In this document: one piece after another, positions 1-28,451 of the stretch
Numbering within the stretch: position 1 is the stretch's first letter
Layout of the letters: each line of letters starts with the position of its first letter
Source of the DNA: Candidatus Nanopelagicales bacterium
GTDB lineage: Bacteria > Actinomycetota > Actinomycetes > S36-B12
DNA length: 28,451 nucleotides
Assembly (NCBI GenBank): GCA_044341115.1
Contig: JBIISH010000001.1
Location: 1-28,451, forward strand
Direction of reading: 5' to 3'
Translations under genes and position numbers: made by a program
The notes under the pieces: model-generated
Seen by the model: only the letters and a program-made list of their open reading frames with translations
Told to the model about the DNA's origin: nothing
Databases searched by the model: none

Positions 1-498
1 TACCTCTCATTGGGTTCGCTGGGCAGTGCTGACGTGGATCTGATGAAGCGACTCATCGATGTGCTCGGCACAACCCGGCACAGGTTCATCGTCTCGAAGG
101 GCCCACAGCACGATCAGTACGAGTTGGCAGCGAACATGGTGGGCGCCGAGTTCGTGCCGCAAACCAAAATCATTCCGCTGGTCGACCTGGTCATTACCCA
201 CGGTGGCAACAACACCACCACAGAGTCACTCCACTTTGGAAAGCCAATGATCCTGCTACCGCTGTTCTGGGATCAGTACGACAACGCGCAGCGCATGGAT
301 GAACTCGGGTTCGGCAAGCGCCTAGCAACGTACGCGTTCACCGATGAGGAGATGAACGACGCACTCGAATCTCTCCTGGACAACGCCGATTTAGCTGCGC
401 GCATGGAGGCGATGGCCGCTGCGATTTCGGCACGACAGGGCACCACGGTGGGCGCCGATGTGATCGAAGCCGTGGCGCGCAAGCACGCAACTTCGTGA
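1..498 (+). CDS. GT1 (UDP-glycosyltransferase/MGT-like) glycosyltransferase, C-terminal part; 5' end lies outside the window
   Basis: The frame is open from base 1 (YLSLGSLGS...). It contains the UDPGT signature-like segment THGGNNTTTESLHFGKPMILLPLFWDQYDNA. Its TGA overlaps the next GTG (GTGA, 495-498). Confidence 0.85.
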   Translation, partial: YLSLGSLGSADVDLMKRLIDVLGTTRHRFIVSKGPQHDQYELAANMVGAEFVPQTKIIPLVDLVITHGGNNTTTESLHFGKPMILLPLFWDQYDNAQRMDELGFGKRLATYAFTDEEMNDALESLLDNADLAARMEAMAAAISARQGTTVGADVIEAVARKHATS

Positions 499-1790
499 GT
501 GCATCTGCGCACTTACCTCCGGCACTTGTTGCCGCGGTGAGCGCGGCTAGTGCGAAGGATTTGCTTCCCGATCGCAGTCAAGTGCGCTCTGGTGACCTTG
601 ATGGGCCATTCGCGCTCGTGGATTCCCTGGACGCCGGTGGCGGGGTCTATCTGGCACTGATCGACACCGGGGATCGCCTGATCGTGGTGCCAGGTCGTAT
701 AGATGGGGCCGGGTTTCGCCGCGCACCAGTGAGTGCTCAGTTGCTTCAGCAGGAATCGACGGGGAACTTTCGCATTGAGCGCCTTGGTTCTTGTGAACCC
801 TCCGCTGGTGAGCGAGCCCTCGAGGTGGATCAGAGCAATGACTCTGTGATTCTCGGCAATGAGGTGATGATGAAGTGGCAGATCGATGCCGTTGAATCCC
901 CTGCGCCGGCACGGTTGCGCAGTGTCGCGGCTAGCCCTGCTCCGATGCCGCTCACTCCCGAGCCTCTAGCGATTATTGAGTGGGTCGATTCTGAAAGAAG
1001 CCTTCCCTTAACACTGGCGACGGCAACGAGGTTTGTTCCCGGTGCCCGCGATGGTTGGGAATGGGCGGTGGAGTTGGTGCGCGCACATGCGCAAGGTGCA
1101 GGTGTTGATGCGATCACACCATTTGCCCGCATCGGGGAACTAGCCGGACACATGCATGTTGCTTTCTCGACCAACGGCATCACGGAGTTGAGCCCCACTG
1201 AGGTTGCCGCCCTCGGAACAGCAGCCTTTTCTGATCTGGCGAGTGCTTGTGAACTGATGGATGGCGAAGAGGGTGATCGCCTGCTCGAACGCAAGGACCA
1301 AATCGCGGAAAGGCTTGCACGGCTCACAGCCATTGGGTCAACTCCGGCGATCGACATCCATGGTGATTTTCACGTTGGTCAAATAATCGAATCGGCAGAT
1401 GGCGCCTATGCGATCGTCGACTTTGATGGAAACCCCGTTCAAACACCAGCCGAACGCCTGCTCAAACAACCAGCGGCTCGAGACATCGCTGGGATGCTGG
1501 CCTCTATCGATCATGTGGCTCGCGTGGTGAACTACCGCACGCCCGGACTTGATCCACGACCAGCATTGATCTGGATCGCCCATGCTCAAGAGGCTTTCCT
1601 AGCGAGCTACCAACAGGTTCTCGCCGCGCACGGTTTGCGCAACATTCTTGACGACCGCCTGATTGCGCCGTTCATGATGCAGCAGGAAATGCGCGAATAC
1701 ATCTACTCAGCACGCCACCTGCCGTATTGGCGATATGTGCCAGATGCTGTGATTGCTTCTGAGTTCCCCTCATCACGATCGGACAACTGA
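495..1790 (+). CDS. Maltokinase-like/APH-fold sugar kinase, probably the actinobacterial glucosamine kinase subfamily
   Basis: Motifs VDQSNDSVILG...MMKW, IHGDFHVGQI and IVDFDGNP, and RDIAGMLASIDHV. The C-terminus REYIYSARHLPYWRYVPDA matches my recollection of the glucosamine kinase type rather than the Mak type (YE..NRP.W). An SIS gene is adjacent. Confidence 0.7.
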   Translation: MSASAHLPPALVAAVSAASAKDLLPDRSQVRSGDLDGPFALVDSLDAGGGVYLALIDTGDRLIVVPGRIDGAGFRRAPVSAQLLQQESTGNFRIERLGSCEPSAGERALEVDQSNDSVILGNEVMMKWQIDAVESPAPARLRSVAASPAPMPLTPEPLAIIEWVDSERSLPLTLATATRFVPGARDGWEWAVELVRAHAQGAGVDAITPFARIGELAGHMHVAFSTNGITELSPTEVAALGTAAFSDLASACELMDGEEGDRLLERKDQIAERLARLTAIGSTPAIDIHGDFHVGQIIESADGAYAIVDFDGNPVQTPAERLLKQPAARDIAGMLASIDHVARVVNYRTPGLDPRPALIWIAHAQEAFLASYQQVLAAHGLRNILDDRLIAPFMMQQEMREYIYSARHLPYWRYVPDAVIASEFPSSRSDN

Positions 1791-2764
1791 TGGACCCCGT
1801 GCTCTTTCGCGCAGACCTCGAGCGCAAACCTGCTGTGCTGCAGTCACTCGCAGTAAACCTGGATGCCAGAAATCCGTGGGCAGACAGCGGCATCGAGCCA
1901 ACTGATCGCATTATTTTGATTGGCATGGGTTCATCGCACTATGCGAACTGCATTGCAGCTGCGCGTTTGCAAGCACTCGGTGTGGGCGCTGTAGCGACCC
2001 TTGCCAGCTCCGATCTACTGCCCCGCGTTGATACCAAGGATGTGGTGATTGTTGTCTCAGCGAGTGGTGGATCGATAGAAACTGTGGCTGCCGCTCGGCA
2101 TTATTCAGGCACATGTCGCACCATTGCGCTCACCAACGTTGAATCCTCTGAGATTTCTGCACTGTGCGATCAACACATTGTGATGCATGCGGAGGTTGAG
2201 GCAGGCGGGGTTGCTTGTCGTTCCTACCAACACACACTCGCCTTACTTCTCTGCCTTCAAGAATTTCTGGCAGCGGGTTCCATGGATTCCTCGGTCGCAG
2301 CGCTCGTGCGCGCAGCCGCTGAAGCTAGTGCTGACCTCCTTGCAACTGAAGCGGAATGGCTCCCGGTTGTCTCAAATCTTTTGCTTGGCCCAGCGGGTTC
2401 AGCGGTAGTGGCTCCGGCCAGACGGTTCTCCAGCGCGCAGCAGAGCGCATTGATGTTGCGTGAAGGTCCGCGCTTGGCCGCCGTGGGTTGTGAAACGGGG
2501 GACTGGTCACACGTTGATGTGTATCTGACCAAGACCACGGACTATCGAATGTTGCTGCTGGCTGGCTCACGGTGGGAGCCTGCGCTGATGGACTGGTGCG
2601 CCCAAAGGGGTTCCACTGTGGTTGCAGCAGGTGGCGACGTGCCCGGCGCGGCCTTCACCCTCCGCTATCTCCACGATGACGTCGACGATGTGCGGTTGCT
2701 TTCTGAGACTTTGATTGCTGAACTCGTAGCGGCTCGCGCATGGGGGTTGGCCTCATCGGCATGA
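1790..2764 (+). CDS. Double SIS-domain sugar-phosphate isomerase/deaminase (GlmS C-terminal-like)
   Basis: IGMGSSHYA, VSASGGSIETVAAA and ALTN motifs, plus LMLREGPR. There is no glutaminase domain. It overlaps the upstream stop by 1 bp (TGATG). Confidence 0.85.
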   Translation: MDPVLFRADLERKPAVLQSLAVNLDARNPWADSGIEPTDRIILIGMGSSHYANCIAAARLQALGVGAVATLASSDLLPRVDTKDVVIVVSASGGSIETVAAARHYSGTCRTIALTNVESSEISALCDQHIVMHAEVEAGGVACRSYQHTLALLLCLQEFLAAGSMDSSVAALVRAAAEASADLLATEAEWLPVVSNLLLGPAGSAVVAPARRFSSAQQSALMLREGPRLAAVGCETGDWSHVDVYLTKTTDYRMLLLAGSRWEPALMDWCAQRGSTVVAAGGDVPGAAFTLRYLHDDVDDVRLLSETLIAELVAARAWGLASSA

Positions 2765-2769
2765 GAGAT

Positions 2770-2830
2770 TGTTACTACGCATAAACGGGTGATGAAACCC
2801 GTTTATGCGTAGTAACAGGCCTGTTTTTGT
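2770..2830. terminator. Perfect 21-bp inverted repeat between convergent genes, probable bidirectional terminator
   Basis: tgttactacgcataaacgggt (2770-2790), loop gatgaa, acccgtttatgcgtagtaaca (2797-2817), followed by a T-rich run ctgtttttgtt. Confidence 0.75.
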
Positions 2831-2848
2831 TAGACCGTGGGTAGTTCT

Positions 2849-4144
2849 TCAGTCTGGAACCACCCGCGCGATCTTTGACGCCGACTTAATCCAATTAGTG
2901 CCATCGTCGGCAAAGCCCGCAGGCATGGCATCTTTCACTTGGTTGACTCGAGCAAACGCCGAGCCATCGTCATGCCAGCCTATGGGCGGTGCGTTCTTTA
3001 CTTGGTAGTTGACCCACTTGTATCCGCCGGTCCAACCAAGGCATTGGCCACTGTGCATGGTGCCACCGCGCGGGCACGTGGTGCCTGACCAATCCGTGCC
3101 GAAGTCTTGGTAGACGCTGCCGGGGCAATCTGGACCTGAGCAGGCTTCATAACGCGAATCGGTTGAGTAGGTGTAGGGCGTGGTCTCGGTGACCGGGCTG
3201 TATGTGTAGGCCTTTGTGTGTGTGCAGATATCGCCAGTTTCAGTGAAGTCATCGGGGCACACATGGATGGTGTGAGTAGCCGGAGGCGGTGGTGAGCTCG
3301 GCGGTGGTGGAGCCGACGGCGTTGTTGGTGCTGGAGGCGCGGGGATTGCAGGGTTGTTGACCTGAGTGATGACGGGCGAAATGGGGGTCTTGATCGGTTC
3401 GAGAGATGCATCGGTGGCAGGGGCGAGGGATGTGGGGGTGCTCGTGGAATTTCCACCGTGAATCTCAGCGAGAGTTCTGTTCATGGTGGCGGTAGCTGAC
3501 GTGCCACTGCCTGCACTGTTGCGCGGGGTGAGAGTGAATGTGTAACGAACATCGGTACTGAGACCGGTCAACACCATGCTGCGCACGTTTCGCACATCCT
3601 TGATGATGGTGGCAAGACTCGAGTCCAGTGGAGTGGCGGTCAACCGAAATCCCACAGCGGCACCACCCGTGGCACGGGTGGGCGTGTGTTGCCAGGTGAG
3701 TTTGATCGAGGTGCGCTGATCAGTGGTGGTGGCAGTCAGACGGCTGGGGACTCGCATTGTGGTAAGTGCAGTGACCGAGATGCGCGCTCGGGATGAGTCT
3801 TTGCCCATCGATTGAATCAGATATGTCTGGCCCGGGGTCAATTCGCGAAAGACCACGAAACCCCTCGCACTCGCCCGGGTGAAGACCGGCACGGACTTGC
3901 CGCTGCTCAACATGATGCCGGTTCCCGGACGGGCAGTGACAGTGATGACCCGAGGCGCATTTGCAATGGCTCTGATTGCAGCAGCGGGAAGCACCGAGAC
4001 TGATTTCACTGGACTGGTCGCATCTATTGCACTGCTGCTCGCGATGACTCGTGACGGTTGGGTTTCTGCGAGTACCGGAGAGGCGTTGAGAGAGACCAAC
4101 GCTGTTGATGACAGGAGCAACGCTCCAAGGACGGGTAATTGCAT
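2849..4144 (-). CDS. Secreted fibronectin type III-domain protein with a Pro-rich linker and a Cys-containing C-terminal domain
   Basis: N-terminal signal-peptide-like stretch. FN3 hallmarks (IKLTW...GFRLTA...LTGLSTDVRYTFTLTPRNSAGSG). Linker PAPPAPTTPSAPPPPSSPPPP. SD-like AAAGGA upstream. Confidence 0.75.
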   Translation of the reverse strand: MQLPVLGALLLSSTALVSLNASPVLAETQPSRVIASSSAIDATSPVKSVSVLPAAAIRAIANAPRVITVTARPGTGIMLSSGKSVPVFTRASARGFVVFRELTPGQTYLIQSMGKDSSRARISVTALTTMRVPSRLTATTTDQRTSIKLTWQHTPTRATGGAAVGFRLTATPLDSSLATIIKDVRNVRSMVLTGLSTDVRYTFTLTPRNSAGSGTSATATMNRTLAEIHGGNSTSTPTSLAPATDASLEPIKTPISPVITQVNNPAIPAPPAPTTPSAPPPPSSPPPPATHTIHVCPDDFTETGDICTHTKAYTYSPVTETTPYTYSTDSRYEACSGPDCPGSVYQDFGTDWSGTTCPRGGTMHSGQCLGWTGGYKWVNYQVKNAPPIGWHDDGSAFARVNQVKDAMPAGFADDGTNWIKSASKIARVVPD

Positions 4145-4243
4145 GGGGTTTCCTTTCTGTTCCCGTCATCGTGAGCGGGAGGGAACAGCAAAGAAACGTG
4201 TTGAAGAGAGGCTGTGGATGAAAGTGCAAAGCAGGGCTGTGGG

Positions 4244-4831
4244 CTAGCGAGTTACTAACAGGTCTCCAACAGCAACCTTGACACTCGGGGAGAACACCGT
4301 GGTGCTCAAGTCACGATTCAGGCGATCGGTGATGGCAGAACTTGCAAACCGCAGTTCGATTCCGGTGAACAGCGTCGATTTGGAATCGTCGTTATTGATC
4401 TTGGTGCGAGACCGAATCTCGGTGATGACAAAAATTTCTGCATTGCTGCCATCGGCGAGAACGCAATCAACCACGCGCGCCCGAGTGTCAATGGTCGGCA
4501 CCTGGCAACGCACACTCTGATTGGTTCGGGTGTTCAGGAACCGGAAGCCGCCGGCCGTTGCATTAGCGGTGAAAGTCTTCGCTTGAACCGGAAGTGTGAC
4601 GGTGGCACTGGTGTCATACGTTGTGGTGGTGACCCCACCCGGGGAAATGCCCACGAGCGCGATGTCAGCACTCGACCACGCCGGCATGATGCCCGGAGCG
4701 GTTGTGAAGGTGAAAATGCCTGTCGCGGGGATCGTGGTGTAGGCCTGCGCAGGGATCGAGGCGGCGAAAGTGCTGGCGCCGGCCATGACCATGGCACCTG
4801 TGAAGGCGATCAGGCGACGACCAAGGCTCAT
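4244..4831 (-). CDS. Secreted hypothetical protein, predicted beta-rich
   Basis: Signal peptide (MSLGRRLIAF...SIPAQA) with an AxA-type cleavage site. -10-like TATCCT sits 6 nt before the ATG. No family can be assigned with confidence. Confidence 0.7.
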   Translation of the reverse strand: MSLGRRLIAFTGAMVMAGASTFAASIPAQAYTTIPATGIFTFTTAPGIMPAWSSADIALVGISPGGVTTTTYDTSATVTLPVQAKTFTANATAGGFRFLNTRTNQSVRCQVPTIDTRARVVDCVLADGSNAEIFVITEIRSRTKINNDDSKSTLFTGIELRFASSAITDRLNRDLSTTVFSPSVKVAVGDLLVTR

Positions 4832-4848
4832 AGGAGCAGGATAGACCC
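4832..4848. promoter_or_regulatory. Putative overlapping divergent leaderless promoters
   Basis: 17-bp gap aggagcaggatagaccc. Plus strand: CAGGAT (4837-4842) + 6 nt + GTG at 4849. Minus strand: TATCCT (4843-4838) + 6 nt + ATG at 4831. Confidence 0.55.
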
Positions 4849-6213
4849 GTGAGCACCACCAATCCCGATGCCGTATTGATCGCCGCGCTGAAAGCCGCCG
4901 TGGGAAGCGAGCACGTCATCACATCTGGTGCTGACATGGAGGGCTACACCACTGATTGGTCGCGCAGGTTCTCTGGGCCCGCAGTTGCTGTGGTGCGCCC
5001 GGCGAACACCGCAGAAGTTGCAAGCCTGGTGGGAATCTGCGCCGAATTTTGCGTGCCGATGCTTGCCCAAGGCGGCAACACCGGATTAGTGGGTGGATCG
5101 GTGCCGGCAGCGACGGGAACCCCACCGGTGATCATTTCCCTACGTCGCTTGAACACGTTAGCACCAGTGGATGAACTCTCCGGGCAGGTAACCGCGGGCG
5201 CTGGAGCGTTACTAGGAGATGTGCACAGGCACGCACGCGCGGCCGGCTGGGAATACGGAGTAGACCTCGCGGCGCGAGACTCGGCAACGATCGGCGGCAC
5301 GGTTGCCACAAATGCCGGCGGCATTCACGTGATCTCCCACGGCATGACCCGCGCGCAAGTAACCGGGATCGAAGCGGTGCTCGCCGATGGCAGCGTGATC
5401 TCGCACCTAGCCGGGCTCGATAAAGACAACACGGGCTACGACCTCACCGGGCTGCTCTGCGGCTCAGAAGGAACGCTCGGGGTGATCACCGCGGTGCGCG
5501 TGCGGTTGCACCGACCAGTTGGGCGCACCACCGTTGCGTTGATCGGCGTAGACTCCTACGAGTCAGCTGTTGCCTTGATCCACTCAGGTGCTACTCCGGG
5601 CTATCACCTGCGCGCGGCCGAGGTGATTGATGCCTGCGGCATGCGGCTGGTCCAGCAGGTGGCTGACCTGCCGTGGCCATTGGCCGCGCACTGGCCTTTG
5701 GTGGTGTTGCTCGAAGTAATTGATGGGGGCACGGGTGATGGGCTTGCCATTTCCATCGACGCCGACGCCGTAGTGGGCCTTGAGTCGGGCGAGCAGGAGC
5801 GGCTCTGGCAATACCGGGAGCGGCAGTCAGAGGCGTTCAGTTCCTTGGGAGTGATCCACAAACTCGACGTATCCGTTCCCCTCGAATCCCTGGCCGCATG
5901 CTGTGCTGAATTGAACAACGTTGTTGCGGAATTTGCTGATGTTCGAGAGTTCGGGGTATTCGGCCACTTGGGCGATGGGAATATCCATGTGGAGATTTAT
6001 GGACCCGATGCCGATGATATGGCTGTTGATATAGCTGTTCTGGAATGTGTGAGCGCATACTCAGGTTCAATATCAGCAGAGCACGGAGTAGGCAGAGCAA
6101 AAGCGGAATTGCTGAATTTAAGTAGGAGTCCCGCTGAAATTGCAGCGATGCGGGCAATTAAAAGTGCATTAGATCCGCAGGGGCTCTTTAATCCCGGCGT
6201 AATTCTTGACTAA
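4849..6213 (+). CDS. FAD-binding oxidoreductase, FAD_binding_4/FAD-oxidase_C family (D-2-hydroxyacid dehydrogenase/GlcD-like)
   Basis: QGGNTGLVGGSVP, TIGGTVATNAGG, GSEGTLGVIT, FGHLGDGNIH, SISAEHGVG and C-terminal LDPQGLFNPG motifs. Confidence 0.92.
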   Translation: MSTTNPDAVLIAALKAAVGSEHVITSGADMEGYTTDWSRRFSGPAVAVVRPANTAEVASLVGICAEFCVPMLAQGGNTGLVGGSVPAATGTPPVIISLRRLNTLAPVDELSGQVTAGAGALLGDVHRHARAAGWEYGVDLAARDSATIGGTVATNAGGIHVISHGMTRAQVTGIEAVLADGSVISHLAGLDKDNTGYDLTGLLCGSEGTLGVITAVRVRLHRPVGRTTVALIGVDSYESAVALIHSGATPGYHLRAAEVIDACGMRLVQQVADLPWPLAAHWPLVVLLEVIDGGTGDGLAISIDADAVVGLESGEQERLWQYRERQSEAFSSLGVIHKLDVSVPLESLAACCAELNNVVAEFADVREFGVFGHLGDGNIHVEIYGPDADDMAVDIAVLECVSAYSGSISAEHGVGRAKAELLNLSRSPAEIAAMRAIKSALDPQGLFNPGVILD

Positions 6214-6242
6214 AAAATTGCTGGGTTATTTACCTATTTCTA

Positions 6243-6280
6243 TTGACGACTTGTTGAATCATCCACATTGTTGATAAAGT
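6243..6280 (+). promoter_or_regulatory. Putative sigma70-type promoter(s) of lsr2 in an AT-rich intergenic region
   Basis: TTGACG (6243-6248), 17 bp, CATTGT (6266-6271). An alternative -10 TAAAGT lies at 6275-6280. 6241-6300 is about 37% GC by hand count. Confidence 0.5.
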
Positions 6281-6371
6281 GCATTAAGTATTAACGCGGG
6301 GGCGAATGTAAATGCAAATGTGTTTCGCGCAGGGTGCGTGGAATGTAAATAGGAATTCCTGGTGATAGCTC

Positions 6372-6776
6372 GTGGCAAAACAAATTGTGGTAATCGACGA
6401 TGTCACCGGTGAAAGTAATGCCGAAACCCGTTCACTCACCATTGACGGGGTCGATTATGAAATCGATTTGACTGATGAATCAATGCAGCGGCTCAAGAAC
6501 AGCATCCGTGAGTTCCTAGAAGTTGCTCGCGTGGCATCGCCCCGCAGTTCTTCACCTCGCAGTTCCTCTCGCTCGGCTGGCCTGGCTGCACCCCGCTCGA
6601 TCAAGCGCGGCACCCCAGTGCGCAAAGCACAGGTGCTGCCCTCACCGAGTTCCACCATTCGCGTGTGGGCATCGGCCAATAACGTGGACTGCCCCACCCG
6701 CGGTCGCATCCCGGCCTCGGTGATCGAGGCCTACGAGCGCTCCATGGCGCCCGTGATGTTCTCAGCCGTTCAGTAG
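6372..6776 (+). CDS. lsr2: Lsr2-family nucleoid-associated protein/xenogeneic silencer
   Basis: N-terminal IDDVTG...LTIDGVDYEIDLT dimerisation motif. C-terminal IRVWA...VDCPTRGRIPASVIEAY with the RGR AT-hook-like grip. Confidence 0.92.
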   Translation: MAKQIVVIDDVTGESNAETRSLTIDGVDYEIDLTDESMQRLKNSIREFLEVARVASPRSSSPRSSSRSAGLAAPRSIKRGTPVRKAQVLPSPSSTIRVWASANNVDCPTRGRIPASVIEAYERSMAPVMFSAVQ

Positions 6777-6777
6777 C

Positions 6778-7437
6778 TCAACTGTTCAGTAGGTCCGCGA
6801 GTTCTGCAGGATTCCGGGCTAGTGCAATCGCACCGGCTGTGGTGAGTTCAGCTTCATCGCCGTAACCCCACAGCACCCCGATCGTGTCGATGCCGTGTTC
6901 GCGGGCCCCGGCCACATCGTGGCGACGATCCCCGACCATGCGCATCGACTGAGTGCTCGGATCCGAGTTGGTCATCGCGAGTGCATGCTCGATCACGAGC
7001 GATTTCGAATCACGGCTGCCATCGAGTTCGGCGCCACCGATAAACGTGAAGTAATTGGCGAGCTGGTAATGCTCGAGGATTCGCGTTGCTGAATAGGTGG
7101 GCTTACTCGTCGCTACCGCCAAGGTGGTTCCCTGCGCTGTGAGCAGGGCGAGAAGCTCTGGGATTCCGTCGTAGACCTCGTTCTCAAACAAGCCAACGTC
7201 GTGATATCGCTCGCGGTATTTATCGATCGCGACGCGAATCTGCTCATCACCCATACCGAAGTGTTCAGCGAACGTAACCGCGAGCGGCGGGCCGAGGAAA
7301 GTGCGCATCGTGGCAGCGTCGGGATGTTCGATCCCGAACCCATCAAGTGCGTAGGTGATGCAGTTGATGATTCCCGGGGCTGCATCAGTCAGCGTGCCAT
7401 CAAGGTCAAAGAGGATCACGTCGAGGTTTTGGGGCAC
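6778..7437 (-). CDS. HAD-IA hydrolase (phosphoglycolate phosphatase/5'-nucleotidase-like)
   Basis: ILFDLDGTLTD, VATSKP and MVGDRRHDV..GA motifs. Start reassigned to GTG 7437, with -10-like CATGAT 6 nt upstream; the ORF-track N-terminal extension is probably spurious. Confidence 0.9.
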   Translation of the reverse strand: MPQNLDVILFDLDGTLTDAAPGIINCITYALDGFGIEHPDAATMRTFLGPPLAVTFAEHFGMGDEQIRVAIDKYRERYHDVGLFENEVYDGIPELLALLTAQGTTLAVATSKPTYSATRILEHYQLANYFTFIGGAELDGSRDSKSLVIEHALAMTNSDPSTQSMRMVGDRRHDVAGAREHGIDTIGVLWGYGDEAELTTAGAIALARNPAELADLLNS

Positions 7438-7505
7438 GCCGTGATCATGCCATGGGATGGGGAAGGGAACTCTTCTCGTCAACTTTTCTCTGCCATGCTG
7501 AGCCG

Positions 7506-8348
7506 GTGATCGATTCAATCCGCCGGCACGGGGATCCCCCGTTGGTGGTGGCGCACCGCGGCGCGAGTTCGGTGGAACCCGAACACTCGATGGCGGCCTA
7601 CCTGCGGGCAATCAGCGACGGGGCCGATGCGGTGGAGTGCGATGTGCGGCTCACCGCCGATGGCAACCTGGTGCTGGTGCACGATCGGCGCATCGATCGC
7701 ACGAGTGATGGATCGGGGTATGTGTCTGCGCTGCACCTCGATGAGTTGATGCAACGCGATTTCAGCGGTGGAGCATCCCGGTGGATGGACTTTGAAGATC
7801 CGAAGGGCCATGAATATCGCGCGCGCGTACTCACCCTCGATCGATTCCTGTCCGATCTCACCGCAGTTTCATCGACCGTGCAATTCTCGATCGAGACCAA
7901 ACACCCCACGCGGTATCGGGGATATGTGGAGCGGGAGCTCGCGGCAACGTTGCGCAAGTTTGGGCTCGGTGAGCCCGCGCGGGATTCAGAAGTGCAGGGA
8001 ACAGCGTCCCAGCTTGCGATGCGCGTGCGCGTGATGTCATTCAGTTACTTTGCTGTTCGACGCATTCCGAAACTCTTACCCGAAGTTCCCTCGGTCTACT
8101 TGGTGGATCGGCTCTGGCCGTGGGTCAAATCCGGATCGCTGCCCAAGGGCACGTCGGTGCTCGGTCCATCGATTGAGGTCCTTCGCTCGCACCCGGAAAT
8201 TGTTCGACGCGTGCACGAGCGCGGCCACGAAGTGCACGTCTGGACCGTTGATGAGAACGACGACGTTGACCTATGCCTCGAGCTCGGGGTGGATGCGATC
8301 ATCACCAACCGGCCGGGCGCGGTGAAGGCGCGCATCACCGCTCGGTAA
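7506..8348 (+). CDS. Glycerophosphodiester phosphodiesterase (GDPD; GlpQ/UgpQ family)
   Basis: VVAHRGAS, ECDVRLTADGNLVLVHDRRIDRTS, IETKHP and VHVWTVD...GVDAIITNRP motifs. Start GTG 7506, with CATGCT 6 nt upstream. Confidence 0.92.
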   Translation: MIDSIRRHGDPPLVVAHRGASSVEPEHSMAAYLRAISDGADAVECDVRLTADGNLVLVHDRRIDRTSDGSGYVSALHLDELMQRDFSGGASRWMDFEDPKGHEYRARVLTLDRFLSDLTAVSSTVQFSIETKHPTRYRGYVERELAATLRKFGLGEPARDSEVQGTASQLAMRVRVMSFSYFAVRRIPKLLPEVPSVYLVDRLWPWVKSGSLPKGTSVLGPSIEVLRSHPEIVRRVHERGHEVHVWTVDENDDVDLCLELGVDAIITNRPGAVKARITAR

Positions 8349-8359
8349 GTTCTCACCCC

Positions 8360-9334
8360 ATGGGAAAGAAGAGCAAGCGTCCAGTAGCCACCGAAGCAGC
8401 CCTGACCACCGGTGATGTTGCCGTGGTCAGCATGCGCGAGCCCTGCCCCTGCGGTTCGGGCCGGCGCTACAAGGCCTGCCACGGCAAAGAGGCATCTCGC
8501 CCCACGGCTCTCACCTCCCGCCCCTTCGAAGGGTTTGCCTCCGAATGCGACATCGTCGCGATGCGCGAGCTCGTTCCCTCTGCCACCACCTCACTCACGA
8601 TTTCTGCGAACGGCATCGCCGCCCAGCACGCCGGCCGCACGGTGACTCTGGCCACCGTCCTGCCATTGGCCTACCCGGCGCTCGTGCGCACCGACGGCAG
8701 CGTGCTGCTCGGCCTGCAGGTCAACGTGGGTTCGGCTGATGCATCGCGCGATGTTGCCGGCGCGCTGCTCGCAGCCCTCGAGGCCGAGCCCGGCCAACCG
8801 GTATCCATCGGCCGGATGGGCGCCGACTCCCCGCGACTGCAAGACGTTGTTGATACGGAAGATGCGCTCACCATCTCAGTGTTTGATGACTTTGCTTTTT
8901 GGATTGAAGATTCCGAAGCCGAACTAGCACCCGATGTGAAGGCATCTCTGGATCGCGCAAAGGATTACGCGCACCCCACGTCAAAGTTGTCTTCTGTCCA
9001 GGCTGCTTACTGGACCCAGATGGGGGAGAAAGAGCACCTGCGGTGGATCATGCCGTTCGAAGAGGACGCACTCGTTACCGCGCTCGCTCGTTTGCATGCG
9101 GCCTCGGCCTCAAGCCTTGGCACAGACACTCGCCTAGTCGGAATGTTCCGCGCGCAAGGTCTCGTTGTTCCAGTGTGGGATTTACCGCTCGGCTTTGGTG
9201 CTGCTGCGCTCGAAGAACCGGCTGCGGCTTTTGGTGAGCGGTTGGCTGAAGCATTGGCCGTGACCACCCCCATGACCGATGCAGAACGCCGAGCTCGCGC
9301 AGGATTGACGAACCGTCAGGTCACGCTGCGGTAG
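8360..9334 (+). CDS. SEC-C motif/DUF5926-like protein
   Basis: MGKKSKR start and the SEC-C zinc motif EPCPCGSGRRYKACHG. RPFEG..SECD..AMRELVPSAT is typical of this actinobacterial family. Confidence 0.8.
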   Translation: MGKKSKRPVATEAALTTGDVAVVSMREPCPCGSGRRYKACHGKEASRPTALTSRPFEGFASECDIVAMRELVPSATTSLTISANGIAAQHAGRTVTLATVLPLAYPALVRTDGSVLLGLQVNVGSADASRDVAGALLAALEAEPGQPVSIGRMGADSPRLQDVVDTEDALTISVFDDFAFWIEDSEAELAPDVKASLDRAKDYAHPTSKLSSVQAAYWTQMGEKEHLRWIMPFEEDALVTALARLHAASASSLGTDTRLVGMFRAQGLVVPVWDLPLGFGAAALEEPAAAFGERLAEALAVTTPMTDAERRARAGLTNRQVTLR

Positions 9335-9344
9335 TTGGTTTTAC

Positions 9345-9980
9345 TCACGCCTGCACAAACTCCAGCACCGTCCACACGGCTAACCCGGTCAACACCACGG
9401 CGGAAATCAACCTGATCCGCCAGATCGGAACCCGTGTTTCCAACCACTTGCCGAGCAGTACTGCGACTGCAGCGACAGTGATCAGTGCAAGCCAAGTGCC
9501 AACAAACACACTGACTGGCTCACCGGTGCGTGCAGCCATACCGGCGGTGAGAATCTGTGAGAGGTCGCCCCACTCAGCGGCGAAGAGAATGAGAAAGCTC
9601 GTAGCAAAAACTTTGGCGAACGTTGCCTGGCGAGGAGCCTCCACCAGAGTCGCGTTGCTCTGAACCTCTTCCTCTTCTTCCTTCTCCTTGGCTAAGAATG
9701 ACGCCCTACTTTGCAGACCACCCTTGGTCATGATGAACGCACCGATCGCGAAAAGGATGAACGTGATGCCGAGCACCAAGCGCTCGGGAGCCAGGGAGAT
9801 TAGCCCGCCTGCAGTTACGGCAATCGTGGTTTGCACGGCAAAGGCTGCCGCAACACCAAGCCACACCTGCCATCTGGAAAAGCGTGTGGCCAGAACCAGA
9901 GTTGCGATGAAAGTTTTATCGGGCAGTTCGGCCGGCAAAATAAGTGCGAAAACTGTGGCGCTGAGGCCAGGATCGATCAT
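9345..9980 (-). CDS. TMEM165/GDT1 (UPF0016) family Mn2+/Ca2+ transporter
   Basis: Two repeated motifs AELPDKT and AEWGDLSQ (E-x-G-D-K/R-S/T consensus), hydrophobic helices and an acidic central loop (KEKEEEEE). Confidence 0.9.
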   Translation of the reverse strand: MIDPGLSATVFALILPAELPDKTFIATLVLATRFSRWQVWLGVAAAFAVQTTIAVTAGGLISLAPERLVLGITFILFAIGAFIMTKGGLQSRASFLAKEKEEEEEVQSNATLVEAPRQATFAKVFATSFLILFAAEWGDLSQILTAGMAARTGEPVSVFVGTWLALITVAAVAVLLGKWLETRVPIWRIRLISAVVLTGLAVWTVLEFVQA

Positions 9981-11269
9981 GCGTCGTCGTTCTTCAAAAA
10001 GTCTGTTGCGAGAGTGGGCCAAGTAACCGGGAAGACATGCGTGCGTGGGCCGCCCCACGGACTCGGAATTACCTCGAGCCTGCGGGCGAGGTTGTACGCG
10101 GTGAATTCATAGCGCGCTCGGGCCGTTGCGAACTGCTCCCAGGCTTCATCAAGATCATTTTCGATCGGGTATCCAGATTTCCTCAGCACCTCAACCCCAT
10201 GATCAAATTCATCCCGGGTCAAAGAAATCGGCGCAGCCTCACCGGTGCGAAGGCTATCCACGGCCTCCGTTGGTAGACCGGTAACGGCATCAATCGCTGC
10301 CGCCATCTCCACTGCTATTTCACCCGGTTCGATTCCTGGCGCTTTCGTGGTGTGGCCATCGGTGACGCGAGTGTGGGGAAAGAGCCGGCCAACAAAAGGA
10401 ATTCGGCGACGGAATTGGGTGCGTCGCTGCGTCATAACGAAGATGACCTCAAGTGCCTGGGACCCGTGCAGCAGAATCGAGACTGCGTTATGGCGCGGCA
10501 GAGTTTTGGTCAGAGCGAGTTGAAGAGAAGCTGCATCGAGAACCGCGAGCAGGGAGATAACCCAACTGCGATTGGGATTTCCTGATCGCATCAATAGCAA
10601 TACCGGATATGTGACATGGGTGAGACGCACATGTGTTGCCCACGAGCGCCACTCAAAGAATGTCCGTTCCAATGAATCGGGTTGCTTTGTGAGGTAGATC
10701 CGCGAAATCAATTCTGGGCCCCATGCCGGATCTCCACCAGCGATGCCAAGCATCGCTACGTCTTTCTCACGCTGAATATAGGACGAGTAGATCGTTGGCA
10801 GAAAACCAATGAGTAAAGCGATCACGATCGGCCCGGTCGCTGCGGCGAAGAAGTCGATCATTGTGATCTCGGAACCTGGGCTCTGGGCAAAGCCGAGAGT
10901 GAACAGGCTGGACCCGGATTGGCGCAAAGCCGCTCCTAAATCGCCACCGCCGCCGATGCCGTAGATCCACAGGCCATATGAAACAAAGAAGAGCAGGAGC
11001 CACACAATGAGCTGAACAACAATGACGAGCGGGCCCATCCAGGCAAGAACCGAATCACTGCCCATGAAGGTGCTTCGAGTGCGAGCAATAGCGCGAAGCG
11101 GTGCGATCACACTGAAGGTGACGAGATCGTTCACGCTGGATTCGAGGTTGCGAGGCATCACCACGGTGCGCAGCAGGCTGGTGGTGGTGAGAATGAAAAG
11201 GAACAACCCCAGCAACAGAGCAAGGCTTCGCGGCACAAGATCGATATCGAGGCTGCCGAAGTCCACCAT
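9977..11269 (-). CDS. Membrane protein with an ion-channel-like pore segment and a large cytoplasmic C-terminal domain
   Basis: TM helices flank ALRQSGSSLFTLGFAQ, a pore-helix plus TLGF variant of the TxGYG filter. Its stop overlaps the GDT1 start (ATGA). GGGAG SD upstream of ATG 11269. Confidence 0.65.
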   Translation of the reverse strand: MVDFGSLDIDLVPRSLALLLGLFLFILTTTSLLRTVVMPRNLESSVNDLVTFSVIAPLRAIARTRSTFMGSDSVLAWMGPLVIVVQLIVWLLLFFVSYGLWIYGIGGGGDLGAALRQSGSSLFTLGFAQSPGSEITMIDFFAAATGPIVIALLIGFLPTIYSSYIQREKDVAMLGIAGGDPAWGPELISRIYLTKQPDSLERTFFEWRSWATHVRLTHVTYPVLLLMRSGNPNRSWVISLLAVLDAASLQLALTKTLPRHNAVSILLHGSQALEVIFVMTQRRTQFRRRIPFVGRLFPHTRVTDGHTTKAPGIEPGEIAVEMAAAIDAVTGLPTEAVDSLRTGEAAPISLTRDEFDHGVEVLRKSGYPIENDLDEAWEQFATARARYEFTAYNLARRLEVIPSPWGGPRTHVFPVTWPTLATDFLKNDDA

Positions 11270-11332
11270 GAGCAAATGCTCCCATGCGATGGGCGAGGGG
11301 CTGCCCGGCCCATGGTGACTAGGCTTCCGAGG

Positions 11333-11824
11333 GTGAACTTGGATGCCCAATCAGCCGTGATCGTGGCCCTCGTTGGCCTCGCGGTGGGCGTCGTTGGGGT
11401 GGTTCTGGCAGCCGTTGCCCTAGCCAAACTCGCCCGGATGCAACGTTCCTACGCGCTGCTTGAGGTTGCTGAAGGCCGAGAAAACTACATCGACGCTGTT
11501 GCGCGCACGCGCGAGGACATGGCCGATCTCTCCGACGCTTTCGCCCGGCTCGATATGGACCAGAGGCAGACCCGCGCGGATCTCACCCTGGCTCTCCGGC
11601 ACGTTTCGGTGCTTCGCTACGACGCTTTTGGGGATATGGGTGGCCGTTATTCCTTCTCGGCTGCCGTGCTCGATGACAATGGCGACGGACTCGTGATCAC
11701 GAGCATCCACGGACGCGCCGAAACCCGCACATATCTGAAAGGCTTGAGCGCTGGGGTGAGCGATATCGATCTCTCACCAGAGGAGCAACAGGCGGTCAAG
11801 ACCGCGCGAGGAGGGGAGTCCTGA
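11333..11824 (+). CDS. DUF4446-family membrane-anchored protein
   Basis: N-terminal TM helix and coiled segment, then VLRYDAFGDMGGRYSFSAAVLDDNGDGLVITSIHGRAETRTYLK. TAGGCT lies 7 nt before GTG 11333. Confidence 0.8.
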   Translation: MNLDAQSAVIVALVGLAVGVVGVVLAAVALAKLARMQRSYALLEVAEGRENYIDAVARTREDMADLSDAFARLDMDQRQTRADLTLALRHVSVLRYDAFGDMGGRYSFSAAVLDDNGDGLVITSIHGRAETRTYLKGLSAGVSDIDLSPEEQQAVKTARGGES

Positions 11825-12783
11825 TGGGTGCACGCAGCATCGCCTACCTCGGCCCGCGCGGTTCCTTCGCCGAAGCTGCTCTTCGCACGCTTCCTGAGAT
11901 TGCTTCACTTGCCGCCGACGATCCTTCCTTGGTGCCTGCCGTCTCCGTGCAGGCAGCACTCGATGCTGTGCGCGGGGAGTCGGTTCAGGCTGCACTCGTG
12001 CCGATCGAGAACTCTGTTGAAGGATCTGTTTCGGTCACCCTCGATGAACTTGCCAGCGGCAAACGCTTGGTGATCACCGATGAGGTTGTGTTGCCGGTGC
12101 AGTTCGCGCTGATGGCCCGCCCGGGAGTTGAACTCTTCGCGATCACCAAGGTCGCCACCCATCCGCACGCCCAAGCGCAGGTGCGCGCTTGGACCGATGC
12201 CAACCTGCCAGGGGTTGCACTCATCCCTTCAATGTCAACCGCAGCTGCCGCTGCAGCACTCGCTGATGGCACCGCCAACTTCGATGCGGCTATCGCGCAA
12301 CGCATCGCCGCAGACATCTATGGGCTCAACGTGCTCGCTGACGAGATCGCCGACACCTCCGATGCCACCACCCGCTTTGTTGTGGTGGAACTGCCCGGGC
12401 GCATTCCAGCACCCACCGGTGCGGATAAAACCACGCTCTCCCTGTTTATTCACCAGGATCAGCCCGGTGCACTGCTCGCGATCCTCAACGAGTTCGCGGT
12501 GCGCGGGGTAAACATGACCCGCATCGAATCGCGGCCCACCCGCAAAGCCCTCGGTGACTACTACTTCAGTGTTGACGTAGAAGGACACGTTGCCGATGCA
12601 CGCGTGTCCGAGGCGTTGATGGGCCTGCATCGCGTGTGCCTCGACGTGCGCTACCTCGGTTCCTACGCACGCCACGATGGCAAGGAGCCGGTGCTGCGTG
12701 CTGGGGTCACTGACGCTGACTTCGCCGAGGCGCAAGAGTGGATCGATCGACTTAAGGGCGATACCGCAAAGGAGAACGGCTAA
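11824..12783 (+). CDS. pheA: Prephenate dehydratase
   Basis: IAYLGPRGSFAE, VPIENSVEGSV and THPHAQAQ motifs, TTRFVVV, and ACT domain NMTRIESRP...YYFSVDVEGH. Confidence 0.96.
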   Translation: MGARSIAYLGPRGSFAEAALRTLPEIASLAADDPSLVPAVSVQAALDAVRGESVQAALVPIENSVEGSVSVTLDELASGKRLVITDEVVLPVQFALMARPGVELFAITKVATHPHAQAQVRAWTDANLPGVALIPSMSTAAAAAALADGTANFDAAIAQRIAADIYGLNVLADEIADTSDATTRFVVVELPGRIPAPTGADKTTLSLFIHQDQPGALLAILNEFAVRGVNMTRIESRPTRKALGDYYFSVDVEGHVADARVSEALMGLHRVCLDVRYLGSYARHDGKEPVLRAGVTDADFAEAQEWIDRLKGDTAKENG

Positions 12784-13764
12784 ATGCGTTTTTTCATTAC
12801 CGGTGCTGCCGGGTTCATCGGATCCCATTTTGTCCGTGAGCTCCTGGCGGGCACCTACGGCCAGCCCGTGACGGGTGTGACCGTCTACGACAAGCTCACC
12901 TACGCGGGCAACCTCGACAACCTCGCCTCTGTCTCCGATGATCCACGGTTCACTTTTGTGCAAGGCGACATCTGTGACGGCGACCTGCTCGATCAGGTGC
13001 TGCCAGGCCACGATGTGGTGGTCAACTTTGCAGCGGAGACACACGTGGACCGCTCGATCCACGGCCCGCAGGATTTCATCATCACCAACGTTGTGGGCAC
13101 CCAAACAATTCTCGACGCCTGCCTTCGCCACGGAATACCGCGCACGGTTCACATCGGCACCGACGAGGTCTACGGATCGATCGATGAAGGTTCGTGGAAC
13201 GAGTCCGAGCCGCTGCTGCCGAACTCTCCCTACTCAGCAGCCAAAGCAGCAGCAGAGATGTTGGTGCGCGCCTATAACGTCACCTACGGCTTGAACGTTT
13301 CCTCAACCCGCTGCTCGAACAACTACGGCCCGTTCCAATTCCCGGAGAAGGTCATCCCGCTTTTTGTGACAAACCTGATCGACGGGAACAAGGTGCCTTT
13401 GTATGGCGATGGCCTGAATGTGCGCGACTGGCTGCACGTCGATGATCACTGCCGCGGCATCGCGATCGTGATTGAGAAGGGCGAACCGGGTCAGAGCTAC
13501 AACATCGGCGGTGGCCTCGAACTGAACAACAAAGAGCTGACCGAGCGGGTTCTTGAAGCCATGGACGTTGACTGGTCGATGGTGCAGCCGGTCGAGGATC
13601 GCAAGGGTCACGATCGCCGCTACTCGGTGGATGATTCCCGGATCAGGGCACTGGGTTACTCACCCCAACATACGTTCACTGATGGTCTGGCAGAGACTGT
13701 TGCCTGGTACCGGGATAACGAGGACTGGTGGCGTCCGCTGAAGTCTAAAGCTGCGATCAAGTAG
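12784..13764 (+). CDS. rmlB: dTDP-glucose 4,6-dehydratase
   Basis: ITGAAGFIGSHF, DKLTYAGN, NFAAETHVDRSI, TDEVYG, PNSPYSAAKA, TRCSNNYGP.QFPEKVIP and DRKGHDRRY motifs. Confidence 0.97.
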   Translation: MRFFITGAAGFIGSHFVRELLAGTYGQPVTGVTVYDKLTYAGNLDNLASVSDDPRFTFVQGDICDGDLLDQVLPGHDVVVNFAAETHVDRSIHGPQDFIITNVVGTQTILDACLRHGIPRTVHIGTDEVYGSIDEGSWNESEPLLPNSPYSAAKAAAEMLVRAYNVTYGLNVSSTRCSNNYGPFQFPEKVIPLFVTNLIDGNKVPLYGDGLNVRDWLHVDDHCRGIAIVIEKGEPGQSYNIGGGLELNNKELTERVLEAMDVDWSMVQPVEDRKGHDRRYSVDDSRIRALGYSPQHTFTDGLAETVAWYRDNEDWWRPLKSKAAIK

Positions 13765-13782
13765 TCGGGGCCCCTTACTTTC

Positions 13783-14643
13783 ATGCGCGTACTCATCACC
13801 GGCAGCAACGGTCAGCTTGGTTCTGAACTCGTTGCCCGTTACACCGCCCGCGGCGACGACGTTTTTGGGTTTGATCTACCAGAGATCGACATCACCGATC
13901 CGGCATCTGTTGCTGCCGCATTCGAGGTGGCTGCACCTGAGGTGGTGATCAACTGCGCAGCGTGGACGGCTGTTGATGCAGCGGAAGAAAACGAAGAAGG
14001 CGCACACCTGGTGAATGGTGTGGGTGCTGAAGTTTTGGCCCGTGCGTGCGCCGCGAGCGATGCATGGATGGTGCAAATCTCCACCGACTACGTGTTCTCC
14101 GGAGATGCGACCCTTCCCTACCGCGAGGAATCAGCACCAAACCCACGATCTGCCTACGGCCGCACCAAGCTCGAGGGTGAGATCGCGATGCGCGATGAGC
14201 TCAAGGGCCGCTACTACATCGTGCGCACCGCGTGGCTATACGGAATGAACGGCTCGAACTTTGTGAAGACGATGATGCGGCTGGAGAAAGAACACGAAAC
14301 TGTGCGCGTGGTTGATGACCAGTTTGGCCAGCCAACTTTCGCAGCTGATCTTGCGATGCAGATCATGCTGCTCATCGACGCGCACCCGCCGTCCGGCATC
14401 TTTCACGCAACTAACTCTGGTTCGGTTTCCTGGCACGGTTTCACCCAAGAGATTTTCCGGCTCATCGGTGCTGACCCTGATCGGGTGATCGCTGTTACCT
14501 CGGAGGAGTTCATCCGGCCGGCGCCGCGGCCCGCGTATTCAGTGCTCTCGCACGGTGCGTGGGAGAAAGCTGGGCTTGCGCCTATGCGCGATTGGCGTGA
14601 GGCGATTGCTGATGCGGTGGCGCAGGGCATCTCACCTGAGTGA
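13783..14643 (+). CDS. rmlD: dTDP-4-dehydrorhamnose reductase
   Basis: ITGSNGQLG, NCAAWTAVDAAE, ISTDYVFSG, YGRTKLEGE, VVDDQFGQPT and RPAPRPAYSVL motifs. Confidence 0.96.
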   Translation: MRVLITGSNGQLGSELVARYTARGDDVFGFDLPEIDITDPASVAAAFEVAAPEVVINCAAWTAVDAAEENEEGAHLVNGVGAEVLARACAASDAWMVQISTDYVFSGDATLPYREESAPNPRSAYGRTKLEGEIAMRDELKGRYYIVRTAWLYGMNGSNFVKTMMRLEKEHETVRVVDDQFGQPTFAADLAMQIMLLIDAHPPSGIFHATNSGSVSWHGFTQEIFRLIGADPDRVIAVTSEEFIRPAPRPAYSVLSHGAWEKAGLAPMRDWREAIADAVAQGISPE

Positions 14644-14666
14644 TCAGGATTTTCTGGTGAGTTGAT

Positions 14667-14825
14667 TCACTCCTGCCACGGAAACTCCTCAAGCCCATCT
14701 GCCAGCGTGCCGTCAAAAAGTGCAACCTCTGCAAGGTACTCACGCATAACTTCAGGTGAAGCCTCTCGCATCTGGCGTTTGGCTATCTCCATCTGTTCGC
14801 GAAACGAACTCTCTTCTGAGGTCAC
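14667..14825 (-). CDS. 52-aa acidic protein resembling the C-terminal half of MazE-type/RHH antitoxins
   Basis: (M)TSEESSFREQMEIAKRQMREASPEVMREYLAEVALFDGTLADGLEEFPWQE. The GTG start overlaps the upstream mini-ORF stop (GTGA). The tail D.TLADGL resembles antitoxin tails such as M. tuberculosis MazE7 (EWEGTVGDGL, from memory). Confidence 0.6.
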   Translation of the reverse strand: MTSEESSFREQMEIAKRQMREASPEVMREYLAEVALFDGTLADGLEEFPWQE

Positions 14826-14947
14826 AGATCCACATCCAGAACCTGAGAAATGTCGTCTCGAAGAGCATCGCCGTCGATTGCGGGGACATTCCGCCACCGC
14901 TCAAGAAGGGCCGTGCTCGTCATGCGGGGTTGGGAAAGTTCATCCAT
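14822..14947 (-). CDS. 41-aa acidic protein resembling the C-terminal half of actinobacterial Phd/VapB antitoxins (not in the ORF track)
   Basis: MDELSQPRMTSTALLERWRNVPAIDGDALRDDISQVLDVDL, translated by hand. -10 TAGATT (14959-14954) + 6 nt + ATG. The TAG of that hexamer is an in-frame stop, so there is no N-terminal extension. Confidence 0.62.
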   Translation of the reverse strand: MDELSQPRMTSTALLERWRNVPAIDGDALRDDISQVLDVDL

Positions 14948-14986
14948 AGGGCCAATCTACAAGGATGTTGCACCCGTGGATAGGGA

Positions 14987-15823
14987 TCAGATTGCGATGG
15001 CATCCAGAACGTCGGCCACTCCCTCACCAGGGATTCCCTGCGTGGTGAGGTTCGCGAAAGCTTTCACGCCATCAGGCGCGGAATCCATCGCAACGCCAAG
15101 ACCGGCCCAGTTGAGCATGTCTGTGTCGTTCCACGAATCACCAATGGCGATCACGCGCGCGGGATCAACATCGCGCCTGGCGCACAGCTCGGTCAGCATC
15201 GTCGATTTGTTCACACCCTTGGGGCCGATGTCCATCCAGGCGACCTCGGCGATCCCGAAGATGACGGAGTGGAAGCCGAGGTGGTCGGCAACTTCCCGGA
15301 AGCCGCGCTCGGCGTGATCGTGGCTGCGCACAACCAGGCGCACGCACGGATCGTTAGTCATTTCAGAGAGTTCCGCCTCGCGAATGGAAAGACCCAGTGC
15401 ACCGGTATCAAAAAGATGCGTGGTGGTGAACTCACCGTGGATGTCTTCCACGGCAAAGATCGCGTCGGGAATCATCTCGAGCAGTGGCGCGATCAACGGA
15501 CTGGGATCGAAGGTGACCGCTTCGATAATTTTGACGGTTTCCACGCTGGCCAGAATCGCGCCGTTGCTACACACCACCAGATCGTCGATACCAGCAGAGC
15601 GCGCAACCGGATAGGTGGTGCTGAAGGAACGCCCAGTTGCGAGGGCAACTTTGATACCGGCTTCTTGCACGCGCTCGATCGAGCGCATCACGCGCTCATC
15701 GACGGTGCCCATGTGATGGGTGAGGGTGTCGTCGATATCGAGGGCGATGAGTTGCGGCGTCCAGTCGATCGGCAGCGTGCCGTTGTGTTTGGGGCCGTGA
15801 AGTGCGTGCGGGAGTTCGGTCAT
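14987..15823 (-). CDS. Cof-type HAD-IIB hydrolase
   Basis: [32 protein letters not shown] and [21 protein letters not shown] motifs. ATGA overlap with serS. Confidence 0.92.
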
Positions 15824-17127
15824 GAGAGTTGCGTGCGTCCTTGCATGTAGGGGCGAAGGGCGGCGGGAATCGTGACGCTGCCGTCAGCCTGTTGATGATT
15901 TTCAAGAATTGCGACGATGACCCGAGGCATCGCGCACAACGTGCCATTCAGGGTTGCTAGCGGCTTGGTGGTCTCACCATCGCGCATGCGGATGCGCAAC
16001 CTGCGGGCTTGGAACTCGTTGGTGTTGGAAGTACTTGTCACTTCGCGGTAAGCATCTTGGGTAGGAATCCACGCCTCGATGTCGAACTTGCGTGACGCGC
16101 TCGAGCCCAGATCGCCAGTAGCAACGTCGATCACCCGGTAAGGAAGTTCGAGAGCATCCAGGAACTCCTTCTCCCACGCAACCATGTTTGCGTGCTCGGC
16201 CTCGGCGTTCGCCGGATCGCAGAACACAAACATCTCGACTTTGTCGAACTGGTGAACCCGGATGATCCCGCGGGTGTCTTTGCCGTATGAGCCGGCCTCG
16301 CGGCGGAAGCAACTCGACCAGCCGGCGTATCTCTTCGGTAAATCAGCTGCGTCGATGATTTCATCTGAATGGAAAGCGGCGAGTGGAACTTCGCTGGTGC
16401 CCACCAGGTACAAATCGTCGGACTCAACGCGATACACGTTCTCCGCGGCCTGGCCAAGGAATCCGGTGCCCTCCATCGCGGTGGGCAGCACCAGCGCCGG
16501 CGTGATCATCGGGATGAGACCGTGCTGGCGCGCGTGATCCATCGCAAGGTTCAACAATGCAAACTCAAGTTCAGCGCCCGGCCCGGTCAAGTAGTAAAAA
16601 CGCGAACCGGAAACTTTCGCGCCACGCTCAACATCGATTGCGGAGAGTGCTTCACCGATTTCCAGGTGATCCTTCGGTACGAAACCTTCGGCTGCGAAAT
16701 CGCGTGGCACACCCACATGCTCGATGATCGTGAAGTCGGCTTCACCACCAACAGGTGAATCCAGGTTGACCAGATTCGAAATTTGTAGCCAGAGACCTTC
16801 AGCCTCGGCAGCAGCATCGGCGCTGGCAAGTTCAGCGGCCTTTGTTTCCTCAGCCAGCGTCTGCGCCTTGGCCATCAGCCCATCGAGTTGCGCCTGCAGC
16901 TCTGGCTTGGCAGCGTCGTCGGCCTTCTTGAGTTGGCCCTGCAACGGACCGATGTCCTTGCCGATCAACTTCTGCTGGTTACGTAGTTCGTCAAAGCTCT
17001 GCCGAGCGGTACGCATCCTCTGATCAGCGGCGATCAGGGAATCAACGATGCTCACATCCTCGCCGCGGCGACGTTGGGACTCGCGAATGCGGTCAGGGTC
17101 GGTGCGCAAGATGGCGGGATCAATCAC
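15820..17127 (-). CDS. serS: Serine--tRNA ligase
   Basis: N-terminal coiled coil, [49 protein letters not shown] and EVTSTSN motifs. TAAACT lies 6 nt before GTG 17127 (alternative start 17130). Confidence 0.98.
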
Positions 17128-17394
17128 CACTGAAGTTTAGTCGCCTCAACATTTAGAGGTAATGGCCGAGATTGCGGTCTCCAGATCTATCTTCATCTAG
17201 GACAACCACAGACTGGACAGCCTCCTTGATCTCGTCGTTTTAATCCTCAGACATAGCCCCAGTATCCCACTGATTCTGCTGGGACTCGAGGAAAAAGGGA
17301 GGGGGCTGTTGCCTAGTGGGGTTCGTGTGGCACACTTTGCGGACTTTGCTCGATTCCCCGGGGCGGAAGTGCCGGGGCGTGAAAGGCGGTTTGA

Positions 17395-17898
17395 TTGGAC
17401 TACAACTGGCTCACCCCCAAGGCGCAGGCGCGCCCCGCCGGGGATAAGGGTTGGGGCTCCTTTGTCATTGAACCCATTCGCAAGGGTGAGACAGTCGCGG
17501 CTTTCGGTGGTTGGGTGGTGACCCGCGAGGTCCTGTCCGGCATGAACCACGACCGCCAATCACGATCGATCCAAGTAGATGAAGACCTGTATCTCGTTTC
17601 TTCAGACACTCCCGAGCCGGGCGACATGCTCAACCATGCATGCGACCCGAACTGCGGAATGGCCGGATCGTCCATGCTGATCGCGATGCGTGACATCGAA
17701 CCAGGTGAAGAACTCACCTTCGACTACGCGATGTGTGATGCCTCCGACTACGACGAGTTCAGTTGCCTGTGCACAATGCCGGGCTGCCGCGGGGTCGTCA
17801 CTGGTGCGGACTGGCGGGATCCGGTGCTGCAGGCAAAGTACATGGGCTTCCACTCGCCGTACCTGCTCAAGCGGATCGCAGCACTGCACACCGCGTAG
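17395..17898 (+). CDS. SET-domain protein with post-SET cysteines (putative protein-lysine methyltransferase)
   Basis: KGWGSF, MLNHACDPNC, IEPGEELTFDY and post-SET CLCTMPGCRG motifs. TTG start with GAAAGG upstream; the exact start is uncertain. Confidence 0.88.
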   Translation: MDYNWLTPKAQARPAGDKGWGSFVIEPIRKGETVAAFGGWVVTREVLSGMNHDRQSRSIQVDEDLYLVSSDTPEPGDMLNHACDPNCGMAGSSMLIAMRDIEPGEELTFDYAMCDASDYDEFSCLCTMPGCRGVVTGADWRDPVLQAKYMGFHSPYLLKRIAALHTA

Positions 17899-17910
17899 CG
17901 CCACCCCCCG

Positions 17911-17985
17911 GCGATTTCACCCGGGTCCCGGGTCAATTCACCAAAGTGGGGTGTTTGAAGGCCTCCGAATGGCGATTTCACCCGG
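17911..17985 (+). repeat. Left three-box repeat arm (REP-doublet/terminal-repeat-like)
   Basis: gcgatttcacccg-ggt-cccgggtcaattcacca-27 nt-ggcgatttcacccgg. It is the mirror image of 18660-18733. Confidence 0.85.
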
Positions 17986-18020
17986 TCGGTTCTTGATTCC
18001 CGGTTTAGTCCCCTGAATGC

Positions 18021-18055
18021 TTGTATCGCGTATCGATACACGATACAGTGGCAAC
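18021..18055 (+). promoter_or_regulatory. higBA promoter with an overlapping palindromic operator
   Basis: TTGTAT (18021-18026), 17 bp, TACAGT (18044-18049), 6 nt, ATG 18056. A 26-bp near-perfect palindrome tgtatcgcgtatcgatacacgataca spans 18022-18047. Confidence 0.75.
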
Positions 18056-18334
18056 ATGATTGTGGGCTTTCGTCACAAAGGCTTGCGGGCTTTGTATGAA
18101 AAAGACTCAATCCGAGGAGTTCAAGCTGATCAAGCGGCCAAGCTTCGTCGAATCCTGACTGCTCTCGACGCTGCCAACAACCCAGGTGATCTTGAAATAC
18201 CTGGATTTCGTTTGCACTCGCTGTCAGGAAAACTGAATGATCACTGGTCGATTTGGGTGAACGGGAACTGGCGAGTCACATTTCGATTCATCGAAAGCGA
18301 CGTGGAACTTGTCGACTACCAGGACTACCACTAG
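18056..18334 (+). CDS. higB: HigB toxin (RelE superfamily, Rts1 killer-protein type), 92 aa
   Basis: MIVGFRHKGLRALYE...PGFRLHSLSGKLNDHWSIWVNGNWRVTFRF...VDYQDYH. The toxin gene lies upstream of an HTH antitoxin. Confidence 0.93.
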   Translation: MIVGFRHKGLRALYEKDSIRGVQADQAAKLRRILTALDAANNPGDLEIPGFRLHSLSGKLNDHWSIWVNGNWRVTFRFIESDVELVDYQDYH

Positions 18335-18348
18335 GGAGTGTGAGTGAC

Positions 18349-18654
18349 ATGAAGAATCCTGTACATCCGGGAGCAATACTTCGCGAGGATGTTCTTGCTG
18401 AACTCGGAATGTCCGTTGGTGAGGCTGCCGAGCGACTCGGAATCTCACGGGTAACGCTCAGCCGTGTCATCCATGAGCATGCCCGAATCTCACCGAATCT
18501 TGCGCTTCGCCTAGAAGCCGCTGGGGTCGGAACTGCGCGTGTGTGGCTAGCAATGCAAACTGCAAGAGATTTGGCAGATGAACGCGCCGCAGGAACACCG
18601 AAAGTACGCAAGCTCGTATCAATCGGCACATCCGCGCGAGCACTCAGCGTCTAA
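18349..18654 (+). CDS. higA: HigA antitoxin (HTH-XRE), 101 aa
   Basis: MKNPVHPGAILREDVL..LGMSVGEAAERLGISRVTLSRVI..HARISPNLALRL...WLAMQ. GGGAG SD upstream. Confidence 0.93.
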   Translation: MKNPVHPGAILREDVLAELGMSVGEAAERLGISRVTLSRVIHEHARISPNLALRLEAAGVGTARVWLAMQTARDLADERAAGTPKVRKLVSIGTSARALSV

Positions 18655-18659
18655 AGCAC

Positions 18660-18733
18660 CCGGGTGAAATCGCCAGAACTGCCCGGAATCGGGCTGGAAA
18701 TGGTGAATTCACCCGGGAAACGGGCGAAATCGC
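18660..18733 (-). repeat. Right three-box repeat arm, inverted relative to 17911-17985
   Basis: The reverse complement reads gcgatttcgcccg-ttt-cccgggtgaattcacca-26 nt-ggcgatttcacccgg. The boxes match the left arm at 12/13, 16/17 and 15/15. Confidence 0.85.
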
Positions 18734-18757
18734 AAGGGTGTGGGGGCGGGTTAGGGG

Positions 18758-19738
18758 TTAGGGCGCCTGCAGCACGATCTTGCCGGTGACCGGACCATCT
18801 TGCAGTAGGCGATGCGCATCAGCTGCATCCTGCATCGGCATCACCCGATCGATGACCGGCTTAACCACACCGGATTCGATCCACGGCCACACCACCTTCT
18901 CCACCTCGCGGCAGATAGCGGCCTTCTCGGTGTCTGGGCGAGCCCGCATGCTGGTGGCTGCGAACGTGCCGTTCTTGCGCAGCAGCGTCGCAATATCAAA
19001 CTCGGCCTTGGTGCCACCTTGCATGCCGATGGTCACGATGCGTCCGTTGCGATTGAGAGCGTCGACGTTGCGCATCAAGTAGGAGGCGCCCATGTTGTCC
19101 AGGATTACGTCGGCGCCGCGGCCCGCTGTCTGGTCCTTGATGGCTTCCACGAAGTCTTCGTCGTTGTAGTTAATCAAGATCTCCGCACCGAGTGCAGAGC
19201 ACGCGTTGAGCTTTGCTTGGGAACCAGCGGTAACGGCAACGCGAACACCCAGCGCGCGAGCAATCTGAATCGCCATGGTGCCGATGCCAGAACCGCCGCC
19301 GTGGATCAACAGGGTTTCACCCTCTTTGATGCGCGCGACCTTGGACAGGTTTACCCAGACGGTGCAGGCGGCCTCGGGAAGGCCGGCGGCATCGATGAGT
19401 GAAACGCCTTCGGGAACAGACATGAGTTGGCCCACAGGAACGGCAACCTTGGTGGCGTAACCGCCGCCGGCAAGAAGGGCCGTGACTTTCTCGCCGATGC
19501 GATCAAGGGTGAGGGCGGCGCCAACGGCGGCGATCGCGCCGGAGCACTCGAGGCCGAGGATGTCTGAGGATCCGGGGGGCGGTGGGTAGTTGCCTTCGCG
19601 CTGCAACAGATCAGCACGGTTAACGGCGGAGGCGGCGACCTCGATGATTACTTCACCTGGTCTGGGTGTGGGGTCGGGGACTTTCTGCCACTCGAGGACT
19701 TCGGGGCCGCCATCGCGGGATTGGACGATTGCATACAT
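18758..19738 (-). CDS. NAD(P)H-quinone oxidoreductase, PIG3/zeta-crystallin (MDR) family
   Basis: AVNRADLLQREGNYPPPPG..DILGLECSG, LLAGGGYA, LPEAACTVW, LIHGGGSGIGTMAIQ and VILDNMGASYL motifs. Confidence 0.93.
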   Translation of the reverse strand: MYAIVQSRDGGPEVLEWQKVPDPTPRPGEVIIEVAASAVNRADLLQREGNYPPPPGSSDILGLECSGAIAAVGAALTLDRIGEKVTALLAGGGYATKVAVPVGQLMSVPEGVSLIDAAGLPEAACTVWVNLSKVARIKEGETLLIHGGGSGIGTMAIQIARALGVRVAVTAGSQAKLNACSALGAEILINYNDEDFVEAIKDQTAGRGADVILDNMGASYLMRNVDALNRNGRIVTIGMQGGTKAEFDIATLLRKNGTFAATSMRARPDTEKAAICREVEKVVWPWIESGVVKPVIDRVMPMQDAADAHRLLQDGPVTGKIVLQAP

Positions 19739-19741
19739 CGG

Positions 19742-20815
19742 TTAGTCCTCTTCCTTATGTTGGATCACAACAATCCGGTCGCCTCGTTCTAGGGAACGAA
19801 TGTCGCCCTGGTCAAAGCGATGCGGAATGCCATCGCGGATGACGGCGAGCACGAGTTGCCCGCGCGCATCAAGATCTTGCGTGGATAGGCCGAGTTCCTC
19901 GCGGGTGATGTCGCGCTCGGTCACTTCGAGTCCGCGCGCAGAGTCCAGCAGATCTTCCATGATTTCACCGGCAGTGGGGCTGATCAGGGAAAGACCCATG
20001 AGTCGGCCAGCAGATTCAGCGGTGAGGATGACACTGTTCGCACCCGATTGGCGCAACACCTCGGCGTTCTGGGATTCGCGCACCGCAGCAACGATCTGAC
20101 AGCCCGGCTTGGTGAGCCGACGCGCGGTGAGCGTGACCAGCACGGCAGTGTCGTCCTCATCTGTTGCGACGACGATCCGCCCGGCCTTCTCGATCGCGGC
20201 GTCTTTGAGAATTTCTTCGCTGCGCGCATCGCCAACAATTCCGACGAGGCCATCGCGGGTTGCCATGTCAACAGATTCACGATCAGGGGCAATGACGACG
20301 ATGGAGTTACCCGATGTACCTGAGTCAAGCAGGGCGCGAGCAGCGGCACGGCCCTTGACGCCGTAACCAATGACGATGGTGTGATCTTGCACTTTCTTCC
20401 TCCATTTGCTCGAGCGCCACTCTTGGCGGGTGCGCTGGGTGAGCACCTCGATGGTGGTACCGATCAGGACAATCAAGAACAGAAAACGCAACGGCGTAAT
20501 GACAAGCACGTTGACCAGGCGTGAGGACTCGCAGACCGGAACGATGTCGCCGTAACCGGTGGTAGAGAGTGAAACCGTCGAGTAGTAGAACGCATCGAGC
20601 AAAGTAAGCGTGCCGACCTGGCCGCGGTCTGCATAGCAATCACGCTCGAAGTAGACGAGAAACGCGGTGAACACCAGAACACCCAAAGCGATCGCGATCC
20701 GAACGCCGAGATTACGGATCGGGCTGAACTTGTGCCGCGCGAACTGAAGATTGCGCTTGCCATCTGACTCGTCGTTGAGAGTCAGAAAGTCAGCAGGTTT
20801 CTTCTTGGCAGCCAC
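19742..20815 (-). CDS. Two-TM potassium channel with an RCK/TrkA-N domain
   Basis: Pore DAFYYSTVSLSTTGYGDIVP and Rossmann-like IVIGYGVKGRAAA. SD GAAAGGAG upstream of GTG 20815. Confidence 0.92.
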   Translation of the reverse strand: MAAKKKPADFLTLNDESDGKRNLQFARHKFSPIRNLGVRIAIALGVLVFTAFLVYFERDCYADRGQVGTLTLLDAFYYSTVSLSTTGYGDIVPVCESSRLVNVLVITPLRFLFLIVLIGTTIEVLTQRTRQEWRSSKWRKKVQDHTIVIGYGVKGRAAARALLDSGTSGNSIVVIAPDRESVDMATRDGLVGIVGDARSEEILKDAAIEKAGRIVVATDEDDTAVLVTLTARRLTKPGCQIVAAVRESQNAEVLRQSGANSVILTAESAGRLMGLSLISPTAGEIMEDLLDSARGLEVTERDITREELGLSTQDLDARGQLVLAVIRDGIPHRFDQGDIRSLERGDRIVVIQHKEED

Positions 20816-20853
20816 AAGTCTCCTTTCCGTGCGCCGCTTTGCAGGGTAGTCGG

Positions 20854-22062
20854 TCAGCGCCCGAGATGGTCCAGCACTAGGAGTGTGTCTCCGCGCACAC
20901 CCGTGCCAGGAGGTGCCACCACGTAGGAGTGGGCCATCGCCCAGCCGTGCAGGTCAGGGGCCAGTAGAACCGCAGCGCCATCGTCGATCCGAACGGGATG
21001 AATCGCGGTGTCTTCAGCGAACTCGGCGGCAGGAGCATCGTCAGCGAGGGGGATTGTGCGCGCCGGCGGAGTGGGGTCCTGGCGCATCGCCATGATGAGA
21101 GGCGTTGCCAGCGTCATGAGGGCACATAACGCACCGATCGGGTCACCGGGCAAACCAATCAGCAGGCGATCATCAGGCAACCGGGCCATCAACATGGGCG
21201 CCCCAGGCTGGACCATCACACCGTCCACGAGCCAGTGCGCACCGAGATCGCGGAGCACCTGGCGCAAGTGACTGTTGGGCCCGGGCGCTGTTGAGCCTGT
21301 GGTGATGAGAATGTCGACGTTCGCGTCGTTGATCTCGTCAAGGAGAAGGTGAGGTGAATCCGGTGCCCGCGTGGGCGGGAACCCCCGCGCACCTAATTCC
21401 CCAATAAATGCAGGGATCGTGTGACCGAGGGCATCGCGCGGGCGCCCGAAGCGTGGCAGACCACGATCAAGAAGCTCGGCGCCAAGAATCAACGTGCCCA
21501 CACGCGGCGGCGGGATCACGGTGAGCGAGTCGTGGCCGGTGCTTGCGGCGAGGGCCAACACTGCGGGCGTGATGCGCGCTCCGGCAGTGATGAGTTGGCT
21601 GCCGCCGTGGGCTCGTTCGCCTTGCCGCACGATTCCGTGTCCGAAGGTAGGGCGCGCACTTTCATCGGGTACACCGGTGAGTTCATCGCGCGCGGTAATG
21701 ATCGTCGCTCCACCGCTGCGTGTTTCGACGACAGCATGGTGATGGTGGATCACCGAATCGGTATGTAAAGGGATCGGCATACCAGCGAGAACCTTGCTGC
21801 AGCAATGCGGTGACAGCGCCACACCTTCAGCTAGTTCAACGAGTTGCCACGGTCCCTCACCGCAGACCGCGTAACCATCGAGCGCAGATGAATCAGTGGC
21901 GGGATCGTCATGCACGGTCAGCAAAGGCTGTGCGAGGTGCGCTCCTGCAGATTCATCAAGCCTGGCATTTCGCTCGGCCAACGCTCGCCCAGCCGTGCGC
22001 GCCACGAACCTGGCTTGGTTCCAATCGAGTAGCCCATCAAGACCCAACGCGCCATCGGTCAT
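20854..22062 (-). CDS. moeA: MoeA-family protein (molybdopterin molybdotransferase-like), divergent
   Basis: SALDGYAV, VRQGE, DILITTG and LIGLPGDP motifs in MoeA order. Several canonical motifs are degenerate (see findings). Confidence 0.8.
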   Translation of the reverse strand: MTDGALGLDGLLDWNQARFVARTAGRALAERNARLDESAGAHLAQPLLTVHDDPATDSSALDGYAVCGEGPWQLVELAEGVALSPHCCSKVLAGMPIPLHTDSVIHHHHAVVETRSGGATIITARDELTGVPDESARPTFGHGIVRQGERAHGGSQLITAGARITPAVLALAASTGHDSLTVIPPPRVGTLILGAELLDRGLPRFGRPRDALGHTIPAFIGELGARGFPPTRAPDSPHLLLDEINDANVDILITTGSTAPGPNSHLRQVLRDLGAHWLVDGVMVQPGAPMLMARLPDDRLLIGLPGDPIGALCALMTLATPLIMAMRQDPTPPARTIPLADDAPAAEFAEDTAIHPVRIDDGAAVLLAPDLHGWAMAHSYVVAPPGTGVRGDTLLVLDHLGR

Positions 22063-22133
22063 GACGATTCGCCACAGTCGACGGGGGCCACGGTTCTGGT
22101 GCCGCTCACAGTCACGCAGCCTATCCTCGCCAT

Positions 22134-23366
22134 ATGGGTTCGGCCGGGGTTCACGCGAATGGGTCTGCCGTTGATCTTGTAGTTATTGGCGGTGGGATCG
22201 TCGGCCTTGCCTTGGCTGATGCTTGGTTAGCTGCCCGGCCCGCAGACTCGGTGGTTGTGTATGACAAGGAAACTCGCCTGGCTGCGCATGCCTCGGGCCG
22301 CAATAGCGGAGTGCTGCACGCCGGTTTCTACTACGCGCCAGATTCGCTGAAGGCCCGGCTCACCCGGCAGGGAAATGCATTACTGCGCGAGTTTTGTCAT
22401 GAAAGTGGCGTGCAGATCCGCGAGACAGGCAAAGTGGTGGTGACCACCTCACCGGAGCAGTTGCCCGCCTTGCTCGAGTTGTATTCGCGCGGGCAAGCCA
22501 ACGGCGTTGAACTTTCACTGATTAATGAAAGCGATCTGGTCGAACTCGAACCACTCGCGCGTACGTATGGTCATGCGTTGTGGTCACCGAACACTGCGGT
22601 GGCTGATCCAGCTGCGGTGGTGGAAGCTCTCGCTGCGCGGGTCCGATCGCGCGGTGGTGTCATCGAGATGGGTGCTGAAGTAGTCGGTGCTGGCCCTGAT
22701 TGGGTTCAGACCGCGCATGGTGGCCGAGTATCTGCCGGGCATGTGATCAATGCCGCCGGTCTTTTTGCTGATCGTGTTGCGCACTGGTTCGGCATGGGAA
22801 TGGACTACCGAATGCTCCCGTTCAAGGGTTTGTATTGGTATGGCTCATGGGCACCTGGTCGGCTCACCCGGCACGTGTATCCCGTTCCCGATTCACGCAA
22901 CCCGTTCCTGGGCGTGCACCTGACCGTGACCGTTGATGGCCGCGCAAAGATCGGCCCGACCGCGATCCCTGCTTTGTGGCGCGAGGACTACTCCGTGCCC
23001 GGCTCGTGGGTCGATGGTTTCAATGCCGCAGATACGTGGGAGATCGCCCGCACGTACCCGCGATTCCTTCGCAGCCCGCATCACGATGTGCCCGGACTCA
23101 TCCGCACCGAAGTGCCCAAATACTCGCGCAAGCACTTGGTGAACCAAGCCAAAGCACTGGTGCCATCGGTCAATCACAAAGATTTCACGAAGCGCGGCAG
23201 ACCCGGGGTGCGCGCCCAATTACTGCACGTTCCCACGGGCAAATTGGAAATGGATTTTGTAGTGGAAGGCGACGAGCGATCAACCCACATGCTCAACGCG
23301 GTCTCCCCAGCGTGGACTAGTGCGTTAGCGGTAGCTGATCACGTAGTGAGTGGCATCGTTAAGTAG
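22134..23366 (+). CDS. lhgO: L-2-hydroxyglutarate oxidase-like FAD-dependent oxidoreductase
   Basis: VVIGGGIVGLA, HASGRNSGVLHAGFYYAPDSLKA, VYPVPD..NPFLGVHLT, GVRAQL and HMLNAVSPAWTSAL motifs. TATCCT lies 6 nt before the ATG. Confidence 0.88.
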   Translation: MGSAGVHANGSAVDLVVIGGGIVGLALADAWLAARPADSVVVYDKETRLAAHASGRNSGVLHAGFYYAPDSLKARLTRQGNALLREFCHESGVQIRETGKVVVTTSPEQLPALLELYSRGQANGVELSLINESDLVELEPLARTYGHALWSPNTAVADPAAVVEALAARVRSRGGVIEMGAEVVGAGPDWVQTAHGGRVSAGHVINAAGLFADRVAHWFGMGMDYRMLPFKGLYWYGSWAPGRLTRHVYPVPDSRNPFLGVHLTVTVDGRAKIGPTAIPALWREDYSVPGSWVDGFNAADTWEIARTYPRFLRSPHHDVPGLIRTEVPKYSRKHLVNQAKALVPSVNHKDFTKRGRPGVRAQLLHVPTGKLEMDFVVEGDERSTHMLNAVSPAWTSALAVADHVVSGIVK

Positions 23367-23474
23367 CTCGCCAAGGATGGGCGCAAGGGCTCTGCCATCC
23401 GATGATTCGCGTTATTCCGGATTGCGTACTCCCCACCGAGTGGTTGGCGAATATGGGAGAGGTGTGATTGCTGG

Positions 23475-24221
23475 TCAAGCGGGCAGAATCTTTCCCATTC
23501 CGGTGAAGGTTCGTCCCCACCAAGAGCCGGTGGTGGGGCTCACCCGAACTTTGTCACCACGGCCAGGGGCGTCGATCATTTTTCCGTCGCCGATGTAAAT
23601 GCCTACGTGATGCGCGCCGCGTTCGAAGAAGAAGACGAGGTCTCCGGGCTGCGCGTTAGCGCGTGAAACCTTCTTGACCTTGCCGTATTGCGCGCGGGAG
23701 TAGTGCGGAAGTGAAATATCTGCTGCTTGCTGGTAAACGAAGCGGGTCAGGCCGGAGCAGTCAAAACCGTGTGGGCCGCTAGCGCCAGGAATGTAGGAGT
23801 CGCCGATCTGCTTGCGAGCTATCTCAACGATGCGAGAACGCACAACCTTCATCTCGCGAGCAAGCAAAACTTTCGCAGTCACAGCGCGCAGCTCTTTATC
23901 GACGCTGTTGCGGGCCGACTTGGGCGTCGAATACAGCGCGGGGGTTGACTGGGCATCGATCAGATCAGCACTTTCCAGATCAGCATCGTCGAGCACTACT
24001 TCACTTGTCGCATCCGTTGCCGTCGGTTCAGGTGCAACGGATTCAGTCGCGACGGCTGTGGTGTGTTTTCCGAAGACCAGTGCGGTGGCGGCCATCGCGA
24101 TGATGGTGATCATCACCACGGCGATCCGGAAAGACATCGCGGATGCGTGCAGAGCCGAGCGCAGGGAAGTACTCGCGGCGCTGAACGGGCGTGCCGTGCT
24201 GCCGGTGAAACTCCTGGTCAT
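23475..24221 (-). CDS. NlpC/P60 (C40) cell-wall peptidase with an N-terminal membrane anchor/signal
   Basis: ARKQIGDSY..GASGPHGFDCSGLT, QPGDLVFF and HHVGIYIGDGKMIDAP motifs (catalytic Cys/His), plus a hydrophobic N-terminal segment. Confidence 0.92.
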   Translation of the reverse strand: MTRSFTGSTARPFSAASTSLRSALHASAMSFRIAVVMITIIAMAATALVFGKHTTAVATESVAPEPTATDATSEVVLDDADLESADLIDAQSTPALYSTPKSARNSVDKELRAVTAKVLLAREMKVVRSRIVEIARKQIGDSYIPGASGPHGFDCSGLTRFVYQQAADISLPHYSRAQYGKVKKVSRANAQPGDLVFFFERGAHHVGIYIGDGKMIDAPGRGDKVRVSPTTGSWWGRTFTGMGKILPA

Positions 24222-24463
24222 GTGCCTCGCCTTCCGGTTTATGTCCCCCGGTGGGGGGCTTTGTTCGGAGTGCTCGACGTTAGATAGTCATTGTTGATAA
24301 CGGAAACGTAACGACCGAAAATCGGACGCTTGCACGACCGAACTGTGACATGTGTCGCGAGGCTGTCCACACATTCCGGGGTCACATGCGTCACTCCAAC
24401 CCCACTGGTAAGGGTGCATGGTGAAGCGCATGGTCAGGCGGGCTGAGCCCGTAAAGTGTGCGC

Positions 24464-25702
24464 GTGAGCGAGACCCCCCAAAAATCAGGCTTGGCCAAGG
24501 GTCTGATCTTTGTTGGCGGGGCCACCCTCATTGGCAACGGCGCCGCCTACGCCCTGAGCATGGTCTCAGCGCGGGTGCTCGACCAAGCAGACTTCGGGGC
24601 CCTGGGCTCCCTCCTTGCCCTCCTGGTTATCCTCGCCACCCTCGGCATCTCCACCCAGGCCCTCACGGCCCGGCGGGTCGCAGCAGCCGAACCAGCAGAC
24701 CGGCCCGAAGTCGAAGGCCAAGCGATCCGACTCGCCGTGATCATCGGCGCCGCCATCTTGATCGGCGGCGTGGTCCTGGCCTGGCCCCTCGGGGCGATCT
24801 TCACGATCCCCGCGGTGGCTGTGGCCACCGGCATTGGCTCCCTCGCATTTGTAGTGGTGGGCTCGGCCTCGATGGGCATCGCCCAAGGCCGGCAAGAGAA
24901 CATCCGCCTCGCCTGGGCCTTCATCGCGAACGGAGCCAGCCGAGCAATCGGCGGCATCATCGGCGTGGTGGTGCTGCAGAGCGTCACGGGCGTAGGCATC
25001 GGCATCTTCATCGGCTGTGCGATCGGCGCGGTGATCAGTTACCAACTCGTCTGCCCGCGTACCTGGGGCACCACACTCACCGACGGCATCGGGGTGGAGT
25101 TCGGCCATATCGCTCACGCGCTGATCGTGCTGTTCACGCTCACCAACATCGACATCCTGCTCGCCCGGCTCTTCCTGTCCGAAGATCTCTCCGGCGAATA
25201 CGCCGTCGGTGTGCTGCTCGCCAAAATCGCCTTCTTCCTACCGAACGCCATCATCATCGTGCTGTTCCCGCGCATGGCTGCCGGAGATTCGCGCCGGGCC
25301 GTGTACATCGCTACCGCCCTCACCGCAACCCTCGGCCTGTTCATGACCGTCGGCAGTTTGCTGCTCGGTGATCTCGTGGTGCGCATCCTCGGTGGTGCGC
25401 AATACGTCGCTCTTGGTCTTGGCTCGCAGGCATACCTATTTGCCCTTGAAGGATCAGCCTTCGCACTCGTGCAGGTTCTCCTCTATTCCCGTCTAGCTGC
25501 GCAAGACCGCAAAGCCGTTGCGCTCGTCTGGGTGGCGCTTGCAGTTCTCGTAGTGATCGTCGTCTTCTTCCGCCACGACTCGGTGGAGCAGATCGTGACC
25601 ACCGTGGTGGGCGTTTCCCTCGTGCTCACCGTGGTTGGCCTGTTCATGGACCGACGCTCAATGCCTAAGTCACCCACGGTTCCTATCGAAGCGGCCGAAT
25701 GA
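24464..25702 (+). CDS. Wzx/MOP-superfamily oligosaccharide flippase-like membrane protein
   Basis: About 12 hydrophobic segments. NGAAYALSMVSARVL..ADFGAL and TNIDILLAR.FL....GEYA.G motifs. TAAAGT lies 6 nt before GTG 24464. Confidence 0.8.
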   Translation: MSETPQKSGLAKGLIFVGGATLIGNGAAYALSMVSARVLDQADFGALGSLLALLVILATLGISTQALTARRVAAAEPADRPEVEGQAIRLAVIIGAAILIGGVVLAWPLGAIFTIPAVAVATGIGSLAFVVVGSASMGIAQGRQENIRLAWAFIANGASRAIGGIIGVVVLQSVTGVGIGIFIGCAIGAVISYQLVCPRTWGTTLTDGIGVEFGHIAHALIVLFTLTNIDILLARLFLSEDLSGEYAVGVLLAKIAFFLPNAIIIVLFPRMAAGDSRRAVYIATALTATLGLFMTVGSLLLGDLVVRILGGAQYVALGLGSQAYLFALEGSAFALVQVLLYSRLAAQDRKAVALVWVALAVLVVIVVFFRHDSVEQIVTTVVGVSLVLTVVGLFMDRRSMPKSPTVPIEAAE

Positions 25703-26265
25703 CGAGCAACGCTCTCATCGTTATCGATGTGCAGGAGGGATTTCACGATCCGTTCTGGGGTGAGCGCAACAATCCGCAGCGTGAAACCAATGTGGAACTG
25801 CTGTTGCAAGCTTGGCGTGAGCAGGGCCTTCCGATAGTGCTGGTGCGCCACGATTCGACATCAGGCACCTCACCGCTGCGCCCGGAACAACCTGGCAATG
25901 ACTTCATGCCCTTTGTGCAAGGAACCCACAGTCTTCTCATCACCAAGTCGGTGAACTCCGCTTTCTACGGGAATCCCAATCTTGATGGCTGGCTGCGTGA
26001 GCAGGGGATCACCGAGGTCACCATTTGTGGAATCACGACCAACCACTGTTGCGAGACCACGGCACGCATGGCCGGAAATCTTGGCTACGACGTCACGTTC
26101 GTAATCGATGCCACTGCCACCTTCGCGCGCACGAATTCCCTTGGCCGGGTGTTCAGCGGTGAAGAACTCTCCGCGGTGACAGCGGTAAACCTTGACGGGG
26201 AATTCGCCACAGTGCGCACCACCCACGACGTACTCACTTCACTCTCCGCACCGCAGGCGAGCTGA
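25699..26265 (+). CDS. Isochorismatase/cysteine hydrolase family protein
   Basis: ALIVIDVQEGF, ITKSVNSAFY and GITTNHCCETTAR (Asp-Lys-Cys triad). ATGA overlap with the upstream gene. Confidence 0.92.
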   Translation: MTSNALIVIDVQEGFHDPFWGERNNPQRETNVELLLQAWREQGLPIVLVRHDSTSGTSPLRPEQPGNDFMPFVQGTHSLLITKSVNSAFYGNPNLDGWLREQGITEVTICGITTNHCCETTARMAGNLGYDVTFVIDATATFARTNSLGRVFSGEELSAVTAVNLDGEFATVRTTHDVLTSLSAPQAS

Positions 26266-26293
26266 CTCGTGACGCAGGTGGCACGCTTCTCCC

Positions 26294-26992
26294 ATGTTTG
26301 ATCCTGCACTCATCGCCGCTGTCCGTCGCGACAGCACTGACACCGGTCACGTAGTTCAAGTCGACTACTTTCGCGATCTCTACTCCGGCCACTACGAGGC
26401 CCACACCACTGTTGGTGAAACATTCACCGGCTCCCTGCTCGGACTGGGTGCAGCCGCCGCACTTGATGGGGAGATCTCATCTCTTGACGGCATCACGTGG
26501 CAGATCCGCGCTGACGGCATTCCCGTGGTTGCTGATGATTCACTCGGCATGCCATTTGCCATAGCGGCCTTTGATGGGCAATCGGTAACACTCGAATTAA
26601 GTGCAGGAGATGACTTTGTTTCCATCGCTGCTGCCATCGACGTCGACCTTCACTCCATCGCAGCGATCCGCATTGATGGTGAATTCACCGACGTACTGCT
26701 GCGCAGTGAGCCCCGCCAGGAGCCACCCTTCACGCCGCTCACTGAAGTTCTCGATCACGAAGTTCGATTCGCATTCCCACAATGGGCAGGCACCCTCATG
26801 GGATTCCGGTTCCCCGACGTTGAAGACGGCGAAGTCGTACCAGGCCTGCACCTGCATGCGATTTCCGCAGACCGATCCAGTGGCGGGCACTGTCACAGTG
26901 CCACCGTGGCCCGCGCAACGATCACCATCTGGTTCGACGATCTCCGAATAGAGGTGCCCGAACACCCGCACGAGGGGCAACCACTACCGTAG
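26294..26992 (+). CDS. Alpha-acetolactate decarboxylase (AlsD/BudA family), divergent
   Basis: GLG...LDGEI..LDG, PFA, AIRIDGEF..V.LRS, GTLMGFRFP and PGLHLHAISADRSSGGHC (Zn-binding HxH...H) motifs. Confidence 0.8.
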   Translation: MFDPALIAAVRRDSTDTGHVVQVDYFRDLYSGHYEAHTTVGETFTGSLLGLGAAAALDGEISSLDGITWQIRADGIPVVADDSLGMPFAIAAFDGQSVTLELSAGDDFVSIAAAIDVDLHSIAAIRIDGEFTDVLLRSEPRQEPPFTPLTEVLDHEVRFAFPQWAGTLMGFRFPDVEDGEVVPGLHLHAISADRSSGGHCHSATVARATITIWFDDLRIEVPEHPHEGQPLP

Positions 26993-27029
26993 GTCTCCGT
27001 TCCGCAGGACCTCCCAGTCCAGTGGATCT

Positions 27030-27114
27030 GGCGAGGTGGCAGAGCGGCCGATTGCAGGCGCCTTGAAAGCGCCCGAGGGGAAACTCTCCGGGGGTTCAAA
27101 TCCCTCCCTCGCCG
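27030..27114 (+). tRNA. tRNA-Ser (anticodon TGA), CCA not encoded
   Basis: Acceptor stem ggcgagg/cctcgcc. Anticodon stem ggcgc/gcgcc with loop ctTGAaa (27064-27066). Long variable arm gaggg-gaaa-ctctc, T-loop ttcaaat, discriminator G. Confidence 0.96.
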
Positions 27115-27157
27115 CGCAGCGGTGGTGCTTGGATTTGGGAGGAGCGCCAGCGACGGC

Positions 27158-27176
27158 TCCCTCCCTCGCCTCGCAG
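27158..27176 (+). repeat. Direct repeat of the tRNA-Ser 3' end (att-like)
   Basis: tccctccctcgcc-t-cgcag versus 27101-27119 tccctccctcgcc-g-cgcag (18/19 identical). Confidence 0.7.
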
Positions 27177-27190
27177 GAGGAGGTGGCGTG

Positions 27191-27673
27191 ATGCAGATAC
27201 TGGACATCGTCCGGTTGATCGTCATCGACATCGTGGTGGTTGCCGGAATCTCGATAGGTGCTGGCTTCACCGCACCCCGATGGCCCAGCTCATGGCTTCA
27301 GGTCATCCCGCGACCCCTCTACCAATTCCCGTGGGAGAGCCCGGCCTACTTTCGCCGCGTCAAGGCTGCGTGGTGGGCGAACCGGTTGCCCGAATTGGGC
27401 GCCACCTTCGGCGGAGAGTCGAAGAACAACACTCCTGATCGCGGTACCGAGCAGATCCAGCACTACCTCGTTGAACTGCGCCGGGCCGAATGGGTGCACT
27501 GGATCTCGATGGTCACCTGGGTGCCACTCGCCTTCTTCAACCCGTGGTGGCTCACCCTGCCGTTTGCGATCATCGTGATGTCTGGCAACTCGTTGTACCT
27601 TCTCATCTTGCGCAACAATCGACAGCGCTTAGAGCGCATCTTGCAACGAATGACTAAAGGAGAATCGACGTGA
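27191..27673 (+). CDS. CrtO-like (glycosyl-4,4'-diaponeurosporenoate acyltransferase family) membrane protein
   Basis: PWES..YFRRVK..WWANRLPELG and YLVELRRAEWVHW, plus the C-terminal RNNRQRL, resemble the CrtO family. AGGAGG SD upstream. Confidence 0.7.
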   Translation: MQILDIVRLIVIDIVVVAGISIGAGFTAPRWPSSWLQVIPRPLYQFPWESPAYFRRVKAAWWANRLPELGATFGGESKNNTPDRGTEQIQHYLVELRRAEWVHWISMVTWVPLAFFNPWWLTLPFAIIVMSGNSLYLLILRNNRQRLERILQRMTKGEST

Positions 27674-28451
27674 GCGTGGACTACGGAGTGACCTCGATGG
27701 TGGCACCGCTCAAGCGGGTTGCTGTGCGACCACCTTCACGCCGCGGTGATTACTCGAAGGCACATTGGGCGCAGCCACTCGATCTGGATCTACTCGCTAC
27801 TCAACACGCGGACTTCGTTGCGCTGTTAACGTCATTGGGTGTTGGCGTCGAAATTCTTAATCCGGTTGATGACATGCCCGACGCGATCTTTACCTACGAC
27901 CCTGCATTCGTGGTGCCCTCGGGCGTGATCGAGTTCCAAGGAGCAAAGGAAGTGCGCGCGGGAGAACCACCACTCTTGGCCGCTGAGCTCGAAGGATTGG
28001 GTGTTCCGCGCGTTGGCCGGTTGACCGGTGCTGCCACAGCAGATGGCGGCGACATGTTCTGGCTCGATAACACCACCCTTGCAATCGGTCGCTCGTACCG
28101 AACAAATCAAGTGGCTGTTGATCAGATTCGCGCGATGGTGGAACCTGATGGCATCAACGTTGAAGTGTTTGACCTGCCGCACGATCAAGGACCCGAGTAC
28201 TGCCTGCACTTGATGTCGGTGGTCTCGCCCATCCGCGATGACCTGGCTGTGGTGTTTGAGCGATTGGCCCCGGTTGCTTTGTTGCAGGCGCTTGCCGTGC
28301 GCGGAATTGAAACGATCTCAGTGCCCGATGAGGACTACGAGTCCTTGGGCTGCAATGTGTTGACCGTTGCACCAGGAGTGGTGGTGATCGCTGAAGGAAA
28401 TGAGGCTACCGCAACGCTGCTCCGCAACCACGGGGTCACGGTGCACACCTA
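27670..28451 (+). CDS. Amidinotransferase/DDAH/arginine deiminase-superfamily enzyme, 3' end outside the window (not in the ORF track)
   Basis: Translated by hand from GTG 27670 (GTGA overlap): MSVDYGVTSMVAPLKRVAV...PDAIFTYDP...ADGGDMFWL...GRSYRTN...CLHLMS...LGCNVL. Open to the window end. Confidence 0.85.
   Translation, partial: MSVDYGVTSMVAPLKRVAVRPPSRRGDYSKAHWAQPLDLDLLATQHADFVALLTSLGVGVEILNPVDDMPDAIFTYDPAFVVPSGVIEFQGAKEVRAGEPPLLAAELEGLGVPRVGRLTGAATADGGDMFWLDNTTLAIGRSYRTNQVAVDQIRAMVEPDGINVEVFDLPHDQGPEYCLHLMSVVSPIRDDLAVVFERLAPVALLQALAVRGIETISVPDEDYESLGCNVLTVAPGVVVIAEGNEATATLLRNHGVTVHT

Follow-up and report, generated by a model that had tools for sequence, protein, structure and literature searches.

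Two antitoxin tail reading frames between a HAD hydrolase gene and rmlD: a probable remnant of adjacent vapBC and mazEF genes

Organization of the locus

The window analyzed here is a stretch of 28,451 nucleotides from a Candidatus Nanopelagicales bacterium (GCA_044341115.1, contig JBIISH010000001.1). Within it, a gap of 343 bp between a HAD/Cof-type hydrolase gene and the convergent rmlD gene holds two short reading frames, ORF1 and ORF2 (Table 1). The original prediction had described a 41-aa frame starting at an ATG and a 52-aa frame coupled to it by a GTGA overlap, and both are present in the sequence as quoted, with the GTG start of ORF2 lying inside the overlap with the ORF1 stop. The hexamer TAGATT followed by six nucleotides and the ATG, the in-frame TAG four codons upstream of this ATG and the distance of only 39 bp to the previous gene were likewise found where they had been placed. 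A recount of the charged residues also agrees with the acidic character ascribed to both peptides (9 D/E against 4 K/R in ORF1; 13 against 5 in ORF2).

The stops of ORF2 and rmlD lie only 23 nt apart. The frame of ORF2 extends in the ORF listing to an upstream GTG, which gives 76 aa, and public gene callers report ORF2 either as 52 aa (P0004, P0003) or as a 41-aa frame that begins at an internal ATG (P0005). ORF1 is not called by gene callers, its exact sequence is absent from the protein collection, and a word-index search returned no ORF1 homologues of 23-72 aa. The hairpin assigned to rmlD is weak, with a 5-bp stem built on the rmlD stop codon and the conserved CCTGA.

Table 1. Features of the HAD-rmlD gap and its borders in the window
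Feature	Position	Strand	Remarks
Upstream flank, HAD/Cof-type hydrolase gene, 278 aa	14987..15823	minus	Pfam Hydrolase_3 E=2.7e-40; left border of the TA hot spot, conserved
Spacer of 39 nt, HAD stop to ORF1 ATG	14948..14986	minus	-10-like TAGATT at 14959..14954
ORF1	14822..14947	minus	41 aa; ATG 14947, stop 14822
ORF2	14667..14825	minus	52 aa; GTG 14825, stop 14667; in-frame fusion of vapC head and mazE tail
vapC head (VTSE)	14815..14825	minus	GTG inside the GTGA overlap and next codons; now the ORF2 start
RHH MazE-type antitoxin tail, about codons 42-86 of an 86-aa protein	14667..14804	minus	tblastn, blastn, phmmer
Tentative mazF head remnant, 11-codon frame	14644..14679	minus	GTG overlapping the ORF2 end; reaches the conserved mazF stop
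Weak terminator-like hairpin for rmlD	14635..14648	plus	CCTGAGTGATCAGG then ATTTTCT; consensus scan
Downstream flank, convergent rmlD (dTDP-4-dehydrorhamnose reductase), 286 aa	13783..14643	plus	Pfam RmlD_sub_bind E=1.9e-99; right border of the hot spot, conserved

Family identity of the two peptides

Profile similarity to antitoxin families had been proposed as a check, and here the outcome was negative: Pfam and NCBIfam gave zero matches for ORF1, ORF2 or the 76-aa extended frame even at E<=10, as expected of models that cover the N-terminal domains. Given that the family likeness could not be shown by profile search, it was established through direct homologues instead.

A DNA search of 40 related genomes with the ORF1 region gave matches in G001 and G002, the two further species of the genus. 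The matching stretch of 118 nt is 87% identical and spans vapB codons 43-78 together with the first 11 nt of vapC. At the protein level, residues 6-41 of ORF1 align with residues 43-78 of the 78-aa VapB of these species at 33 of 36 positions (92% identity), which bears out the assignment of ORF1 to the C-terminal half of a Phd-type VapB. ORF1 also shares with Phd/YefM-type VapB (PF02604) the same GTGA overlap onto a vapC start. Unlike these proteins, it lacks the N-terminal domain, has no Pfam match and is followed by no vapC; of residues 1-65, which make up the PF02604 match of the G002 VapB, only about 1-5 and 43-65 are kept.

For ORF2, the G002 counterpart is a MazE-like protein of 86 aa, whose residues 43-86 align with residues 9-52 of ORF2 (29 of 44 identical, 66%). 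The G002 protein recovers the ORF2 tail from the window by tblastn at E=6.6e-18, and codons 43-69 of the G002 gene are matched by 81 nt of the window at 72% identity. Searching 1.84 billion representatives by phmmer with ORF2 returned the full-length 86-aa relative P0007 (E=1.9e-12, residues 38-85). These matches agree with the earlier view of ORF2 as the C-terminal half of an RHH/MazE-type antitoxin. From R43 on, ORF2 keeps nearly all of the tail columns that are conserved in 32 full-length relatives, and it retains the pattern AK.QMR...EY.AE...D...DGLE..PW; the conserved-column script scored it at 15/20, with misses that include junction columns before R43.

The homology of ORF2 to its 86-aa relatives starts near their codon 42, and ORF2 has no RHH match; the RHH matches of the G002 MazE-like protein itself are sub-threshold (residues 5-40). 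ORF2 thus resembles the RHH-type MazE of the HAD-rmlD locus in that it aligns with residues ~42-86 of its 86-aa relatives, and differs from it in lacking the RHH N-terminal domain, in taking its start from vapC and in having at most about 10 codons of mazF beside it. The prediction that no toxin is adjacent and that neither peptide contains a DNA-binding domain accords with the gene content and the homologue alignments. In characterized antitoxins, tails of this kind are disordered and bind the toxin.

The HAD-rmlD gap in relatives

The HAD protein is 98.7% identical to its G002 orthologue, and the flanks of the HAD-rmlD region are 93-95% identical between the two genomes. Between the same HAD and rmlD genes, the sister species G002 has four intact genes, namely mazE, mazF (115 aa; PemK, E=1.7e-19), vapB (78 aa; PhdYeFM, E=4.1e-10) and vapC (134 aa; PIN, E=1e-8), the last of which starts in a GTGA overlap with vapB. 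In G001, vapBC occupies the same gap.

The order HAD-mazE-mazF-rmlD was found at about 28 loci in 11 of the 16 genera of the family, and a mazE-like gene is present in 40 of 173 genomes. Homologues of vapB of the ORF1 type are carried by 117 of the 173 genomes at many other loci, and within the HAD-rmlD gap they were seen in this genus only. Among the loci fetched with the HAD query, the gap is empty (18-94 bp) in many genomes and measures about 615-650 bp where mazEF is present. G180 has a gap of 305 bp containing mazE without mazF, G133 also has mazE without mazF, and the 233-bp gap of G136 holds no detectable gene. The HAD-rmlD gap is a hot spot for gain and loss of toxin-antitoxin (TA) genes, with intermediates in other lineages in which the toxin was lost first.

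Junctions and an intermediate arrangement

A blastn comparison of the window with the G002 locus gave four matches: the end of the HAD gene, the vapB tail with 11 nt of vapC, mazE codons 43-69, and the end of rmlD. The two middle pieces, the vapB tail and the mazE tail, stand in the window in the opposite order to that of G002, and on account of this permutation an origin of the locus by a single deletion from a G002-type arrangement was rejected.

The head of ORF1 reads MDELS, to be compared with M[END]EV[ST]V in 27 vapB homologues. From this comparison and the tail alignment, we infer that ORF1 is a vapB gene from which about codons 4-42 were deleted internally without loss of frame. After the ORF1 tail only 11 nt of vapC are left and no intact vapC lies downstream. 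These 11 nt at the ORF2 start, GTGACCTCAGA, are identical to the start of the G002 vapC, and mazE homology resumes at codon 43. ORF2 is therefore opened by the vapC start codon and first four codons, followed in frame by the mazE tail.

On the other side of ORF2, no PemK/MazF gene overlaps the 3' end, and at most an 11-codon head remnant is present. In relatives, the start of mazF lies very close to the mazE stop, either a few bases ahead of it or directly behind it, and the CCTGA/TCA junction, which joins the mazF stop to the rmlD stop, occurs at no fewer than eight loci of the family and is kept in the window. Tentatively, a head-and-stop remnant of mazF of about 10 codons may follow ORF2, the likeness of its head having been seen by hand comparison only.

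A locus closer in arrangement to the window emerged from the phmmer search of the 1.84 billion representatives, which also returned P0008, a tail-only mazE ORF of 51 aa with 60% identity to ORF2. Its contig (JGI 3300059473, 1008 bp) carries, in this order, a partial gene, a spacer of 40 nt, a PhdYeFM gene of 78 aa, a PIN gene of 140 aa (P0017) that overlaps it, a spacer of 33 nt and P0008. P0017, a VapC, is 89% identical to the VapC of G002; it begins with VTSE, the first four residues of ORF2, whereas the G002 VapC begins with MTSD. Also, the 40-nt spacer in front of vapB on this contig matches the 39 nt in front of ORF1. The window locus would be best derived from a locus of this P0008/P0017 type (vapB-vapC-mazE tail) through the loss of the vapB N-terminal domain, vapC and mazF. 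The vapBC-first order itself could have arisen by an independent insertion or by duplication followed by deletion.

Another tail-only protein, the close variant P0006 (51 aa), comes from an ENA sample (ERZ22067504) and has its own start, MNSYGPS, and two substitutions in the tail. Two further short MazE-like proteins, P0009 and P0010, were rejected as tail-only forms and are contig-edge or frameshift calls of a full-length mazE beside PemK. A search for related loci with ORF2 in the metagenome and genome collections, and with P0008 in the metagenome collection, gave no confirmed relative.

Occurrence of the truncated allele

By its sample labels, the organism is a lake-water actinobacterium. 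The truncated form recurs in no fewer than seven further assemblies or lake samples. The junctions of the window are present in two JGI contigs (L069 and L070), in the assembly GCA_041443065.1 and in Logan contigs of four other lake metagenomes, which cover positions 14619-15400 (X3), 14650-14945 (X4), 14599-14853 (X5) and 14691-14934 (X8). L069 is 99.9% identical to the window and has the same arrangement; L070, again with the same arrangement, shows zero differences from HAD through ORF2 and 23 SNPs in rmlD, 22 of which are synonymous. Given this recurrence, the truncated form is not an assembly artefact. An assembly chimera or a set of chance ORFs that does not exist in cells might be suspected from the fragmented metagenome-assembled source genome and from the vapB tail preceding the mazE tail, an order permuted relative to G002. 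The probability of this is virtually nil, as the junctions are common to two independent JGI contigs, one NCBI assembly and the Logan contigs of four lake samples, an independent contig has the vapBC-then-mazE-tail order, and the homology E-values are far past chance.

The same lake samples also hold G002-type alleles, recognized from intact vapB, vapC and the HAD-mazE promoter read from loose ends, and both forms thus coexist in these lakes, in different populations. Among the copies seen, the sole variant inside the ORFs is 14707 G>A, a non-synonymous change (T40M in ORF2) that is also found in GCA_041443065.1 (P0003).

Upstream region

In a comparison of the upstream regions of 27 vapB homologues, a strongly conserved operator/-10 sequence, TATCACCGGTGATACACTG, is followed by 5-6 nt and the start codon. 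The spacer of the window has a loose likeness only to this vapB promoter (TATCCACGGGTG...TAGATT), and 19 of 27 nt are alike when the 39-nt spacer and the ORF1 start are aligned by hand with the vapB promoter and start. A profile built from the 27 homologous upstream regions did not recover a vapB operator or -10 site upstream of ORF1, local alignment of the spacer to the vapB promoter preferred another place, and a sigma-70 consensus scan of the region found no promoter. A search for RNA sequencing runs gave an empty listing. It is suggestive only, but the spacer is possibly a degenerate remnant of a leaderless vapB promoter/operator. An RNA element at the locus was considered and rejected, given that no known RNA family matched and the fold was no stronger than that of shuffled sequence (z = +0.5); the single Rfam hit, to a eukaryotic lncRNA family, was far below the gathering score and no convincing match was obtained.

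Divergence and selection

Between G000 and G002, the HAD gene has a dS of 0.31 and a dN of 0.006. The ORF1 tail differs from the G002 vapB at 15 nt, 13 of them at third positions (dN 0.045, dS 0.58). The ORF2 tail has 46 differences from the G002 mazE, distributed over the three codon positions as 13, 6 and 27, and dS is saturated. Given so large a divergence with saturated dS, the mazE alleles must be of ancient divergence or have been exchanged, despite flanks that are 93-95% identical.

The divergence of both tails from their intact homologues is of the coding type, with no signature of neutral decay. This divergence may predate the deletions, and it would fit either very recent deletions or continuing constraint; the two cases are inseparable because there is essentially no variation after the truncation. 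A test for relaxed selection had one SNP to score, the non-synonymous one, across all copies seen, which is almost no variation.

Possible toxin partners

The genome that contains the window is 75.8% complete, in 307 contigs. Within this 76%-complete assembly, the best match to the VapC of G002 reached only E=0.17, and the MazF of G002 had no match. Family searches recovered one PemK gene, together with at least four PIN genes that pass the Pfam cut-off. At the single PemK locus (C81), the toxin is accompanied by an RHH antitoxin whose tail is unrelated, and no antitoxin tail resembling ORF1 or ORF2 was present at the PIN and PemK loci inspected.

These results bear on the idea that the tails serve cognate toxins which have moved to the unassembled 24% of the genome, in a split TA arrangement. 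Incomplete assembly in 307 contigs and the presence of at least four PIN genes and one PemK gene would allow for this. Nevertheless, nothing close to the G002 VapC or MazF is found in the assembled part, the inspected PIN/PemK loci are without a tail like that of ORF1 or ORF2, and sister genomes hold the toxins at the HAD-rmlD locus and not elsewhere. We consider such a relocation highly improbable.

Origin of the tail pair

We contend that the content of the HAD-rmlD gap is probably a recent, non-functional remnant of a decaying composite TA locus. The gene orders are observed, and from them we infer the events and their sequence. The ancestral state across the family would have been HAD-mazE-mazF-rmlD, which a vapBC cassette then joined in this genus, and the lineage leading to the window would have had the order HAD-vapB-vapC-(mazE tail)-mazF-rmlD. 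Three deletions would have come next. One in vapB would have removed about codons 4-42, the Phd/YefM dimerization and DNA-binding domain. Another would have taken vapC from its codon 5 as far as the mazE tail, so that the vapC start was joined in frame to this tail, and in the third mazF would have been lost except perhaps for its first ~10 codons and stop. What was left over would be a pair of toxin-binding tails that still possess a start codon and are translationally coupled, probably under a promoter freed from autorepression. The youth of these events would explain why the frames are intact. It is also possible that no deletion could interrupt translation of a tail as long as its toxin was present, a decay order that would be safe with respect to the toxin. 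With the cognate toxins gone, the peptides would most likely be without present function, awaiting further deletion.

Several observations argue for a remnant. Intact TA pairs occupy the same context in relatives (G002, G001, the family loci and the P0008 contig) where the locus in the window has no toxin, and the gap shows a continuum of gain and loss among relatives. ORF2 opens with the vapC head, the CCTGA/TCA junction is preserved, and no close cognate toxin was found in the assembled genome. The only polymorphism in the ORFs (T40M) is non-synonymous, compared with the 22 of 23 synonymous SNPs in rmlD. Other observations point the other way. Both frames are intact and both defining deletions are in frame, which has a chance of about 1/9 if neutral; the in-frame deletions can also be explained historically, because a deletion made with the toxin present had to keep the tail translated. 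The start codon and the GTGA coupling have been preserved, as has a -10-like box at the spacing of a leaderless promoter. The truncated allele is fixed in several lakes, the conserved MazE tail residues are retained in ORF2, and the divergence of both tails from the intact homologues is strongly of the coding type. The tail-only mazE ORFs of two other lineages (P0006 and P0008) could mean that the tail is kept on purpose, and with the genome 76% complete a cognate toxin could be unassembled.

The original prediction had favored a dedicated cassette of toxin-neutralizing peptides "rather than a decayed TA locus". This does not sit with the synteny to G002, the conservation of HAD-mazEF-rmlD, the vapBC-mazE-tail intermediate and the fusion to the vapC start; progressive decay from two full TA operons, which the prediction had named as part of the evidence against itself, is what was found, the locus being a deletion derivative. 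In its selective form, the idea holds that the tails are maintained as free peptides without autorepression, acting in anti-addiction or immunity against mobile VapC and MazF toxins or tuning chromosomal TA systems. Free, disordered antitoxin tails without a dimerization domain are expected to be short-lived, and recognition between antitoxin and toxin is usually specific; the PIN and PemK toxins of the own genome are distant from the cognate ones. The idea is further weakened by the derivation of the locus from two full operons, by a single ORF SNP that is non-synonymous, by the near absence of divergence after truncation in which selection could show, and by a vapB operator/promoter that is not recognizably conserved. 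On its side are the intact and coupled frames with a plausible leaderless -10, the coding-type divergence without a sign of neutral decay, the conserved MazE tail residues and the presence of tail-only mazE ORFs in three lineages. Also, vapBC of this type is widespread at many loci in the family and would thus be mobile, and sister species with intact vapBC and mazEF, whose VapB tail is 92% identical to ORF1, share the lakes. C-terminal regions are described as the toxin-binding parts of characterized antitoxins in PMC4803016 and PMC8593223, and an anti-addiction role has been suggested for orphan antitoxins (PMC7192599). Weighing these points, we regard maintenance of the tails by selection as rather unlikely. 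It can further be speculated that the tails form a constitutive two-peptide immunity cassette, free of DNA binding, against the mobile vapBC and mazEF toxins of sister species, with tail-only MazE (P0006, P0008) as a recurrent functional form and not debris, which we judge to be unlikely.

Relation to known systems and implications

In other bacteria, the degradation of TA pairs has left abundant orphan antitoxins (PMC7192599). The locus in the window resembles the orphan antitoxins and degraded type II TA loci of the Klebsiella survey (PMC7192599) in having antitoxin frames without a toxin where relatives hold the full pair, with the toxin lost first, and in presenting the same choice between a remnant and an anti-addiction role. 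It differs from them in that the pair consists of tails only, without a DNA-binding domain, from two TA families that formerly stood side by side, and in that one of the peptides starts at the deleted toxin's own start codon. The size limits of that survey (50-150 aa, alignment of at least 50 aa; PMC7192599) would miss ORFs as short as those of the window.

With the anti-addiction modules of chromosomes (Saavedra De Bast et al. 2008, cited in PMC4803016 and PMC7192599), the locus shares the concept of a chromosomal antitoxin facing a toxin on a mobile element. The modules described there consist of complete TA systems or of full-length antitoxins for which neutralization has been demonstrated, whereas for the pair in the window it would be a putative property. 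Both the origin of orphan antitoxins in TA decay and the idea of an anti-addiction role are already documented (PMC7192599; PMC4803016), and what is new is the double tail-only form that uses the start codon of a toxin.

If the tails were functional, which the present evidence does not favor, they would represent a minimal antitoxin without a regulatory domain and lend direct support to the anti-addiction idea. Neither Pfam nor NCBIfam detects tail-only ORFs of this kind, and the usual surveys of orphan antitoxins do not reach down to their length. If the locus is a remnant, as is likely, it offers a clear case from nature of the dismantling of neighboring TA operons, in which the toxins and the DNA-binding domains go and the tails stay in frame with their starts, and the stages of this decay coexist in related lake populations.

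Gain and loss at the HAD-rmlD gap

The gap between the convergent HAD hydrolase and rmlD genes is a hot spot of gain and loss. Across the loci compared in the family (L084-L111, L010-L038) it is empty in many genomes, measuring 18-94 bp, and spans about 615-650 bp where mazEF is present. Only mazE is found there in genomes G180 (305 bp) and G133, and the 233-bp gap of G136 gave no match. MazE of the sister species G002 shares 69% identity with that of G119, the HAD proteins of the same two genomes share 48%, and MazE likeness does not follow HAD likeness. This decoupling suggests that cassettes have been exchanged.

A 6-bp direct repeat, CTGATC, flanks the window cassette and was considered as a target-site duplication that would restore an empty site. 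Its right copy, however, lies inside CCTGA|TCA, the junction of the mazF and rmlD stop codons that is conserved in at least eight family loci, and TGATCA was not read at the empty HAD-rmlD sites of relatives. For both reasons the repeat looks ancestral and not like a target-site duplication.

The JGI contig L070, which carries the same truncated arrangement, differs from the window by 23 SNPs (22 of them synonymous) clustered in the 3' 520 nt of rmlD; the neighbouring 900 nt, covering ORF2, ORF1 and HAD, are identical. The SNP cluster looks like a recombination tract with one end at the rmlD stop codon.

Coordinates of repeats, variable segment and disrupted genes
Feature	Locus	Position
CTGATC, left copy	window	14990..14985
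CTGATC, right copy	window	14647..14642
rmlD SNP cluster (vs L070)	window	14118-14640
mazE promoter direct repeat	L003 (G002)	719-751
Split mazE	L079 (ENA ERZ25039462 contig)	2880-3168
Partial vapB	G128:C269	7005-7121
Partial vapB	G017:C43	18964-19092
Partial vapB	G126:C287	21503-21735

Promoter regions of vapB and mazE

The palindrome TATCACCGGTGATA is nearly invariant upstream of vapB across the family (in the 48 nt 5' of each start; L040-L068), and is retained even where the VapB proteins share only 60-70% identity. It is overlapped by a TACACT -10 box, followed after 5-6 nt by the start codon. Because of this arrangement, the upstream regions point to a leaderless vapB transcript with a conserved operator.

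In G002, the mazE promoter region contains the direct repeat CGGTATAC-GTT-CGGTATAC, with TATACT 7 nt 5' of the ATG. This repeat is likely an RHH operator and the gene likely leaderless; GGTATAC motifs resembling it occur upstream of mazE in three other loci (L079, L091 and L104).

Other truncated or disrupted copies

In L079, a 1-nt frameshift divides mazE between its RHH part and its tail, beside an intact PemK gene; the shift may be genuine or may stem from an error in long-read assembly. Partial family vapB matches that either span just the tail (residues ~35-78) or are split or stop-interrupted were found in three genomes and may represent further decayed vapB loci.

On a 1008-bp JGI contig (3300059473; P0008, P0017), a 51-aa tail-only mazE ORF lies 33 nt past intact vapB and vapC. 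If mazF is intact 3' of this ORF, its product would be a putative MazF antidote that lacks a DNA-binding domain and is expressed from the vapBC operon.

Follow-up and report, generated by a model that had tools for sequence, protein, structure and literature searches.

The DNA analyzed here, referred to as the window, is a stretch of 28,451 nucleotides (GCA_044341115.1 JBIISH010000001.1:1-28451) from genome G000, a freshwater Nanopelagicales MAG of 1.87 Mb that is 76% complete and distributed over 307 contigs. The locus of interest lies between a SET-domain gene and a quinone-oxidoreductase-like gene, and its features, with coordinates counted from the first letter of the window, are the following.

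17395..17898, plus strand: SET-domain gene (Pfam SET, E 5e-12), whose stop codon adjoins the C-rich flank of the left arm
17899..17909, plus strand: C-rich outer flank of the left arm, running up to the SET stop (17898)
17910-17985, plus strand: left arm, consisting of box1, 3 nt, inverted box2, a 27-nt spacer and box3
17910-17924 (+), 17928-17942 (-) and 17971-17985 (+): box1, box2 and box3 of the left arm, from motif and inverted-repeat searches
18022..18047, plus strand: 26-nt palindrome upstream of higB (inverted repeat, 13+13 nt at 92%)
18056..18334, plus strand: higB toxin gene, 92 aa (Pfam HigB-like_toxin PF05015, E 5e-23)
18349..18654, plus strand: higA antitoxin gene, 101 aa (HTH_3 PF01381, E 8e-7)
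18660-18734, minus strand: right arm, the mirror image of the left, with a small hairpin in its spacer
18660-18674 (-), 18702-18716 (+) and 18720-18734 (-): box3, box2 and box1 of the right arm
18735..18757, minus strand: C-rich outer flank of the right arm, G-rich on the plus strand and extending to the qor stop (18758)
18758..19738, minus strand: quinone-oxidoreductase-like gene (qor; Pfam ADH_zinc_N and ADH_N), convergent with SET

The interval between the SET and qor stop codons consists of two arms and higBA and nothing else, and open reading frames and Pfam matches bear out the description in the initial annotation of a promoter region, higB and higA as the sole cargo. The module has the layout of a type II higBA system, with the HigB gene upstream of the HTH HigA gene and a gap of 14 nt between them, and the higA stop codon is separated from box3 of the right arm by 5 nt. 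The 26-nt palindrome, which is retained in every allele with an intact higB, is probably the operator/promoter region of higBA, in which it would act as the operator. Judged from its GC content of 0.50-0.56 (0.495 for higB) versus 0.61-0.62 in the adjacent genes, higBA is a compositionally foreign module.

The six boxes that the initial annotation had placed in the arms were confirmed at those positions by inverted-repeat and motif searches, and its account of mirror-image, three-box arms holds. The 15-mer GGCGATTTCACCCGG, allowing up to 3 mismatches, has 8 matches in the window versus 1.49 expected, a number reached in 0 of 100 shuffles, and 6 of the 8 fall inside the two arms. Inverted-repeat pairs of 43 nt at 84% identity and of 17 and 16 nt at 100% connect the arms, which match the model of the repeat family described below with 75.5 bits (left, E 3e-21) and 71.5 bits (right, E 6e-20). 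Including its C-rich flank an arm measures ∼88 nt, with 15-nt boxes in the order + - + around a free spacer. As had been claimed, the spacers of 26-27 nt are unrelated between left and right, and a hairpin is present in the right arm, pairing 18659-18675 with 18701-18717 around GCCCG-GAAT-CGGGC. Likewise in agreement with the earlier description, no transposase was found within the window and no target-site duplication was seen at the arms. The C-rich flank of the right arm differs in length among alleles, and nearly all of the 14 repeat copies in the genome have a C-run ahead of box1; the C-run persists in alleles without boxes and is missing at the empty junctions of other genera.

The arms are members of a dispersed repeat family. 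Fourteen full copies are present on 10 contigs of G000, two of them being the higBA arms, and G001 and G002, the two other genomes of the same genus used for comparison, hold 12 and 14 copies, almost all at loci orthologous to those of G000. Some copies and partner arms in G000 were probably missed, because the assembly is incomplete and fragmented. Eleven of the 14 copies lie directly 3' of the stop codon of a core gene, in sense orientation and with the C-run facing the gene, and the remaining 3 run in the opposite direction or lie upstream of genes; the genes preceding copies include groEL, SET, qor, and the genes for glutamine synthetase, a class I aminoacyl-tRNA synthetase, an aminotransferase, a DUF3145 protein and a carboxyltransferase. 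In an alignment of the 14 copies the boxes are near-invariant and the spacers cannot be aligned.

Copies of the repeat pair far more often than random placement predicts. Four convergent arm pairs no more than 2.5 kb apart were found, compared with 0.24 expected (Poisson P about 1e-4), which upholds the suggestion that the inverted pair is a real unit. In all four the C-runs point outward and box3 inward, divergent or tandem pairs number zero, and the pairs lie mostly at convergent gene junctions with their outer ends against both stop codons. Of these pairs two are empty, higBA occupies the third and a nuclease gene the fourth. One empty doublet lies between clpX and the class I aminoacyl-tRNA synthetase gene on contig C170 and in the orthologous position in G001, with 37-43 nt between the arms; the second lies just past the right end of the window's contig and is visible in G001 (C83:11258-11484). 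The centers of the doublets are not conserved. A fifth apparent pair, on contig C133, encloses an MDMPI-family gene and rplJ-rplL and ends upstream of rpoB; it probably represents two unrelated copies. Because arm pairs can also have ordinary genes between them, for example rplJ-rplL in G000 and purE in genome G069 of another genus, some pairs may be chance neighbors. The reverse-oriented copy between rplL and rpoB (G000:C133:9223-9334) has a partly duplicated box1 and is conserved in all three species.

The contig of the window (right end about 27214-28451) ends just before the doublet present in G001, and several other contigs also terminate at or near copies, indicating that the repeats break the assembly. 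At this doublet G002 (C302) has the forward copy and a remnant of the reverse copy. An insertion with target duplication as the origin of the extra reverse copy in G001 was considered and rejected. The edges carry a direct repeat, CGCGG(C/T)GA, matching at 7 of 8 positions, and the C-run and the first bases of box1 are left in G002, so that the difference between the two genomes is attributed to a deletion at microhomology.

Orthologous copies diverge by 0.033-0.038 per site in boxes 2 and 3, about half the value of 0.073 in the spacer, a comparison that is suggestive only since orthologues are not independent. For the box1:box2 and box2:box3 stems of the 14 copies, neither pairing nor covariation exceeds that of shuffled controls. 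Predicted folds of the copies are moderately stable, with folding energies that do not clearly favor either strand; a U-tail is not consistently present, and an Rfam scan of positions 17000-19500 returned no family and only two sub-threshold chance matches. A GC-rich hairpin followed by a T-run occurs within the spacer of a minority of copies, for example the forward copy on C170, and both higBA arms lack the hairpin and U-run signature of an intrinsic terminator. Box conservation, together with the lack of covariation, strand preference, U-tail and Rfam match, points to boxes that are more likely bound by a protein than formed into an RNA structure, in support of the earlier proposal of protein-recognized ends; protein binding is a prediction from these sequence patterns.

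The gene order serS-SET-qor-ktr is kept across the order, as seen in about 100 loci of other genera, and in many relatives the gap between SET and qor is 11 nt, with no boxes, C-runs or higBA, indicating that everything between the two stop codons was inserted in the present genus. Across the order the gap ranges from 11 nt to 3.7 kb. In many other genera unrelated genes take up 0.9-3.7 kb there, their products measuring 287, 339, about 410-450 and 567 aa, and from these comparisons the junction appears to tolerate insertions regardless of repeats. In another genus a 63-nt gap contains CCCGGGTCAA twice; the resemblance of this sequence to box2 may be fortuitous or may reflect the remains of a related repeat.

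Within the genus each of the three species has the arm-higBA-arm locus only once, at one shared position. G001 (C33) and G002 (C289) share a deletion of ∼180 bp (about 18028-18207) with a 2-nt TC microhomology at its ends; it takes away HigB residues 1-50 together with some of the palindrome, so that an intact orphan higA remains between both arms. An exact HigB look-up recovered 10 metagenome contigs, in every one of which HigB lies between SET and qor. The right arm is present in all 8 of these alleles that extend far enough, and among the 9 contigs informative for the left arm one has the arm as in the window and eight have a 45-nt stub in its place; one lake run also yielded the stub allele, as a contig joint from 17897 to 18021 with 45 letters between. 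The stub is interpreted as a deleted left arm, since it retains the C-run along with short segments similar to box1, to box2 and to the beginning of the spacer. Exact look-ups with SET and HigA gave two further contigs, at least one with the left arm. No allele free of higBA or with alternative cargo was found among the three species and the metagenome contigs; a search for such alleles had been suggested as a test of mobility. A metagenome scan with the SET protein returned no genus-level alleles, the best match being 84% identical, and the contigs recovered lack boxes and higBA.

Across the metagenome contigs higBA is 99-100% identical, SET 94-99% and qor about 92%, so that the flanks differ by 1-9%. 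These mosaic flanks suggest, as far as sequence comparison can indicate, that the module spread recently between lineages by recombination; the identity of higBA fits homologous recombination via the flanks, for which the arms are not required. The arrangement itself is old, predating the three species, and is inherited vertically and eroding.

The arm pair on contig C28, at the junction of the DUF3145 gene and the carboxyltransferase gene, encloses a single-copy gene on the minus strand encoding a protein of 336-406 aa. In most other genera of the family that were checked these two genes are 2-80 nt apart, indicating that arm, nuclease gene and arm together are an insertion specific to this genus. 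The protein matches Pfam DUF559 (PF04480) at 24.9 bits, compared with a cut-off of 20.6, and AbiEi_4 weakly; its homologue in G072, a genome of another genus (g6), matches AbiEi_4 at E 2e-10. A structure model of the C28 protein (pLDDT 85, pTM 0.82) was compared with known structures by Foldseek. The N-terminal two-thirds match the AbiEi antitoxin of S. agalactiae (6y8q, probability 1.00), and the C-terminal ∼100 residues match the catalytic domain of the homing endonuclease I-Bth0305I (3r3p, 0.99), Vsr (1cw0, 0.97) and a DUF559 structure (3hrl), these three matches spanning probabilities of 0.96-0.99. Residues D262, E273, D275 and K279 in the C-terminal domain are invariant in 8 homologues. 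A profile search of the nuclease family against PDB sequences gave nothing useful. The modeled fold and the invariant residues identify the protein as an AbiEi-like winged-helix domain fused to a predicted Vsr-like PD-(D/E)XK nuclease.

Homologues of this nuclease with 40-47% identity are found in G072 and in G069 and G016 (both genus g15), each between inverted arms of ∼87 nt that have the same arrangement of C-run, box, 3 nt, inverted box, spacer and box and a box sequence that is lineage-specific. Left and right arms in these genomes are about 90-95% identical, with exact inverted matches of up to 35 nt. Three genera thus have the nuclease gene between arms, and the boxes differ from genus to genus. 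G072 contains 63 matches to its own arm motif, most of them in convergent doublets 146-216 nt apart. A compact palindromic form of its repeat, with two motif matches spaced by 56 nt, occurs at about ten loci, among them C2:15137-15214 and C12:22761-22838. On C18 and C19 the same genome carries more distant nuclease paralogues, whose flanking inverted repeats (16-24 nt exact) are quite unlike the arms in sequence; a separate repeat family may exist for each paralogue. In a repeat variant of another genus, a 15-bp stem precedes TTTTT.

On the basis of its co-location with the repeats and of boxes that change with the lineage, the C28 nuclease is likely to be their partner enzyme; we infer that it would bind the boxes and spread the doublets. 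The loci are static across the three species and their presence/absence differences look like deletions only, so that any current mobility would be speculative. The initial annotation had envisaged an enzyme acting in trans, and a candidate does exist, although it is an AbiEi-like/DUF559 nuclease rather than a RAYT, HUH or DDE enzyme. A search for the RAYT/Y1 transposase family PF01797 was negative in G000, G001 and G002 (76-93% complete), whereas the same search matched 6 of 14 control genomes. In the literature searched, no description was found of Nanopelagicales repeats or of DUF559 proteins in connection with mobile elements.

The reading that we favor, with somewhat better than even confidence, is that the arms are a doublet of the cognate repeats of the C28 nuclease and that higBA is a passenger held inside it. 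What the data show directly is the dispersed repeat, the convergent pairing of its copies, their association with the nuclease gene, and a locus that is fixed in place and decaying. In the most likely history, a doublet would have come to occupy the SET-qor junction in the ancestor of the genus, and foreign higBA would then have been captured inside the resident doublet; less likely, higBA arrived between the arms by arm-to-arm recombination. Vertical inheritance would have followed, during which the left arm was reduced to the 45-nt stub in most environmental alleles and the promoter and first half of higB were deleted in two sister species.

The initial annotation had proposed instead a mobile higBA cassette. 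With the nuclease as the enzyme, arm-higBA-arm would be, or would once have been, a non-autonomous unit mobilized in trans, or it would be swapped into resident doublets by arm-to-arm recombination. An arm, a foreign gene (higBA or the nuclease gene) and a second arm occupy each of two junctions that are tight in other genera; empty doublets exist; arm pairs in G072 and G069 enclose other small genes, namely PfkB, HEAT-repeat, DUF4440 and GtrA-plus-PurE genes; and the near-identity of higBA between flanking genes that are only 91-99% identical would fit recent recombinational spread. The catalog of arm-pair contents, which the annotation had called for, does therefore include empty pairs and pairs with other contents, but it reveals no toxin-antitoxin pattern, and some of the contents in G072 and G069 are housekeeping genes. 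The module is moreover confined to one copy at one locus in three species, no higBA-free or alternative-cargo allele was found in the genus, and 8 of 9 contigs encode the identical HigB at this locus but lack the left arm. Elsewhere in the order, the 19 nearest higBA homologues (HigB 67-81% identical; higBA homologues were found in 58 of 390 genomes) have no match to the family model and no flanking inverted repeat of at least 11 nt apart from one 12-nt match. One read joint, from 17945 to 18700 (run X2), was considered as an excision joining the arms into a compact hairpin and rejected; it is not counted because its 34-nt side lies in repeat sequence, so that this sole arm-to-arm joint is indistinguishable from, and most likely is, another repeat copy. 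The annotation had itself named two observations that would speak against a cassette, and both are largely what was found: the motif is a dispersed repeat placed independently of cargo, with 14 copies mostly after core genes, and higBA occurs at the locus without its left arm, the right arm being kept. With no second copy, no higBA-free allele and homologues that lack arms, there is no evidence that higBA moves as a cassette, and we regard this reading as quite improbable.

Enclosure might also be incidental, higBA having entered the SET-qor junction alone and single arms having been inserted later behind each stop codon. Many other genera accept 0.9-3.7 kb of unrelated genes at this junction with no arms, single arms stand behind many genes, and most environmental alleles consist of higBA and a right arm only. 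Convergent pairing far above chance is nevertheless difficult to reconcile with independent events, the stub resembles a deleted arm rather than a site that was never occupied, and the left arm is present in both of the more distant congeners; such a history is unlikely. The arms could alternatively be terminators, mRNA stabilizers or insulators of SET and qor that were never selfish or mobile. The position of 11 of the 14 copies just 3' of a stop codon in sense orientation would be expected of such elements, as would the moderately stable predicted folds and the spacers that contain a GC-rich hairpin and T-run (the forward copy on C170 and the 15-bp stem with TTTTT in another genus). This function is, however, very improbable given the inconsistent U-tail, folding energies that show no strand preference, the lack of covariation in either stem and of an Rfam match, and the 3 copies that are reversed or upstream of genes, and it leaves unexplained the pairing around the nuclease gene and the lineage-specific boxes.

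The favored reading, a passenger within a doublet of nuclease-associated repeats, could be extended to an active process in which the nuclease would cut doublets, repair of the break would capture foreign DNA, and filled doublets would later be exchanged via recombination between arms. We consider this extension a long shot. If it were true, doublets would be landing pads for accessory modules (higBA here; PfkB, DUF4440 and HEAT-repeat genes in a sister genus), and the gene-capture system would combine a REP-like repeat with a nuclease that is related to no known transposase or integrase.

The system described here has its closest general counterpart in the REPtrons, in which REP/REPIN repeats are associated with RAYTs, that is, Y1 HUH transposases (PMC3116915, PMC3337134, PMC5581495). 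Shared features are short, structured extragenic repeats scattered within one genome and found for the most part in inverted doublets, an enzyme gene in single copy that lies between its cognate repeats, repeat sequences that are lineage-specific, long vertical inheritance, and copy numbers from about a dozen to several dozen. The enzyme here is AbiEi-like with a DUF559 PD-(D/E)XK domain and not a Y1 transposase, the arms are ∼88 nt long with three boxes and a free spacer in place of a 20-40-nt palindrome, the C-rich outer flanks are pressed to stop codons, and transposition is only conjectural. Because a nuclease gene lies between its own repeats and no Y1/RAYT gene was found, the layout is described as of the REP/REPIN-RAYT type with an unrelated enzyme.

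The N-terminal two-thirds of the nuclease share the AbiEi fold (Pfam AbiEi_4) with AbiEi of the type IV AbiE systems. AbiEi binds paired inverted repeats in its own promoter, and these resemble the layout of box1, 3 nt and box2 in the arms. Unlike AbiEi, the C28 protein has no AbiEii partner and carries a C-terminal nuclease fold, and its sites are at more than 10 loci versus one operator.

The closest known parallel to the cassette proposed in the initial annotation is the pdif module of Acinetobacter plasmids, in which small cargo, often higBA, brnTA or relBE, lies between inverted protein-recognized sites and is thought to be shuffled by a trans-acting enzyme (PMC7885321). The pdif sites are 28-bp XerC/XerD sites on plasmids, with 11-bp XerC and XerD arms and a 6-bp spacer, and identical modules occur in different contexts, whereas the sites here are chromosomal and unrelated, with 15-nt boxes and no dif-like half-sites, and the module is single-copy and fixed, with one arm dispensable. 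MITEs and MITE-bounded composite elements, for example the Tn3-derived TIMEs (PMC4133298), also have inverted terminal sequences with no transposase between them and sometimes captured DNA inside. In contrast to such elements, no target-site duplication was identified here, no known DDE transposase has matching ends, and the pairs are stable across species; the single locus and the lack of an empty allele likewise differ from a composite or non-autonomous transposon. Nor do the arms resemble integron attC sites, since they are inverted rather than direct, and copies are single or convergent behind core genes on 10 contigs.

The locus indicates that a gene between mirror-image repeats is not thereby a mobile cassette, and the partnership of repeat and nuclease is a more interesting object than a higBA cassette. 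The alleles form a natural decay series, from intact higBA with two arms, through intact higBA with one arm, to an orphan higA after the ∼180-bp deletion. Foreign toxin-antitoxin genes can be lodged within a doublet of such repeats, which makes gene capture by doublets testable. If the link between nuclease and boxes holds, small-genome freshwater actinobacteria would carry a REP/REPIN-like partnership whose enzyme joins an AbiEi-type DNA-binding domain to a Vsr-like nuclease.
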